64,000 nucleotides of DNA from Candidatus Eiseniibacteriota bacterium (lineage in GTDB: Bacteria; Eisenbacteria; RBG-16-71-46; CAVPCR01). Position 1 is the stretch's first letter. The number at the start of each line of letters is the position of its first letter. The notes under the pieces were generated by a model. The model was not told the DNA's origin and ran no database searches. It saw only the letters and a list, made by a program, of their open reading frames with translations. Below are positions 1 to 64,000 of the stretch, piece by piece. A program made the translations under genes and the position numbers. The DNA lies in the NCBI GenBank assembly GCA_963823555.1, contig CAWGMA010000001.1, forward strand, positions 640,001 to 704,000. Direction: 5' to 3'.

Positions 1-1362
1 CCGCAACGACGTCGCTCCAAGCCTGGTGCGCCCAGTGGAGAGGCCACCTCCCGCCCCGGCCTTCGTGCGCCGCTCGCCGACCGGATGCGACCGCGGTCAT
101 TCGATGAGATGGTCGGGCAGGAACACCTCGTCGCCCCCGGTCGTCCTTTGCGCCAGACCGTGGAGTCCGGGGTCGTGCCCTCGCTCATCTTGTGGGGCCC
201 TCCAGGCAGCGGCAAGACCACGCTGGCGAACGTGATCGCCGCCACAGCCCATTTCCGCTACGTCTCCTATTCGGCGGTGATGTCGGGAGTGGCCGAGATT
301 CGCGCGGTGGTTGCCTCAGCGCGTGATGCCGTGCGCGGCGGCGCAGGACCGGGAGCCCGAGGGACCTTGCTCTTCGTCGATGAGATCCACCGCTTCAACA
401 AGGCGCAGCAGGATGCCTTCCTGCCCCACGTCGAGTCGGGGCTGATCACCCTCATCGGTGCCACGACCGAGAACCCCTCCTTCGAGGTCAACTCGGCCCT
501 CCTGTCGCGGGTCCAGGTGGCCGTACTCGAGCGTCTGGGGGCTCCCAGCATCGAGGCCTTGCTCCAGCGTGCGCTAGCCGATCCTGAGCGGGGCCTCGGC
601 GATCGAAACCTCGAGTTGGCCGACGGCGCTCTGGAGGCCATGGCCGCGCTCGCCGACGGCGATGCCCGGGCGGGTCTCAATCTGCTCGAGGCATGTGCCG
701 CCGTGGCCGAGCGGCGAGGGCAACCACCCCGCATCGATGCCGCGCTGGCCGAGGAAGTGCTGGCGCGCAAGGTTCTCCGCCATGATCGCGCCGGGGATCT
801 TCACTACGAACTGATCTCGGCACTCATCAAGAGCGTGCGCGGTTCGGACGCCGATGCTGGACTGTACTGGCTGGCCCGCCTGCTCGAAGCGGGCGAGGAC
901 CCGCTGTTCGTCGCCCGGCGGCTCGTCATTTTGGCCGCCGAGGACATCGGCAATGCCGATCCGGCCGCTCTCACCATTGCTGTTTCGGCTTTCCATGGCG
1001 TGCACGCCATCGGAATGCCCGAGGCACGCCTTCTGCTCGCCCAGGCCACGACTTATCTGGCCACCGCACCCAAGTCGAATGCTTCCTATGTCGGGTATGA
1101 AGCGGCCCGCGCCGATGCCATCGATCACGGTGGTCTGCCGGTGCCGCTCCATCTGCGCAACGCACCGACCCCCCTCATGAAGGAGCTCGGTCATGGGCGC
1201 GGTTATCGCTACCCGCACGCTGAGCCGGACAGCGATCAGGCTTATCTGCCGGCCGAGCTCGAGGAGCGGCGCTACTACGAGCCGCGCGAATCGGGCTTCG
1301 AGGCCGAACTCCGGAATCGGGTCGAAGCGAGGCGGCGGTCGCGCCGCGGTCGCCGCCCATGA
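1..1362 (+). CDS. rarA: Replication-associated recombination protein A (RarA/MgsA AAA+ ATPase), 5' end outside window
   Basis: Frame open from base 1 and reads APLADRMRP; Walker A GPPGSGKTT, FVDEIHRFNKAQQD, GATTENPSF, KSVRGSD, C-terminal VPLHLRNAPT...GYRYPH. Confidence 0.95.
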   Translation, partial: PQRRRSKPGAPSGEATSRPGLRAPLADRMRPRSFDEMVGQEHLVAPGRPLRQTVESGVVPSLILWGPPGSGKTTLANVIAATAHFRYVSYSAVMSGVAEIRAVVASARDAVRGGAGPGARGTLLFVDEIHRFNKAQQDAFLPHVESGLITLIGATTENPSFEVNSALLSRVQVAVLERLGAPSIEALLQRALADPERGLGDRNLELADGALEAMAALADGDARAGLNLLEACAAVAERRGQPPRIDAALAEEVLARKVLRHDRAGDLHYELISALIKSVRGSDADAGLYWLARLLEAGEDPLFVARRLVILAAEDIGNADPAALTIAVSAFHGVHAIGMPEARLLLAQATTYLATAPKSNASYVGYEAARADAIDHGGLPVPLHLRNAPTPLMKELGHGRGYRYPHAEPDSDQAYLPAELEERRYYEPRESGFEAELRNRVEARRRSRRGRRP

Positions 1363-1369
1363 TGGGCGG

Positions 1370-3535
1370 CTATTGCGGTTGCTTGAACAGGTCCGGGGGC
1401 AGCTCGGGGTTGATCTCGATCGCGCGCAGTTGCGACTCGCTGGAGTACTCCCCATCCATGTAGGTAGCGCTGATGAACGGTACGAAGACTCCCTCTACGG
1501 GCCGGTAGTCCGTGAAGAGCTCCTCGATGTTCACCGTTCCGTTGTCGATGAGTCGTGATGTGACCCGCTTGACGACTTGACGTGACTGGGGGTGCAAGTA
1601 ATAGCGAGCCCAGTAGCCGTCGGGCGATGTGATCTGGAACCCATCCAGGGTGGTCCCGGCGACGGCCTGAGGATCGACGAGAAAGATGTTCGCACCGGGC
1701 TGGCCATAGCGATGAAAGGCGCGGAAACCGTCGAGCCACATGCGCCCGACGAGATCCTGGCGCCGCCACTCGGGCAAGTCCGTGTTCTTTCCCATCTGCT
1801 GGCGCCAGGCTCGAGTCCCGTTCAGTGTTTGCACCAGCCCCTCACCCTGTAGCGGCCCCACTCGGAGCTGCTCGCGCATTTGATCGGGAAACTTGACGGA
1901 GAGCCGACGCTCACCGGCAATGATCTGTCCTCCGGGCCGCACGAAGAGCGTTTCCACCTCGGCATAGCTCTCGACTCGTTCGATCGCCTCGAAGCCGCCC
2001 TTGGCTTCGATGGCGGCCACCAGGAGCTCCTCGCCTTGAGCCGTGGCGGCGGCGCTCGGCTGCTTGAGGAGCGGGTCGGGCTCCTTGGTCAGCAGGCGGC
2101 CGGTGATGACGGTGAAGACATCGGCATCGTGGCCCTCGATTCCCGCCGCGGCCAGGTCCGCGGCGAGGGCGCTGTTGCGGCCGTGGGCGATCCACACGCG
2201 CCGTTCCGCGGCGAGGAGTTCGCGCCAGTGCGCATTGACCTGTTGGCGATCAAGCGCCGCGAGCGCCGCGCCCGGGTCCTCGATCGCGGCCAGGGGCTGC
2301 CCGGCGAAGGTGAGCCCCGGGGCTTCGAACATGCGTGCCTCGGGCGTCTCGTAGCGCAGGGCCAGGGCGGCTGACCGCGCGCTCACGGTGCCGGTGAAGG
2401 CTTCCTCGGATAGACCCGAGGTCGCCAGATCATCCAGAGCGCCGTCGATCTCCTGAATCGTGCGGGCCACGAGGTCGTGAGGGATGGCGACCTCTATCGT
2501 GAGCTCGCTCCCGCGGGCGCTGGCGCGCAGCTGGGTGCGGTACCGATATCCCATGGGATGGGTTGCCGCCAGGGCAGCAATCAGGTCTTCGAATCGAGAG
2601 CTTCCGATCACCTGATGGAGGAGCTGGATCTCGAGGAAGTCAGGATCCTCGCGCCCCGGGCCGGTGAAACCGCAGAGGATGAGAGCCGAGAGCGCATCGG
2701 GATCGTCGATCACGGTCACACCGGGCCGGGCGGGCCGGTCGGCCGCATGGCCCCAGACCGGCGAACCCAGATCGCCTGCAGGCCAGCTGCCGAACTGGCG
2801 CTCGGCCGCCGCCTGGACCGCCTCCGGTTCGATGGCTCCAGCGACGGTGAGGATGGCGTTGGCCGGCCGGTAGTAGTCGCGATGGAACGCCTCCACATCG
2901 CCCGGCATGATGCTGAGGATCGTGGGAAATCGCGCCGAGAAACCCAGGGGCCGCCGGTCGCCATAGAGGAGGGCGCCCATGGCCTCTCGCGATACCAGGT
3001 CCGCAGAGCTGCGCGTTTGCAGGAGCTTGAGCAGCGCTTCCCGCTTGAGCGCGGGGGTGGCCAGGAACGGGTCATCCTCGGCGGGGATCGCCGCCCGCAA
3101 CACCGCGAGGAGCGGGTCGAGATCCTCGGGCAGGGCGCTGGTCGCGAAGACGGCATGGTCGGTGGTGACGTCCGTGCTCCAGTCGGGGGCCATGTAGGTC
3201 TTTCCCACCTCACCCCGGGTCAGGGCCTGGCGCACGCGCAGATGATCGAGAGTGGCGGCCAGGTCCGCGAGCCCTTCCTTGCCCCTCGGGTTGTGCACCC
3301 ACCCAGCAGCAATCCACAGGCCGGCGGTGATCTTGGACGCCGCCTCGTCCTTGAGCACGAGGATGCGAAGGCCGTTCTGGAGCTGATGCTGCACGATCGA
3401 TGGCCCGGCGGTGGTGGCGGTCTGACCGCGCGCGGCAGCCGGGATCAGGGCCGCGATGAGAACGAGAACGGCAAGGCCCCCAGAGATCGTCGCAGCGACG
3501 AGGCGCGGCGCGAAGCGGTGCTTGAACATCGGCAT
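1370..3535 (-). CDS. Secreted M16 (insulinase) family protein, non-catalytic subunit with extra C-terminal domain
   Basis: Signal peptide; LQNGLRILV and FHRDYYRPANAILTVAG motifs; HxxEH position reads GLADLAATL; about 230-aa tail ending FTDYRPVEGVFVPF...IEINPEL. Start approximate. Confidence 0.8.
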   Translation of the reverse strand: MPMFKHRFAPRLVAATISGGLAVLVLIAALIPAAARGQTATTAGPSIVQHQLQNGLRILVLKDEAASKITAGLWIAAGWVHNPRGKEGLADLAATLDHLRVRQALTRGEVGKTYMAPDWSTDVTTDHAVFATSALPEDLDPLLAVLRAAIPAEDDPFLATPALKREALLKLLQTRSSADLVSREAMGALLYGDRRPLGFSARFPTILSIMPGDVEAFHRDYYRPANAILTVAGAIEPEAVQAAAERQFGSWPAGDLGSPVWGHAADRPARPGVTVIDDPDALSALILCGFTGPGREDPDFLEIQLLHQVIGSSRFEDLIAALAATHPMGYRYRTQLRASARGSELTIEVAIPHDLVARTIQEIDGALDDLATSGLSEEAFTGTVSARSAALALRYETPEARMFEAPGLTFAGQPLAAIEDPGAALAALDRQQVNAHWRELLAAERRVWIAHGRNSALAADLAAAGIEGHDADVFTVITGRLLTKEPDPLLKQPSAAATAQGEELLVAAIEAKGGFEAIERVESYAEVETLFVRPGGQIIAGERRLSVKFPDQMREQLRVGPLQGEGLVQTLNGTRAWRQQMGKNTDLPEWRRQDLVGRMWLDGFRAFHRYGQPGANIFLVDPQAVAGTTLDGFQITSPDGYWARYYLHPQSRQVVKRVTSRLIDNGTVNIEELFTDYRPVEGVFVPFISATYMDGEYSSESQLRAIEINPELPPDLFKQPQ

Positions 3536-3542
3536 CGGTTCC

Positions 3543-4880
3543 TCATTCGGGCTCGGCGCTCGTGCTCTCACCCGGAGCTGGGGCGAACACGAGGCTCACG
3601 GCGGCCTCTGGTTGCAGATAGGTGCGAGCAAAGCGAGTGCAGTCGTCCGATCCAAGGGCAACGAGATGTGCGCCAGGGACCGACTCGTCCCCGGGAGACT
3701 CGCTTTTCGCCATGTAGTCCTGCGCGGCGGCGGCGGCACGGGCGCTCACGGTCCCGGACAGGGTCGCATCCGCTAGCCGCAATTGTTCACGCGATGTAGC
3801 AATAAGCTGCTCATCGATGGCCTCCACCACGAGGGGAAGGGCGTTGATCAGTCGGTCGAGAGCCGTGTCGGGGTCGGCTCCGGGATCCAGGCGGGCAGCC
3901 ACGGTGAGCAGTCCGATGCTCTGATCGAGGGCGGCGCTCACCGCCACCGCCGGCGGTCCGCCATCCCGCACCGCTTCGCGGAGGATGGGGGCGGCGCCCT
4001 GATTGATCACGGCGTGGACGAGACGGGACAGCGTGGCGTCAGCTTCCCCGAGGCGGGGCACGCGGTATCCGGCGGCCACCGTGGGCGAACCGCGTCCCGG
4101 CACGAGGCTCCGGCGTTCCGCGGGCAGTGGAGGTAACGCCGGCAGTGGGGACCGCACCGCGCCTGTGGACGGTATCGGCCCGAAGTGATGCCGGGCCGCG
4201 GCCAGGATGGAATCCGCAACGACGCCGCCGGCGACCACCAGCATGGCCCGGTCGGGTCCGTAATGGCGCGAGTAGAAGGCGCGGCAGAGCTCGGGATCCG
4301 CGGGGTCCAGGTCGGTGGCCTTGGGCGCAAGAGCGAAGGGGTGATCGGGAAACGCGAGCGGGCGGAGCAGGTCCCCCAGGTCGCCGACAGTGAGCGGCTG
4401 CCGCCCCCGCGCCACCTGCTCCAGCCGGATGTCATCGAGTGCCTGGGCGACCGCAGCGCGATCGAGCTTCAAGCCGCGCATGCGGTCGGCTTCCAGGGCG
4501 ATGATGCGGTTGACATGGAGGAGCGAGATGTCGGTCTCGAATGCCGTCCAGTTCGACGTGGTCATGGACTGGCTCCGGCCTCCGAGCGCCGCCACGGCCT
4601 CGTCCCAGTCGGGCACGTCCTGCGTGCCGGAGAACATGAGATGCTCGAAGAGGTGAGCATAGCCGAACGTCCCAGGCTCTTCATCGCGCGATCCCGTGAG
4701 ATACCAGACCAGGACCGCCGCTACCTCCCGCCCAGGTTCAGGGAGGATGAGCACCTCGAGTCCGTTGTCGAGGCGCTCGCTCTCGAGAACCGGCACCGCC
4801 GCCGCGCCCTGCCGGCTAGAGAGCGTAGCCGTCATGACTGAAGCGGCGATGGCGAGCGCTATGAAGGCCGATCGTGACAT
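3543..4880 (-). CDS. Secreted M16 family zinc peptidase, catalytic subunit
   Basis: Signal peptide from MSRSAFIAL; LDNGLEVLI, GSRDE, GYAHLFEHLMFSGT (HxxEH), LEADRM. Confidence 0.88.
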   Translation of the reverse strand: MSRSAFIALAIAASVMTATLSSRQGAAAVPVLESERLDNGLEVLILPEPGREVAAVLVWYLTGSRDEEPGTFGYAHLFEHLMFSGTQDVPDWDEAVAALGGRSQSMTTSNWTAFETDISLLHVNRIIALEADRMRGLKLDRAAVAQALDDIRLEQVARGRQPLTVGDLGDLLRPLAFPDHPFALAPKATDLDPADPELCRAFYSRHYGPDRAMLVVAGGVVADSILAAARHHFGPIPSTGAVRSPLPALPPLPAERRSLVPGRGSPTVAAGYRVPRLGEADATLSRLVHAVINQGAAPILREAVRDGGPPAVAVSAALDQSIGLLTVAARLDPGADPDTALDRLINALPLVVEAIDEQLIATSREQLRLADATLSGTVSARAAAAAQDYMAKSESPGDESVPGAHLVALGSDDCTRFARTYLQPEAAVSLVFAPAPGESTSAEPE

Positions 4881-5032
4881 GTGGCTGTCTCGTGGGAGAC
4901 GGCGTGTGCAGCTTGATGGCGGTTTGCCCGCATGACAGTGACGAACGCGCGATGCTAGCAGGTCGTTGTGCCTGTCATCAACCGCTTTCCCCCCCCGCGC
5001 TCCCTCACGGCGTGGCTCCGGCACTTGCTGCC

Positions 5033-6858
5033 CTATCGGCTCAAGGTGAACTTGGTCGCGGTCGTCTCACCGGCGGCGACCAGGCGCACGAAGTAGATCC
5101 CGCGCGGGGCGAGACGTCCATCCGCAAGTCTCGCGTCCCAGCGCCAACGGTGAAGGCCGGCAGCGCGGGGTTCCCGGAGCAAACGCGCCACGCGACGACC
5201 CGTGGGATCGACCACATCGAGTTCGATGGCAGCGCTCCGGGGCAGGGCGAAGGACATGCGCACCGGATCCCCTGCGGTCGCCGGGGAGGGGGCGACAGTG
5301 ACCCTGAGAGCGGCGGGATCCACTCCCGGCGCCCCGTCACCGGTGTCGCCGTCGCTCGAACCGATCCCGATCACCGGGTCCTGCTCGCGGATGGCGTCGA
5401 CGTTGACATGACCATCCGTGGCGAGATCGGCGATCTCGATCTGGACGGCAGCCCCGGCCAGGCCATCCAGGTTCCAGGTGCGTTCGGTCAACTCGTCGCC
5501 ACCCGTGCCGGTCTCACGAAAGAGGAACTCCCCGTCGCTCAGCCGGCGCAAGGCCACGTAGAGGCTCTCTTCATCCGCTCCTCCACCCACCCAGAGCGTC
5601 ATGCGCTGCCCGGTCACAGGAAACACATGGGAGCGGATGATCCCAGTCATTGCTTCATCGGGCGGGCAGTCGTGGCATCCATCGGTGACCGGATCGCCAT
5701 ACCGCTCTGCGGTGTTGATCCAGAAATGGCCCTCGACGCCAGATGGGATTCCGGTGCGCGCCAGCGGCCGATCGCCGAATGTCGGCTGGTACATGAAGGC
5801 GGTGTCACCCGCGATCGGGATCCACTCCTGCCACAGACGGTTCGAAGCGCCGAGCCGTGGGCCGTTCCCGGTCGCGTAGAGAGTATCGATGAGAACGCTC
5901 CGGGTAAGAGTGCCATCAGGCTGGTAGAGGCCGCGCACGCGTGTCATCAGCGTCGCGCCGGGCACCGTCACGACCTCGGCAGCAAAGCCCTTGTCTTCGA
6001 AGACACTGGCTTGCGTCACATCCCATCCGGAGAGGAGGGAGCTCGAGCTCGCCAGCTGCACGCCGGTCACACCAGCCTCGGTGAACAGGAGGTAGTAGCG
6101 GTCATCCATCCCGAAGAGGAAAGGTGACTCGAGCACTCGCGGGCCGTCATTCATGACAAACGGCGCACCGGCATCCGTCCAGGTCATGCCGTCGGGCGAG
6201 AAGGCCAGCGCCAGGGCGCCCCGTTCACTACCCGCATAGGCCGGTTTCGCTGAAGCCGTGGCCAGGAGGAGCCATTGCGTGCCGAGGTCGAGGACAAAGG
6301 CATCGCGGCAGTTGGACCAGCGTCCCGGCGCCCATAACGCCCAGGTCGTGTCCGGGTGATAGGCCGCTGTCGCCACGCTCTCATCGGTCCACGTCATCAG
6401 ATCCGCGCTCGAGGCGATTCCGATCTGCTGCACCACGCTCGAGTCGATACCGGTGTAGTAGAGGCGGTAGCCGAGAGTTCCGACCTTCTCGACGTGAGGC
6501 GCCCAGAGATTTCGGTTCTTCCAGCTCGTTGGGTCGATGCCCAGGATGCGTGGCTCGAACGTCCAGTGCACGAGGTCGTGAGATGTGGCATGCCCGAAGT
6601 CGATCTCGTTCCCGGGTTGTCCCCAGCCTTCGCCCTCGTTGCCGACCGTGTAGTAGAGGTGATAGACGCCGTCGCGGAAGACGAGACTGTGATCCTTGAT
6701 GTAGGCGCCGGGCTCGAGGACAACGCGTTGCTCGAAATCGAAGTCGACGAGGGCATGAGCCGGAACCGCTAGCCCGAGGAGCATGGCCAGGGCGAGCGGG
6801 AGGATGGTCCCAACGGGTCCATGCACCAGGGCATGAGGCCGTCTGGCGCTGGCGGTCA
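5033..6858 (-). CDS. Secreted five-bladed beta-propeller glycoside hydrolase (GH32/GH43-like) with accessory beta-sandwich and C-terminal FlgD-Ig/T9SS-like domain
   Basis: IKDHSLV, YHLYY, HATSHDLVHW, WAPHV, CRDAFV, LESPF motifs; tail VVDPTGRRVARL...WRWDARLADGRLAPRGIYFVRL. Start uncertain. Confidence 0.75.
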
Positions 6859-7003
6859 TGAGGGAGGGCCGGGAGCGGCGCGGGGGTCCGGGATGCTTCA
6901 CGAGATGGATCGGGTCCAGTTGGGTGGGGGGGCGGCCCCGGAGGCGGGCACGATGTCAGCAGGGTAGCAGAACCGGCGGTCGGTGGCCAATGAGTCCTAT
7001 AAG

Positions 7004-7023
7004 ATATTACTATATAGCAATAT
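7004..7023. promoter_or_regulatory. AT-rich 20-bp near-perfect palindrome, candidate operator (possible LexA box)
   Basis: ATATTACTAT|ATAGCAATAT with one mismatched pair, in the divergent intergenic region upstream of the dnaE-like/lexA genes. Confidence 0.45.
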
Positions 7024-7093
7024 ATGACTTTCAAGGCCCTGGCTGGAGGCCCCCATCCCGGGTGACGATCACCCCTTCTCAGCTCAATTCGTC

Positions 7094-7123
7094 TTGACAG
7101 GCTACCCGCCTGTGTAGCAAACT
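7094..7123 (+). promoter_or_regulatory. Sigma70-type promoter for dnaE-like/lexA
   Basis: TTGACA (7094-7099), 18-bp spacer, weak -10 CAAACT; ATG at 7133 without an obvious SD. Confidence 0.5.
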
Positions 7124-7132
7124 GTCGTCGAG

Positions 7133-10100
7133 ATGAGCATCCTACTCGATGTGCAGTCCGAGTTCAGCCTGCCCGAAGGAGGCGCCGCGGTCGAGGCGCT
7201 GGTCCGGCGTGCGGCCGCACTCGGGATCCGCGGTCTGGCCCTTGCCGACCGCGGCACCCTGGTGGCGGCTCCGGTCTTCGTGCGTGCCGCCCGCGCCGCG
7301 GGGATCGAGCCTCGGGTCGGCGTACGCTGCCGGGTGCAGGGAACATCGGGGCTCGATGTGCTGATCTTTCCCCGAGACGCCCGAGCCTGGCCCGTGCTCG
7401 CCGAGTTCGCCCGCCGGGGCGAGGTCGCCCCGCAGGAGCTGTCGACCATTGGCGGCGAGGCGGTTTCAGAGCAGCGCCTCCGGGTCCTTGCCGTGCTGCA
7501 CCCCGCCGCCGATCACGGGAGTGATGCGGAGATTCCAGCGCCGGGCGCGGCCCGTATCTCCGATCGCGATGCGGTATCCCGGCTCGCCACGGCCTTGCGC
7601 GCGCTGCGTTCCGCAGTCGGATCATCAGGACTCGCCCTCGCGCTGCCCGATCTTCGCGATTCCGCTTTGCTGGTCGAGCTGGGCCGTGACCTCGCCCTCC
7701 GTTGCGTGCTTGCACCGCCGGTTCACATCGTGGAGGTCGAGGATGCGCTGCTTCACCGTCTGCTCGTGATGATCCGGGGGGACCACGAGAGTGGAGGGAG
7801 CACGCCACGGCCCGGCCGACCGGTCTTCGAGCCCGGAGCGCTTGGTACCGCGGCATCCATCCTCGGCCGGGAGCTCGCTCCAGATGCGGAGCGTTTCTTC
7901 GCCGAGCTGGCGGTGCCAGACGAGTTCGTCGAGCCCCCGCTGCCAGACCTGGTGGCGGATGCGGAGGCGATCGCGGCGCTTCGTCATCGCGTCCTGGCCA
8001 TGTGTGCGGCTCAACGCCGGTTGCCGCCCGAATCCGTGCTCACTGCGGAGCTCGAAGCGATCGCCCGCCGCGGGGCTCTGGTTCCTCTGGCGAAGCTGGC
8101 CGAAGCGCTGCGGGCGCTCGGCGATCGGGTGCACCTGGGTGTGGATCCGGGATGGTGCGAAAGCTGGGTGGGCTGGGCTCTGGGCCTGACCACGGCGCCA
8201 CCGCGCGTGGCTGCTGCTCCGCCGGGCTGGGTCGATGGCCATGGTCCGCTGCCGCCTGTCACCGTCGAGATGGGTGAAGCAGGTGCGCGTGCCCTGCTCG
8301 CCCTGCTCGAGATCGCCGGAGCGCAGGAGCCCCGGGTCGCGATCCGGCTCGGTCCCGGGGAGGCCGTGCGCTGGTTGGCCACGGAGCGCGGATACGATTC
8401 CTCCTCGTTACGGCGGATCGCGGCTCTGGTGGCCGGCCGATCGCCGGCCCGGGAGCGGGCGCCCGCAGGATCCCGGAGGCTCGTCGCCGTGGCTGCGCAG
8501 CTCGCCGGGCGCATCATCGATCTGGCCGGTGACGCCACCATTCGCGTCTGGTCGCCGCTCTCGATAGCTGGGCGGGAGATTGATCGACTCACCGCCGATG
8601 CGACCGCGGCCGGCGGGTTGGCAGTGGGCGTCCGCTCCACACCGACTCTCTCGCTCCTCGAGCGGGCGGCCGTGAGTGGTCGCCGGTTGGCCGCGGGCGG
8701 TGCCGAACCGGTTCCCTGGTCGGAGCTGGCGGACCTACTGGCCGGACCTCTGGCCGGACGCGGGGGGGCCGCTTTCGCCCACTTGCTCCGCCAACGTCAG
8801 CCGGCCACGGTCCCCGATCTGGCGCGCGCTCTCGCTCTCGCCCGCCGCGCCCCCGATGCGCCGGCCCCGCATGTGCCCCAGATGACCGGGAGGGAAGCGC
8901 CTGCGTCTCCCGCGCGCCCCGGCACGCGCCCGGAGATCCTCTTCCATTCCGATGCCTCGTCTGCGTTGCGGCGCGCGGGAGTGGGGGAAGAGACGGCCGG
9001 CGAGCTGCTGCGCCGCGCGGCTGAAGGACGCGGTGGTCCGATGGCGGCGATGAGAGCCGATCTCGTCCGCGATCTCGAAGCGGCTGGCGGGTCCGGAGAA
9101 CGAGCCGAGGCGATCCTCGGCGCTCTTGTGCGCATCGTCCCGCATCTCGAGAGCGAGGGGCCGTGGCTCGCCCGGGCGCAGGCCCTTTCGCTGCTCGCCG
9201 ATCTTGCCGCACGCTCGCCGGAGGTCCTGGCACCGGCCATGGCGGATCTCCTTCCCGATCGACTGCCGTCCATCACAACCTGGGCCAAGCCGCTCAAGAT
9301 CGGCTTTCTCCGCCCTGATCTGAACTCGAGCGCCGTTGATTCCCGGGCCAGTGGCGCCCACGGCGAGACGAGGCTCATCCGGCTGGGGCTCCTTCACCTG
9401 CCGGGCGTGGACCGTGCCACCGCCGAGGTCCTGGCGGGCCTGCGCGCCGAGGCCCCGTTCTCCGATCGTGAGGATGTCGTGCGCCGGCTTCGCCACCGGA
9501 TCCCGGAGCAGCGGCTGCGCGCACTGCTCGGGAATGCCGCTCGTGGGGAGATGATCGCGGGGCAGGAAGCCGGATCGAGACCCAGCATGGCGTTGCGAGC
9601 GCAGCGCGAGCGCGTATCCGCACGCCGTTCCATCCATCCCCCGCGCCGCGGTCACGCCACCGTCGAACCCCTGGGAGATGCCATGCAGTTCGAGCTCTTT
9701 TCCGGACCCGCGGAGCGCCAGCGCATCTACACACCGACCCTGGCGCGCCACGGCATTCTGCGACTCGATCGGGTGGTGGCCACAGCGGAGGGAAGCCGTG
9801 TGCGGACCGTGGGTGTGATCCGCAGTCTGAGTGGCCTCGTGACCCGGGCTGGAAGGCGACTGGCTCGCGGGAGCCTGGAGGATGGTGGCGGCGCTGTCGA
9901 TCTCTTGCTCCTGCCCACGCTCTTCGACACCGCCGAGGATGTTCCGCTCGGCCGGCCGGTCGTGGTGGCGGGCCGCGTGAGCTTGCGCGAGGGCCGAGTC
10001 GAGCTCGTCGTCGAGAGCGCCATTCCACTCGAGCTCCTGGCTCAGGTGGAACAACCGCCGCTCGAGATTCTCTTGCCGCAAGGGTTTCGCCGCCTGCGCG

Positions 10101-10345
10101 CCCTCAAGCTGCGCTTGCTGAAGAGCCCGGGGCGATCGCCAGTGCACGTGCGCGCGCGATCCGGTGAACGAGCCCAGGTGGCAGCTCTTGGCCTGGGCCG
10201 CCTCGGAGTGACGGTGGATGATGGTCTGCTCGAGGACCTGAGGGTCCTTGTCGGCTCGGAGAGCGTGCGGCTCGTTGGCCCCGCTGGCGAGCGGGCAGCA
10301 CCGATGACAGAGACGGATCTACGCACCGCGGCTGGTGCGGCCTGA
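7133..10345 (+). CDS. DNA polymerase III alpha (DnaE)-like protein, predicted catalytically inactive
   Basis: Colinear with the dnaE in this window: PHP (SEFSLPEG...ALADRG...GIEPRVG), WVGWALGLT, PDLNSS, IRLGLLHLPGV (HhH), OB fold and CTD; PDIDIDF replaced by PPVTVEM. Confidence 0.85.
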   Translation: MSILLDVQSEFSLPEGGAAVEALVRRAAALGIRGLALADRGTLVAAPVFVRAARAAGIEPRVGVRCRVQGTSGLDVLIFPRDARAWPVLAEFARRGEVAPQELSTIGGEAVSEQRLRVLAVLHPAADHGSDAEIPAPGAARISDRDAVSRLATALRALRSAVGSSGLALALPDLRDSALLVELGRDLALRCVLAPPVHIVEVEDALLHRLLVMIRGDHESGGSTPRPGRPVFEPGALGTAASILGRELAPDAERFFAELAVPDEFVEPPLPDLVADAEAIAALRHRVLAMCAAQRRLPPESVLTAELEAIARRGALVPLAKLAEALRALGDRVHLGVDPGWCESWVGWALGLTTAPPRVAAAPPGWVDGHGPLPPVTVEMGEAGARALLALLEIAGAQEPRVAIRLGPGEAVRWLATERGYDSSSLRRIAALVAGRSPARERAPAGSRRLVAVAAQLAGRIIDLAGDATIRVWSPLSIAGREIDRLTADATAAGGLAVGVRSTPTLSLLERAAVSGRRLAAGGAEPVPWSELADLLAGPLAGRGGAAFAHLLRQRQPATVPDLARALALARRAPDAPAPHVPQMTGREAPASPARPGTRPEILFHSDASSALRRAGVGEETAGELLRRAAEGRGGPMAAMRADLVRDLEAAGGSGERAEAILGALVRIVPHLESEGPWLARAQALSLLADLAARSPEVLAPAMADLLPDRLPSITTWAKPLKIGFLRPDLNSSAVDSRASGAHGETRLIRLGLLHLPGVDRATAEVLAGLRAEAPFSDREDVVRRLRHRIPEQRLRALLGNAARGEMIAGQEAGSRPSMALRAQRERVSARRSIHPPRRGHATVEPLGDAMQFELFSGPAERQRIYTPTLARHGILRLDRVVATAEGSRVRTVGVIRSLSGLVTRAGRRLARGSLEDGGGAVDLLLLPTLFDTAEDVPLGRPVVVAGRVSLREGRVELVVESAIPLELLAQVEQPPLEILLPQGFRRLRALKLRLLKSPGRSPVHVRARSGERAQVAALGLGRLGVTVDDGLLEDLRVLVGSESVRLVGPAGERAAPMTETDLRTAAGAA

Positions 10346-10369
10346 TCAGCCTGACCGGATGGAGGAATC

Positions 10370-11008
10370 ATGAGAGAAGATCTGACCGATCGCCAGCGGG
10401 AGGTTTACGACTTCCTCGTCGGCTTCTGGCAATCTCGCGGTTATCCGCCATCGATTCGCGAGGTGGCGAGTCATTTCGGATTCCGCTCGACACGCGCAGT
10501 CGTTGACCACCTCGGTGCGCTCGAGCGCAAGGGGTGGATCGTGCGCACGCGGGAACGCTCGCGCGCGATCGAGTTCCCCCTGGCGCGGATCTCGGGAGGG
10601 AGCGCTGCCGTCAGGGAGTCCGATCAGGTCATGGTGCTCCCGGTCGTGGGCCGCATAGCCGCCGGCGAGCCCATTCTCGCCGTCGAGAACATTGTCGACG
10701 AGATCTCGCTCGATCGGTCCTGGGTGCGAGGCCAGCGCCCCTTCCTGCTCAAGGTCGTTGGGGATTCCATGCGCGACGCCGGGATCCTCGATGGGGATTA
10801 CGTCCTCGTGAATGGCGAGGACAGGGCCGACGATGGGGACATCGTGGCTGCGATCATCGAGGACGAGGCCACCGTCAAGCGGCTGCGCAAGAACCGCGGC
10901 GAGGTCCTGCTCGAGCCGGCGAACCCGGCCTACTCGCCGATCCCGGTGCGGAGCGACCAGTCGTTCCAGCTCGTGGGCAAGGTGATCGGCGTCTTCCGCA
11001 AGCTGTAG
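10370..11008 (+). CDS. lexA: SOS transcriptional repressor LexA
   Basis: LTDRQREV, GYPPSIREVA wHTH, VGRIAAGEPILA cleavage site, GDSM Ser and ATVKRL Lys; GGAGG SD. Confidence 0.97.
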   Translation: MREDLTDRQREVYDFLVGFWQSRGYPPSIREVASHFGFRSTRAVVDHLGALERKGWIVRTRERSRAIEFPLARISGGSAAVRESDQVMVLPVVGRIAAGEPILAVENIVDEISLDRSWVRGQRPFLLKVVGDSMRDAGILDGDYVLVNGEDRADDGDIVAAIIEDEATVKRLRKNRGEVLLEPANPAYSPIPVRSDQSFQLVGKVIGVFRKL

Positions 11009-11072
11009 CGCGGGAAACGCCAAGGCGACTCGTCGGGCTGGAATGCCGCCGGGGGCCTGGCCTGCCTCCTGG

Positions 11073-11101
11073 TTGACGGCCTCGATCGCGGCCGCTATAG
11101 T
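11073..11101 (+). promoter_or_regulatory. Sigma70 promoter of tRNA-Glu
   Basis: TTGACG-N17-TATAGT. Confidence 0.75.
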
Positions 11102-11175
11102 GCCTCTCCCTGCACTCGGGTGCGGCCCGTGCTCTGGCTTGCGGCCAGCGCTCCGAGTGGCACGCCAACCTCTTC

Positions 11176-11253
11176 GTCCCCATCGTCTAGCCTGGCCTAG
11201 GACACCGGCCTTTCACGCCGGTAACACGGGTTCAAATCCCGTTGGGGACACCA
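11176..11253 (+). tRNA. tRNA-Glu(TTC)
   Basis: Acceptor stem GTCCCCA/TGGGGAC, anticodon arm CCGGC-CTTTCAC-GCCGG, T loop GGTTCAAATCC, encoded CCA. Confidence 0.97.
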
Positions 11254-11361
11254 CCCTTCATCCCCTCACCGCCTTGTTGGCTCGACGGTGGTTCCAGGAG
11301 GCTCGTGTCAGGCGGGCCCACCAGGTGGATGGGTGGTTTCCCCGGCCTCTAGGCAGGCACA

Positions 11362-11397
11362 GAAGACCCGGTTGCCCACTGGGGCAACCGGGTCTTC
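11362..11397. terminator. 16-bp perfect hairpin between convergent tRNA and secreted-protein gene
   Basis: GAAGACCCGGTTGCCC-ACTG-GGGCAACCGGGTCTTC. Confidence 0.75.
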
Positions 11398-11416
11398 CTT
11401 GGTGAGTGCCCAGGGT

Positions 11417-12067
11417 CTAGTCGTTGTAGAACGACTTGATGACGCCCCAGGTGGCAGGCTCGACCGGCGTGGCATCACAGGGCCAGGCGTCGGCGCCAGC
11501 GAGTGTCAGTTCGTAATCGCAACCGATCTCGCCGGGGTTCGTCGTGTGAACGACCATCACGAGGGTCTGGCCAGGCGGCACGTCGAAGGACATCGTGACC
11601 GGAGTTGGCGGGATGCCGCTGCTCAAACCCGGATCGGCAAGATAGTTGGTGCAGATATTGTTCGGGTCGAAGCTGCCCAGGTAGGCGTTCGCCTGCAGAT
11701 TGCAGTTTTCCTGGGTCAGGACCAGCAACTGCATCTGCACGCAAGTCGTGGTGGCGCAGTTGTTGCGGATTGCGTACGCGTCGTAGGCACGGCCCGGGTC
11801 GGTGAGGAAGATGTCACAGACCTTCGGAGCACCGCAGGCACTCGCGATGCCGTTGCGATTGAGGCGGCCTACCTGCTGGCCCGAGTTGGCAGGCCAGCCG
11901 GGAGCGCCGCTCCCCAGGGTGCCGTTGATGACGATCACGTCGTCCGAGTAGATCAGATTCGGATCCGGAATGGGCACATCGCCGTCTGTCTGGTCATAAG
12001 CGATGGCTCCCGCCGGGACTAGGGTGACTAGGGCAACAGCCACCGTGAGAATCGATAGCCTCTGCAT
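11417..12067 (-). CDS. Secreted Cys-containing hypothetical protein with C-terminal TWGxIK tail
   Basis: Signal peptide MQRLSILTVAVALVTLVPAGAIA; AAGGAGG SD; ends TPVEPATWGVIKSFYND. Confidence 0.85.
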   Translation of the reverse strand: MQRLSILTVAVALVTLVPAGAIAYDQTDGDVPIPDPNLIYSDDVIVINGTLGSGAPGWPANSGQQVGRLNRNGIASACGAPKVCDIFLTDPGRAYDAYAIRNNCATTTCVQMQLLVLTQENCNLQANAYLGSFDPNNICTNYLADPGLSSGIPPTPVTMSFDVPPGQTLVMVVHTTNPGEIGCDYELTLAGADAWPCDATPVEPATWGVIKSFYND

Positions 12068-12504
12068 GGGGTGGGCCTCCTTGAGGAATAGAGGTGTTCG
12101 GGACAGGCCAATTTGCTTGGCCAGTAGATGTCGCAGCGTACCTCAATCGAGGTTACAACTCAAGTCCTATCATCAGGATAACGTTGGACCGGCTGAGGCG
12201 TTTGCCTGTAATGCAGGTTCATCATGTCATGAACAAGTGAGCTGTGTTTCCGGCGTTCGCCTGCAACCTCAATGCTGATTGTCATTCCAGGAGAGGAGGA
12301 GCCCACGACTGATGGTTGGCCGATCTCATCGCTCGCGTCTCTGTGGAAGTGAGGAGGCGCGGGCTAGGCCACAGCAGTCCCTCTTGATCAGATCGGTCCA
12401 TTCCTGAGCCCCGCGTGCTTCACTTTGCGGTCACATCCGGGCCGGTGGCGACGTATGTCCGTTGTCAGGGATCCTCCTGGCTTCCACTGGATGGAGGTTT
12501 TGTG

Positions 12505-13611
12505 ATGCAGAAGTGGATCATCCTTGTTGCCGCAATCGGTTTGGCCGTCGCCGGTTGCGCCGGAGACCAGGTTGCCACCGGACCCGTTGGTGCCGAACTG
12601 GGACGCGGCGACGAATACAGTCTTGGTCGGGCGATGCCCATTGTCGCCCGCGGGCGAGTGGTCGTTGCCAATCGAGCCTCCGGCACGATCTCGGTGATCG
12701 ACACCAAGACGGATCAGGTCGTCGGCACCCATGAGCTTCCGGCCGAGATGGGGGAGCCGACTCCCGAGCCGATGTACGTGGTCCCGACCTCGACGCACCG
12801 CCGGGTCTTCGTCGGGGACCGGGCCAACAATCGCGTGGCCGTCTTCGATGCCCGTTCGTTCAAGGTGGAGGGGACCGTGGCCGCCGGCAACGGCGTCTTC
12901 CACATGTGGGCCGATCCCCAGGGCCGGCAGCTCTGGGTCAACAATGACATCGACAATACATCGACCGTGATCGATCCGGGCACACTCACCGTGATCGCCA
13001 CGGTGCCGACTCCGGCCGACCTCGTGGCTCTGGGCGGCAAGCCGCACGATGTCATCCTCGCTCCGGACGGGATGTATGCGTACGTGACCGTCCTCGGCGT
13101 CGCCGGGGCCAACGACTACGTGGTTCAGTTCGACACTTCGACCTTCAGCGAAGTGGCGAGGGCTGCGGTGGGGAAGGATCCCCACGTCTCGCTGGCCCGC
13201 CAGAACGATTGGCTCTACGTCCCCTGCCAGAACAGCGATGTCGTCATCATCCTCAACCGCTTCACGATGGCGATGGAGAGCAGCGTCACCGTCCCGGGTG
13301 CGCACGGAGCGGGCATGGCGCAGAATGGCCGCTACTTCTACACGGCGAACCTGCCGGGCGGCGGCAGCGACGCGCTCTTCACGATCGATACCAGTACCAA
13401 CTCGGTCGTCGGCGATGCGGTGGACAGCCCGTATCCGGTACCGCACAACATCGCCCTGACCTCGAGCAGCCACCGGCTCTACCTCACGCATTCCGGAGGC
13501 ACTTCGGACAAGGTGACAGTCTACGCGATCAGCAGTCAGAGTCCGGTTCCGGTCTTCATGGCCGAAGTGACCGTGGGCTTGAATCCCTTCGGTATCGCCT
13601 ACTTGCCTTGA
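12505..13611 (+). CDS. YncE/YVTN-type beta-propeller lipoprotein
   Basis: Lipobox LAVAGC; repeats VVVANRASGTISVIDT, LWVNNDIDNTSTVIDP; ends VGLNPFGIAY; GGAGG SD. Confidence 0.85.
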   Translation: MQKWIILVAAIGLAVAGCAGDQVATGPVGAELGRGDEYSLGRAMPIVARGRVVVANRASGTISVIDTKTDQVVGTHELPAEMGEPTPEPMYVVPTSTHRRVFVGDRANNRVAVFDARSFKVEGTVAAGNGVFHMWADPQGRQLWVNNDIDNTSTVIDPGTLTVIATVPTPADLVALGGKPHDVILAPDGMYAYVTVLGVAGANDYVVQFDTSTFSEVARAAVGKDPHVSLARQNDWLYVPCQNSDVVIILNRFTMAMESSVTVPGAHGAGMAQNGRYFYTANLPGGGSDALFTIDTSTNSVVGDAVDSPYPVPHNIALTSSSHRLYLTHSGGTSDKVTVYAISSQSPVPVFMAEVTVGLNPFGIAYLP

Positions 13612-13630
13612 TCGACCGCCAAGAAGGAGC

Positions 13631-13658
13631 AGGGGCCATCTCGCAAGAGGTGGCCCCT
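13631..13658. terminator. Hairpin between convergent genes
   Basis: AGGGGCCATCTC-GCAA-GAGGTGGCCCCT, 12-bp stem. Confidence 0.65.
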
Positions 13659-13676
13659 CGTCATTCCCGGGCGCTG

Positions 13677-15347
13677 TCAGGGCATGATCACGACGCGCAC
13701 TACCGCAGACGCATCCGATCCGCCTGTTGCTCGCAAGAAGTAGATCCCGGAAGCGAAGCGCCGCCCGGCGAACACATCGCTCCAGGCGAGGGCATGGCGG
13801 CCGCTCGCCAGGGGCTCGAGATCCCGCCTCGCCGCGAGCCGTCCGGTCGCGTCGTAGAGCTCGAGTGCGAGCGGGGTCCGGCCCTCGCTCGTCCACTCGA
13901 TCTTCCCGTCGCCGAAGAGCGGATTGGGCGCCACACGGAGTCCGTGGGGGACCGGCGGGGCGCCGCCTGCCATCGCCGCCGAACCGCAGCCCTCGGGGAA
14001 GGCGCCGATGAGCGCGCAGCCGGGTGGCGAGTTGGCCGGTGCGCAGGGGGAGGACGCATCGATCCGGAAGTCGCCGCCGGCGGCATTGCAGAACATGGGA
14101 TCGGCGGCGAAGTTCCCATCCTGGCCGAGCTGGTCGGCCAGGCAGCCCACCCAGTCGCCCCCGGCATTGCCGAAGACATCCGAGCATGCTACATCGGCGC
14201 TCGAGCCGGGCTCGCAGTAGATGGCCTCGCCGGCGGTGCCGAAGGCGATGATCGAACGTTCGACCACCGCGGCTGAAGGGCCGTCGGTCGCTCCGACATA
14301 GATCCCTCCACCAAGCGGGCACGAGTTGCCATGGAAGGTCGAGCTCCGGATGATCGGCATCGAACCGTAGCTCAAGAGCCCGCCCCCGGCTTCGACCGCC
14401 GAGTTGCCGGCAAAGAGGGCGCGCTCCAGGACCGGAGCCGACGCAGACATGAAGAGCCCGCCGCCGCGCGATGGGCTCGTGTTCTCGATGAAGCGGCAAT
14501 CGGTGAACTCGGGGTCGGTGTCGAGGATGAACGCCCCGCCACCCGCGCTCGTCGCCGAGTTCCCGGTGAATGTCGAACGGGTGACCCGGAGCACCGTCGT
14601 CACGCCGCCGGTGGCGAGGCCACCGCCCCAGGATCGCGCCGCATTCGCGGTAAACGTGCAATCGACGAGGTTCGCGATGGCGCCGCCGCCCACCCAGACC
14701 CCGCCGCCGCGCTTCGATGCATTGCGCTCGAAGCTCGAGTTCGTGACCGTTGCGTTGGAGAGCCGGTCGATCCAGAGGCCGCCGCCATATCCGGCATAGT
14801 CGGAGTTTCCGTCCCCGATGTTCTCGGAGAAGGTGCAGTCGGTGATGACGACCATCGAGCGGTTGCACCAGATGCCGCCGCCGGCGTCACCCCGGCTGTT
14901 CTGGAACACGCAGTTCTCGAAGCTGGCGCCGGCATCGCTCATGAGGACAGCGCCTGCTTCGCCGTCGGCGAAAGCATTGGTAACTGTGAAGCCGACGATA
15001 CGGCAGGCAATCGTCTCGTGCCGCATCAAGAGGAAGCCCCTGCCTTGCTGCTCGCAATCGATGATGGTCGATGCCGGGCCTTCGCTGGCGAAGAGGATGA
15101 GGTCCTTGCCTCCGAGGTCGAGGTCGCGGTTCGCAGGACCGGTGTAGGTCCCGGCGGCGACGACCAGCGAATCGCCGGGGACAGCGATGTTGATGGCGGC
15201 CTGGATCGTCGGCTGGTCTTCCGGGACGCGGATCGTGGTGGCGCCGGCCGGGCCGGCGCCGATCATGAGGAAGAAACTCAAAGTGAGGAGAGTTGCGGCC
15301 GGTGCAAGCACGCTGGCCGTGGAGGGTCGAAGCCCTGCGGTCGCCAT
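13677..15347 (-). CDS. Secreted right-handed parallel beta-helix (Pmp-like repeat) protein with T9SS/FlgD-like C-terminal domain
   Basis: TIRVPEDQPTIQAAI; repeated FxxN...GGG; ADPMFC...SSPC; tail VAPNPLF...LYDATGR...SGIYFLR. Confidence 0.85.
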   Translation of the reverse strand: MATAGLRPSTASVLAPAATLLTLSFFLMIGAGPAGATTIRVPEDQPTIQAAINIAVPGDSLVVAAGTYTGPANRDLDLGGKDLILFASEGPASTIIDCEQQGRGFLLMRHETIACRIVGFTVTNAFADGEAGAVLMSDAGASFENCVFQNSRGDAGGGIWCNRSMVVITDCTFSENIGDGNSDYAGYGGGLWIDRLSNATVTNSSFERNASKRGGGVWVGGGAIANLVDCTFTANAARSWGGGLATGGVTTVLRVTRSTFTGNSATSAGGGAFILDTDPEFTDCRFIENTSPSRGGGLFMSASAPVLERALFAGNSAVEAGGGLLSYGSMPIIRSSTFHGNSCPLGGGIYVGATDGPSAAVVERSIIAFGTAGEAIYCEPGSSADVACSDVFGNAGGDWVGCLADQLGQDGNFAADPMFCNAAGGDFRIDASSPCAPANSPPGCALIGAFPEGCGSAAMAGGAPPVPHGLRVAPNPLFGDGKIEWTSEGRTPLALELYDATGRLAARRDLEPLASGRHALAWSDVFAGRRFASGIYFLRATGGSDASAVVRVVIMP

Positions 15348-15429
15348 GGTGCCGTCCTTTCAGAATCGGCCCTTCGGCATGGGGCCAGGCTGGGATGGGC
15401 TTCGAGTATCCCGCCGGGCCCGCCCGCGG

Positions 15430-16614
15430 TCAAACTTGGTTCCCGGACGCCTCTTCGAACATGCCGCGGACGAGGATCCTCCGTTCCCGCACATGCCAGC
15501 GGCCGCGGGCCATCACGTCGCGGATGACGCTCTCCTCGTCGAGCACCACCAGATCAGCGTCGGCGCCCGTGGCGATCCGTCCCTTGGCGTGAAGCCGGAG
15601 GAGAGCAGCCGGATTCGCCGTGAAGGGGGGGAGGACGTCGCCGAGCGCGTGGCCTTGCCGGAGGAGCTCGGCCAGCGTGGCTGCCAGCCCCTCGGGGCGA
15701 CCGACTCCCATGCGCAAGAAGCGTCCCCCGGAATCGAAGACCGGGAGCGAGCCGCCGGCATCGGTCGACACCGTGATCCGGTCCCGGGGGAGACCAGCGC
15801 CCAGGAACTCAGCGATGGCGTGGGCGGCCGGGATCGTCTCGTCACCGCCGGTTCCGACCGGGTAGGCCGTGACATCGATGGTGATTCCGCGCGCGGCAAG
15901 CTCCATCGCCTCCGCGAAGACCGAGCGCCGGCGATTGACATGCGTCGGGTGGAAGACGCTCGGCGGGAGCTCCGTCGAGTCGAGGGCGGCGCGGATGAAC
16001 TCGAGGCCGCGCGCGCCGCCGCCCACGTGGAGGTGCAGGACGCCGGCCTTTCCGGCGAGCATTCCCGCCGTGCGCGCCTCGCCGGCCAGGCGCAGGATCT
16101 CCTCCAGGGTCGGCTGGCTCGATCGGTGGTCACTGATCGCGATCTCGCCGATTCCGATCACGGGTTCGATGAAGGCGATGTCGCCGCGCACGCTGCCGGT
16201 GAGGGTCACGGGCGGGACGTGGTAGCCGCCGGTCCAGCAGTAGGCGGACAGGCCCTCGGTGGCGAGAGCCCGGGTGCGGGCGACGAGGGCCGCGGGCGAT
16301 CGCGTGAGATCGTCGGTGCCGAGGAGCCCGACCACGGTGGTGGTTCCACCGCGCGTGAAGCGCGAGAGGGGAATGGGCGGCACGCTCGACTGCGGTCCGC
16401 CCTCGCCGCCGCCTCCGGTCACATGCACATGGCAGTCGATGAAGCCGGGAAGGAGACGGAGCCCGCCGAGATCGACGATCTCGGCTTCGATGGCGGGAGG
16501 AAGGGTGGGCGGGCTGCTCCCCATCCACACCACTTTCTCGCCGGCCACGAGTAGATGGCGGCGCCCGAGCGGCTCGGGTGCGAAGACATCGGCATCGAGG
16601 AGGAGCGTGAGCAT
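15430..16614 (-). CDS. iadA: Isoaspartyl dipeptidase (beta-aspartyl peptidase)
   Basis: PGFIDCHVHVTGGGGEGG, GTTTVVGLLGTD, GEIAISDHRSSQPT, HLHVG, PTHVNR, STDAGGSLP. Confidence 0.92.
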   Translation of the reverse strand: MLTLLLDADVFAPEPLGRRHLLVAGEKVVWMGSSPPTLPPAIEAEIVDLGGLRLLPGFIDCHVHVTGGGGEGGPQSSVPPIPLSRFTRGGTTTVVGLLGTDDLTRSPAALVARTRALATEGLSAYCWTGGYHVPPVTLTGSVRGDIAFIEPVIGIGEIAISDHRSSQPTLEEILRLAGEARTAGMLAGKAGVLHLHVGGGARGLEFIRAALDSTELPPSVFHPTHVNRRRSVFAEAMELAARGITIDVTAYPVGTGGDETIPAAHAIAEFLGAGLPRDRITVSTDAGGSLPVFDSGGRFLRMGVGRPEGLAATLAELLRQGHALGDVLPPFTANPAALLRLHAKGRIATGADADLVVLDEESVIRDVMARGRWHVRERRILVRGMFEEASGNQV

Positions 16615-16639
16615 CGTCCCCTCCGCTCTCGGGCTCGAG

Positions 16640-19121
<2,482 letters not shown>

Positions 19122-19278
19122 GATCCCCCCATGAAGAAATGCCCGGCCGGGACGACGCTCGCCCCGTAAAGCCCGGCGAGGCCGCAGTTTTTTAGCACGC
19201 GCGGCACGCGGGGTCGAGCACTTCCTTCCCTCTCGCGGTCGAGTGCCCGAAGACCGGTCGAGCGGCGGCCCGTCGCCG

Positions 19279-19779
19279 CTAGCGGGGCCAGCGCTCCACC
19301 TGCCGCCGATGGCGCAGCAGGTGCACGATTGCATGTTCGAGAATCATCTCCGGGTCGTAGGTCGGACCCCAGCGCACCGGAAAGCGAATGGCGGCCACGG
19401 TGGCCTCGTCTGCATGGTAGAGGCCATCGAGAGCGCCCTCTGTGTAGCGCAGTGCGTCGGCCAGGCGAGCGCGCACGTCGTTCGTCATGCCGAGCAGAGC
19501 TGGATCGAGCTCCACCTTCTCCTCGTGGGTGAGCCCGCGCGCCTTGCGGATGTAGTTGGCATAGCCGCGCGCGGCACGAACCACGTGCGCCGCCAGGGCG
19601 CGGATGGATCTGGTGTCGGGATCCTGGCTCGCCTGCTCCCAGTCCAGAGCGCCGGCCGGCAGCCCCTCCAGGATCCGGCAGAAATCCTCGGCGGCGCGCG
19701 CATACTCGTCCATCAGCGCCCCGAACGGCCCGGGAAGCCCGGGCCGCGACAGGAACTGAGCTCCTGCGGTCGGCATCAC
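19279..19779 (-). CDS. DinB/YfiT-like four-helix-bundle metal-binding protein
   Basis: SIRALAAHVV and C-terminal EHAIVHLLRHRRQV. Confidence 0.8.
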   Translation of the reverse strand: MMPTAGAQFLSRPGLPGPFGALMDEYARAAEDFCRILEGLPAGALDWEQASQDPDTRSIRALAAHVVRAARGYANYIRKARGLTHEEKVELDPALLGMTNDVRARLADALRYTEGALDGLYHADEATVAAIRFPVRWGPTYDPEMILEHAIVHLLRHRRQVERWPR

Positions 19780-19785
19780 TTACCT

Positions 19786-20784
19786 CTAGTGCGGCACGCG
19801 ATCGATCAGCATGAGCGCGATGATCGCCGGCAAGTAGAGCACGGAGTAGAGGAAGACCCGGCGCGCGGCGCGATCCTCGCCCGTGCGAGCGAGAACCACC
19901 GCCAGGGCGACGAACAGAGCGCCCAGGAGCGCAGCGCCGGCGAAGTAGATGCGCCCCGTCATCCCGATCCAGGTCGGGATCAGGCTCACCACGGTGAGGA
20001 GGATGCTGGTCCCGGTGATCTGGCGGAATGTCCACTTACCACTGGGATCGATCACCGGCCACATTGGAAACCGCCCGCGGGCGTAGTCCTCGCGGTAGAG
20101 CCAGGCGATGGCGAAGAAGTGGGGGAGCTGCCAGACGAACAGGAGCGCGAAGAGAGCGACCGCTCCCGCCCCCAGCTCGCCGCGCGCGGCCACCCACCCG
20201 ATCACGGGCGGCAGGGCTCCGGGGATCGCGCCGACCGCCGTGCACCAGGGAGTCGTGCGCTTGAGTGGTGTGTAGGCGAACACATAGCTCACCAGCGTGA
20301 TCGCCGCGACCAGGCTCGCGGCCGGATGGACCGCCACGGCGAGCCACACGATGCCGAGCGCCGAGAGATCCACGGCGAAGATGAGCGCCTCGCCGGGTCC
20401 CAGCCGGCCGCTCGGTAGGGGCCGCCGCCGGGTGCGATGCATGCGCGCGTCGGCCTCGCGCTCGAGGAACTGATTGAGCGCGCTGGCTCCCCCCGCGACG
20501 AGGCCGGTGGCAACGAGCAGGTGCACGAGCCGACCCACTTCCGGGAAGCTCGCCGCACCGAGCGTGTAGCCCAGGAGCGTGGTCACCAGGACCAGCGTGG
20601 TGATACGCGGCTTCGTGAGCTGCGAGAAATCGGCGGCCCGGGCGACGGCAGCGCCGACCTCGCCGCGCGGTGAGTCGACGGCGGGCTGATCCGTGCCCCG
20701 GGCTCCTCGTCCAGGGAGGGGGCCCGGCGGGGACGTCGTCATCGTCCCGGTGCGTGATGCGGAGGCAAGTGGGGATCGACTCAT
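19786..20784 (-). CDS. ctaB: Protoheme IX farnesyltransferase (heme O synthase)
   Basis: LTKPRI, NQFLEREADARMHRTRRRPLPSG, YTPLKR, GALPPVIGW, WQLPHF, EDYARG. Confidence 0.95.
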   Translation of the reverse strand: MSRSPLASASRTGTMTTSPPGPLPGRGARGTDQPAVDSPRGEVGAAVARAADFSQLTKPRITTLVLVTTLLGYTLGAASFPEVGRLVHLLVATGLVAGGASALNQFLEREADARMHRTRRRPLPSGRLGPGEALIFAVDLSALGIVWLAVAVHPAASLVAAITLVSYVFAYTPLKRTTPWCTAVGAIPGALPPVIGWVAARGELGAGAVALFALLFVWQLPHFFAIAWLYREDYARGRFPMWPVIDPSGKWTFRQITGTSILLTVVSLIPTWIGMTGRIYFAGAALLGALFVALAVVLARTGEDRAARRVFLYSVLYLPAIIALMLIDRVPH

Positions 20785-21797
20785 GCGCCTGAGGTCGCTG
20801 GGCGATTCACCAGCGAGCGGGAAGCGGCGCCGATCGGGGCCGCGGGTTCGAGGACGCTACGTCGGCTCATGAGCGCCATGATCAGGCTCGTCCCGAGCAG
20901 CGCGGCGCCGACTGTCACGTGTGCGGTCGCCGGCAGCACGGCCAGCTTGGTCAGCACGGTGAGTGCGCCGAAGGTGATCTGAGCGACCAGGAGCACGAGC
21001 AGGAGGACGGAGCCTCTGCGGACCCCACGCGGTGCGCGGCTCTCGGTCAGAGCACGCACCACGGTGAGGACGACGAGAGCTGTAACCAGGAGCGCCCCCA
21101 TCCGGTGCACGAACTGAATCGCAACCAGCGAGGAGGTGAAGGGTGGAATCAGGTGGCCGTTGGCCAGCGGGAAATCGCTGATCGCGAGACCGGCCTTGGT
21201 GTGCCGCGTCAGGGCCCCGAGGATGAGCTGCACGTAGATCGTCGCTGTCGTGACGGTGGTGAGCGCGACGAGCCGGGGAGAGACATACCCCTCGCCGGCG
21301 TGCGCCCGCCATCCGCCTGGCTCGGCGCTCAGCCAGGCCGGAGAGGTGACGACGGCGATCGTCACGAGTAGGCAGAAGAAGGCCTGGGCGACACAGGCGT
21401 GCAGAACGGAGATCGCCGTGGGCAGGAGAAAGAGCACGGTGATTCCGCCGAGGAGCCCCTGCGTGATGACCGCGGCGAGCGCGAAGAGACCGAGGCGGCG
21501 GACCCACAGCCGCGGTTCGCTCTTCTTGAGCCACATGACGAGGATGATGGTGAGAAGGCCGACCGTCGTCGCCACCATACGGTGCCCGTGCTCGTAGAGA
21601 ATCCCACCGACCATGGGCGGGAAGACCTTGCCATAGGAGAGTGGCCAGTCGGGAACGGCGAGCCCGGAGCCGGTCGATGTCACGAGCCCGCCCGCAGTGA
21701 TGAGAGCCAGCGTGGCCACGGCCGTGAGGACGGCATAGATATGGAGCGCGCTGGCCCGTCGGTTGGGCTCGGCCGTGCTCGCTACGCGTTCACTCAT
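20781..21797 (-). CDS. ctaA: Heme A synthase (COX15/CtaA family)
   Basis: GGLVTSTGSGLAVPDWP, YEHGHR, QGLLGG, QLILGALTRH, QFVHR; 4-nt overlap with ctaB. Confidence 0.9.
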   Translation of the reverse strand: MSERVASTAEPNRRASALHIYAVLTAVATLALITAGGLVTSTGSGLAVPDWPLSYGKVFPPMVGGILYEHGHRMVATTVGLLTIILVMWLKKSEPRLWVRRLGLFALAAVITQGLLGGITVLFLLPTAISVLHACVAQAFFCLLVTIAVVTSPAWLSAEPGGWRAHAGEGYVSPRLVALTTVTTATIYVQLILGALTRHTKAGLAISDFPLANGHLIPPFTSSLVAIQFVHRMGALLVTALVVLTVVRALTESRAPRGVRRGSVLLLVLLVAQITFGALTVLTKLAVLPATAHVTVGAALLGTSLIMALMSRRSVLEPAAPIGAASRSLVNRPATSGA

Positions 21798-21835
21798 CTC
21801 TGGTTCTCCCAAAGTCTGCTCGAGAACGCCGGCAT

Positions 21836-22651
21836 CTAGCTCGTGACCTGGAACGTGAAACCGAGCTCGACCGGAACCCCGGCGGTGACGGTCACGGATT
21901 GCGTCTTCACCCCGAGCTGCTCGTGCCAGGCCTCGATCAGATACGAACCCGGCGGCAGGTCCGAGATCGTGAACGCCCCCCCGTCGCCGCTCACGGCGAA
22001 GAACGGGTGGGTCAGGACTCCAGCCCAGCATTCCATCCATGGGTGCACATCGCACTTGATGCGAACCATGATCTCCTCGCTCGTGAATGACTTTCTGACC
22101 TTCATGCCCTGATCCGGCAACCCGACATTGAAGGCTCGATTGGTCTGGGCGAGCGAGTGGACATTGTGCAGCGTGCCGTCGGAGTTCACGATCGTGAGTT
22201 CCTGGCCGACCATGATTCCGAAGACGTGCGGCCGATACTGGCAGCCGACCTGATCGAGGACCACGGGCTCAGCCGGCGGCGCGTACCGGACACCGTCGGG
22301 AAGGCCTTCCTTCACGTAGACGAAGACGTTGCGCAGGGTCCCGTCCGGATTGGTGACGAGGCCCTCCGCCATCGGGGCGGCGGCATGCTGGGTCTTGCAG
22401 TAGGGATCGGCCGCCATGTCGAGAGCATGACCGGCGGGGGCCGCGCCTTCGAGGCGCACCGTGCCGGTGATCGCGGTTCCCGATCCGGCCGCCGGGAGCG
22501 GAGTCGTCTCGGCGGTCACCGGGGCGGCCCCTTGATCCCGGTCGCCCGCGGCGCCCCCGGCTGCCGGGTGTTCCCCGCTGCCGCAACCGCCTCCCAGGAC
22601 CAAGCTCAAGGCCAATGATCCTAGGAGCCCTAGGGGCGACTTCGCTGGCAC
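21836..22651 (-). CDS. Lipoprotein with cupredoxin-like and carboxypeptidase-regulatory-like domains
   Basis: Lipobox-like GGGC; LDQVGCQYRPHV, NSDGTLHNVH, KCDVHPWM, LPPGSYLIEAWHE. Confidence 0.8.
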   Translation of the reverse strand: MPAKSPLGLLGSLALSLVLGGGCGSGEHPAAGGAAGDRDQGAAPVTAETTPLPAAGSGTAITGTVRLEGAAPAGHALDMAADPYCKTQHAAAPMAEGLVTNPDGTLRNVFVYVKEGLPDGVRYAPPAEPVVLDQVGCQYRPHVFGIMVGQELTIVNSDGTLHNVHSLAQTNRAFNVGLPDQGMKVRKSFTSEEIMVRIKCDVHPWMECWAGVLTHPFFAVSGDGGAFTISDLPPGSYLIEAWHEQLGVKTQSVTVTAGVPVELGFTFQVTS

Positions 22652-22949
22652 CAGGAGCTCTCCTCCGGTTGCGGGACTTGATCTCGGGATGAAATGTGGC
22701 GAGCAAGGGGATGACCAGGCGGTACGGGGCCTCTCCGAAGCCTCGGGGACCGACCGAACGAGGAAGGTTAGGCGAGGGGGCCCCTTCTTTCAATGGATTT
22801 CCCGGAGCCGCCGGCCTCGGCCCCAGAGCCCCCTGGATCCGGTGGCCGGATTCGCTCCTGATTCGCCTCGGCGGCGGCGGGGGATGCGGCGAGGCCGGGG
22901 ACCGCCTGGGCGCCGCCCCCCGGCCTCAGGTGCCGTCACCGAGCGCGGG

Positions 22950-24179
22950 CTAGTAGCGAATCTGCCACTGGGCCTTCACCGACCAGTCATCCGCCGTGTT
23001 CTCGCGCTCGTTGAAGATGTTGGTGAACTCGAGCTGCAACCGGTCCTTGTTGAGCTCGGGGTCGCCCAGGATGTGGAAGCCGACGGCTACCGCGAGCTCG
23101 GTCTGGGAGTTCTGGTCCGCATCCACATCGGGGTCGTAGTCGGCGAGCCGACCCCCGATCTCCCACCCCTTGAGGGCGCCTTCCCGGCGCCAGAGCATGT
23201 TGCCGGAGACCTGCATGCCGCGCTGGGTGTAGCCGGCATCGCCCGGCGTCGGCAGGGACGAGCCGTCGGCCAGGGCGTTGCCCACATCCCGGGCGAAGAC
23301 GCGGGTGTTGGTGCCCTGGAGCACCTCGCCCTCGACGATGAGGCGGCTCGTGGTGAACTGGCGGGTGAAGTTGCCATCAGCTCCCCATACCGAGGTCCAT
23401 TCGGTGTAGCCCGCCTCCTCGGGGAGCACGAAGCGGCTGGCGCCATAGCTGTAGATGCCGCCGCTCAGGATCGGATTGGCGAGATAGGATCCTGCGATCT
23501 CCACGCCGGGCAGGATCGCGTACTCGGCCCGCCCGCCGAACACCTTGCCATCGTTCAGATCGCGGAAGTCGAAGGGATTGTTCTTTCCTTCGCCATTCCA
23601 CACCCCCGCGTAGTACTCGAGGGGGATGTCGTGTCCGTAGAAATTCCCCTGCACCATGACGCCGACGTCACGGGCGATCCACAGGCTGCGCGAGAAGTTG
23701 GAGTTGACGACCGGACTGCGGTCGACGACGAGCTGGTCGCTCGAGGACCGCAGTTCCTCGCGGCTGATCGGCATCTTGAATTGACCGAGCAGGATCGCGA
23801 AGGCATCCGATTGCGTGTACTGCATGTAGGCATCTTCGAGCACCTGTCCGCCTTCGCCAGGCAGGACATCGGCGAAGAGTCGCGCGAATTCCTGTAGGGC
23901 AAGCTGGACACGGACACGGAAGTGCTCGTTCCAGTCTCCCGTGACGCGCAGGCGCAGGCGTCGGAGCCGGAAGTAGTTCTGATCGAAGGACCCGATCTGG
24001 CCGCGCTCCCCGATGTGATCGTATTGCCAGCGGACCTGGGCGAATCCCTCGATTCCGAGCTTCTTGTCGGCATAGCCGGCCGTGGCCTCGGCTCCTGCCA
24101 GCGCGACAGGGACCGCCACCCCGGATAATGCGGCGCAGGCGGCGATGGCGACGGCGGCCTTGGCCCATGAGCTACCCAT
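22950..24179 (-). CDS. Outer-membrane porin, OprO/OprP phosphate-selective-like
   Basis: Signal peptide; FRLRRLRLRVTG, DAYMQY, GQFKMPISRE, RDVGVMV, GVWNGEG; C-terminal aromatic; next to Pho genes. Confidence 0.8.
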   Translation of the reverse strand: MGSSWAKAAVAIAACAALSGVAVPVALAGAEATAGYADKKLGIEGFAQVRWQYDHIGERGQIGSFDQNYFRLRRLRLRVTGDWNEHFRVRVQLALQEFARLFADVLPGEGGQVLEDAYMQYTQSDAFAILLGQFKMPISREELRSSSDQLVVDRSPVVNSNFSRSLWIARDVGVMVQGNFYGHDIPLEYYAGVWNGEGKNNPFDFRDLNDGKVFGGRAEYAILPGVEIAGSYLANPILSGGIYSYGASRFVLPEEAGYTEWTSVWGADGNFTRQFTTSRLIVEGEVLQGTNTRVFARDVGNALADGSSLPTPGDAGYTQRGMQVSGNMLWRREGALKGWEIGGRLADYDPDVDADQNSQTELAVAVGFHILGDPELNKDRLQLEFTNIFNERENTADDWSVKAQWQIRY

Positions 24180-24420
24180 AACCCGATCTCCTTGTGGGTC
24201 TGCGAGCGACTTTGACACTGAGGCCTGAGCGACCGGCGGCGCGGGCCTCTGCCGGCCAGCGTGGAAAGCTACGGCCGGAATGTGGCGGTCAGGTCACACT
24301 CGCGGTACAAGTTGGCTGCGAGCGGGCTGGGCCGGGGCGGGGAAGCGGGCGAGGGAGAGGAGGGGACGGGGCTGTGCGGCTGGGAGCTGGCGACCGGGGC
24401 GGAGGAGTACCTCCAGGAGC

Positions 24421-24519
24421 AAAGAAAAAGCCCCCGCAGGCTCGACCCGTTGGCCGCAAACGGGCTGTCGCGCTACAGGGGCAAGATCAGTTTCGAGCAG
24501 CACAGCCGCTCAAATGACC
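24421..24519 (-). ncRNA. Candidate small RNA or attenuator with promoter and intrinsic terminator
   Basis: Minus strand: TTGCGG-N18-TATCAT (24555-24526), two stem-loops with G-U pairs, then TTTTTCTTT. Confidence 0.45.
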
Positions 24520-24674
24520 GACATCATGATAAGGTACCGCGTTACTCTGCCGCAAGCGATTTGTAGGGTCAGCCCCCGCGGCGGTGGGAGCGACTCTCGT
24601 TTCATGTAACTGCGGACAATATCTTGTGGGTAGCACGGGTGACCGGCGCGCCGCACACGCCGAGGTTGGGGGAA

Positions 24675-25352
24675 ATGGCGAAGGTCTTGATCATCGATGA
24701 CGAGCCGGACATCGTCGATCTGGTGAGCCATCACCTCAAGGCCAACGGTCACGAGCCGGTCGGTGCCGGGTCTGCAGCCGAGGGCCTTCGGCTCGCTCTC
24801 GATCGGCCGGATCTGATCATCCTCGATCTCATGCTCCCGGACATGGAGGGCACCGAGGTGCTGCGGGCGCTCAAGGCCGAGGAACGGACGCGGACGATCC
24901 CGGTCATCTTCCTCTCGGCGCGCTCGAGCGAGGTCGACCGTGTCGTCGGTTTCGAACTCGGCGGCGAGGACTACGTGGCCAAGCCGTTCAGTGCGCGCGA
25001 GCTCATGCTGCGCATTCGCGCCGTCCTGCGCCGGCGAAAGGAAGTGGAAGAGGAAACCGCGTTGCGCAGCGGTGCGGTCTTTCTCGATCCCGCGGGCCAC
25101 CGGGTCGAGGTCGACGGATCGCCGATCGACTTGACCGCCACCGAGTTCAAGCTGCTGGCCTACCTCATGAAGCGGTCGGGGCGCGTCCTCGATCGCGATC
25201 GCCTCCTCGACGCGGTGTGGGGCCAGGATGTCTATGTCACGCAACGGACCGTCGATACTCATGTCCAGCGCCTGCGGCAGAAGCTTGGCGCGTCGGGACA
25301 TCTGATCGAAACCGTCCGCGGTGTGGGATATCGGTTCAGCGATGAGCATTGA
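24675..25352 (+). CDS. phoB: OmpR/PhoB-family response regulator
   Basis: VLIIDDE, PDLIILDLMLP, DYVAKPFS, LTATEFKLL, RTVDTHVQRLRQKL, ETVRGVGY; upstream of phoR. Confidence 0.85.
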   Translation: MAKVLIIDDEPDIVDLVSHHLKANGHEPVGAGSAAEGLRLALDRPDLIILDLMLPDMEGTEVLRALKAEERTRTIPVIFLSARSSEVDRVVGFELGGEDYVAKPFSARELMLRIRAVLRRRKEVEEETALRSGAVFLDPAGHRVEVDGSPIDLTATEFKLLAYLMKRSGRVLDRDRLLDAVWGQDVYVTQRTVDTHVQRLRQKLGASGHLIETVRGVGYRFSDEH

Positions 25353-27228
25353 GCCGCGCCTGCCTGGAACCGAGGCGACCCAGGATTCGCCGGGCCTCAA
25401 GTTGCCGATCTCGATCCGCTTGGCCATGACGTACGTGCTCGTGGTCCTCGCGGTCGGGGCGCCCGCGGTTCTAGTCATCGATCGCAGCATCTCCGCCGGT
25501 CTCAACGAGCACCGTGACCGGGAGTTGCTCGCCCGCACGCGCTTGCTTGCGGACTACCTCGCGGGCGCCGAGGCCGCCGCCATGCTGGCCGCGGCGGCCG
25601 ATTCGGGGGGAACGGCCCGGGCCCGCGCCGTGGCTCAGCTCGATCCGCTCGCCGATCGCATGGCGCCTGTCTCCGGTGGGCGCGTCATTCTCTTTGCCCA
25701 TGACGGCCGGGTGGTGGGGGATTCCGACCTCGATCCCGGGGTGATCCTTGCGACTCGCGATCCAGTGACCCGCCCGGAGGTGTTGCTCGCGCTCACGCAG
25801 GGCGAGAGCCTCGAACTCCGCGGCCGCGGTCAGCTGGCCTTCGCTTATGCTGCCGTTGCCTTTCCGGCGGGAGAAGAAAGGGCGGTCGTGAGCCTGGTCG
25901 AGCCCCAATCCGAGGTGGACGCCCTGATTCGCGGCATCCGTCGCCGGATCCTGCTCGCCGCGGGCTCCGCGCTCGTGCTCGGGCTGCTCCTGAGTCTGGC
26001 GGTCGGCCGCGCCGTCTCGGCCCCGCTCCGCAACATGACGCATGTCGCCCAGCAGCTCGCCCGTGGGTCGCGCGCCGAACGGCTGCGCGTACGCCCTGGC
26101 GACGAGCTGGGGGATCTGGCCACGGCGCTCAACCGGCTGAGTGCGGATCGCGCCCGCACCGTGAGCGAGCTCGAGAGCGAGAAGGAGCAACTGCGCGGCG
26201 TGCTCGAGGGTATGGCGGAGGGGGTGCTCCTGGTGGGTGACGGCGGCCGTATTCTCCTGGCCAACGCCGCGGCGCGGGGCGCGCTGCCCCATGGCGAGGA
26301 GCTCGCGGGCCGCACCCCGCTCGAGGTGACTCGCTCTCCCGAGCTCGACCAGCTATTGAACTCGGTGCGCGCCAGCGGGGAGCCGGCCCGGGGGCAGGTC
26401 AGCCTCGGGGGTGGGGCGCGTGCTTTCGATGCGGGGGTCATCCCGCTGGCCGGGGCCGAGGGTGGACTGGTCGTCGTCCTGCATGACATCACCGATCTCA
26501 AGCGGCTGGAGACGGTGCGCCGCGAGTTCGTCGCCAATATCTCCCACGAGCTGCGTACGCCGCTCACGGCCATCCGCGGATTCATCGATACGCTGGCCGG
26601 CGACCCGCATCTCGAACCGGAGGAGCGCCACCGCTTCGTCGCCGCCGCGGCGCGCAATGCGGTCCGGCTCTCGAATCTGGTCGACGATCTTCTTACCCTG
26701 GCTCGGCTGGATAGCCCGGAGTTTCAGCTCGAGCTCGTGCCATGCCGGGTGGACGTCGCCGTCGAACATGTCCTCGAGCTGCACGAAGCGAAGGGCCGAG
26801 GAAAGCGGCTCGTCCTGAGCGCCGAGCTCGAGCCCGACCTGCCGCCGGCTCTGGCCGACCCGGCCGCTCTCGAGCAGATCCTCTCGAACCTCATCGACAA
26901 CGCGATCAAGTACAACCGCGAGGGCGGTACGGTGAAGGTGAGAGCGGTGCGCGCGGGGGATCAGGTGCGGGTGGCGGTGGAGGATTCGGGGATGGGCATC
27001 GCCTCCATCCATCTGCCTCGTATCTTCGAGCGGCTCTATCGCGTCGATCCCGGCCGCTCGCGGGCGGAGGGTGGAACCGGACTCGGACTCGCCATCGTCA
27101 AGCATCTCGTGCTCAAGCACGGGGGCGACGTCTGGGTGACGAGCGAGCCGGGGGTCGGTTCGACCTTCTGGTTCACGCTCCGGCTCGACCTGCCCCTTCG
27201 CCGTGCGGGCGAACCGCGCGTGACCTAG
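25342..27228 (+). CDS. phoR: PhoR-like sensor histidine kinase (HAMP-PAS-HisKA-HATPase)
   Basis: Two TM segments; [54 protein letters not shown]. Confidence 0.9.
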
Positions 27229-27911
27229 TCGGCAGGTGGGGGATCGAACCGGTAGCCGAAGCCGCGCACCGTCTGGATCATGTCACCGGCCGATCCGAGT
27301 TTTCCTCGCAGGTTGGCGATGTGCGCATCCACGGTGCGCGGGCCGATGTAGACATCGGTACCCCAGACCTCATCGAGGAGACGGTCGCGTTCGTGAACGC
27401 GACCCGGGTGAGCGGTGAAGAAGCGCAGGAGACGGAACTCGGTGGCGGTGAGGGTGATCTCGTGCCCATCGACCAGGACGCGGTGCTGGGCCCGGTCGAT
27501 GGTCAAGGGTCCGATGACCAGGGCCTTCTCGCCTTCGGTCTCGGCGCTGCGTGTGAGGACGGCGCGCACGCGGAGCACGAGCTCGCGCGGGCTGAACGGC
27601 TTGGGCACGTAGTCGACGGCGCCGAGCTCGAGCCCCAGGACGCGGTCCTCGGTCGAGCCGCGGGCGGAGAGAATGACCACGGGAACCGTGCTGAGGTGGC
27701 GGTCCCGGCCCATCATCTGCAGCAACTCGAGCCCCGACATGTCCGGGAGCATCAGATCCAGGATGACGAGATCGGGAGCGCCTCGCCTGAGCTCGGAGCG
27801 GGCTTGCTCTCCGGTCTCGGCCTGGAGGACGTTGAACCCGGCGCGACTCAGATGAAAGGCCACGAGCTCGAGAACATCGGGCTCGTCCTCGACGACGAGA
27901 ACGGATTTCAT
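27225..27911 (-). CDS. Second PhoB-like response regulator
   Basis: VLVVEDE, PDLVILDLMLP, DYVPKPFSPREL, LTATEFRLL, RTVDAHIANLRGKL. Confidence 0.9.
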   Translation of the reverse strand: MKSVLVVEDEPDVLELVAFHLSRAGFNVLQAETGEQARSELRRGAPDLVILDLMLPDMSGLELLQMMGRDRHLSTVPVVILSARGSTEDRVLGLELGAVDYVPKPFSPRELVLRVRAVLTRSAETEGEKALVIGPLTIDRAQHRVLVDGHEITLTATEFRLLRFFTAHPGRVHERDRLLDEVWGTDVYIGPRTVDAHIANLRGKLGSAGDMIQTVRGFGYRFDPPPAD

Positions 27912-28110
27912 GGCGGCCGTCGGACTGATGATCGGGGTGCGCAGAGCGCTGGCTTGAGCTTCCACAGGGGAATTATCGCCCCCAGCCCTCAACGCCGATG
28001 TCTAGGTTGTTCGAACTTCCTGTCACGAATGACGATTCTCCCTCAGCGGCCGCCCCGCCGTCCTAAGTGCTTGCCGGTGAAGGAGGAGACTCCTGGCAGC
28101 GACCGGCGAC

Positions 28111-28149
28111 ATCACGCAAACGTACCCGGCCCGTGACATGACTGTCACA
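28111..28149 (+). promoter_or_regulatory. Putative Pho boxes upstream of pstS
   Basis: Hexamers at exact 11-bp period: ATCACG 28111, GTACCC 28122, GTGACA 28133, GTCACA 28144. Confidence 0.55.
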
Positions 28150-28296
28150 CAGCTCGCCGATCATCATTGCCGTTCAGTGCAGTAATCCGCCGGGGAGCGG
28201 CCCTGTGGCCAGGCCGCTGTCCGCCACGCCGAGGAGTGCGCGTGTGCGGTGAGCCCCTCCAGTCGGCTCGGCGGCCACGCGGAGGTCAGATCCAAT

Positions 28297-29181
28297 ATGA
28301 TTCGTCAGGCCCTCATGCCGCTCGTTCTCGCGGGGCTCGTTGCCGCCGTTCCTGCTCACGCCGGGAACATCACCGTGAAGGGATCGGACACCATGGTGCT
28401 GCTCGCCCAGCGCTGGGCCGAGAAGTACATGGAGCAGCACAAGGACGTCACCATCCAGGTCACCGGCGGTGGGTCGGGGACCGGCATTGCCGCCCTTCTC
28501 AACAAGACGACCGATATCGCCAATGCAAGCCGCCCGATCAAGGCTGCCGAGAAGAAGAGCGGTCGGGAGTCCGGCATCGACATCGTCGAGACCAAGGTGG
28601 CGATGGATGCCCTGAGCGTCGTCGTCAACAAGGACAGTCCGATCAACGAGCTCACGATGAACCAGCTCAAGGCCATCTACACGGGCGCCATCAACAACTG
28701 GAAGGACCTGGGCGGTCCGAATCAGGCCATCGTGCGCTACAGCCGGGAGTCGAACAGCGGCACCTACGTCTTCTTCAAGGAGCATGTGCTTGGCAACCAG
28801 GACTATGCTGCGGATTGTCAGAACATGCCCGGCACGGCGGCGGTGACCACGGCAGTGGCCGCGGATCCCGCCGGGATCGGTTATGGCGGTGTTGCCTACT
28901 TCTTGACTCAGCCCAGCGTCCGGATCATCAATGTCAAGAAAGAGAAGGACGCGCCGGCCGTTTCTCCAGTCGCCGCTGATGGCAAGTCGCTCGACTTCAA
29001 GGTCGTGTACTCCGGCGAGTATCCGATCGCGCGTTACCTCTACTGCTACACGGCTGGCAAGCCGAAGGGCGCGCTCGCCGAGTACATGAGCTGGGTCCTG
29101 GGCACCGAGGGGCAGAAGGTCGCCGAGGAGCTCGGATACGTTCCGCTTCAATCCGCGACGACGGCCGGCGGGACGGACTGA
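28297..29181 (+). CDS. pstS: Phosphate ABC transporter substrate-binding protein (periplasmic)
   Basis: Signal peptide; ITVKGSDTM, GGGSGTGIAAL, RESNSGT, YPIARYLY. Confidence 0.95.
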   Translation: MIRQALMPLVLAGLVAAVPAHAGNITVKGSDTMVLLAQRWAEKYMEQHKDVTIQVTGGGSGTGIAALLNKTTDIANASRPIKAAEKKSGRESGIDIVETKVAMDALSVVVNKDSPINELTMNQLKAIYTGAINNWKDLGGPNQAIVRYSRESNSGTYVFFKEHVLGNQDYAADCQNMPGTAAVTTAVAADPAGIGYGGVAYFLTQPSVRIINVKKEKDAPAVSPVAADGKSLDFKVVYSGEYPIARYLYCYTAGKPKGALAEYMSWVLGTEGQKVAEELGYVPLQSATTAGGTD

Positions 29182-29207
29182 CGTTCGGGCGCAGCTCTGA
29201 ACCAGGC

Positions 29208-30356
29208 ATGGAACTGATGAGAACGGAGGAGACGGCGGTGCCCGAGGCTACCAGCGGCGAGGCCGGACCCACGTCTCCGGCCCCTGGAGGGCAAGGGGGT
29301 CCGCTCCGGCGGCCGGCATGGCCGGCCGCCGCTGCGCCCCCCGTTCTCGATGCTGGGCCATCTCCGGGAGTCCCGCGATCCTCACCACGATCCCTCGATC
29401 TGACCGTCAGGCACGGCCGCCGGATGCTGGAGCGAGTGATCGAGGGCATCCTGTTCCTGAACGGATCGGCCGCGATCCTGATCATCGCCCTCATCTTCAT
29501 CTTCCTGTTCCGAGAAGGCATCGTGGCCTTTCGGGACCTGCAGCCGATACAGTTCATCGGCGGGACCGAGATCAAGGCCAGCTACGATCCGGCAAGCGAT
29601 ACCTTCACCGAGGTCCGGGATTTCGCCACCGTGTGGCAGCCTGTTTCGGAGGAGCCCAAGTACTCGCTCATTCCGCTCATCAATGGCTCGCTCCTGGTTG
29701 CCTTGCCTGCGACGTTGATCTCGACCGTGATCGGGGTGCTGGTCGGGATCTACCTGGCCGAGCTGGCCCACCACCGGGTGCGTGAGATCGTCAAGCCGGC
29801 AATCGAGCTTCTGGCTGGGATCCCCACCGTGATCATCGGCTTCATCATGCTCACCGTGGTCGCCAGCCTCGTGCACGGCATCACCCACACCCACTTCCGT
29901 CTGAACGCGTTCATCGGGGCGCTCGGAGTCTCGCTCGTCATCATCCCGGTCGTGGCCTCGCTCACCGAAGATGCCTTGCGCGCCGTGCCCGAGCAGCTCC
30001 GCCTGGCGTCCTACGGTCTCGGCGCCACCCGCTGGCAGACCGTGTCGCGAGTGGTCGTTCCCGCCGCCATCTCGGGAATCACGGCGGCCACCATCCTCGG
30101 GTTCGGACGGGCTCTCGGGGAGACCATGATCGTGCTCATGGCCACCGGGAATGCCGCTCTCGTGACTGGCAACATCTTCTCGAGCGTACGCACCATGACC
30201 GCGACCATCGCCGCCGAGCTCGGCGCCGTGGCGCAGGGGAGCGAGCAGTATCATGCGCTCTTCTTCGTGGGTGCGGTCCTCTTCACGATCACTTTCCTCT
30301 TCAACCTGGTCTCCGAGATCATCGTGTCCCGGATGCGACGCCGGTTGCGGATGTGA
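29208..30356 (+). CDS. pstC: Phosphate ABC transporter permease PstC (start uncertain)
   Basis: KPAIELLAGIPTV, EDALRAVP, LGATRWQT, GRALGETM. Confidence 0.93.
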   Translation: MELMRTEETAVPEATSGEAGPTSPAPGGQGGPLRRPAWPAAAAPPVLDAGPSPGVPRSSPRSLDLTVRHGRRMLERVIEGILFLNGSAAILIIALIFIFLFREGIVAFRDLQPIQFIGGTEIKASYDPASDTFTEVRDFATVWQPVSEEPKYSLIPLINGSLLVALPATLISTVIGVLVGIYLAELAHHRVREIVKPAIELLAGIPTVIIGFIMLTVVASLVHGITHTHFRLNAFIGALGVSLVIIPVVASLTEDALRAVPEQLRLASYGLGATRWQTVSRVVVPAAISGITAATILGFGRALGETMIVLMATGNAALVTGNIFSSVRTMTATIAAELGAVAQGSEQYHALFFVGAVLFTITFLFNLVSEIIVSRMRRRLRM

Positions 30357-30366
30357 GGCGAGAGCG

Positions 30367-31413
30367 ATGACCGGTTCCGACCCTTCGACCACATCGGCGG
30401 CGGCCCTGGCCTTTCCCGCCCGGCCTCGCCCCGATCGCGTGGGTGAGCTGATGGCGAGTCTCTGTCGCGCCGCCACCGTGCTCGTCCTGTGCGTGCTCGT
30501 GCTCTTGGTCGGGCACATCGTGAGCCGCGGTTCCGGCGTCTTGAGCTGGGAGTTCCTGTCCCAGGCTCCAATCGAGGGCATGACCGAGGGCGGCATCTTC
30601 CCGGCCATTTTCGGCACCGTGGCGATCACCCTGCTCATGATCATCATGGCGCTGCCGCTCGGTGCTCTGGCCGGCATCTACCTCGTCGAGTATGCCGGGT
30701 CGAACCCCATGGCCCGCGTGATCCGTGCCGCCGTGAACAACCTGGCCGGCGTGCCCTCGATCGTGTTCGGTCTCTTCGGCGTCGGATTCTTCATTCTCTT
30801 CGTCGGGCGTCACATCGATGCCGCTCTTGGCCCCGGGGGGCGGGCGGCGGTCGAGCAGGTGATCGGGCAGCAAGGCAGAGCGGCGGCAAGCGGTCTCCTC
30901 TTCGGGCAACCCATCATGCTGTGGGCGGCGGCCACGCTGGCCTGCCTCGTGCTGCCGACCATCATCGTCACCACCGAGGAGGCGCTCACAGCGGTGCCGC
31001 AGAGCCATCGTGACGCGTCGCTTGCGCTCGGCGCCACTCGCTGGCAGACGATCTGGAGCGTGGTGCTACCCCAGGCCCGCGCGGGGATCCTGACCGGAGC
31101 CATTCTCTCGGTCAGTCGCGGCGCCGGGGAGACCGCACCGATCCTCTTCACGGGCTGCGCCTACTTCCTGCCGCGTCTGCCGGTTGCCGATCTGTTCGGG
31201 GTCATCCCCATGGTCAACCCGCTCGACCAGTTCATGGAGCTGAGTTACCACATCTTCATCATGGCCACCCAGTCCACGGACACCCGCCAGACGCTTCCGA
31301 TCCAGTACGGGACGACGCTCGTCCTGGTCGTCCTCACGTTCGTTCTGAATCTGGCGGGCATCGTGTCCCGCTACCTCTTCCGGCGGCGGATGACCACGCG
31401 CACCGCCATCTAG
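30367..31413 (+). CDS. pstA: Phosphate ABC transporter permease PstA
   Basis: GGIFPAIFGT, NLAGVPSIVFGLFG, RGAGETAPIL. Confidence 0.93.
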   Translation: MTGSDPSTTSAAALAFPARPRPDRVGELMASLCRAATVLVLCVLVLLVGHIVSRGSGVLSWEFLSQAPIEGMTEGGIFPAIFGTVAITLLMIIMALPLGALAGIYLVEYAGSNPMARVIRAAVNNLAGVPSIVFGLFGVGFFILFVGRHIDAALGPGGRAAVEQVIGQQGRAAASGLLFGQPIMLWAAATLACLVLPTIIVTTEEALTAVPQSHRDASLALGATRWQTIWSVVLPQARAGILTGAILSVSRGAGETAPILFTGCAYFLPRLPVADLFGVIPMVNPLDQFMELSYHIFIMATQSTDTRQTLPIQYGTTLVLVVLTFVLNLAGIVSRYLFRRRMTTRTAI

Positions 31414-31481
31414 CTAGAGCCGCAGTCCAGTAGAAAACAAGGGCCTGTTGCCGGCGCGGCAGCAGGCCGCCGGGATCGATC

Positions 31482-32312
31482 ATGCACGAGAATCGAAACG
31501 CGACCCTGGCGCCATCCGCTCAGGCGATGAGCGCCACCGGCCCGATGACGGCCGAGCAGCCGGTCAAGGTGGCCGTGCGTTCCCTCAACTTCTTCTATGG
31601 TCCGGCGCAGGTCTTGCACGACATCAGCATGGATGTGCCCGAGCACCAGGTGACGGCTCTCATCGGTCCCTCGGGGTGCGGCAAGTCGACCTTCCTGCGC
31701 TGCCTGAACCGGATGAACGATCTCATCCCGGGGACGCGGATCACGGGAGAGGTGAAGCTCTCGGGAGTGGAGATCTACGACCGCGGGATCGACCCGGTGG
31801 AGGTGCGGAAGCGGGTCGGCATGGTCTTCCAGAAGTCGAACCCGTTTCCCAAGTCGGTCTTCGAGAACGTCGCCTACGGGCTCCGCATCAATGGCATTCG
31901 CGACCGCGCCGTGATCGAGGAGCGGGTGGAGGAGAGCCTCCGCGATTCCGCCCTGTGGGAAGAGGTCAAGGATCGCCTGCACCAGTCGGCGCTCGAGCTC
32001 TCCGGCGGGCAGCAGCAGCGCCTCTGCATCGCCCGGGCCCTGGCCGTGAAACCGGAGCTGGTCCTCATGGACGAGCCGGCCTCGGCTCTCGATCCCCTTG
32101 CCACCACCAAGATCGAGGAGCTCATCAGCCAGCTAAAAAAGCACTATACGATCGTCATCGTCACCCATAATATGCAGCAGGCAGCCCGGGTCTCCGACAT
32201 CACCGCCTACTTCTACCTCGGAAAGGTGGTGGAGATGGGGCCGACCCAGCGCATTTTCACCAACCCTGAGCACCAGCACACCGAGGACTACATAACCGGC
32301 CGCTTCGGCTAG
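31482..32312 (+). CDS. pstB: Phosphate ABC transporter ATPase PstB
   Basis: [51 protein letters not shown]; all canonical. Confidence 0.96.
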
Positions 32313-32337
32313 GTCGAAGCGGCCCCGAGCTCGAAAT

Positions 32338-33117
32338 ATGTTGGACGCCAGCCGACAACGTCACCTGTCCAGCGAGTTCGAGGACGAGCTGAGAGACCTA
32401 CGCTCCAGGCTCCTCCTCATGGCGAGCAAGGTCGAGAGCCTGATCGCCCATGCGGTCGATGCCCTGACCGAGCGGGATTCGGTCAAGGCCGAGCAGATCC
32501 TCATCCGCGACAAGGAAATCGATGCCCTCGAGAAGGAGGTGGACGAGATCTGCGTCCGCATCCTCGCGCTGCGGCAGCCGGCGGCCACCGATCTCCGCCA
32601 CATCACCACCGCCCTCAAGATCGTGACCGATCTCGAACGCATGGGTGATCTCTGCGTGAACATCGCGCGCGCCACGCTCGAGATCAACCAGGAGCCCCGC
32701 CTGCAGCCCGTCATCGACATCCCGGGAATGGCCGAGGCGGTGCGCGAGATGGTGCGGCGAAGCCTCGACGCCTTCGTCGAGGAGGATTCGGACCAGGCCA
32801 AGGAAGTCGTCTGCGCCGATCTCGGCGTGGATCGCCTGTACGACAAGGTGTTCCGTGACCTTCTCGGGCAGATGGTCGAGTCGCCGTCTTCGGTCACCGT
32901 GGCGACTCGCATGCTCTTCATTGCCCGCCATCTCGAGCGCATCGCCGATCATGCCACCAACATCGCCGAGCAGACCATCTTCATGGTCATGGGGGCCGAT
33001 GTCCGCCACGAGAAGGCGAAGCTCCGGGCCGCCTTGCAGGCCGAGGCCACCAAGCGTTTGACCGATCCCGGGACCGCCGAGGGCCAGCCACCCGGATCCC
33101 CCAAGCCCGCGGGCTAG
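32338..33117 (+). CDS. phoU: Phosphate signalling protein PhoU
   Basis: QPAATDLR, DLERMGD, HLERIADHATNIAE. Confidence 0.95.
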   Translation: MLDASRQRHLSSEFEDELRDLRSRLLLMASKVESLIAHAVDALTERDSVKAEQILIRDKEIDALEKEVDEICVRILALRQPAATDLRHITTALKIVTDLERMGDLCVNIARATLEINQEPRLQPVIDIPGMAEAVREMVRRSLDAFVEEDSDQAKEVVCADLGVDRLYDKVFRDLLGQMVESPSSVTVATRMLFIARHLERIADHATNIAEQTIFMVMGADVRHEKAKLRAALQAEATKRLTDPGTAEGQPPGSPKPAG

Positions 33118-33131
33118 TCAGGGAGGCGACG

Positions 33132-34115
33132 ATGTCGCTGCCGCCGGCGAGGCCCGGATCCAGCGCTCACGGATCGCTCATGGCACCCCGCCCCGGTCGA
33201 GACCCGCAGCGAACGCGGTCGATCCTCATTGGCGGCCTCCTCGTGGCGGCGCTGGGGGTCATTCCCGCGTGTTCTTCCCGCTCCTCGAGCGCGACACGCA
33301 GCGCGAGCTCGGCCATCGAGAACAAGGGTTCGGACACCCTCGTCAATCTCGCTCTGGCCTGGGCCGAGGCCTACCGCGAGGTGCGCCCCGATATCACGGT
33401 CGCGGTCACTGGCGGCGGCTCGGGCACCGGGATCGCCGCTCTCTTGAATGGCACCGTGGACATCGCCAATGCCTCGCGGAGCATGAAGGACAACGAGATC
33501 GAGCAGGCCCGGGCGCGGGGCTTCGAGCCCGTGGAGCGGACGGTGGCGATCGACGCCCTGGCCGTCATCGTGAACCCCGCCAATCCGGTGGACGAGCTGA
33601 CCATCGCCCAGCTCTCCGACATCTTCACCGGGCGCATCGCCAACTGGCGCGACGTGGGAGGGCAGAATGCCCCGATCGTCCTCGTTTCACGCGAAACCAA
33701 CTCGGGGACCCATGTCTACTTCCTCGAGGAGGTGGTGCGCCGCGGCGAGAAGGAGAACAAGGATGTCTTCGCGCCGGGGACCCTTCTCATGCCCTCTTCG
33801 GTCGGGATCACGAGCGAGGTGCGGCGCAATCCGAAGGCCATCGGCTATGATGGCCTCGGCTATGTGACGGAACATGAGAAGGTGATCGCCGTGTCACGCG
33901 GCGGCGGGAAGCCCTACGTGCCGCCCACTCAGGACACGGCGGCCGAAGGTTCCTACCCGCTCGCACGCGATCTCTACATGTACACGGCGGGCGAGCCATC
34001 GGGTGACATCGCTGACTACATGAACTGGATCACCGGACCCGAAGGCCAGCGCATCGTGTCCCAGCTCGGGTTCGTGCCTCTGGGTACCGAGGGGGAGATG
34101 AGCGCGGCGCGCTAG
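33132..34115 (+). CDS. pstS: Second PstS (lipoprotein type)
   Basis: Lipobox-like IPAC; NKGSDTL, GGGSGTGIAAL, RETNSGT, YPLARDLY. Start uncertain. Confidence 0.92.
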   Translation: MSLPPARPGSSAHGSLMAPRPGRDPQRTRSILIGGLLVAALGVIPACSSRSSSATRSASSAIENKGSDTLVNLALAWAEAYREVRPDITVAVTGGGSGTGIAALLNGTVDIANASRSMKDNEIEQARARGFEPVERTVAIDALAVIVNPANPVDELTIAQLSDIFTGRIANWRDVGGQNAPIVLVSRETNSGTHVYFLEEVVRRGEKENKDVFAPGTLLMPSSVGITSEVRRNPKAIGYDGLGYVTEHEKVIAVSRGGGKPYVPPTQDTAAEGSYPLARDLYMYTAGEPSGDIADYMNWITGPEGQRIVSQLGFVPLGTEGEMSAAR

Positions 34116-34169
34116 GCGGCATCACAGCATGGCGTCCGGAGTCGGGAGCGGTGTCGTCGAGGAGGGAGG

Positions 34170-35105
34170 ATGGCAGTGGAGATGAGGGCCAGGATGGGGC
34201 GCGCCGGGAGCTGGACCCGCCGCACCCACCTCGGCATCGGCGAGCGGATCATCGAAGGTCTCATCCGCTCTTCCGGCGTCTCCGCCATCCTCATTGTCGG
34301 GCTCATCTTTGCCTTTCTGCTGAGAGAGGGGTTGCCCACCCTGGAGGTGGTGCCCCCGGCGAAGCTCTTCGGATCCCTCTGGTATCCGATCGAAGGGCTC
34401 TACGGCATCTTGCCGCTCATCTACGGTTCGCTTCTCGTCACGTTGCTCGCCGTGGTCATCGCCGTTCCGATCGGGCTCACGACAGCCATCTATCTCGGCC
34501 AGATGGCACCGGCGTGGCTGCGCGATATCCTGAAGCCGATCATCGAGATCCTGGCCGGTATCCCGTCGATCGTGCTCGGCTTCCTGGGCTGGGTGGCGCT
34601 CGCTCCGCTCGTCCAGCAGGCGGGGGCGGCGACCGGGCTCACCGCGCTGACCGGGGGCCTCATCCTGGCCTACATGGCGTTGCCGACCATCATCTCGATC
34701 GCCGAGGACGCGATCGATGCCGTGCCGCGCACCTACCGCGACGGGGCGCTCGCCATCGGGGCGACCGACTGGCAGACCACGTACCGGGTGGTCCTGCCGG
34801 CTGCCCGCTCCGGCCTGGTGACGGCGGTCATGCTCGGCATCGGGCGAGCGATCGGCGAGACCATGGCCGTCCTCATGGTCACCGGCAATGCGGCCAATAT
34901 GCCGTTCGGCCGCAGCATGCTGGTGGAGCCCGTGCGCACGATGACGGCTACCATCGCCGCCGAGATGGGGGAAGTGGCGCAGGGCAGCCCGCACTATCAC
35001 ATGCTGTTCGCGATCGCGATCGTCCTCTTCGTGATCACGTTTGCCGTGAACTCGGTGGCGGCGCGCATCATCGGCGCCTCGGGTGGCGAGCGAGGCGGGC
35101 GATGA
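34170..35105 (+). CDS. pstC: Second PstC permease
   Basis: KPIIEILAGIPSIV, EDAIDAVP, GRAIGETMAV. Confidence 0.93.
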   Translation: MAVEMRARMGRAGSWTRRTHLGIGERIIEGLIRSSGVSAILIVGLIFAFLLREGLPTLEVVPPAKLFGSLWYPIEGLYGILPLIYGSLLVTLLAVVIAVPIGLTTAIYLGQMAPAWLRDILKPIIEILAGIPSIVLGFLGWVALAPLVQQAGAATGLTALTGGLILAYMALPTIISIAEDAIDAVPRTYRDGALAIGATDWQTTYRVVLPAARSGLVTAVMLGIGRAIGETMAVLMVTGNAANMPFGRSMLVEPVRTMTATIAAEMGEVAQGSPHYHMLFAIAIVLFVITFAVNSVAARIIGASGGERGGR

Positions 35106-35947
35106 AACGCCAGCACACGCAGCGCATCGCCTCGGCGGCCATCACCCTGGTGGCCACGATCGCCGTGATCCCGATCATCGCCGTGATCCTCTACATCATC
35201 GCCAACGGCATCTCGGGGCTGAACCCGCGGTTTCTCTTCACCATGCCGCGCAACGGCATGACCGAGGGCGGGATCCTGCCGGCCCTTCTGGGCACCGTGT
35301 ACCTCACCTTCGGCACCGCCATTGCCTCCATCCCGCTGGCCATCGGGGCGGCCATCTACCTCGCCGAGTATGCCGGCAGGGGGCGCTTGACCGCTGCGGT
35401 ACGGCTCGCCATCGTCAACCTGGCCGGGATCCCGTCGATCGTCTACGGTCTCTTCGGCCTCGCCATGTTCGTTCTCTTCCTCAACCAGGGCACCTCGATC
35501 ATCGCCGGCTCGCTCACCCTTGGCCTGATGACGCTTCCGGTGGTGATCTCCACCGCCGAGGAAGCGATCACGGCGGTCCCCGCCGAGTTTCGCGTCACGA
35601 GCTTGAGCCTGGGCGCCACCAAGTGGCAGACCATCAGGCATCAAGTCTTGCCCCACGCCCTGCCGGGCATCCTGACCGGAATCATCCTCGGCCTGAGCCG
35701 GGCAGCCGGGGAGACAGCACCCATCCTCTTCACGGCAGCGGCCTTCTACTTGCCGTCGCTGCCCGACTCGATCAGCGACCCGACGATGGCGCTGCCCTAT
35801 CACCTCTACGTCATCTCGACGCAGGTGCCGGGGATGCCCCTCTCGATCCAGTACGGGACGGCCTTCGTGTTGCTCTTGCTCGTGTTGTCGTTGACGCTCG
35901 TGGCGAGCGTGATCCGGAGCCGGGTGCGGGGGCGGCGGGAGTGGTAG
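35102..35947 (+). CDS. pstA: Second PstA permease
   Basis: ATGA overlap with pstC; GGILPALLGT, NLAGIPSIVYGLFG, RAAGETAPIL. Confidence 0.93.
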   Translation: MKRQHTQRIASAAITLVATIAVIPIIAVILYIIANGISGLNPRFLFTMPRNGMTEGGILPALLGTVYLTFGTAIASIPLAIGAAIYLAEYAGRGRLTAAVRLAIVNLAGIPSIVYGLFGLAMFVLFLNQGTSIIAGSLTLGLMTLPVVISTAEEAITAVPAEFRVTSLSLGATKWQTIRHQVLPHALPGILTGIILGLSRAAGETAPILFTAAAFYLPSLPDSISDPTMALPYHLYVISTQVPGMPLSIQYGTAFVLLLLVLSLTLVASVIRSRVRGRREW

Positions 35948-35967
35948 GCGAGCAGGGCGTGACTCGG

Positions 35968-36783
35968 ATGAAGGTCGAGATCGGGGCGAGGATCCCGCCG
36001 GACGCGGACGCTTCCTCTCCGCCGCGCGAGCCCATGATCCGGCTCCGGAACGTCTCCTTGACCTATGCCAGCGGAATCCGCGCCCTCGCCGACGTGACGC
36101 TCGACATCTTTCCGAGTCAGATCACGGTGCTCTTCGGGCCGGCGCGTGCCGGCAAGTCGACCTTGCTTCGCCTTCTCAATCGGCTCAGCGATCTCTACGC
36201 GGGGGCGAGCCACACGGGTGAGGTTCTCTTCGAGGGGCATGATGTCTTCGGGCCGGAGGTGGATGTCAGCGCGCTTCGCCGTAAGATCAGCATGGTATTC
36301 GCGATCCCCAGCCCGCTTCCCGGCACGGTGTGGGAGAACCTGACCTATGCCCTGCGCATGGCGGGGCATCGTGATCCGCGACTGCTCGGTGAGCGGGTGG
36401 AGAGATCGCTCCGGCAGGCGGCGTTGTGGGACGAGGTCAAGGACCGGCTCCACCGCTCGGCCTTCGCCCTCTCCGGGGGGCAGAAGCAGCGCCTGTGTCT
36501 TGCCCGTAGCCTGGCTCTCGAGCCGGATGTGATCCTGCTCGACAACCCGACCTCCGGTCTCGACCCGTTGTCGACAGCCACCGTCGAGGCCTCGCTCCAC
36601 GAGCTCAAGCAGGAGTACACGATCGTCCTGGTGCCGCACAGCGTGCAGCAGGCGGCGCGCGTGGCGGATCGGGCCGCCTTCCTGCTCGACGGCGAGCTCG
36701 TCGAGGTGGCCACGGCCGCCGAGATCTTCACGCGGCCCTCGGACCCCCGGACCGATGACTACGTCACCGGCCGTTTCGGGTAG
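35968..36783 (+). CDS. pstB: PstB-like ATPase with degenerate Walker A/B and Q-loop
   Basis: [16 protein letters not shown], intact LSGGQ, ILLDNP, YVTGRFG. Confidence 0.88.
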
Positions 36784-36794
36784 GCTCTGGTGCC

Positions 36795-37553
36795 ATGGGG
36801 GCCAAGATCACCGTTCGCGGATTCAACTTCTACTACGGCGACTTTCAGGCGCTGAAGGACATCACCCTCGACATCGAGGAGCGGAAGATCACCGCCCTCA
36901 TCGGGCCCTCCGGTTGTGGGAAGACGACGTTCCTGCGTGCTCTCAATCGCATGAACGAACGCATCAAGGGGGCGCGGGCCGTCGGGGAGATCCGGATCGA
37001 CGGCCGCGACATCTATGATCCCGGGGTGGATGTCGTCGAGCTCCGGCGGCAGGTGGGCATGGTCTTCCAGCGACCGAACCCGTTTCCCCAGAGCGTGTTC
37101 AACAACGTGGCCTTCGGGCCGATCGTCCTCGGCCTGACCGGAGGCCCGGGGGAGCTCGCCGCGCGTGTCGAGGAGAGCCTGGTCGAGGTCGGGCTGTGGG
37201 ACGAGGTGAAGCACGCCCTCGACGGGCCGGCCCAGCTCCTTAACCCCGGCCAGCAGCAGCGGTTATGTATCGCGCGAGCGGTGGCGACGAAGCCCGACAT
37301 CATCCTCATGGACGAGCCCTGCTCGGCCCTCGACCCGGTCGCCACTCTGCGCATCGAGACCCTCATGGACGAATTGGCCCGCGACTATACGATCGTCATC
37401 GTCACTCACAACATGCAGCAGGCGGCCCGCGTTTCCCACTGGACCGGCTTCTTCTGGCTCGGCGAGCTGATCGAGGTCGATGAGACCGCCAAGCTCTTCA
37501 CCCGGCCTCGCGTCCAGCTCACCGAGGACTACCTGACCGGCCGGCGCGGATAG
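36795..37553 (+). CDS. pstB: PstB-like ATPase with degenerate signature motif
   Basis: [44 protein letters not shown]. Confidence 0.92.
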
Positions 37554-37574
37554 CCGCTGTGAGATAATTCCGAT

Positions 37575-38396
37575 ATGCGCCTTCGTTTCGCTCTTGGGCT
37601 CGCCGCCCTGCTCGCCGTGGCCACCGCCTGTGCCTCGGCGCGCAATTACCCCGATCAGAACCGGCCCCGCTTCGCCGGCAATCACTCCCTGGGTGGCCGG
37701 GTTGATTCGGCGCTTCGCATCGTGACCTTCAACATCCAGTTCGCTCGCCATGTCGATCAGGCGATCGCCGCTCTCGAGCAGGTGGAGGAGCTCCGGGCGC
37801 CCGATGTTCTCGCGCTCCAGGAGATGGACGAGGAGGGGGTCGAGCAGGTAGCGCGCGCTCTCAGCCTCAACTACGTCTACTACCCGAGCGCGGTGCATCC
37901 GGCCAGCGGGCGCAATTTCGGCAATGCCGTGCTCTCTCCGTGGCGGATCGTGGACAGCCGGAAGGTCGTCTTGCCACACCAGAGCCGCACCAACGGCCTC
38001 ACGCGGGCGGCGGTCGTGGCCACGCTCGAGGTGGGGGCGAAGCGCGTCCGCGTCTACAGCATCCATTTCGAGACCGTGCTCGGCCTCGACGACGCGGAAC
38101 GGCGGGACCAGGTGGCCGCTCTCATCGCCGACGCCGCCGCCTCACCGGACCCCACCGTCATCGCCGGCGATTTCAACAGCTACTCGCTCGCCGAGATGGT
38201 GAACGAGGCCGGATTCGAGTGGCCGACAGCGAGGCTCGAGCGCACCGTCCTCGTCTTCTCCTGGGATCACATCCTCGTGCGCGGGTTCAACCTGCAAGTG
38301 CCGCCGGTCGCCGGGGTGGTGCGCGATCACAACGAGGCAAGCGACCACTGTCCGGTGTGGGTCGATCTGGGAATACCCGCCCCCTCGACGAGCTAG
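37575..38396 (+). CDS. Endonuclease/exonuclease/phosphatase (EEP) family lipoprotein
   Basis: Lipobox ATAC; IVTFNI, DVLALQE, GNAVLS, IAGDFN, DHILV, SDHCPV. Confidence 0.9.
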   Translation: MRLRFALGLAALLAVATACASARNYPDQNRPRFAGNHSLGGRVDSALRIVTFNIQFARHVDQAIAALEQVEELRAPDVLALQEMDEEGVEQVARALSLNYVYYPSAVHPASGRNFGNAVLSPWRIVDSRKVVLPHQSRTNGLTRAAVVATLEVGAKRVRVYSIHFETVLGLDDAERRDQVAALIADAAASPDPTVIAGDFNSYSLAEMVNEAGFEWPTARLERTVLVFSWDHILVRGFNLQVPPVAGVVRDHNEASDHCPVWVDLGIPAPSTS

Positions 38397-39559
38397 ACGC
38401 CCCTGGTACCGCTCTTGCCTCCCGCCAGGAGCTCGTCGTATACGGCGGCGATCGCCGTCGCCGCCTTCTCCAGGGTGAAGTGGTTGAGCGCGCGCGTCTG
38501 TCCGGCGCGGCCCAGGGCCGCGCGCCGGGGCGCGTCGGCAACCAGGGCCGCCAGTTCGGCGGCAAGGCCTGCGGGATCATCCGGCGGGACCATGACCCCG
38601 GTCTCACCGGCGATGACGAGTTCGCTCACGCCGCCGACATCGGTCGTCACGACCGCCCGCCCGGTCGCCATCGCTTCGAGGATGGACACCGGCACGCCTT
38701 CGCGCCGGGAAGTGAGGCAGAAGAGATCGGCGGCGGCCATGAGCTCCGGAATGTCACGGCGGAAGCCGAGGGGACGCACCAGCCGGGCGAGGCCCCGGCG
38801 GGCGATCTGGGCCGCGAAACCGGCGGCGAGAGGACCGTCGCCGGCGACGAGCCAGACGAAGCGGGGTGGAACCGAAGCCTCATGGGCGGCCGCTGGGGAG
38901 ACGGTGGATGCGAGTCTGGCTGCCGCTTCGGCCAGCACGTCGAGTCCCTTGGGGGGGCGGAGATTGGCCACTGTCAGAATGAGAACGGTGTGGGGATCGA
39001 TGCCGAGGGCCGCCCGCGCCGCCTCCCGGCGGGCGGCGGCCGTGGCGAACGCTTCGACGTCGATGCCATTGGGCACCACGGCGACCTGCGCGCGCTGGAC
39101 GCCTCGCTCCACCATCAAGAACTGCGCTCCGGCACCGGAATTGGTGATGTAGCGATCGACGCGATCAGCCGTCTCGCGATCGAGATAGGCCTGCCAGGGG
39201 GGGCGATGGGTGTCGATCGAGTGCAGGGACTGCACGAGCGGCGGCCGTGGCCGCTGGAAGCGAACGAGGAGGCTCGGGCGGAGACCATAGCTGTGGATCA
39301 GGTCCGGGCCCAGCGCCGGGAGCGCCGATCGCAGCCGGAGGTAGGCGCGCAGCGGCCCGGCCGGGCCGGCGAGCGGGGTCCCCAGGCTCTCCGTCGGCAC
39401 GCCGGCTTCGTCGTAGAGCCGCGTGGCCGGTCCCGGCGGCTCGATGAAGAGGACATGGTGCGCCAGATCGGGCTGCCGGCGGATGTAGGCCAGCGCGCCG
39501 AGCTCGGTGCCGCCGAGGGCGGTGACGGCGAAGAGATGGAGGATGCGCGGTCGAGTCAA
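38393..39559 (-). CDS. Glycosyltransferase family 4
   Basis: GGTE, VVPNGID, KGLDVL, SRREGVPVSILEAMATG, TDVGGVSE. Confidence 0.92.
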   Translation of the reverse strand: MTRPRILHLFAVTALGGTELGALAYIRRQPDLAHHVLFIEPPGPATRLYDEAGVPTESLGTPLAGPAGPLRAYLRLRSALPALGPDLIHSYGLRPSLLVRFQRPRPPLVQSLHSIDTHRPPWQAYLDRETADRVDRYITNSGAGAQFLMVERGVQRAQVAVVPNGIDVEAFATAAARREAARAALGIDPHTVLILTVANLRPPKGLDVLAEAAARLASTVSPAAAHEASVPPRFVWLVAGDGPLAAGFAAQIARRGLARLVRPLGFRRDIPELMAAADLFCLTSRREGVPVSILEAMATGRAVVTTDVGGVSELVIAGETGVMVPPDDPAGLAAELAALVADAPRRAALGRAGQTRALNHFTLEKAATAIAAVYDELLAGGKSGTRGV

Positions 39560-39586
39560 GCCGGCCTGCCCGTTGATTCCGCGGCG

Positions 39587-40477
39587 TCAGCCGTAGAGGA
39601 GCCGTTTCAGGTTCGCATCGGGATCCAGGAGCGGGCGGATCTTGCCGCTCCGCGAGGTCATGATGGTGGTGACGCCTGGGCCGTGCCCCGCGACGTCCGA
39701 GCGTGAGTGCACGACCACACCCACCGATACCGCTCCACCGTAGTAGATGCGGCCATGCTCGTGAGCGGCATCGAGAATGGCGACGATATCACCGAAGCGC
39801 AGGCTGTCGAGACCGAACTCCTCGACGACGCGCCGGTCGAACATCTGGATGTCATAGTCGCCGCTGGCGGCATGGGGGTGGCCGAGGCCGGAGCCCATGA
39901 TCATGGCCGGGATCCGGTGGGTGACGGGCACCTCGAGTTCGCCGTCGCCGGTCGTGCGCCAGTGGAGTCGCTCGGCGAGATCCGGATCGAGGTTCATGAC
40001 CGCGATCTCCGGGCAGTCGAGGAGCAGAAGCCCCATCCCGTGGGCCTTGATCTGGATGCGGTCGCCGATCGCGAGCTGATCGAGAACGATGGCGGGAAAG
40101 TCGACGAGCACATGGTTGATGCCGCCATGCAGGCCGGTGACGTAACCGACCTCGCCCTTGGCATCCCCCGAGGTGACGCGGGCGCGATTGCCGATGCAGG
40201 CGAGCGTGTTGAGCGCCAGGTTGGTGGGCGAGGTGGGACTTCGATCGCCTTCGAGGTTGCGGATCGACACTCCCGGCTCGACATGGTCACCGACCAGATC
40301 CACGGCCGAGTCGCCGATCCGGCGGTTGTAGACGATGCCCCCGGTCGCGGGCGACACCCGGGGTGTGCCGTCGGCGCCGATGCGATAGGCCGTCATCGTG
40401 GTCAGCGGGCTCGCGATCTCGCCGATCACCGATTGCATGACCAGCCGGTTCTTGTTGGTGCGGAGCGGAGTCGACAT
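39587..40477 (-). CDS. DUF4438 family protein
   Basis: RTNKNRLV, GGIVYN, GDHVEPGVS, LACIGNRARVTSGDAKG, MGSGLG, GDYDI, LRFGDIVAI, GHGPGVT (recognised from family motifs). Confidence 0.8.
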   Translation of the reverse strand: MSTPLRTNKNRLVMQSVIGEIASPLTTMTAYRIGADGTPRVSPATGGIVYNRRIGDSAVDLVGDHVEPGVSIRNLEGDRSPTSPTNLALNTLACIGNRARVTSGDAKGEVGYVTGLHGGINHVLVDFPAIVLDQLAIGDRIQIKAHGMGLLLLDCPEIAVMNLDPDLAERLHWRTTGDGELEVPVTHRIPAMIMGSGLGHPHAASGDYDIQMFDRRVVEEFGLDSLRFGDIVAILDAAHEHGRIYYGGAVSVGVVVHSRSDVAGHGPGVTTIMTSRSGKIRPLLDPDANLKRLLYG

Positions 40478-40532
40478 GCGCGGCATTGTAAGGCCACGGC
40501 CCGGGCCCGACAACCGTGCTAGCATGCCGCGG

Positions 40533-41384
40533 ATGCCGGAACTGCCTGAAGTCGAGACCATCCGCCGGAGCCTGGCCCCGCATCTCGAAGGACGCACGAT
40601 CACGAGCGTCGTCGTGCGCAACGGGGATCTGCGGATTGCGGTCGACGTCGATGCGATGGGGCGCCGGGTCGCCCGCCGCCGCATCGAGCGCCTCGAGCGG
40701 CGGGCCAAGTACCTCCTCATCCGGCTGGCCGGCGGCCACGTGCTGGTGATCCATCTCGGCATGTCGGGGCGTCTCACCGTCGTGCCGCGCGCCGCCGACC
40801 TCGACCCCCACGACCATCTCCTGTTCCGTCTCGCCCCGCGCCCCGGAAGGCCTCCGGAGGAACTGCGCTTTCGCGACCCCCGGCGTTTCGGCCTGGCTCA
40901 AGTCCTCGCCGCTGAAGGGATCGCCAGGTCGACGCTTCTGGCCGGTCTCGGACCGGAGCCGCTCGAACCCGGTGCGACCGACGCCACGGTCCTCAGGGCA
41001 CGCACGCGGCGGCGGAAGGCGGCGATCAAGGCGGCGCTGCTCGATGCCCGGCTGATTGCGGGTGTGGGCAACATCTATGCCTGCGAATCGTTGTATCGGG
41101 CGGGGATCGATCCCCGTACGCCCGCCCGCCGGCTCGGTCCGCGGCGCTGGCAGCGCTTGCTGTCGGCGGTGCGCGAGGTGCTGGCGGCGGCCATCGCCGA
41201 CGGTGGGACCAGTCTCGACGACTACGGCGACTACCGCGACGGCGAGGGTCGCCAGGGGCTCTTTCAGGTGGATCTCCAGGTCTATGGCCGCGAAGGGGAG
41301 CCGTGCCGGCGCTGTCACCGTCCCGTGCGCCGCATCGTGCAGCTGGGGCGAAGCACCTTCTATTGCTCCCGCTGCCAGCGTTGA
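40533..41384 (+). CDS. mutM: Formamidopyrimidine-DNA glycosylase
   Basis: MPELPEVET, RRAKYL, HLGMSG, DPRRFG, GVGNIYACE, C-terminal CxxC...CxxCQ zinc finger. Confidence 0.97.
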   Translation: MPELPEVETIRRSLAPHLEGRTITSVVVRNGDLRIAVDVDAMGRRVARRRIERLERRAKYLLIRLAGGHVLVIHLGMSGRLTVVPRAADLDPHDHLLFRLAPRPGRPPEELRFRDPRRFGLAQVLAAEGIARSTLLAGLGPEPLEPGATDATVLRARTRRRKAAIKAALLDARLIAGVGNIYACESLYRAGIDPRTPARRLGPRRWQRLLSAVREVLAAAIADGGTSLDDYGDYRDGEGRQGLFQVDLQVYGREGEPCRRCHRPVRRIVQLGRSTFYCSRCQR

Positions 41385-41391
41385 GGCTCGG

Positions 41392-41420
41392 TTGACAGCA
41401 CCCGGTCCGCTCCGTAAGTT
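41392..41420 (+). promoter_or_regulatory. Sigma70 promoter of TRAP operon
   Basis: TTGACA-N17-TAAGTT, ATG at 41430. Confidence 0.6.
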
Positions 41421-41429
41421 CCCCCGGCA

Positions 41430-42320
41430 ATGGTCCTGCCACTCTTGAAGTCCCGGTTTCCCGCATCCGTGCTCCTCGTGCTCGCCGCCGGCGGGCTGGC
41501 CGGCGGTTGCTCCACGACCAAGCTCGCGGTGGGTTCGATGGTGCCGATCCTCGAGGAGTCGGTCGATGCCGGGCTGAGCTCGGCCGATCTCGAGCTCGTG
41601 CGCGAGGGCATGCCCGGCAATCTCGTGCTGCTCGATGGGTTGATCCGTACCGACCCGCGCCCCGATCTCCTGGCGCTCGGCGCCCAGCTCTACTTCAGCT
41701 ACGCCTTCGCCTTCATCGAGGACGAGGATCCGGAACGGGCCCGCGGCCTCTACCGGACCGGTCGCGATTACGGGCAACGCGCGCTCGGTGCGGACAAGAA
41801 GGTGCGGTCGGCGCTGGCCGGGGGCAATCCGGAGGCCCTGGCCGCGGCGCTGGAGCGGCTCGATCGCGAGGATTCACCGACGCTCGTCTGGACCGCCGCG
41901 GCGTGGGCCAGCTGGGCCAATCTGAGCCTCGATGACCCGGAAGCCGTCGCGGATCTGCCCTCGATCGAAGTGCTCCTCGAGCGGGCGGTGGAGCTCGATG
42001 AGGGCTACCTCCACGGCGTGCCGCCGCTGCTCCTCGGCAGCTTCCACGCCGCGCGGCCACCGATCCTGGGTGGCGACCCCGAAACCGCCCGCCGGTACTT
42101 CACGCGTGCCGAGGAGGTGGGGAACGGCAGGCTGCTGCTCGCACCGGTGTTCGAAGCGCGCTATTATGCGCGGTCGATCCTCGACGAGGAGCTCTTCACA
42201 CGTCTCTTGAATGGCGCGCTCGCCACCCCGGTCGACATTGCGCCGGACATCCGGCTCCTGAACGCGGTGGCTCACAGGAAGGCGCGCGATCTCCTCGCCA
42301 TGCGGGACGAGCTGTTCTAG
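41430..42320 (+). CDS. TRAP transporter TatT component (TPR-like lipoprotein)
   Basis: Lipobox LAGGC; YFSYAFAF, LGGDPETARRYF, YYAR, NAVAHRKA; precedes dctP. Confidence 0.85.
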   Translation: MVLPLLKSRFPASVLLVLAAGGLAGGCSTTKLAVGSMVPILEESVDAGLSSADLELVREGMPGNLVLLDGLIRTDPRPDLLALGAQLYFSYAFAFIEDEDPERARGLYRTGRDYGQRALGADKKVRSALAGGNPEALAAALERLDREDSPTLVWTAAAWASWANLSLDDPEAVADLPSIEVLLERAVELDEGYLHGVPPLLLGSFHAARPPILGGDPETARRYFTRAEEVGNGRLLLAPVFEARYYARSILDEELFTRLLNGALATPVDIAPDIRLLNAVAHRKARDLLAMRDELF

Positions 42321-42395
42321 GCGCGAGGAGAATCGGCCGGCGGGCGGGGTTTGACCCTCAGGCTCCGCGATACCTCGACTCCGATGATGGGAACC

Positions 42396-43481
42396 ATGAC
42401 CACCACCTGCCTACCCAGTCGCTCTTCATTCGCTCTCATCGCCGGCGCGGTGCTGCTCATGATCGCTGCGCTGGCCCACGCGCAGGCGCCGGGCGCGAGC
42501 CCGCGTCGGCCCAAGCCCCAGCACGAGATCAAGCTCGCCACGCTCGCCCCCGATGGCTCGACATGGATGAACATCATGCACGAGCTCGACGCCGCCGTGC
42601 GCCGGGAAACCGAGAACCGCGTCGGGTTCAAGTTCTATCCGGGAGGGGTCCAGGGCGACGAGCTCGTCGTTCTCAAGAAGATCCGCACCGGGCAGCTCCA
42701 CGGCGGTGGTTTTACCGGGCTCGGGCTCGGCGAGATCGCGTCCGAGCTGCGCGTGCTCGAGCTCCCCTTTCTCTTCCAGGACCCGGCAGAGGTCGATCAG
42801 GTGCACGAGAAGCTCGATCCGACCTTCGAGAAGATCCTGGGAGACAAGGGCTACGTCCTTCTCGGCTGGGCCGAGGTCGGGTTCATCTACCTGTTCACCG
42901 ACCGCCCGGTGGCGGGCCCCGAGGACCTCAAGCAGGTCAAGATGTGGTTGTGGGAAGGCGATCGGCTGGCGGCCGATTTCTTCAGCGCCTATGGCATCTC
43001 ACCCATCCCGCTCGCGGTGACCGATGTCTTGACCGCCCTCGAGACCGGACTCATCAATGGTGTCTATGCTTCGCCCCTGGCCTGCATTGCGTTGCAGTGG
43101 TTCACGCGGGTCAGTCACATGACCGATGCGCGCCTGACTCACGGCATCGGCGCCGTGGTCGTCGATCGCCGCACCTGGGATCCGATCCCCGCCGCCGATC
43201 AGGCCACGGTGCGCAGGCTGGCGGCCGCCCACTTCCGCCAGCTCGTCGAGCGCACGCGGAAGGAGAACGAGGAGTCGATCGCGGTCATGCAGAAGCGCGG
43301 GATCACGATCGTGACTCCGGATGCCGCCCGCGTCGCCGAGTTCTCCACCATCGGGCGGCAGGTGTGGCGGGCGGAGGTGGGGAAGCTCTACCCGCAATCG
43401 CTGCTCGACCAGGTCATCGCCGCGGTGGAGGAAGCGCGGTCCGGCGGCAAGGCGCCAGCCAGCGCGGGCGGGACCCCCTAG
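42396..43481 (+). CDS. dctP: TRAP substrate-binding protein DctP/TatP
   Basis: IKLATLAPDGSTW, KFYPGGVQGDE, KIRTGQL, LPFLF, LETGLI. Start approximate. Confidence 0.9.
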   Translation: MTTTCLPSRSSFALIAGAVLLMIAALAHAQAPGASPRRPKPQHEIKLATLAPDGSTWMNIMHELDAAVRRETENRVGFKFYPGGVQGDELVVLKKIRTGQLHGGGFTGLGLGEIASELRVLELPFLFQDPAEVDQVHEKLDPTFEKILGDKGYVLLGWAEVGFIYLFTDRPVAGPEDLKQVKMWLWEGDRLAADFFSAYGISPIPLAVTDVLTALETGLINGVYASPLACIALQWFTRVSHMTDARLTHGIGAVVVDRRTWDPIPAADQATVRRLAAAHFRQLVERTRKENEESIAVMQKRGITIVTPDAARVAEFSTIGRQVWRAEVGKLYPQSLLDQVIAAVEEARSGGKAPASAGGTP

Positions 43482-43482
43482 C

Positions 43483-44174
43483 GTGGACGAGGCGCTCGAG
43501 TCGGCATCCGTCGGTCCCGAGGGCCGGCTCATCGCCGGGCTCGGCGCGTGGCTCTTTGCCGCGCCCCGCTCGACCCCGGCCGTGCTCCTCGTGCTCCTGT
43601 TCCTGGCCTTCGCGCTGGTCCTGGTGCGACGCGGCCTCTTCCGTTCGCGACCCCCGGCCGAGAACCTCTTCCGCCTCGCCGGCCGCATCGAGATGGGATT
43701 GCTCGGTCTCCTTCTCCTCGGCATGGTCTTGCTCTCGGCGCTGCAGATCCTCCTCCGCAATGCCTTCGGTTTCGGCTTTCTGTGGGTGGATCCTCTCCTC
43801 CGCTATGCCACCCTGTGGATCGGCTTCATCGGGGCCGCGGTGGCCGCGGCCCAGGGCCGACACATCCAGATCGATGTCCTCTCTCACGTTCTGACCCCGC
43901 GTGTGCGCCGGATCACCGGGCGTGTCACGAGCCTCGCCGCTGCCGCGACCTGTGCTGTGCTCTGCGAATCGGCCTATCGCTACCTGGCCAGCGAATACGC
44001 CTACGACACGCGAGAGTTCCTCCGGCTTCCCAGCTGGGTCCTCCTCCTGGTGATCCCGGTCGGCTTCGCCGTTCTCACCTATCGCTTCATCGATCGAGCG
44101 ATCATGCTGCCGCCGGCCGATGCGCTGGTAGCGATCGAAGATCAGGGCGCCGTGGGGAAGGGAGCGGCCAATGA
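43483..44174 (+). CDS. dctQ: TRAP small permease DctQ (stop apparently lost by an indel)
   Basis: QILLRN, LWIGFIGAAVAAAQGRHIQID; probable ATGA overlap with dctM at 44171. Confidence 0.75.
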
Positions 44175-45468
44175 TCCTGATCGGCCTCGCTCATCGTGCT
44201 CCTCGCCGTGCTCGGAATGCCGCTCTTCAGCGTGCTCGCGGTCGATCGCGCTCCTCGCCTTCCGCGGCGCCGGCATCGACACCGCGGCGGTGATCGTCGA
44301 GATGAACCGGCTGGCGACGGCGCCGATGCTGATCGCGATCCCGCTCTTCACCTTCGCCGGCTACCTCTTCGCCGAGGCCGGATCGCCCGCCCGTCTGGTC
44401 CGCTTCTCGCGCGCGCTCCTCGGGTGGTTTCCGGGTGGGCTCGCCATCGTCGCCCTGGTCGCCTGCGCCGTGTTCACCGCCTTCACCGGCGCCAGTCGGG
44501 CGTGACGATCATCGCCATGGGTGGCATCTCTGATGCCGGCGCTGATCGCCGAACGCTACGGCGAGCGCTTCTCGCTCGGTCTCCTCACCACCTCCGGCAG
44601 TCTCGGTCTGCTCTTTCCGCCCTCGCTTCCCGTCATTCTCTACGCCTATGTGGCGCAGGTGAGCGTCGACAAGCTCTTCCTCGCCGGTTTGATTCCGGGG
44701 CTGCTCTTGATCTTGATGCTCGCCCTCTACTCGATCGCGCGTCGGCCGCGCCATGTGCCGCGCCAGCGCTTCACGGCGCGCGAGGTCTGGGCCGCGGCGC
44801 GCGGCGCGGCCTGGGAGCTCCCGCTGCCCCTCGCCGTCCTCGGCGGCATCTACTCGGGAACTCGTCACCATCACCGAAGCGGCGGCGCTCACCGCCTTCT
44901 ATGCACTCGTCGTCGAGGTGCTGATCTACCGTGACATCGACGCCGCGCGAGCTACCACGAATCATGAGGGAATCGATGGTGCTCGTCGGCGGCATCCTCA
45001 TCATCCTCGCCGCGGCCCTCGGGTCTCACCAACTACCTGATCGACGCCGAGGTGCCCTATGCGATCTTCGACTGGATGCAAGCGTTCGTGCAGTCGAAGC
45101 TCCTCTTCCTGTTGATGCTGAACCTCTTCCTCCTGGTCGTCGGCGCGCTGATGGACATCTTCTCGGCCCTGATCGTCGTGGTTCCGCTGATCGTTCCGAT
45201 CGCTCAGGGCTATGGGGTCGATCTCCTGCACCTCGGGATCATCTTCCTCGTCAATCTCGAGATCGGCTACTCGACCCCGCCGGTCGGGCTCAACCTCTTC
45301 ATCTCCTCGTTTCGCTTCCGGAAACCGGTTGCGTCCCTCTATCACGCGTCGTTGCCCTTCCTCGCCATTCTCCTGGTCGCGCTTCTCATCATCACCTACG
45401 TTCCAGGGCTCACGCTCTTCCTGACCGGGCCCGCGGGCGGGTCCGGGCTGGGTTCCGCGGCGCCCTGA
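44171..45468 (+). CDS. dctM: TRAP large permease DctM, broken by about 8 single-base indels (probable sequence error; pseudogene not excluded)
   Basis: Fragments LGMPLF, IAIPLFTFAGY, FTAFTGAS, GSLGLLFPPSLP, TEAAA, EIGYSTPPVGLNLF occur in successive frames. Confidence 0.8.
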
Positions 45469-45510
45469 TGCGGACGCGGCCGGCGGGGGGGAGGGATGGC
45501 GGGGCGCTGT

Positions 45511-46878
45511 TCAGTCCGGCCGCGGGCACAGCGAGCCGAGGGGTCGGTGGCCATCGGCGGGCCATGTCACCGGCGGGCTCTGCAGGCGTTGCACCGGGCA
45601 CAAGCGAACCCGCGGCACCCAGTCGAGATTCGTCTCCACATCGTCGTAGAGACCGAGGGCGCCCGCGAGGGCGAGGCGGTCGGCATGAGGAACGGCCAGC
45701 CCGACCGCCTGCAGATGATCGCGGACGAGGGTGAGGGCCGCACCGGCCTCGGCCACGCTCGCCACCGGTTTCACGATCACGGTGCGGCCCAGCGGCGAGA
45801 ACTCGAAGTGAGGCGTGTGATCGAGGAGGACCGCGAAGCCGGCCTCGAACCCGCCGAAGAGTTCGCTCGTCGGGGGGGTCTGAGCCAGCTCGCGCGCGCC
45901 GAGGAACTGGCGGAGGGCCGAGGCCCGGGCTGGTTCGAGGGGAGCGCGCGGCCAGCGCTGCCCGATCAGCTCGAGCTCGGCGGCGAGGCGGCCGGCGAAC
46001 TCGCGCGCGGCATCGGGCGCTCTCTCCTCGATGAACACGGTGTGCGGCGACAGGCATCCCTGCTGCTCGTAGAGCGCCACCTCCCGTGCAAGAGTTCGCG
46101 CCAGGCCACGAGAATCAGCGGCGAGGGCGCGAGCGGAGAGAATGGCGGCTGATACTTTCGGTCCGTGTGCCACGAAGCGCGTGCGCTCGGGGAGCGCCGC
46201 GCGCAGGCGGATCACCGTCTCTCGGTCCCCGTGCACGACGACGGCATCGGCGGCGGCGAGGGCGGCCGTCGTGAGTGCGGTGTTCGAGCGCGACCAGTTG
46301 AGCACGGCGACCATCCCCGCCAGATCCGGATCACAGGTTTCGAGCGAGCGGGCCCACAGCGGCGCGAGGATCGGTTCGGCAGTCGCCGTCTTGATGAGCA
46401 CCGCCGATCGGAGGAGGAGAGCGACGGTCGCGGTGACGATGGCCGGCGGGAAGACCGTGCCGGCGGCGATCGCAAGCACCAGCCGCGGAGGTGCCGCGTG
46501 GAGGTGGCCGACCTCGACGCGGAGGAGCTCGGCCAGCCGCTCGGCGCGGAGCGAGTCGAAGAGCCGATCGAGGGCCTCGGCCACCATGCCGGGGGCGAAG
46601 CCGGTGGTGGCGGCGAGCTGTTGCTCGGCCACCAGGCGATGCGGGTTCGTGCGGTCGAGCCAGATCTCCGCCACGGCGCCCAGGCTCTCGAGCAGGCGCG
46701 ACGTGGTCAGTCGCCGCTCCAGGCCGGCGGCCGCGGCGACGAGGCCGCCGGTCACCGCGGTCAGAGCTTGAGCCGACGGCTGCCAGCTCGAGAAGGTATA
46801 TCCTCCGCGCGCGGTCTGCTCGGTGCCGGCGAGCGGTGCGAGGGTGGGGGGCAAGTAGACGAGGCTGCCGTCGGTCAT
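45511..46878 (-). CDS. LuxC-like acyl-CoA/acyl-protein reductase
   Basis: ALDH-like fold; IAAGTV, VVVHGDRET, HGPKVS, catalytic YEQQGCLSPH, W..DG near the C-terminus. Confidence 0.8.
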   Translation of the reverse strand: MTDGSLVYLPPTLAPLAGTEQTARGGYTFSSWQPSAQALTAVTGGLVAAAAGLERRLTTSRLLESLGAVAEIWLDRTNPHRLVAEQQLAATTGFAPGMVAEALDRLFDSLRAERLAELLRVEVGHLHAAPPRLVLAIAAGTVFPPAIVTATVALLLRSAVLIKTATAEPILAPLWARSLETCDPDLAGMVAVLNWSRSNTALTTAALAAADAVVVHGDRETVIRLRAALPERTRFVAHGPKVSAAILSARALAADSRGLARTLAREVALYEQQGCLSPHTVFIEERAPDAAREFAGRLAAELELIGQRWPRAPLEPARASALRQFLGARELAQTPPTSELFGGFEAGFAVLLDHTPHFEFSPLGRTVIVKPVASVAEAGAALTLVRDHLQAVGLAVPHADRLALAGALGLYDDVETNLDWVPRVRLCPVQRLQSPPVTWPADGHRPLGSLCPRPD

Positions 46879-48053
46879 CAGCTTATGGCGTCCAGACGCA
46901 GAAAATCATCCAAGGCCAGCGAGCAACCGCGGGCCGATGCGCCGGGCATGCGGCCCAGGAGCTCGAACCCATCACCGAGCGCCCGGCCCCGGTCCTCGGT
47001 GAGGAGCGAGACCGTGCTCGAGCGCGCGGCGAGATCGAGATGGACGAGGAGCCCCTCTTCGCCCGCGGCCACCGGGGCCAGGGTGAGGGGATCGAGGATC
47101 ATCGTGCGTACCCAGGGTGGCGCGGCCTTCGCTCGGGGCGCCCGCGGGTCGTTGGCGGCGGGGTGCTGGCCGGCCGGGAGCGCCGTGAGCGCCGCGTGGA
47201 GCGTGGTGTCGTAGAACTGGCTCACCAGTTCGGTCATGCCGTACTCGGCGACGATGGCATGAACCGGCACACCGAGACGGTCGGCAATCGCCGCATAGAG
47301 CTCGTGGCGTTCCACTTGCCGCCGCTGCCCCTTGAATCCTCCGGTCTCCATCACCCGCGAACCGGGCGCCAGCGGGATCCGGGTCCCGGCCGCGGTGAGC
47401 GCATCGACGAGCGCGAGCAACGCGATGGCGGTGGCGGCGATGAGGACCGGCTCGGCCGCGGCGGCCGCTGTCGAGAGCGCCGCGATCGCGGCATCCGCGT
47501 CGAGCGCGCCGCTGGCCGTCACGAAGTAGCGCGGCCGGGCGCCGAGCTGGCGCGCCGCGGAGCCGACCATGTAGGCGAGTGAGGATTCGGGAGCTCCGTC
47601 CGGGTCCGGAAGGAGGGCGATCCATGCGAGCTCGCGCCGGTCGGGAAGGAGATGGCGGACGAAGGGAGGCAGAAGAGCCGAGTCGGCGAGCGCGAGCGTG
47701 TCGAGCTCGAGCACCGAGCGCTGCCCTCCGCTGGTACCGCTCGAGCGGAAGCGGCGCACGGTGGCTGGAGGAGGGAACGTCGCCATGCGCATCTGACCGA
47801 AGGCGCGGGCCGGTACCGGCGGAATGTCCTCGGGCCGGTTGATGTGATCGGGATCCGCGCCGCGCGCCCGGGCATAGCGCGCGTAGGCGGGATTCCATCG
47901 CACCTGGTAGGCGAAGACGTCGAGGAGGAGCGCATCGAGAGCGTCCCGATCCGCTTTCCAGGCGGCAGCTGCTTCCGCGATGAAGGGGATGATGCGCTGG
48001 TCGAGGACTGCGGCCTCGCGGCGCTCGGCGGGATCGGGATCCAGCGTGGTCAT
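46878..48053 (-). CDS. LuxE-like acyl-protein synthetase
   Basis: FAYQ...NPAY, FRSSGTSG, SSLAYM, METGGFKG, EYGMTEL, TEDRG, LLGR...RGCS; TGATG overlap with luxC. Confidence 0.85.
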   Translation of the reverse strand: MTTLDPDPAERREAAVLDQRIIPFIAEAAAAWKADRDALDALLLDVFAYQVRWNPAYARYARARGADPDHINRPEDIPPVPARAFGQMRMATFPPPATVRRFRSSGTSGGQRSVLELDTLALADSALLPPFVRHLLPDRRELAWIALLPDPDGAPESSLAYMVGSAARQLGARPRYFVTASGALDADAAIAALSTAAAAAEPVLIAATAIALLALVDALTAAGTRIPLAPGSRVMETGGFKGQRRQVERHELYAAIADRLGVPVHAIVAEYGMTELVSQFYDTTLHAALTALPAGQHPAANDPRAPRAKAAPPWVRTMILDPLTLAPVAAGEEGLLVHLDLAARSSTVSLLTEDRGRALGDGFELLGRMPGASARGCSLALDDFLRLDAIS

Positions 48054-49395
48054 CTCGACTCCGGGTGTCGGCTCGGCGGCACGAGAGAAAGGACGTCGGC
48101 AATGGCCTCGACGCCGCGTGCGAGCTCGGTCTCGCTCAGGATGTACGGCGGCGTGAGCTCGATCACCTCGCCCTCGCGGCCCGCGGTGAGGACCAGCACC
48201 CCGCGGGCGCAGAGTTCGACCATGACCGCCGCCGCTCGCTCCCCGTCCGGCGCGCCGGTCTCGGGGTCGCGCAGCTCGATGCCGGCGAACAGGCCGCGCC
48301 CGCGGATCGCCGTGATTCCATCGGATCTCGCCTAGCGCCGCTTCGAGTCCGGCGAAGAGCCCGGTGCCGAAGCTCTCCGGCGCGCTCGACGAGATGCTCC
48401 GACGCGATGACATCGAGGACAGCCAGGGCCGCGGCGGCCGCCAGCGGATGACCGAGGAAAGTCGCCGTGTGCAGGGCAGGACCGGGATGGCTTCGCCACG
48501 CGTCCATCACCTGGGCCGAGCCCACGGCCGCCGCCAGCGGGAGGCCGCCGCCCAGCGCCTTGCCGATGAGAAGGAGGTCGGGGACGATTCCCTCATCCTC
48601 GACCGCAAACCAGCGCCCGGTGCGCCCGAGCCCGGTCATGATCTCGTCGACGATCAGGAGCGCGCCGTGGCGCCGGCAGGCGGCGTGGAGCGCGGGAATG
48701 AGCCCCGGCGGGGCCGGTCGCACGCCGCCACGACCTTGGATCGGCTCGATCACGACCGCGCCGATATCGCCATCCGCAAGAATTGACTCGATCAAGCTGA
48801 AATCGGCGTGGTCGGGGGCCGTGAGGGGGACCTGTCGCACGTGCCCCGCCAGCTGGGCGGCGAACGGCCGGCGGAAGTGGTCATGACCCGCGAGGGGCAG
48901 GGCCCCGTAGGAGAGACCGTGGTAACCACCGGCGAAGGCGATCACTCCGGGCTTGCCGGTGGCAAGGAGTGCGGTCTTGAGCGCCGCTTCGACCGCGTCG
49001 GTACCGTTCAGGCCGAGGTGGGTCACTCCGAGGTCGCCGGGAGCGATCGCGGCCAGGCGCTCGAGAAGCTCCACCTTGATCCGGGCCGGGTGCACGTCAC
49101 CCATGGCGTGGATGAGCTCTCCAGCTTGCCTGGTGACGGCCTCCTCGACGCGGGGATGGGTGTGGCCGATGGCGGCCACCCCGAAGGCGGCGGTGAGGTC
49201 GAGATACTCGTGACCGTCCGCATCCCAGACCCGGGTCCCCCGTGCCCGCTCCCAGACCACGGGAAAGCGCGGGCCGCGGCCCGTGACGCCCGGATTCTCC
49301 ACCGTGGCGAGGCGATCCAGAAGAGCGCGCGAGCGCGGTCCGGATCCGGCGACCGCCTGGCGGCGGCCCTTCGCTGTCGGCTCACGGAGGTCCAT
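48050..49395 (-). CDS. Class III PLP aminotransferase (two apparent single-base insertions near 48370 and 48323)
   Basis: WDADGHEYLD, GTDAVEAALK, YHG, EPIQGRGG, DEIMTGLGRTG, GKALGGG; C-terminal IRGRGLFAGIEL...LTPPY in a shifted frame; ATGA overlap with luxE. Confidence 0.87.
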
Positions 49396-49490
49396 CCGGG
49401 CGATCGTAACAAACGGGGGCCGGCCCGGCTCGACCGGAGCCCGCCCGAAGCAACTTGACCGGCGGTTGGTCGCTCTGCCACCTTCTCTCC

Positions 49491-50321
49491 ATGGCAAGCA
49501 GTGATGAAACTTCGGGCGCCGATGAGCGCTACGATCTACTGGTGGATGAATCCCAGAACGCTCTCGATCACGAGGATTACGAGCGCGCGATCGACCTCGC
49601 GCATGAGGCGATCGAGCTCCGGCCCGACCAGGCCGAGGCCTACTTCGTGGTGGGGGTCGCGTTCTTCGATCTCGGGGAGTTCCGGCCGGCTCACGATTAC
49701 TTGCGGCAGGCGGCGGAGCACAGCCCGGACGATCCGGTGATCCGCACCTTCGCCGGAGCTTCGTGCTTCGTCCTCGGCGAGGATGGACAGGCCGAGGAAC
49801 TCCTCCGCTCGGCGATTCGTGACGATCCCGATTCGACCGAGGCCCGGTACTGGCTGTCGATGGTCATCGAGCGCCGCGGAAGTCACCGCGAGGCCGATGA
49901 GCTCCTCGCCGAATGCGCCCGCATCGATCCGGAGCGCTACCACCTGCCCTTCCGCGTGAGCCGTGAGGAGCTCGAGCGGGACCTGGAAGAGGTGCTCCGC
50001 GCGCTCCCGGCGCCCATCGCGGCTGTCCTCAAGGAGGTCCCGATCATCATCGAGGACCTCCCGGCTCGCAGCATGCTGGAAGGTCCTGAGCTGCTCGCCC
50101 CCGATATCCTCGGGCTCTTCACCGGCGCGTCCCACCCGGAGGAGAGCGTCTTCGAGACGGCCGCGGAACCGACCGCGGTCTACCTCTTCAAGCGGAATCT
50201 GGAGCGGATCGCCGCCTCGCGCGAGGATCTACTCGACGAGGCGCGGATCACCCTCGTTCATGAAATCGGGCACTACCTCGGCCTGGACGAGGACGATCTC
50301 ATGGAGCGCGGGCTCGACTGA
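49491..50321 (+). CDS. TPR-repeat protein fused to minimal zincin metallopeptidase
   Basis: TPR helices, then ILGLFTG, YLFKRNLE, ITLVHEIGHYLGLDEDDL. Confidence 0.88.
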   Translation: MASSDETSGADERYDLLVDESQNALDHEDYERAIDLAHEAIELRPDQAEAYFVVGVAFFDLGEFRPAHDYLRQAAEHSPDDPVIRTFAGASCFVLGEDGQAEELLRSAIRDDPDSTEARYWLSMVIERRGSHREADELLAECARIDPERYHLPFRVSREELERDLEEVLRALPAPIAAVLKEVPIIIEDLPARSMLEGPELLAPDILGLFTGASHPEESVFETAAEPTAVYLFKRNLERIAASREDLLDEARITLVHEIGHYLGLDEDDLMERGLD

Positions 50322-50414
50322 CGTTCGCTCCCGGCGAGCGCTCTCGGGTGGGCGGCCGAGTGGGGAGGGTGCTCGAGGCGGCCCTGGCGCGAGGCGACGA
50401 TCCGGATCGAGAGG

Positions 50415-51626
50415 ATGCAACCTACCCGACGCGACTATCTGGACGATCCCTATCGCCGCCAGTTCACGGCCACGGTCGTCACGTGCCTGGAGCGCCGCGA
50501 CGGGCCGGCCGCCGTCCTGGCCGAAACGTGTTTCTACCCTGAAGGGGGCGGTCAGCCGGCCGATCAGGGACAGCTCGGCCCGGCCCGCGTGCTCGATGTC
50601 CAGGAAGAAGCGGACGGCACGATCGTCCACTACCTCGACCGGGCGCTCGCTCCCGGCACGCACGAGGCCGTGATCGACTGGGGTCGCCGTTTCGACCACA
50701 TGCAACAGCATACGGGGCAGCATCTCCTCTCGCGCTGCTTCGAGATCCTCGCCGGCGCCGGCACCGTGTCCTTCCATCTGGGCAGCGGAGAAGTGACCAT
50801 CGATCTCGATGTCACCGATCTCCCGCCGGCCAGGATCACCGAGGTCGAGGAGCTCGCCCATCGAGTCGTCTTCGAGAATCGGAGCGTGGAGGCGGAGGAG
50901 ATCTCCGCGGCGGAGGCTGTTGCTCTCGGTGTGACCTGTCCTCCCGGCGTGGACGGGCGGGTGCGCGTGGTCACGATCACCGACTTCGATCGCAATGCAT
51001 GCGGCGGGACGCATGTCCGGGCGACGGGGGAGATCGGTCCGGTCAAGGTGCGGCGCCTGGAGCGCGTGCGCGGGAAGACCCGTGTCGGCTTCCTCTGTGG
51101 CTGGCGCGGTCTGCGTGACTACGCCTGGAAGCATGAGGCGATGCGCGAAATGGCCGCTCTCTTCACCACGGGGGAGCACGAGGTGCCGGGGCTCGTCTCG
51201 AATCTGGTTCTGGGGCGCAGGTCGCTCGAGCGGCGTGTTCGCGATCTCGAGGTGGAACTGGCCACGTACCGCGCTTGTGCCCTCATCGACGAAGCAAGAC
51301 CGGTGGGTGACCGGGGATACCGGCTGATCAGCCACCTGTCGGCCGACGGCCTCGAGGCGACGCGCGCTCTGGTCACCGCCCTGGTCGCGGCATCGGGAGT
51401 GATCGCCCTCGCCGGCTGTGTGGAGGATGGTCGGGCGCGGGTGGTGGCTGCCGCTGCTCCGGATGTGGAGATCGATCTCGCCCCGATCGTGCGCGATGCC
51501 GCCAACGTCCTCTTCGGCCGGGGAGGGGGCAAGAAGAACTGGGCAGAGGCGGGGGGGGAGGATCCGGCTCGTCTCGAGGCCGCGCTCCACCGAGCCAGCG
51601 CCCAGGTCCTGGCGCTCGTCGGGTGA
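50415..51626 (+). CDS. Alanyl-tRNA editing protein (AlaX-L type, DHHA1 tail)
   Basis: FYPEGGGQPAD, HMQQHTGQHLLS, ACGGTHV, GRGGG. Confidence 0.92.
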   Translation: MQPTRRDYLDDPYRRQFTATVVTCLERRDGPAAVLAETCFYPEGGGQPADQGQLGPARVLDVQEEADGTIVHYLDRALAPGTHEAVIDWGRRFDHMQQHTGQHLLSRCFEILAGAGTVSFHLGSGEVTIDLDVTDLPPARITEVEELAHRVVFENRSVEAEEISAAEAVALGVTCPPGVDGRVRVVTITDFDRNACGGTHVRATGEIGPVKVRRLERVRGKTRVGFLCGWRGLRDYAWKHEAMREMAALFTTGEHEVPGLVSNLVLGRRSLERRVRDLEVELATYRACALIDEARPVGDRGYRLISHLSADGLEATRALVTALVAASGVIALAGCVEDGRARVVAAAAPDVEIDLAPIVRDAANVLFGRGGGKKNWAEAGGEDPARLEAALHRASAQVLALVG

Positions 51627-51636
51627 GCGCTCCTTG

Positions 51637-52101
51637 CTAGGGACAGGTCGATGTGACGCGGCTGGAGGGCTGGGAGCGGAGCCCGGGCACGCCGTCGACG
51701 CCGAGCGCGCGGACTCGATAGTAGTACACCGAGTTCGGGGAGAGGCCGGGGATGCCCGGCGCGGCGCCATCGAGGAAGTCGCGACGATCGGCGGGCACCG
51801 AAGCCACGAGCGTCCCGGGATCCTCGCCTGTCGATCGCGAGCGGTAGATCTGGAATCCGCTGAGCCCGGTCGTCTCGACCACCGTCCACTGCACGCGGAT
51901 CTGCGGCTCGTCGCCGGCACAGAACACGGTGAGATCACTGATCGACGGGGGTGGCGGTGTGAGACCGTTGGCCGGGTCGCGGGGACTATCGAGCACGGGG
52001 GGTGCGAAATCTCCCTGGCATGCCGCGCCAAGGAGCAGGAGCCCGGCGAGAGCCAGGAATCCGACCCGCGAGCGATGGCGATGGGACGCGGCAGAATCCA
52101 T
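51637..52101 (-). CDS. Small lipoprotein with fibronectin type III-like domain
   Basis: Lipobox GAAC; VQW, GFQIYRS, YYYRVRAL. Confidence 0.7.
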   Translation of the reverse strand: MDSAASHRHRSRVGFLALAGLLLLGAACQGDFAPPVLDSPRDPANGLTPPPPSISDLTVFCAGDEPQIRVQWTVVETTGLSGFQIYRSRSTGEDPGTLVASVPADRRDFLDGAAPGIPGLSPNSVYYYRVRALGVDGVPGLRSQPSSRVTSTCP

Positions 52102-52121
52102 GGAAGTCGCCTTGAATGGGA

Positions 52122-52742
52122 TCAGGTGCCGTCGCGCTTGATGGGATCGAGCAGCGCGACGTCCGCGTAATCCTCGGTCAGGCGCGCGATCAGGACCGTG
52201 CGCCGTCCCCAGTGACTGGCCTCATCGATCGAATCCACCCAGATGTCCGCGCGGCGCCGCCAGCGCCGGGCCATCGTGTCCTCGACCTGATAGACCCCCT
52301 TACCGATGATCTCGATCCTGTCGCCGAAGCGGAACGGCGCGCCCGGGGTGTATTCCGCGAGCAGGTCTCGCGACAGGGCGATGTAGCCGGGGCGCGTCCG
52401 CTTCATGCTCGCGGTCAGGTCGGGCGTGGAATCGGTCTCGGCGACTCGGCTGGTGTAGGCGGTGCAGGTCACGCGCACCACGAGGCCGTGGTCGCCGGAG
52501 GCGGATTGAGGGTACCCCTCGAGCAGGAGGTCGAAGGGGAGGATGTCCTCGGCGGCCTCGAGCTCCCAGATGCCGGAGGGGGTCATGGCCGGGGCGGCGG
52601 TCAGGAGACAGAAGGGACCCACGGACGGGGGCTTGAACTCGAGTCGGAAGGCGTCAATCGCCCGCGGGGTCATGAGAGTGAACAACACGGCCGCCGCTGC
52701 GAAGAGCCAGACCGAATAGCGAACTCGGGGCACGATTCGCAT
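52122..52742 (-). CDS. 3D-domain (cell-wall lytic, MltA-like) protein
   Basis: N-terminal TM; VTCTAYTS, TDSTP..TAS, IALSRDL, VEDTM, DIWV. Confidence 0.85.
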   Translation of the reverse strand: MRIVPRVRYSVWLFAAAAVLFTLMTPRAIDAFRLEFKPPSVGPFCLLTAAPAMTPSGIWELEAAEDILPFDLLLEGYPQSASGDHGLVVRVTCTAYTSRVAETDSTPDLTASMKRTRPGYIALSRDLLAEYTPGAPFRFGDRIEIIGKGVYQVEDTMARRWRRRADIWVDSIDEASHWGRRTVLIARLTEDYADVALLDPIKRDGT

Positions 52743-52853
52743 CGATTGGATGAACCTCCAAGAGGTCTGTTGGAGAGCCCCCTGACGGGCGGGAGGGGAG
52801 ACGCCCAGGGGCAGCGGGTGAGGCTGGCGCAAGATCCCTTTGAATGTCCAAAT

Positions 52854-52882
52854 ATTCTACAGGCGAGCCGGGGAGGGGGCAA
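52854..52882 (-). promoter_or_regulatory. Sigma70 promoter of the 3D-domain gene
   Basis: Minus strand TTGCCC-N17-TAGAAT. Confidence 0.55.
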
Positions 52883-53040
52883 GCCCCAAAGCGGACCTTC
52901 CCCTGCTCTCGGAATCCGAAACTCCGGCGCGCATCCCGGGGTATATCATTTTGAATCAGAGCGAGGGACGCAGGCCGACCGTCGGGAAAGCTTCGTCCTG
53001 ATTCGAGATAAAGATCTCAAGTCCATATCAATCAACGATT

Positions 53041-53140
53041 TGAGGTCCTCTGTAACTCTCGTGATCCGAGAGCGGCTTAACCCACCGGGCCTGACCCGGT
53101 CCTTTGAGTCAGCGGGACACGTTTGTGACGGAGGGCCTCA
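53041..53140 (+). ncRNA. Candidate structured RNA (multi-stem, about 100 nt)
   Basis: About 16-bp closing stem 53041-53056/53125-53140 with G-U pairs, enclosing further hairpins. Confidence 0.4.
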
Positions 53141-53198
53141 CCGCTTTCCGGGGCCCAGGCTTCTCGGGTGACCCCGATTCGCCTGATCGCGGCCTGCG

Positions 53199-53561
53199 CT
53201 ACCCGGGGGGCCAGCCCATTCGCCGGCCTCCGAGCAGGTGCAGGTGAATGTGGAAGACGCTCTGCCCCGCTTCCTCGAGGCAGTTCCACACCAGACGGTA
53301 GCCCCGCTCCGCCAGGCCCCTGGCTCGAGCGATGTCCTTGGCCGCGAGGATGATCCGCCCGGCAAGTCCCTCCGCCTGGGCGTCGAGCTCATTGAGGGTC
53401 GCGATATGGACTCGCGGCACGATGAGGATGTGCACAGGCGCCTGCGGATTCACGTCCTCGAAGGCGACGATCTCGACATCTTCGTGGACGCGCCGTGATG
53501 GGATCTCGCCCCTGATGATGCGGCAGAAAAGGCATGACGACTGTGCATTCGATTCGCTCAT
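53199..53561 (-). CDS. hinT: Histidine triad nucleotide-binding protein
   Basis: CLFCRII, DVNPQAPVHILIVP, AGQSVFHIHLHLLGGR, WPPG. Confidence 0.95.
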   Translation of the reverse strand: MSESNAQSSCLFCRIIRGEIPSRRVHEDVEIVAFEDVNPQAPVHILIVPRVHIATLNELDAQAEGLAGRIILAAKDIARARGLAERGYRLVWNCLEEAGQSVFHIHLHLLGGRRMGWPPG

Positions 53562-53823
53562 GATCCAGACGATGTCGAGTCACGTCCCGGGCTGTCAAGG
53601 ATGGCGCCGATCGGACGCCGGCGCCGCGACCGGGTGCCGAATGATGCCCGGGTGAGCACCGACCTTGACCCTCCGGGTACCGAATCACTAGGCTCCGCCC
53701 ACTCGAAGCTCGCGTTCCGCGCCCGAGGTCGAGATCGTTCCGGGGCGCGCCGATTGAAAAGCGGGGGAGATGGCACAACCAGTGAACGTCACGACTCATG
53801 ATGAAACGCGGGGTGCCGGCCTG

Positions 53824-55923
53824 ATGCGGGCAGCGCCGAGCCTGGCCCTCATCCTTGCGATCTCGCTGCCGCTATTCGGGGCTGCCTCGGCTGAGGCCGC
53901 CGAGCCCACGGCCGGATCCAGCTACCACTGGCCCCTCGACCATCCGCGTCGGGTGAGTTCCACTTTCGGTGAATACCGTCAGGGCCACTTCCATGCCGGG
54001 GTCGACCTCTCGACATCGGGTCGGGAGGGGATTCCAGTGATGGCCGTCGACGACGGGGAAGTGGTTCGGGTTCGGGCCTCGGGGATCGGGTATGGCCGTG
54101 CCATCTACATCCAGCTGCGCAACGGAAAGCTCGCGGTCTACGCCCACCTCTCGGCCTACATGGAGCCGCTGGCCGAATATGTCGAGGCCGTGCAGGATTC
54201 GCTCGGGCGCTATCGCGTGGATCTCTACCCGGAGCGCGGGCGCTTTCCAGTGACCAGAGGTCAGGTCATCGGGCGCTCCGGAAGCTCCGGTGCCGGCGGA
54301 GCGCACTTTCACTTCGAGCTGCGCGAGGGGGATATTGCCGTCAACCCGCTGTTGCATGGCTTTGCCGCCGCCGATGCCAGCGCGCCCCTGCTCCAGACCC
54401 TCGTTCTGACTCCCCTGGATGGCACCGCCCGCATCAACGGATCGTCGCGAAAGATGCGCATTCCGCTCCGGAAGAACCAGAGCGGGGAGCTCGCGGCGAT
54501 CCAGGATGTCACCATCAGCGGCCGGGTCGGGGTCGGAGTCCGGGGTTTCGATCTCGATGGTGACGTGGGCAATCGCCTGGGCATCTACCGTACCGAGCTG
54601 TTCGTCGATGGCGAGCGGCGATTCGTGGCCCGTTTCGACCGCTTCGACTACCTGCGCAATCATGAGGTCGAGGCCGAATATGACTTCGAAGAGGCCCGGG
54701 CCGGCCGGCGGACCGTGCGGAACCTATTCGTGCCGCCGGGGGTGACCGGAGACTTTCACGATGGGTTGGCGGCATGGTCCGGAATCCTGGAGGGAATGAT
54801 GGCGGAGACGACGGTCGCGGCTCCGGGCCCGGCCGTGCGGCTCGCCCCGGGGGGGCACGATCTCCGCATCGTGGCCGCCGATGCGTTCGGCAACGTGACG
54901 ACGGCGAGTGCGGTGATCCGGGTCAAGGCCGAGAAGGCGCTCGTCCACGACCAGGTCACGGAGTCCCCACTCCTGGCCGGGACCGGTCTGCCCCTGGCCG
55001 GTGGCGTCCCTCAGGCACCCAAGGTCCATCTCGACCCGGGAGCGAGAGTGGCCACCCTGACCCTGGATTTCGCCCGGGCCCCAGCTCGCTCCCCGGTGCT
55101 CCTGGCGCCTGGTGCCGGGCGCCCCATACCTCTCAAGGCGACCAGCTCCGTGCGCTACGTCGCCACCATCGATGCGCGCGGGGAAACACCGCTCCAGCTC
55201 AAGATTCCGGCGCCCGCGGGGGGGGATCAGGTCCTCGGGCTGGATCTCCCGTGGACGGCCGTATCGCGAGCGCGGGCCGGTCGGTACGCGACCCCGGACG
55301 GCAGTGTGCGGATCGACTACCCCGCCCGGGCCTTCTTCGAGGATGCCTACCTGTGGGTGGAGGAACAGGCTGGAGCGGCAAGTCTCCCCGAGGGTCTCGA
55401 GCCGGTGAGCCGCGTCTTCCGGATGGAGCCGGCCGACCTTCCTCTCGACCAGGGTCTATGGGTGGGTATCCGCCCGGGACCGGGAGGGGTGGCATCCGCC
55501 GCCCCCGCGAGCGAGGGAGTGGCCCTCTATCGCATCGCCGGCGGCGACATCGATTATCAGGGGGCGGAGGTGCGCGACGGTCTCATCGGCACCAGGGTGC
55601 GCCGGCTCGCGACCTTCGTTCTGGCGCGTGACACGCGCCCGCCGTCGGTCCAGCTCCTGTCGCCCACCGATACGGTTCTCGCCGCGAGCGGACGTCCACT
55701 GCTCAGAGCCCGCGTGCGGGATCTCGAGTCGGGTTTCGCCGAGGATAGCCTCACCTTCCTCATCGACGGGCGGCGCGTACCAAGCGAATGGAATCCCGAA
55801 GCCAGCGACCTACGCTATCGAACGCGTAGGCCGCTCGCTCCCGGTCCCCATACGATCGTCGTCGAGGCCACGGACCGCGCCGGCAACACGACTCGGCGAT
55901 CGCTCAACGTGACCGTGCGCTGA
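53824..55923 (+). CDS. Secreted M23 family peptidase with C-terminal Ig-like domains
   Basis: STFGEYRQGHFHAGVD, YAHLS, SGSSG..HFHFELR; tail DTRPP...GPHTIVVEATDRAGN. Confidence 0.88.
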   Translation: MRAAPSLALILAISLPLFGAASAEAAEPTAGSSYHWPLDHPRRVSSTFGEYRQGHFHAGVDLSTSGREGIPVMAVDDGEVVRVRASGIGYGRAIYIQLRNGKLAVYAHLSAYMEPLAEYVEAVQDSLGRYRVDLYPERGRFPVTRGQVIGRSGSSGAGGAHFHFELREGDIAVNPLLHGFAAADASAPLLQTLVLTPLDGTARINGSSRKMRIPLRKNQSGELAAIQDVTISGRVGVGVRGFDLDGDVGNRLGIYRTELFVDGERRFVARFDRFDYLRNHEVEAEYDFEEARAGRRTVRNLFVPPGVTGDFHDGLAAWSGILEGMMAETTVAAPGPAVRLAPGGHDLRIVAADAFGNVTTASAVIRVKAEKALVHDQVTESPLLAGTGLPLAGGVPQAPKVHLDPGARVATLTLDFARAPARSPVLLAPGAGRPIPLKATSSVRYVATIDARGETPLQLKIPAPAGGDQVLGLDLPWTAVSRARAGRYATPDGSVRIDYPARAFFEDAYLWVEEQAGAASLPEGLEPVSRVFRMEPADLPLDQGLWVGIRPGPGGVASAAPASEGVALYRIAGGDIDYQGAEVRDGLIGTRVRRLATFVLARDTRPPSVQLLSPTDTVLAASGRPLLRARVRDLESGFAEDSLTFLIDGRRVPSEWNPEASDLRYRTRRPLAPGPHTIVVEATDRAGNTTRRSLNVTVR

Positions 55924-56066
55924 CCTGCGCGCCGGGAACGACAAGTCTCACCCAGACGATCACCACGTCAAGGTGTCCGCGCGCGCTCGTGCCCGCCCGC
56001 GCGCAGTTGTCATCGCCGTCTTGCGTGTGCTACAAGAGGGGGTGAGCTTTGAGGAGTCGAGCGCCA

Positions 56067-59000
56067 ATGAGTCATCCACAGTTTGTCCACCTGCACAATC
56101 ACTCCGACTACAGCCTCCTCGATGGCGCCACTCCGCTCGCCGCCATGGCCCGGAGAGCCGCGGAGTTCGGCATGCCCGCGATCGCGCTCACCGATCACGG
56201 CAATCTCTTCGGTGCGATCGACTTCTACGAGAAGACCCGGGCGGCGGGAGTCAAGCCGATCATCGGCATCGAGGCCTACATCACCGCCGGCAAGTACACC
56301 GAGCGCGAGAAAGGCGGGGATCCGTCGAGCCGCTACTTTCACCTGGTGCTGCTCGCCCGTGACCTCGAGGGCTACAAGAACCTGATGCGCCTGACCTCGC
56401 GGGCCTTCCTCGAGGGTTTCTACTACAAGCCGCGCATCGATCACGAACTCCTGGCCGCTCACGCCGGCGGGCTCACCGCTCTCTCGGCGTGCCTCAAGGG
56501 CGAGGTGCCGTATCATGCGCTACGCGGCAACCGCGACGCCGCGGTGGCCGCCGCCCTCCGCTACCGCGACATCTTCGGCGAGGGCCAGTTCTTCCTCGAG
56601 CTGCAGGATCACGGCATTCCGGCGCAGAAGCAGGTGGATACGGAGCTCCTGGAGATCTCGCGCCTGACCGGGATCCCCCTCGTGGCCACCAATGATTGTC
56701 ACTACCTCGAGTGCAACGACGCCGAGGCGCATGATCTCCTGCTCTGCATCCAGACCGGAAAGACCGTCGACACGCCGGGGCGGATGAAGTACGGCTCGAA
56801 CCAGCTCTACATCAAGTCGCCCCAGGAGATGCTCCAGGTGTTCGGCGAGCAGCCGGAGGCGATCAGGAACACACTCCTCGTCGCCGAGGGATGTAACCTC
56901 GAGCTCGAGTTCGGGAAGCTCCATCTGCCGCACTTCCCCCTGCCCGAAGGCTATGCGAGCGTCGATGACTATCTGCGCGATCTCGCCAACCGCGGGCTCG
57001 CCCGGCGCTACAGCGAGATCACGCCCGAGATCCAGTCCCGCCTCGACTACGAGCTCGGCGTCATCATTCGCATGGGTTACGCGGGGTACTTCCTCGTCGT
57101 GCGCGATTTCGTGCACCGGGCGCAGGAGATCGGTGTCGCTGTCGGGCCCGGACGCGGCTCGGCGGCGGGCAGCCTCGTTTCCTACGCGCTCGGCATCACG
57201 AATATCGATCCACTGCGTTTCGGCCTCCTCTTCGAGCGCTTCCTGAATCCCGATCGGATCTCGATGCCGGACATCGACATCGACTTCTGTTACGAGCGCC
57301 GCGGCGAGATCATCGACTATGTCGTGCAGAAGTACGGCGAGGACTGCGTGACCCAGATCATCACGTTCGGCACCATGGGCGCGAGGGCCGTGCTGCGTGA
57401 TGTGGGCCGGGTCTTGAACCTGCCGTTCGCCGATGTCGATCGCATCGCCAAGCTGGTGCCGGCCGAGATCGGGATCACCCTGGATGATGCTGTGGAGCGC
57501 GTGCCCGAGCTGCGTGAGCTGCCGAAGAAGGGCGAGGTCTATGACAAGCTCCTGCGAGCGGGACGCACCCTCGAGGGCCTGAGCCGGCACTCCTCGGTTC
57601 ACGCCGCGGGAGTTCTCATCACGCCGACCCCGCTCATCGAGAACGTGCCGCTCCACAAGTCGTCAAAGGGTGAGGTCACCACCCAGTTCGACATGCGCGC
57701 CGTCGAGAAGATCGGCCTCCTCAAGATGGACTTTCTCGGCCTGCGCACCCTCACGGTGGTGCAGAAGGCCTTCACCATGCTCGAGGAGCTGCACGGGGTC
57801 GAGCTCACCATGGAGACGGTTCCGATCGACGATCCGGCGACCTACGAGCTCCTGAAGCGCGCCGAGACGATCGGGGTCTTCCAGCTCGAGTCGAGCGGGA
57901 TGCGCGATCTCCTCCGGCGACTCCAGCCCGAGGCCTTCGAGGATGTGATCGCCGTCAACGCGCTCTTCCGTCCCGGGCCCCTGGGTTCGGGCATGGTGGA
58001 CGACTACATCGCCTGCAAGCACGGCCGGAAGAAGATCGAGTACGAGCTCCCGGAGCTCGAGCCGATCCTCCGTGAGACCTACGGCACGATTCTCTACCAG
58101 GAACAGGTGATGCAGATCGCCTCCGCCCTCGGCGGCTTCTCGCTCGCTCAAGCGGACATCCTGCGCAAGGCGATGGGCAAGAAGAAGCCGGAGGAGATGG
58201 CCAAGCAGCGGGAGGCGTTCGTCAAGGGGGCCGCCGCCCGCAACATCCCGGAGGCGAAGGCGAGCCGCATCTTCGAGCTCATGGCCCACTTCGCGGGCTA
58301 CGGGTTCAACAAGTCGCACTCGGCGGCCTATGCCTTGATCTCCGTCGTCACTGCCTACTTGAAGGCGCACTATCCCGTTGCGTTCATGGCCGCCTCGCTG
58401 ACTTCGGAAATGGACTCCTCCGATCGCATCGTCATCCTGGTCGACGAGTGCCGGCGGATGGGGATCGAGGTCATGCCCCCGGACGTGAACGCGTCCTACG
58501 CCCAGTTCACAGTCGAGGGGAAGCGCATCCGGTTCGGGCTCGGGGCGGTCAAGAATGTCGGGCCGGGGGCGATCGCCGAGATGCTGCGCGCCCGGGAGAG
58601 CGAAGGGCTGTTCCTCGGCCTCCATGATCTCTGCCGGCGCGTCGATCTGGGACGCGTCAACCGGCGGGTGATCGAGAGCCTGATCGGCGCGGGTGCCTGC
58701 GACGAACTGGGCGGGCACCGGGCGCAGCTCATGGCCGCGGTCGGGGAGGCCTTCTCGGTCGGGCAGCGCGCCCAGCGCGAGCGTGCGCGGGGACAGGAGT
58801 CCCTGTTCGGCGAAGCGGCCGCCGCCGAGATCGAACCGTCGCGCCTTCCCGATGCCGAACCCTGGGACACCAAGACGCGCATCGCGCGCGAGAAGGAGTT
58901 CCTGGGGTTCTATCTCACCGATCATCCGCTGGCTGCCCTGCGCCAGGAGATCAGCGCGATCTCGAGCGCCGACTCGCAGGTGCTCAAGTCGATGTCCGAC

Positions 59001-59528
59001 GGTTCCGAGGTGCGTCTGGTCGGGCTGGTGAACGCCATCAAGCGCATCTCCGATCGCAAGGGCAAGCCGATGGCCTTCGTGACCCTCGAGGACTTCGCCG
59101 GTCTGGTCGAGGTGCTCGTGTTCTCCGACGCCTGCGAGGCGGCCGGGTCCGAGCTGGCCGTCGACGAGGTGATGGCGGTCGAGGGCCGGGTATCCACTCG
59201 CGAGAACGAGGAGGCGAAGCTGGTCGCCTCACGCATCATGTCCTTCGAGCGGGCGCGCCAGGAGATGGTGGGTGCCCTGGAGATCGCGCTCGATGCCACC
59301 CCGGGGGCCGAGCTGGTGGCGGCGATCGACCGCGCCCTCGCCCGCCATCCGGGGTCGGGACAGCTCATCTTCAAGGTGCTCGGTGACTCTGGCGATGCCG
59401 TCCGGGTGCTGGCCCGGGGCCGCCAGGTGGCCCTGTCCGGGGATCTGGTGCGCGACGTGGCCGAGCTCGTGGGCGAGGAGCGCGTCCGGCTTTGCCAGCG
59501 CGAGCCCATTCCCGCCGGGCTCGCCTAG
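56067..59528 (+). CDS. dnaE: DNA polymerase III subunit alpha (replicative DnaE1)
   Basis: FVHLHNHSDYSLLDG, GPGRGSAAGS, MPDIDIDF, KMDFLGL, YGFNKSH, QESLF clamp motif, OB fold, CTD. Confidence 0.98.
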   Translation: MSHPQFVHLHNHSDYSLLDGATPLAAMARRAAEFGMPAIALTDHGNLFGAIDFYEKTRAAGVKPIIGIEAYITAGKYTEREKGGDPSSRYFHLVLLARDLEGYKNLMRLTSRAFLEGFYYKPRIDHELLAAHAGGLTALSACLKGEVPYHALRGNRDAAVAAALRYRDIFGEGQFFLELQDHGIPAQKQVDTELLEISRLTGIPLVATNDCHYLECNDAEAHDLLLCIQTGKTVDTPGRMKYGSNQLYIKSPQEMLQVFGEQPEAIRNTLLVAEGCNLELEFGKLHLPHFPLPEGYASVDDYLRDLANRGLARRYSEITPEIQSRLDYELGVIIRMGYAGYFLVVRDFVHRAQEIGVAVGPGRGSAAGSLVSYALGITNIDPLRFGLLFERFLNPDRISMPDIDIDFCYERRGEIIDYVVQKYGEDCVTQIITFGTMGARAVLRDVGRVLNLPFADVDRIAKLVPAEIGITLDDAVERVPELRELPKKGEVYDKLLRAGRTLEGLSRHSSVHAAGVLITPTPLIENVPLHKSSKGEVTTQFDMRAVEKIGLLKMDFLGLRTLTVVQKAFTMLEELHGVELTMETVPIDDPATYELLKRAETIGVFQLESSGMRDLLRRLQPEAFEDVIAVNALFRPGPLGSGMVDDYIACKHGRKKIEYELPELEPILRETYGTILYQEQVMQIASALGGFSLAQADILRKAMGKKKPEEMAKQREAFVKGAAARNIPEAKASRIFELMAHFAGYGFNKSHSAAYALISVVTAYLKAHYPVAFMAASLTSEMDSSDRIVILVDECRRMGIEVMPPDVNASYAQFTVEGKRIRFGLGAVKNVGPGAIAEMLRARESEGLFLGLHDLCRRVDLGRVNRRVIESLIGAGACDELGGHRAQLMAAVGEAFSVGQRAQRERARGQESLFGEAAAAEIEPSRLPDAEPWDTKTRIAREKEFLGFYLTDHPLAALRQEISAISSADSQVLKSMSDGSEVRLVGLVNAIKRISDRKGKPMAFVTLEDFAGLVEVLVFSDACEAAGSELAVDEVMAVEGRVSTRENEEAKLVASRIMSFERARQEMVGALEIALDATPGAELVAAIDRALARHPGSGQLIFKVLGDSGDAVRVLARGRQVALSGDLVRDVAELVGEERVRLCQREPIPAGLA

Positions 59529-59588
59529 CTGCTAGCCTCTCCCCGGCCACCCCGGCCCACCGGTCTCGGCGTAGGAGGGACTTCTAGG

Positions 59589-60560
<972 letters not shown>

Positions 60561-60611
60561 CCCCGGCCGGCTCCGAGCCTGGCGTTTCCCTCCAGGGGCG
60601 CCCGTAGCTCC

Positions 60612-60640
60612 TTGCTCCCCATGGCTCTGGCGGATAGACT
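60612..60640 (+). promoter_or_regulatory. Sigma70-type promoter
   Basis: TTGCTC-N17-TAGACT. Confidence 0.45.
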
Positions 60641-60783
60641 AGGGCGCCGATGCCGAGAACCCTGGGCCCGGTCCCGGCCGGGGCAGGGGTGGCTGCCCGC
60701 TGAGCTCGACCGCCTCCGGCGGACCGCTCTCGGCTACTCGCAGCCGCCGGGTTCGGCAACGCCCACGTTCAGGAGTGCGACGC

Positions 60784-60993
60784 ATGCCGCTTTCCGAACA
60801 GCTCCTCGCCATTCTTGTTTGCCCCGCCTGCAAGGGCGACCTCGACTACGATCGCGTCAACGAACGCCTCACCTGCCATGCCTGCAAGCTCCGGTATCGG
60901 ATCGAGGATGACATCCCGATCATGCTGGTCGAGGAGGCTGAGCGGCTCGGGGCGGCGCCGGGGGCTCAGCCAGGCGGTGGGGCGGGGAGCTAG
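60784..60993 (+). CDS. Trm112/YcaR family protein
   Basis: LLAILVCPACKGDL...C..C.LRYRIEDDIPIML; AGGAG SD. Confidence 0.92.
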   Translation: MPLSEQLLAILVCPACKGDLDYDRVNERLTCHACKLRYRIEDDIPIMLVEEAERLGAAPGAQPGGGAGS

Positions 60994-61093
60994 AGATCGG
61001 GCGACGCCGGCATCGCATCGTCGTTTGGGATAGTTGCGTGTCGGCGCAGCTAATTACGGCATGATCCAGACAGGCCGCAGAGGGTTCCTGCAC

Positions 61094-64000
61094 GTGCGCA
61101 AAATGCTGATCGCGCTCGGCGCGCTCGCCGTCATCGTATTCGCTGGCCACCTTCTCCTTGCCGCCGGCCCGCTGGGACCGGTCGCGGCGAGCGCTCGCGA
61201 GCCGGCGCCCGGTGAGGCGACCCGGCCGTCGACTCTTCCCCGCACGGTACCTGTGGATCCGGTCGAGCTCGTGGCCAGCGATGAGCGGGGCACGACCCTC
61301 CTCTGCACCGCCGGCCCGCCGGAGCTCGTTCCCGTGGGGGAGGAGGATGGGGCGGATCCGACCCGACGAGTGCGGGTCGCGATCCATGGATTCACGGCCA
61401 TGAGCCCGCCGGGGGCTCCCGACCTTCCGGGGCGGTCGGTCCTGGTGGCGATTCCAGCGGGGGCGCGGCCCCGGCTCCGGGTCACCATGGGCGGCGAGGA
61501 GGAGATCTCCCAGGTCCGCGTGGCCCCGATCCCCGTGCCGGGCCCCCGGCCCGAAGCCGGCGCGATCCCGACCTGGCTCCCGAGCGAGGACGCCGTCTTC
61601 TACGCCAGCTCCTACCCCGAGGAGCGCGTGCTCCTGTCGCCGGTCATGCGGATGGGTGATCTCGATGTGGTCTCGGTCACCATCCGGCCTGCCGTCTTCG
61701 ATCCAGAGCGTTCGCTCATCCGCTTCGCCACCCGCATCGAGATCGAGGTGATCACCGAGGGTGGGGTCTCCCGCCGTTCGGGGTCCGACGTCGGCGCCGG
61801 TCCGTCCACCGTGAGCGCCGTCGTCAACCAGGAAGCGGCCCGCGGATTCGGCCGGGAGCGGTCCCCTTTCCGGACCGCTCGACGTCAGGAAGGGGCGAGC
61901 TTCGAGAGCTCGAATCACTGGGTCCGGATCTCGGTGGCCGCTCGTGGTCTCGTCCGGGTCGATGGCGCCCGTCTGGCCGCGGCCGGTGTGGACATCGCCA
62001 CCATCGATCCCTCGAGCCTGCGTGTGTTCTGGGGTGGAGGGCTCGATCCCGAGCCCGGGGTGAGCCCGCGATCGCCGAGCGCGGCTTCCTTCATGAACGA
62101 GTGCGCGATCGAGGTCGTGGATGGAGGCGACGGCCGGCTTGATACCGGTGACGCCGTCGTCTTCCTCGGTCAGGGCGCATCGGGCTGGCGCGATGACTTC
62201 CGTGGCGGGACGTATGCGCTCGACTACGTCGAACATGCGCGAGTCAAGACCGGGGTCTACTGGCTCACCTGGGGTGGGGATTTTACCGATCCGCCGCAGA
62301 GAATTGCGTCGCGCGATGCAACGCCGGCGGGCGGCCCCGTGGTGACCCGGGGCCGGGCGCGCATTCACTTCGAACGCAATCGCCGCTACTATTCCGATCT
62401 CTACGAGGCGGGCCAGAAGTGGGAGCGCTGGTTCGATGCCATCCTCACCGACTACGATGCCGCGGTCTACTTTCCGATCCGCCCCGAGAAGCCCGATGTC
62501 ACCGCTCCCGGCGCACTCAATCTGCGATTGTGGGGGTACACGAGCATGGGGAACCAGGCGACCATCCGCGACCACTACCTGCGGGCCTGGTTCAACGGTG
62601 AGCCCATTCTCACTCCAGCCGGACGAGACACCTTCATCTGGGATGGGCCGCGGTTCCAGAGGACAGGGCGTCAGGATGTGACGAGCGAGACGCTTCAGCT
62701 CCTCGACGGCGAGAACCGCCTGCAGCTCGATGTCCTCGTCGTCAACGATCCGCTGAACCCGAACCGGAGCGATCAGGTGCTCATGGCCTGGTATGACTTC
62801 GGATGGGTGCGCCGACTCGATTTCGCCGGCGAGGCCGGCGGGGAGGCGGTGCCGTTCGGCGATCCTGGTCCGGCCACCGTCGAGGTGAACGGGGCGCCCG
62901 CCGGGGCCCGGGTCTTCGACGTCAGCGATCCGTGGCGACCGATCGAGCTCGCCGGGATCGAGCGCGCGGGGACGGTCCTGCGCTTCGCTGCCGATCTCGA
63001 TCCGGCGTCGCCGCCCAAGTTCCTGGTCGGGGTCACGCCGGCGGCGCCGGCGGCGGTCGAGGTGGATCAGAGCCAGCCGCACCTCCGGCGGGCCGACCAC
63101 GCGGCCTGGTACATCGTCATCGCCCACGACTCGATGATCGCGGAGGCCACCCGCCTGGCGGAGGCTCATGCCCGCCACGCTCCACCCGAGGGCGCGCCGC
63201 CGGGGCCGCCCCTCGCGGTCCGGCTTTCGGACGTCGTCGACGAGTTCGGCTGGGGACTCCGGAGCGAGATCGCCATCCGCAACTTCGTCGACTGGGCCTT
63301 CCACGAGTGGTCGGCCCCGCCGCTCTACATCTGTCTTCTCGGCGACGCCTCCTATGATCCTCAAGACAACTACGGGGACGGCACCCGGGAGACCGATCTC
63401 GTCCCTGCGGCCCAGTTCTGGAACTGGATCGGCGGGTCGTACGGCGGCTCGGACTACATCTCGGACGACTACTACGTTCGCACCTTCGGCGACGCGCTCG
63501 AGTCGCCGCCCGACGTCATGAGCGATCTCTACGTCGGCCGCATCCCGGCGGGGAGCCGCAGCGAGGCGCAGATCGCCGTGGATCAGAAGACGATTCCCTT
63601 CCTCACCGATCCCGAGTTCGGGCCATGGCGGCAGCGGGCGCTCATCCTCGCCGACGACGAGTACGCCGGTGGGGATCCGCCGCGCTACGAGGGCTTCATT
63701 CATGTCCAGTACAGCGAGCAGGTGGCCGCGCTCCTGCCGCCGGAGCTGGAGCGGCAGAAGATCTACCTCACCGACTACCCGTGCAATCCGTGCACCAGCC
63801 CGCGCGCCAAGCCGGCGGCGCGCGAGGCGTTCGTCAACGCCTTCAGCGACGGGGCCGCCTTCATCAACTACATCGGCCACGGAGCCCCCGATGTCCTGGC
63901 GCACGAGGCGGTCTTCAAGATCGAGAACGTGGGCCAGCTCACCAACAGCCGCCGTCTGCCGTTCTTCTCGACCTTCTCCTGCACGGTGAACCGCTTCGAT
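61094..64000 (+). CDS. C25 (gingipain/PorU-like) cysteine peptidase, runs off the window end
   Basis: Absent from the ORF track; read by eye from GTG (VRKMLIALGALAVIVF). Contains LLGDASYD, SDDYY, VGRIP, ADD, NYIGHG (His) and FSC (Cys); start and GHG motif are in the same frame. Confidence 0.88.
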   Translation, partial: MRKMLIALGALAVIVFAGHLLLAAGPLGPVAASAREPAPGEATRPSTLPRTVPVDPVELVASDERGTTLLCTAGPPELVPVGEEDGADPTRRVRVAIHGFTAMSPPGAPDLPGRSVLVAIPAGARPRLRVTMGGEEEISQVRVAPIPVPGPRPEAGAIPTWLPSEDAVFYASSYPEERVLLSPVMRMGDLDVVSVTIRPAVFDPERSLIRFATRIEIEVITEGGVSRRSGSDVGAGPSTVSAVVNQEAARGFGRERSPFRTARRQEGASFESSNHWVRISVAARGLVRVDGARLAAAGVDIATIDPSSLRVFWGGGLDPEPGVSPRSPSAASFMNECAIEVVDGGDGRLDTGDAVVFLGQGASGWRDDFRGGTYALDYVEHARVKTGVYWLTWGGDFTDPPQRIASRDATPAGGPVVTRGRARIHFERNRRYYSDLYEAGQKWERWFDAILTDYDAAVYFPIRPEKPDVTAPGALNLRLWGYTSMGNQATIRDHYLRAWFNGEPILTPAGRDTFIWDGPRFQRTGRQDVTSETLQLLDGENRLQLDVLVVNDPLNPNRSDQVLMAWYDFGWVRRLDFAGEAGGEAVPFGDPGPATVEVNGAPAGARVFDVSDPWRPIELAGIERAGTVLRFAADLDPASPPKFLVGVTPAAPAAVEVDQSQPHLRRADHAAWYIVIAHDSMIAEATRLAEAHARHAPPEGAPPGPPLAVRLSDVVDEFGWGLRSEIAIRNFVDWAFHEWSAPPLYICLLGDASYDPQDNYGDGTRETDLVPAAQFWNWIGGSYGGSDYISDDYYVRTFGDALESPPDVMSDLYVGRIPAGSRSEAQIAVDQKTIPFLTDPEFGPWRQRALILADDEYAGGDPPRYEGFIHVQYSEQVAALLPPELERQKIYLTDYPCNPCTSPRAKPAAREAFVNAFSDGAAFINYIGHGAPDVLAHEAVFKIENVGQLTNSRRLPFFSTFSCTVNRFD

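Follow-up and report, generated by a model that had tools for sequence, protein, structure and literature searches.

The catalytic aspartates of the C-family DNA polymerases have been called absolutely conserved (PMC3919608). In two surveys of bacterial polymerases, catalytically dead members are described in the Y and X families (PMC3919608, PMC12926913), and the available part of the later survey names no dead C-family group (PMC12926913). The C-terminal domain (CTD) is never present in DnaE2 (PMC3919608), and in the clamp motif Q-x-x-L-F positions 1, 4 and 5 are the important ones (PMC3919608), QLDLF being the strongest-binding clamp peptide (PMC11139829). An engineered E. coli alpha, D403E, is dominant negative and inhibits replication when premixed, and it enters running forks only if bound to tau-containing DnaX (PMC10850973). 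The window analyzed here, a stretch of 64,000 nucleotides, encodes a DnaE paralogue without these aspartates, directly before lexA. No description of a selected dead Pol III alpha before lexA was found in the literature searched. Our preferred reading, held with slightly less than even confidence, is that this protein is a damage-induced mimic of Pol III alpha, which would dock on the beta clamp through its QxDLF motif and probably on tau through its CTD.

The dead DnaE and its domains

7133..10345, + strand: predicted catalytically dead DnaE (Pol III alpha) paralogue P0001, 1070 aa (ORF, Pfam, Foldseek, profile)
7133..7918, + strand: PHP domain with erased metal site (HxHxH to LLDVQ, TDH to ADR, NDCH to PPVH)
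8249..8272, + strand: remnant of the first catalytic motif, LPPVTVEM replacing MPDIDIDF
8612..8638, + strand: remnant of the third-aspartate motif, GGLAVGVRS replacing GLLKMDFLG; the aspartate has given way to Arg, Thr or Gly
9299..9526, + strand: tandem helix-hairpin-helix (HhH) domain with conserved arginines (Pfam HHH_6, E 3.3e-8)
9548..9679, + strand: hypervariable linker preceding the motif, likely disordered (conservation 0.31, dN/dS 0.78, pLDDT <50)
9686..9700, + strand: clamp-binding-type motif QFELF, residues 852-856 of P0001; family consensus MQ[YF]DLF
9797..10027, + strand: OB fold with conserved basic loop R905, R908, R909 (Pfam, E 4.3e-7)
10058..10276, + strand: DnaE CTD (tau-binding in Pol III alpha), residues ~976-1048 (hhalign)
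56067..59528, + strand: replicative DnaE1 P0002, for comparison; intact PDIDID and KMDFL, QESLF at 58794-58808, CTD from ~59277

P0001 matches the DnaE1 profile over its full length (E 4e-44), and its top Foldseek matches are the DnaE structures 7pu7, 4iqj and 2hpi. Pfam, profile and structure searches give the domain order PHP-Pol3-(HhH)2-clamp motif-OB-CTD, as in DnaE1. The protein is rich in Ala, Arg and Leu and strongly diverged from active DnaE. An earlier note on this DNA had called it dead, which the residues bear out: D402, D404, D406 and D555 of the real DnaE, P0002, correspond to P375, T377, E379 and G499, and the catalytic aspartates (D401, D403 and D555 in E. coli) are thereby absent, with P375, T377 and G499 in their places. 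Sequence comparison finds the erased active sites common to the whole dead family. In the first motif the position of aspartate 1 is free to vary, the second is Glu or Thr (Glu in most members at the position of T377) and the third is an invariant Glu; the position of G499 is Arg in most members. Judged from its residues, P0001 is a full-length DnaE that is dead both as a polymerase and in its PHP domain.

The Pfam boundaries of HhH (723-798) and OB (890-965) place QFELF between these domains, in agreement with the position given in the earlier note. Its proposed counterpart, QESLF of P0002 (residues 910-914), is confirmed by global profile-profile alignment, which puts QFELF on QESLF and reveals a deletion of ~34 residues behind the motif in P0001; the register rests on profiles, as plain pairwise alignment placed QESLF ~20 residues further upstream. 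About 0.04 occurrences of Q..LF are expected in P0001 by chance. Directly following a linker of mean conservation 0.31, the motif forms an island of invariance: Q, L and F are unchanged in all 13 motif-spanning sequences of alignment A4, and in 13 of 14 when every member spanning the region is counted, including the G003 member P0012 that is absent from A4. The dead-family consensus Q[YF]DLF is closer to QLDLF than the replicative QESLF is.

The exception, P0012, has no Q..LF-type motif in any of its frames. It is a shortened protein without the motif, HhH and OB but with the tail retained, and its gene still precedes lexA. The motif is not indispensable, because the G003 member has lost it along with HhH and OB. 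The dead DnaE form of family f14 has lost HhH, OB and CTD altogether, and with these two cases neither docking module is universal.

The tail was described in the earlier note as a DnaE1-type CTD, and it matches the DnaE1 CTD at an hhalign probability of 97.6 (E 2.9e-12), with a predicted fold of pLDDT about 80-90. With the CTD profile, seven of the eight dead members examined are detected at E <1e-3, as against none of three DnaE2 proteins; the proposed conservation of motif and CTD among orthologues thus stands at the counts given. A structure search with the C-terminal model returned matches filled by OB folds, and model mb7903605aa7e aligns with OB folds including that of DnaE 7pu7 (Z 10.6, rmsd 3.5 over 105 residues).

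Conservation, selection and origin

The dead DnaE is kept in all five genomes of one Candidatus Eisenbacteria order. All eight full-length members (that of the window, G001 and P0003-P0008) have open frames of 1059-1125 aa and share 47-64% identity, and overall dN/dS is 0.28 between P0001 and G001 and 0.19 between G001 and L037. By region, dN/dS is 0.23-0.27 in the dead palm, fingers and HhH, 0.19 in the motif plus OB and 0.23 in the CTD; all folded domains fall within 0.19-0.32, with relaxation only in the linker (0.78). Purifying selection acts on the whole dead DnaE, which is not decaying, and conservation in the dead core roughly equals that in the docking modules. The earlier note had argued from surfaces kept while catalysis is lost for function over decay, and had suggested comparing conservation by domain. 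The argument for function holds, in view of the selection observed, but the constraint is not special to the docking modules (0.19-0.23), since the dead palm, fingers and HhH are likewise constrained. A decaying relic, surviving only through its place in the lexA transcript, would agree with the divergence from active DnaE, the biased composition and the large deletions in G003; this reading is largely refuted by the eight open frames and by dN/dS values of 0.19-0.28 relaxed only in the linker, and we consider it highly improbable.

The equal selection on core and docking modules would also suit a protein that chiefly binds DNA, as a shield or as a sensor of gaps and primer-template junctions, its clamp and tau contacts being secondary and losable. 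The core is kept without the motif in G003 and without the CTD in the f14 form, and many arginines are conserved across the HhH, OB and CTD of the dead family; at the positions of R750, R761, R771, R784, R785 and R789 in HhH, at least 90% of aligned members have a basic residue. Such a role is nevertheless improbable, as HhH and OB, the parts that usually bind DNA, are missing from the G003 member too, and the motif persists as an invariant island after a free linker. Conservation at the protein's opposite end suggests yet another role. D6, Q8, E10, D39, E59, H208, D217 and E219 at the PHP end are kept in at least 90% of aligned members, and the best-kept patch common with the G003 member is HRLL..IRGDHE..PRPG (residues 208-230, end of PHP); residues 169-231 are 58% identical even with this divergent protein. 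The PHP end might have acquired a new function in binding or catalysis (binding of a partner protein or a nucleotide, for instance), with the C-terminal modules merely placing it at the fork. We regard this as quite improbable: the canonical metal ligands are gone, PHP residues 195-246 are poorly predicted in the model (pLDDT <50), and the patch is missing from the f14 form.

A DnaE1 origin, as put forward in the earlier note, is supported insofar as the dead family descends from a CTD-bearing DnaE, but the nearest active relative is likely the accessory CTD-bearing DnaE of family f12 and not the replicative dnaE. In an OB+CTD tree, the dead family is sister to the f12 accessory active DnaE (97/82), and grouping with the replicative DnaE1 of the lineage is rejected in one AU test (p 0.006, LG+G4) but not in another (p 0.198, mixture model), tests that are weakened by the f12 group having been named after the search matches were seen. 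In two trees the dead family, with its very long branch and biased composition, lies outside the 100/100 DnaE1 clade. Subsets of 20, 25, 53 or 61 rows, out of about 150 sequences, were used for the trees, which weakens the AU tests as well. The f14 dead DnaE matches the dead family at hhalign E 7e-6 and DnaE1 at E 2e-63; as to the origin of the two dead forms, a joint clade with f12 was not rejected (p 0.386). A FastTree whole-protein tree joined the dead family to other long branches, and small whole-protein trees put it on the DnaE2 side. A DnaE2 origin is not shown by the small trees: per-domain identities to 96 DnaE1-side and 34 DnaE2 sequences are nearly equal, and the per-domain sisters are inconsistent.

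Position before lexA and a candidate SOS box

7094..7123, + strand: predicted promoter; TTGACA 7094-7099, 18-nt spacer, weak -10-like CAAACT 7118-7123
7102..7117, no strand given: candidate LexA (SOS) box in the promoter spacer, a 16-bp imperfect palindrome of the CTATAC-N4-GTATAG type
10370..11008, + strand: lexA (Pfam), separated from the dead gene by 24 nt and preceded by a ribosome-binding site of its own
11176..11253, + strand: tRNA-Glu, downstream of lexA; promoter-like site of its own at 11073-11101

The strongest context of the dead gene, the lexA operon with its candidate SOS box, is absent from the earlier note. Dead dnaE lies directly before lexA in all six loci with downstream DNA (G000, G001, G003, G004, L037 and L038); its neighbours in the loci read are lexA and tRNA-Glu, and not polY, dnaE2, imuA or imuB. 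The -10-like CAAACT is 9 nt from the ATG of dead dnaE, so a nearly leaderless transcript is likely. The promoter layout is identical in the six upstream regions compared, and all six contain the candidate box; a consensus promoter scanner did not include 7094-7123 among its listed sites. A metatranscriptome contig of 241 nt is identical to 9793-10033 at low depth, and is not counted as expression because DNA carry-over is possible.

A matrix built on five orthologous sites ranks the site of the window 14th in the 4.6-Mb genome. Scores of at least 11 are found before recA in 4/5 genomes, before 6/12 PolY-family genes and before G004 imuA, against 0/5 dnaX/dnaN controls (the G004 dnaX control window covered the gene itself, not 600 nt upstream) and 1.7% of 600 random upstream windows, although the matrix, rich in AT where the genome is rich in GC, favours promoters generally. 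The matrix scan found no candidate box before G002 recA and the remaining six PolY-family genes, and none directly before lexA, where the best score over 250 nt upstream is -2.8 to 1.5 in the four genomes of the order with that DNA. The upstream region of replicative dnaE reaches 3.6, which leaves it without a candidate SOS box. Dead dnaE heads an operon with lexA, and the palindrome common to the promoters of dead dnaE, recA and several dinB, dnaE2 and imuA genes makes SOS regulation of the gene likely. A candidate LexA box for this lineage is thus proposed.

In G000 the predicted box regulon takes in a dinB-dnaE2 operon and a second polY. Sharing a predicted regulon with these polymerases would suit an ImuB-like hub, in which the dead polymerase recruits PolY or DnaE2 to the clamp, or passes the fork on to it, instead of acting as a brake. 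The clamp motif is essential in ImuB, itself a dead polymerase (PMC10421592), and in G000 dnaE2 has no adjoining imuA or imuB and all three PF00817 matches look catalytically intact. This role appears unlikely, given that imuA-imuB-dnaE2 co-occurs with the dead DnaE in G003 and G004, which speaks against a replacement of ImuB, that the G000 PolY proteins own clamp-type motifs (one is QFELF), and that the dead gene adjoins neither polY nor dnaE2 in any locus read.

Related families fill the slot before lexA with other proteins whose ends carry a clamp-type motif, a point in favour of the alpha mimic. G017 has a shorter dead DnaE there, ending in QMEMPW (QLDMPW in its relative P0173); in the f14 relative P0172 a clamp-type motif is not clear. 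Family f8 has a small protein before lexA with an invariant Q..LF, a clamp-type motif, at its end. This protein has no Pfam match, its atlas matches are all <0.9, and the conserved leader preceding it matches nothing in Rfam. The f8 protein was also considered as a DnaE palm fragment and rejected, as its hhalign E values, 0.06 against DnaE1 and 0.23 against the dead family, did not improve on a reversed control.

Proposed mechanism and comparison with known systems

Under our preferred reading of P0001 as an alpha mimic, LexA would repress the operon and DNA damage would induce it. The dead DnaE would then bind the clamp and primer-template DNA via its motif, HhH, fingers and OB, the long variable linker leaving the motif-OB-CTD module free to contact clamp and tau separately from the body. 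Being unable to extend a primer, it would take the replicative alpha's place at clamps that are stalled or newly loaded, and would hold or slow the fork, or shield the primer end, until repair or a translesion polymerase can step in. Several observations count against the mimic: the G003 gene stays before lexA without encoding motif, HhH or OB, the best-kept patch at residues 208-230 is left unexplained, and the ~34-residue deletion after the motif may have cost the protein an alpha-like geometry on clamp and DNA. The domain losses of the f14 form, the lack of a clear motif in P0172, the missing boxes at G002 recA and half of the PolY-family genes and the AT-rich matrix weigh on the same side. 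A bolder version, possible but doubtful, is a new SOS module: a natural dominant-negative Pol III alpha, co-transcribed with lexA, that loads via clamp and tau and pauses forks after damage as the replication counterpart to SulA. If this were true, the shorter dead DnaEs and the small clamp-motif protein in the same slot would turn occupation of the clamp into a general, hidden branch of the SOS response.

A Pol III alpha that is dead yet conserved and selected, and that is likely controlled by LexA, would represent a new type of pseudoenzyme. With it one could test whether a dedicated factor actively pauses or remodels the replisome after damage, and how the replicative polymerase gets swapped out at stalled forks. 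Although the hosts are uncultured, expression of the proteins and their study in vitro are feasible.

The f12 accessory CTD-bearing DnaE of the same class (G037, G021, G014, G032, G027 and P0022), of which no description was found in the literature searched, has CTD and pre-OB signatures in common with the dead DnaE and lies near rarA, like the dead gene in the window. It differs by intact polymerase and PHP motifs, a hexameric Q.ELGL and the lack of such a box, and in G037 it does not adjoin lexA. Alpha D403E (PMC10850973) is likewise a dead alpha with its docking surfaces kept, and most dead-family members have Glu at the D403-equivalent position; it is a laboratory point mutant, however, and the natural protein is far more diverged, which makes the likeness a lead only. 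With DnaE2 (PMC3919608, PMC12926913), P0001 shares the status of a non-replicative DnaE paralogue, an inactive PHP domain and predicted SOS control. DnaE2 is active with a non-canonical clamp motif, whereas P0001 is predicted to be dead and has the CTD; a separate intact DnaE2 is encoded in the same genome. ImuB, too, is a polymerase homologue that has lost catalysis, carries a clamp motif and is encoded in an SOS-linked operon, but it belongs to the Y family, whereas Pfam, profile and structure searches assign P0001 a C-family fold with the tau-type CTD kept. A general Pfam scan of P0001 gave no RecA-NT or ImuB-C match, and in G003 and G004 the dead DnaE accompanies a true imuA-imuB-dnaE2. 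P0001 resembles DnaE1 (4iqj, 2hpi, 7pu7, 5fkv; PMC3919608) in fold, domain order, the Q, L and F of the clamp motif and the CTD. It differs from DnaE1 in the missing catalytic aspartates, the erased PHP site and the ~34 residues deleted after the motif, and its gene stands before lexA behind a candidate SOS box that replicative dnaE lacks.

A catalytically dead DnaE heading the lexA operon

P0001 is a dead but folded and selected DnaE that carries a clamp-binding-type motif, an OB domain and a DnaE C-terminal domain (CTD), and it heads the lexA operon.

Features around the lexA operon
1-1362: rarA/mgsA, 5.8 kb before the dead gene
7133-10345, + strand: dead DnaE ORF (P0001), 1070 aa
11176-11253: tRNA-Glu, behind lexA

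All five Pfam domains are present in the second DnaE of the window, the replicative P0002 (56067-59528). P0001 matches PHP (7-69), HhH (723-798) and OB (890-965), and its polymerase core has no Pfam match. Compared by profile with 44 DnaE sequences, P0001 aligns over its entire length (E 4e-44), and a structure search with its AlphaFold model (mean pLDDT 68.7) ranks DnaE structures first (7pu7, 4iqj, 2hpi; E down to 4e-26). In profile comparison, D402, D404, D406 and D555 of P0002 correspond to P375, T377, E379 and G499 of P0001; across the dead family these positions are, respectively, variable, Glu/Thr, Glu and Arg/Thr/Gly. The PHP histidines are likewise lost.

The protein database yielded six full-length homologues (47-59% identity), and the gene occurs in all five genomes of the order. 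With the same profile, the remaining 201 of the 206 phylum genomes searched give weak matches alone (E 1e-21 or higher), which we read as other DnaEs. Among 1.84 billion representatives searched by profile, ten family matches score above 250 bits, after which scores fall to those of ordinary DnaEs; the dead family is therefore small. Among the profile matches are also three unrelated-looking DnaEs with degraded catalytic motifs (P0160, P0141, P0062).

Downstream of the dead gene, lexA begins 24 nt past the stop codon, with no terminator-like site listed between them. The same adjacency holds in 6/6 loci with downstream DNA (G000, G001, G003, G004, L037, L038); genome G002, where the contig ends within the dead gene, is outside this count. 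A tRNA resembling the tRNA-Glu of the window also lies behind lexA in several relatives.

Docking parts and selection

The earlier note had located QFELF in P0001 (window 9686-9700) and its counterpart QESLF in P0002 (58794-58808), and both positions are confirmed; QFELF occupies residues 852-856. Global profile alignment places one motif onto the other, with ~34 residues deleted behind it in P0001. The tail is a DnaE1-type CTD, as had been proposed (profile match at 97.6% probability). Modelled alone from a 17-row alignment, five rows of which are accessory DnaEs, OB and CTD reach a pLDDT of about 80-90, and the motif itself is disordered.

Conservation of motif and CTD among orthologues is borne out with one exception. 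Q852, L855 and F856 are invariant in 13/13 aligned members spanning these positions, and the preceding linker has a conservation of 0.31. The exception is the 719-aa member of G003: no frame of it encodes HhH, motif or OB, but a CTD-like tail is retained (E 9e-6). This protein (L033:9844-12003) has three PTFA repeats at the site of the deletion.

The dN/dS values against the G001 gene, rough because dS is near 1, are 0.32 for PHP, 0.23 for palm, 0.27 for fingers, 0.26 for HhH, 0.19 for motif plus OB, 0.23 for CTD and 0.78 for the linker. Selection maintains the whole protein, and the docking parts are not singled out. The earlier view that docking surfaces are kept, and that function is favoured over decay, thus stands as regards selection, motif and CTD, but the dead core is kept as well.

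Candidate LexA box and proposed role

In 6/6 available upstream regions, TTGAC is followed by a 16-bp imperfect palindrome 15-16 nt from the ATG. Genome-wide, a matrix built from five orthologous sites, excluding the own site, puts the dinB-dnaE2 operon at about rank 7, the own site at 14, a second polY at about 16 and recA at 73; a third polY and dnaN score low. The two top-ranked sites lie at the start of what we take to be a class II ribonucleotide reductase-like gene and before a presumed radical-SAM, SplB-type repair enzyme-like gene. Many further top-ranked sites are without an obvious repair gene. Candidate regulon sites of the type CTATAC-N4-GTATAG are G000:C1:1805420, C4:497424, C1:1476662, C3:294279 and the C1 recA promoter near 1994975. 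The PolY at G000:C3:209803-211080 carries the same QFELF pentapeptide near its C-terminus, without a candidate SOS box.

Across genomes, with the own site added to the matrix, scores of 11 or more occur before recA in 4/5 genomes, before 6/12 PolY-family genes (13 matches, one duplicate dropped) and before imuA of G004, as against 0/5 dnaX/dnaN controls and 1.7% of 600 random upstream windows. Directly before lexA, the box is absent in the order's four lexA-holding genomes. The simplest reading is that LexA would repress its own gene via the dead dnaE promoter, both genes forming a single transcript. Several other families of the class have TGCAC-N4-GTGCA-like sites before lexA in place of this box.

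Related proteins and mutagenic cassettes
L124:1024-3432 (G017), L153:1914-4037 (G039), P0172, P0173: f14 shorter dead DnaE family, without HhH, OB, CTD
L121:5684-6136 (G010), L122, L123, L126, L161, L164: f8 small protein, before lexA
L034 (G000:C1:1471933-1476700): polY-dnaE2 cassette
L118 (G006), L127 (G015): lexA-polY-dnaE2 cassette
L119 (G004), L120 (G003): imuA-imuB-dnaE2 cassette

The reading we favour, tentatively, is that the dead DnaE is a mimic of Pol III alpha, which would pause or hold replication forks by occupying the clamp and the primer end. DNA damage would induce it, and it would bind the beta clamp and tau and act at replication forks. According to PMC11139829, QLDLF, to which the family motif is close, is the strongest-binding clamp peptide; PMC10850973 describes an engineered dead alpha that inhibited replication and needed tau to enter running forks. 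The G000 dnaX (C1 near 2004640, L066) is interrupted by a frameshift in domain III, possibly an assembly error; G001 reads through.

The main rival, an ImuB-like hub for translesion polymerases, seems less likely and is weakened by the true imuA-imuB-dnaE2 operons of G003 and G004. Comparable proteins precede lexA in related families. The f14 genome G017 has, directly upstream of lexA, an 803-aa dead DnaE lacking HhH, OB and CTD, with a box-like site (score 13.4) and the C-terminal end QMEMPW; one relative ends QLDMPW, while in a further one no motif is clear. Two of three complete members carry a hexameric clamp-type ending. These endings resemble the hexameric ImuB motif QLPLWG (PMC10421592). 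In family f8 (7/8 genomes), the four fully read loci have before lexA a gene for a 140-170-aa protein of no known family and with no detectable DnaE homology; close to the C-terminus of this protein, a Q..LF is invariant. Box scores at these loci are 6-11, and the conserved leader of about 200 nt preceding the gene has no Rfam match. Three points speak against the mimic and the hub alike: G003 has lost the motif, f14 has lost the CTD, and neither reading explains a conserved patch at the end of the PHP domain.

Origin and relation to known systems

Whole-protein trees, unreliable because the dead-family branch is so long, place the family outside the well-supported replicative DnaE1 clade. Grouping with three replicative Eisenbacteria DnaE1s is not rejected by the AU test under a mixture model (p 0.198); grouping with five is rejected under LG+G4 (p 0.006). 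In f12, a family of this class, a replicative DnaE1, where read (G037, G014), is accompanied by another DnaE that has a CTD and whose active sites are intact.

L148:3473-7024 (G037), L149, L150, L151, L152, P0022: f12 accessory DnaE, Q.ELGL motif, near rarA

Its pre-OB helix and CTD are similar to those of the dead family, and the two are sisters in an OB+CTD tree (97/82; 53 rows, 203 columns), with a mean identity there of 25% versus 22% and 20% with other DnaE1s. Both lie near rarA, which is at 1-1362 of the window. The f12 accessory DnaE is likely the closest active relative, and the ancestor was likely a DnaE of this accessory, CTD-bearing kind and not the replicative P0002. The DnaE1 origin advanced earlier is thus upheld as to a CTD-bearing DnaE and revised as to which one; the underlying observation stands, and its interpretation is supported in part. 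That the CTD rules out a typical DnaE2, as the earlier note had it, agrees with PMC3919608. The degraded motifs of P0160, P0141 and P0062 suggest repeated origins of dead DnaEs.

Literature searches listed no paper describing a naturally occurring DnaE without catalytic activity, and none dealing with the LexA of Eisenbacteria; sequences of inactive C-family enzymes could be among the supplements of PMC12926913 and PMC3919608. The dead DnaE is real and conserved, and falls outside DnaE1, DnaE2 and ImuB by their defining tests. ImuB is closest to it in idea, but the dead DnaE has a C-family body.
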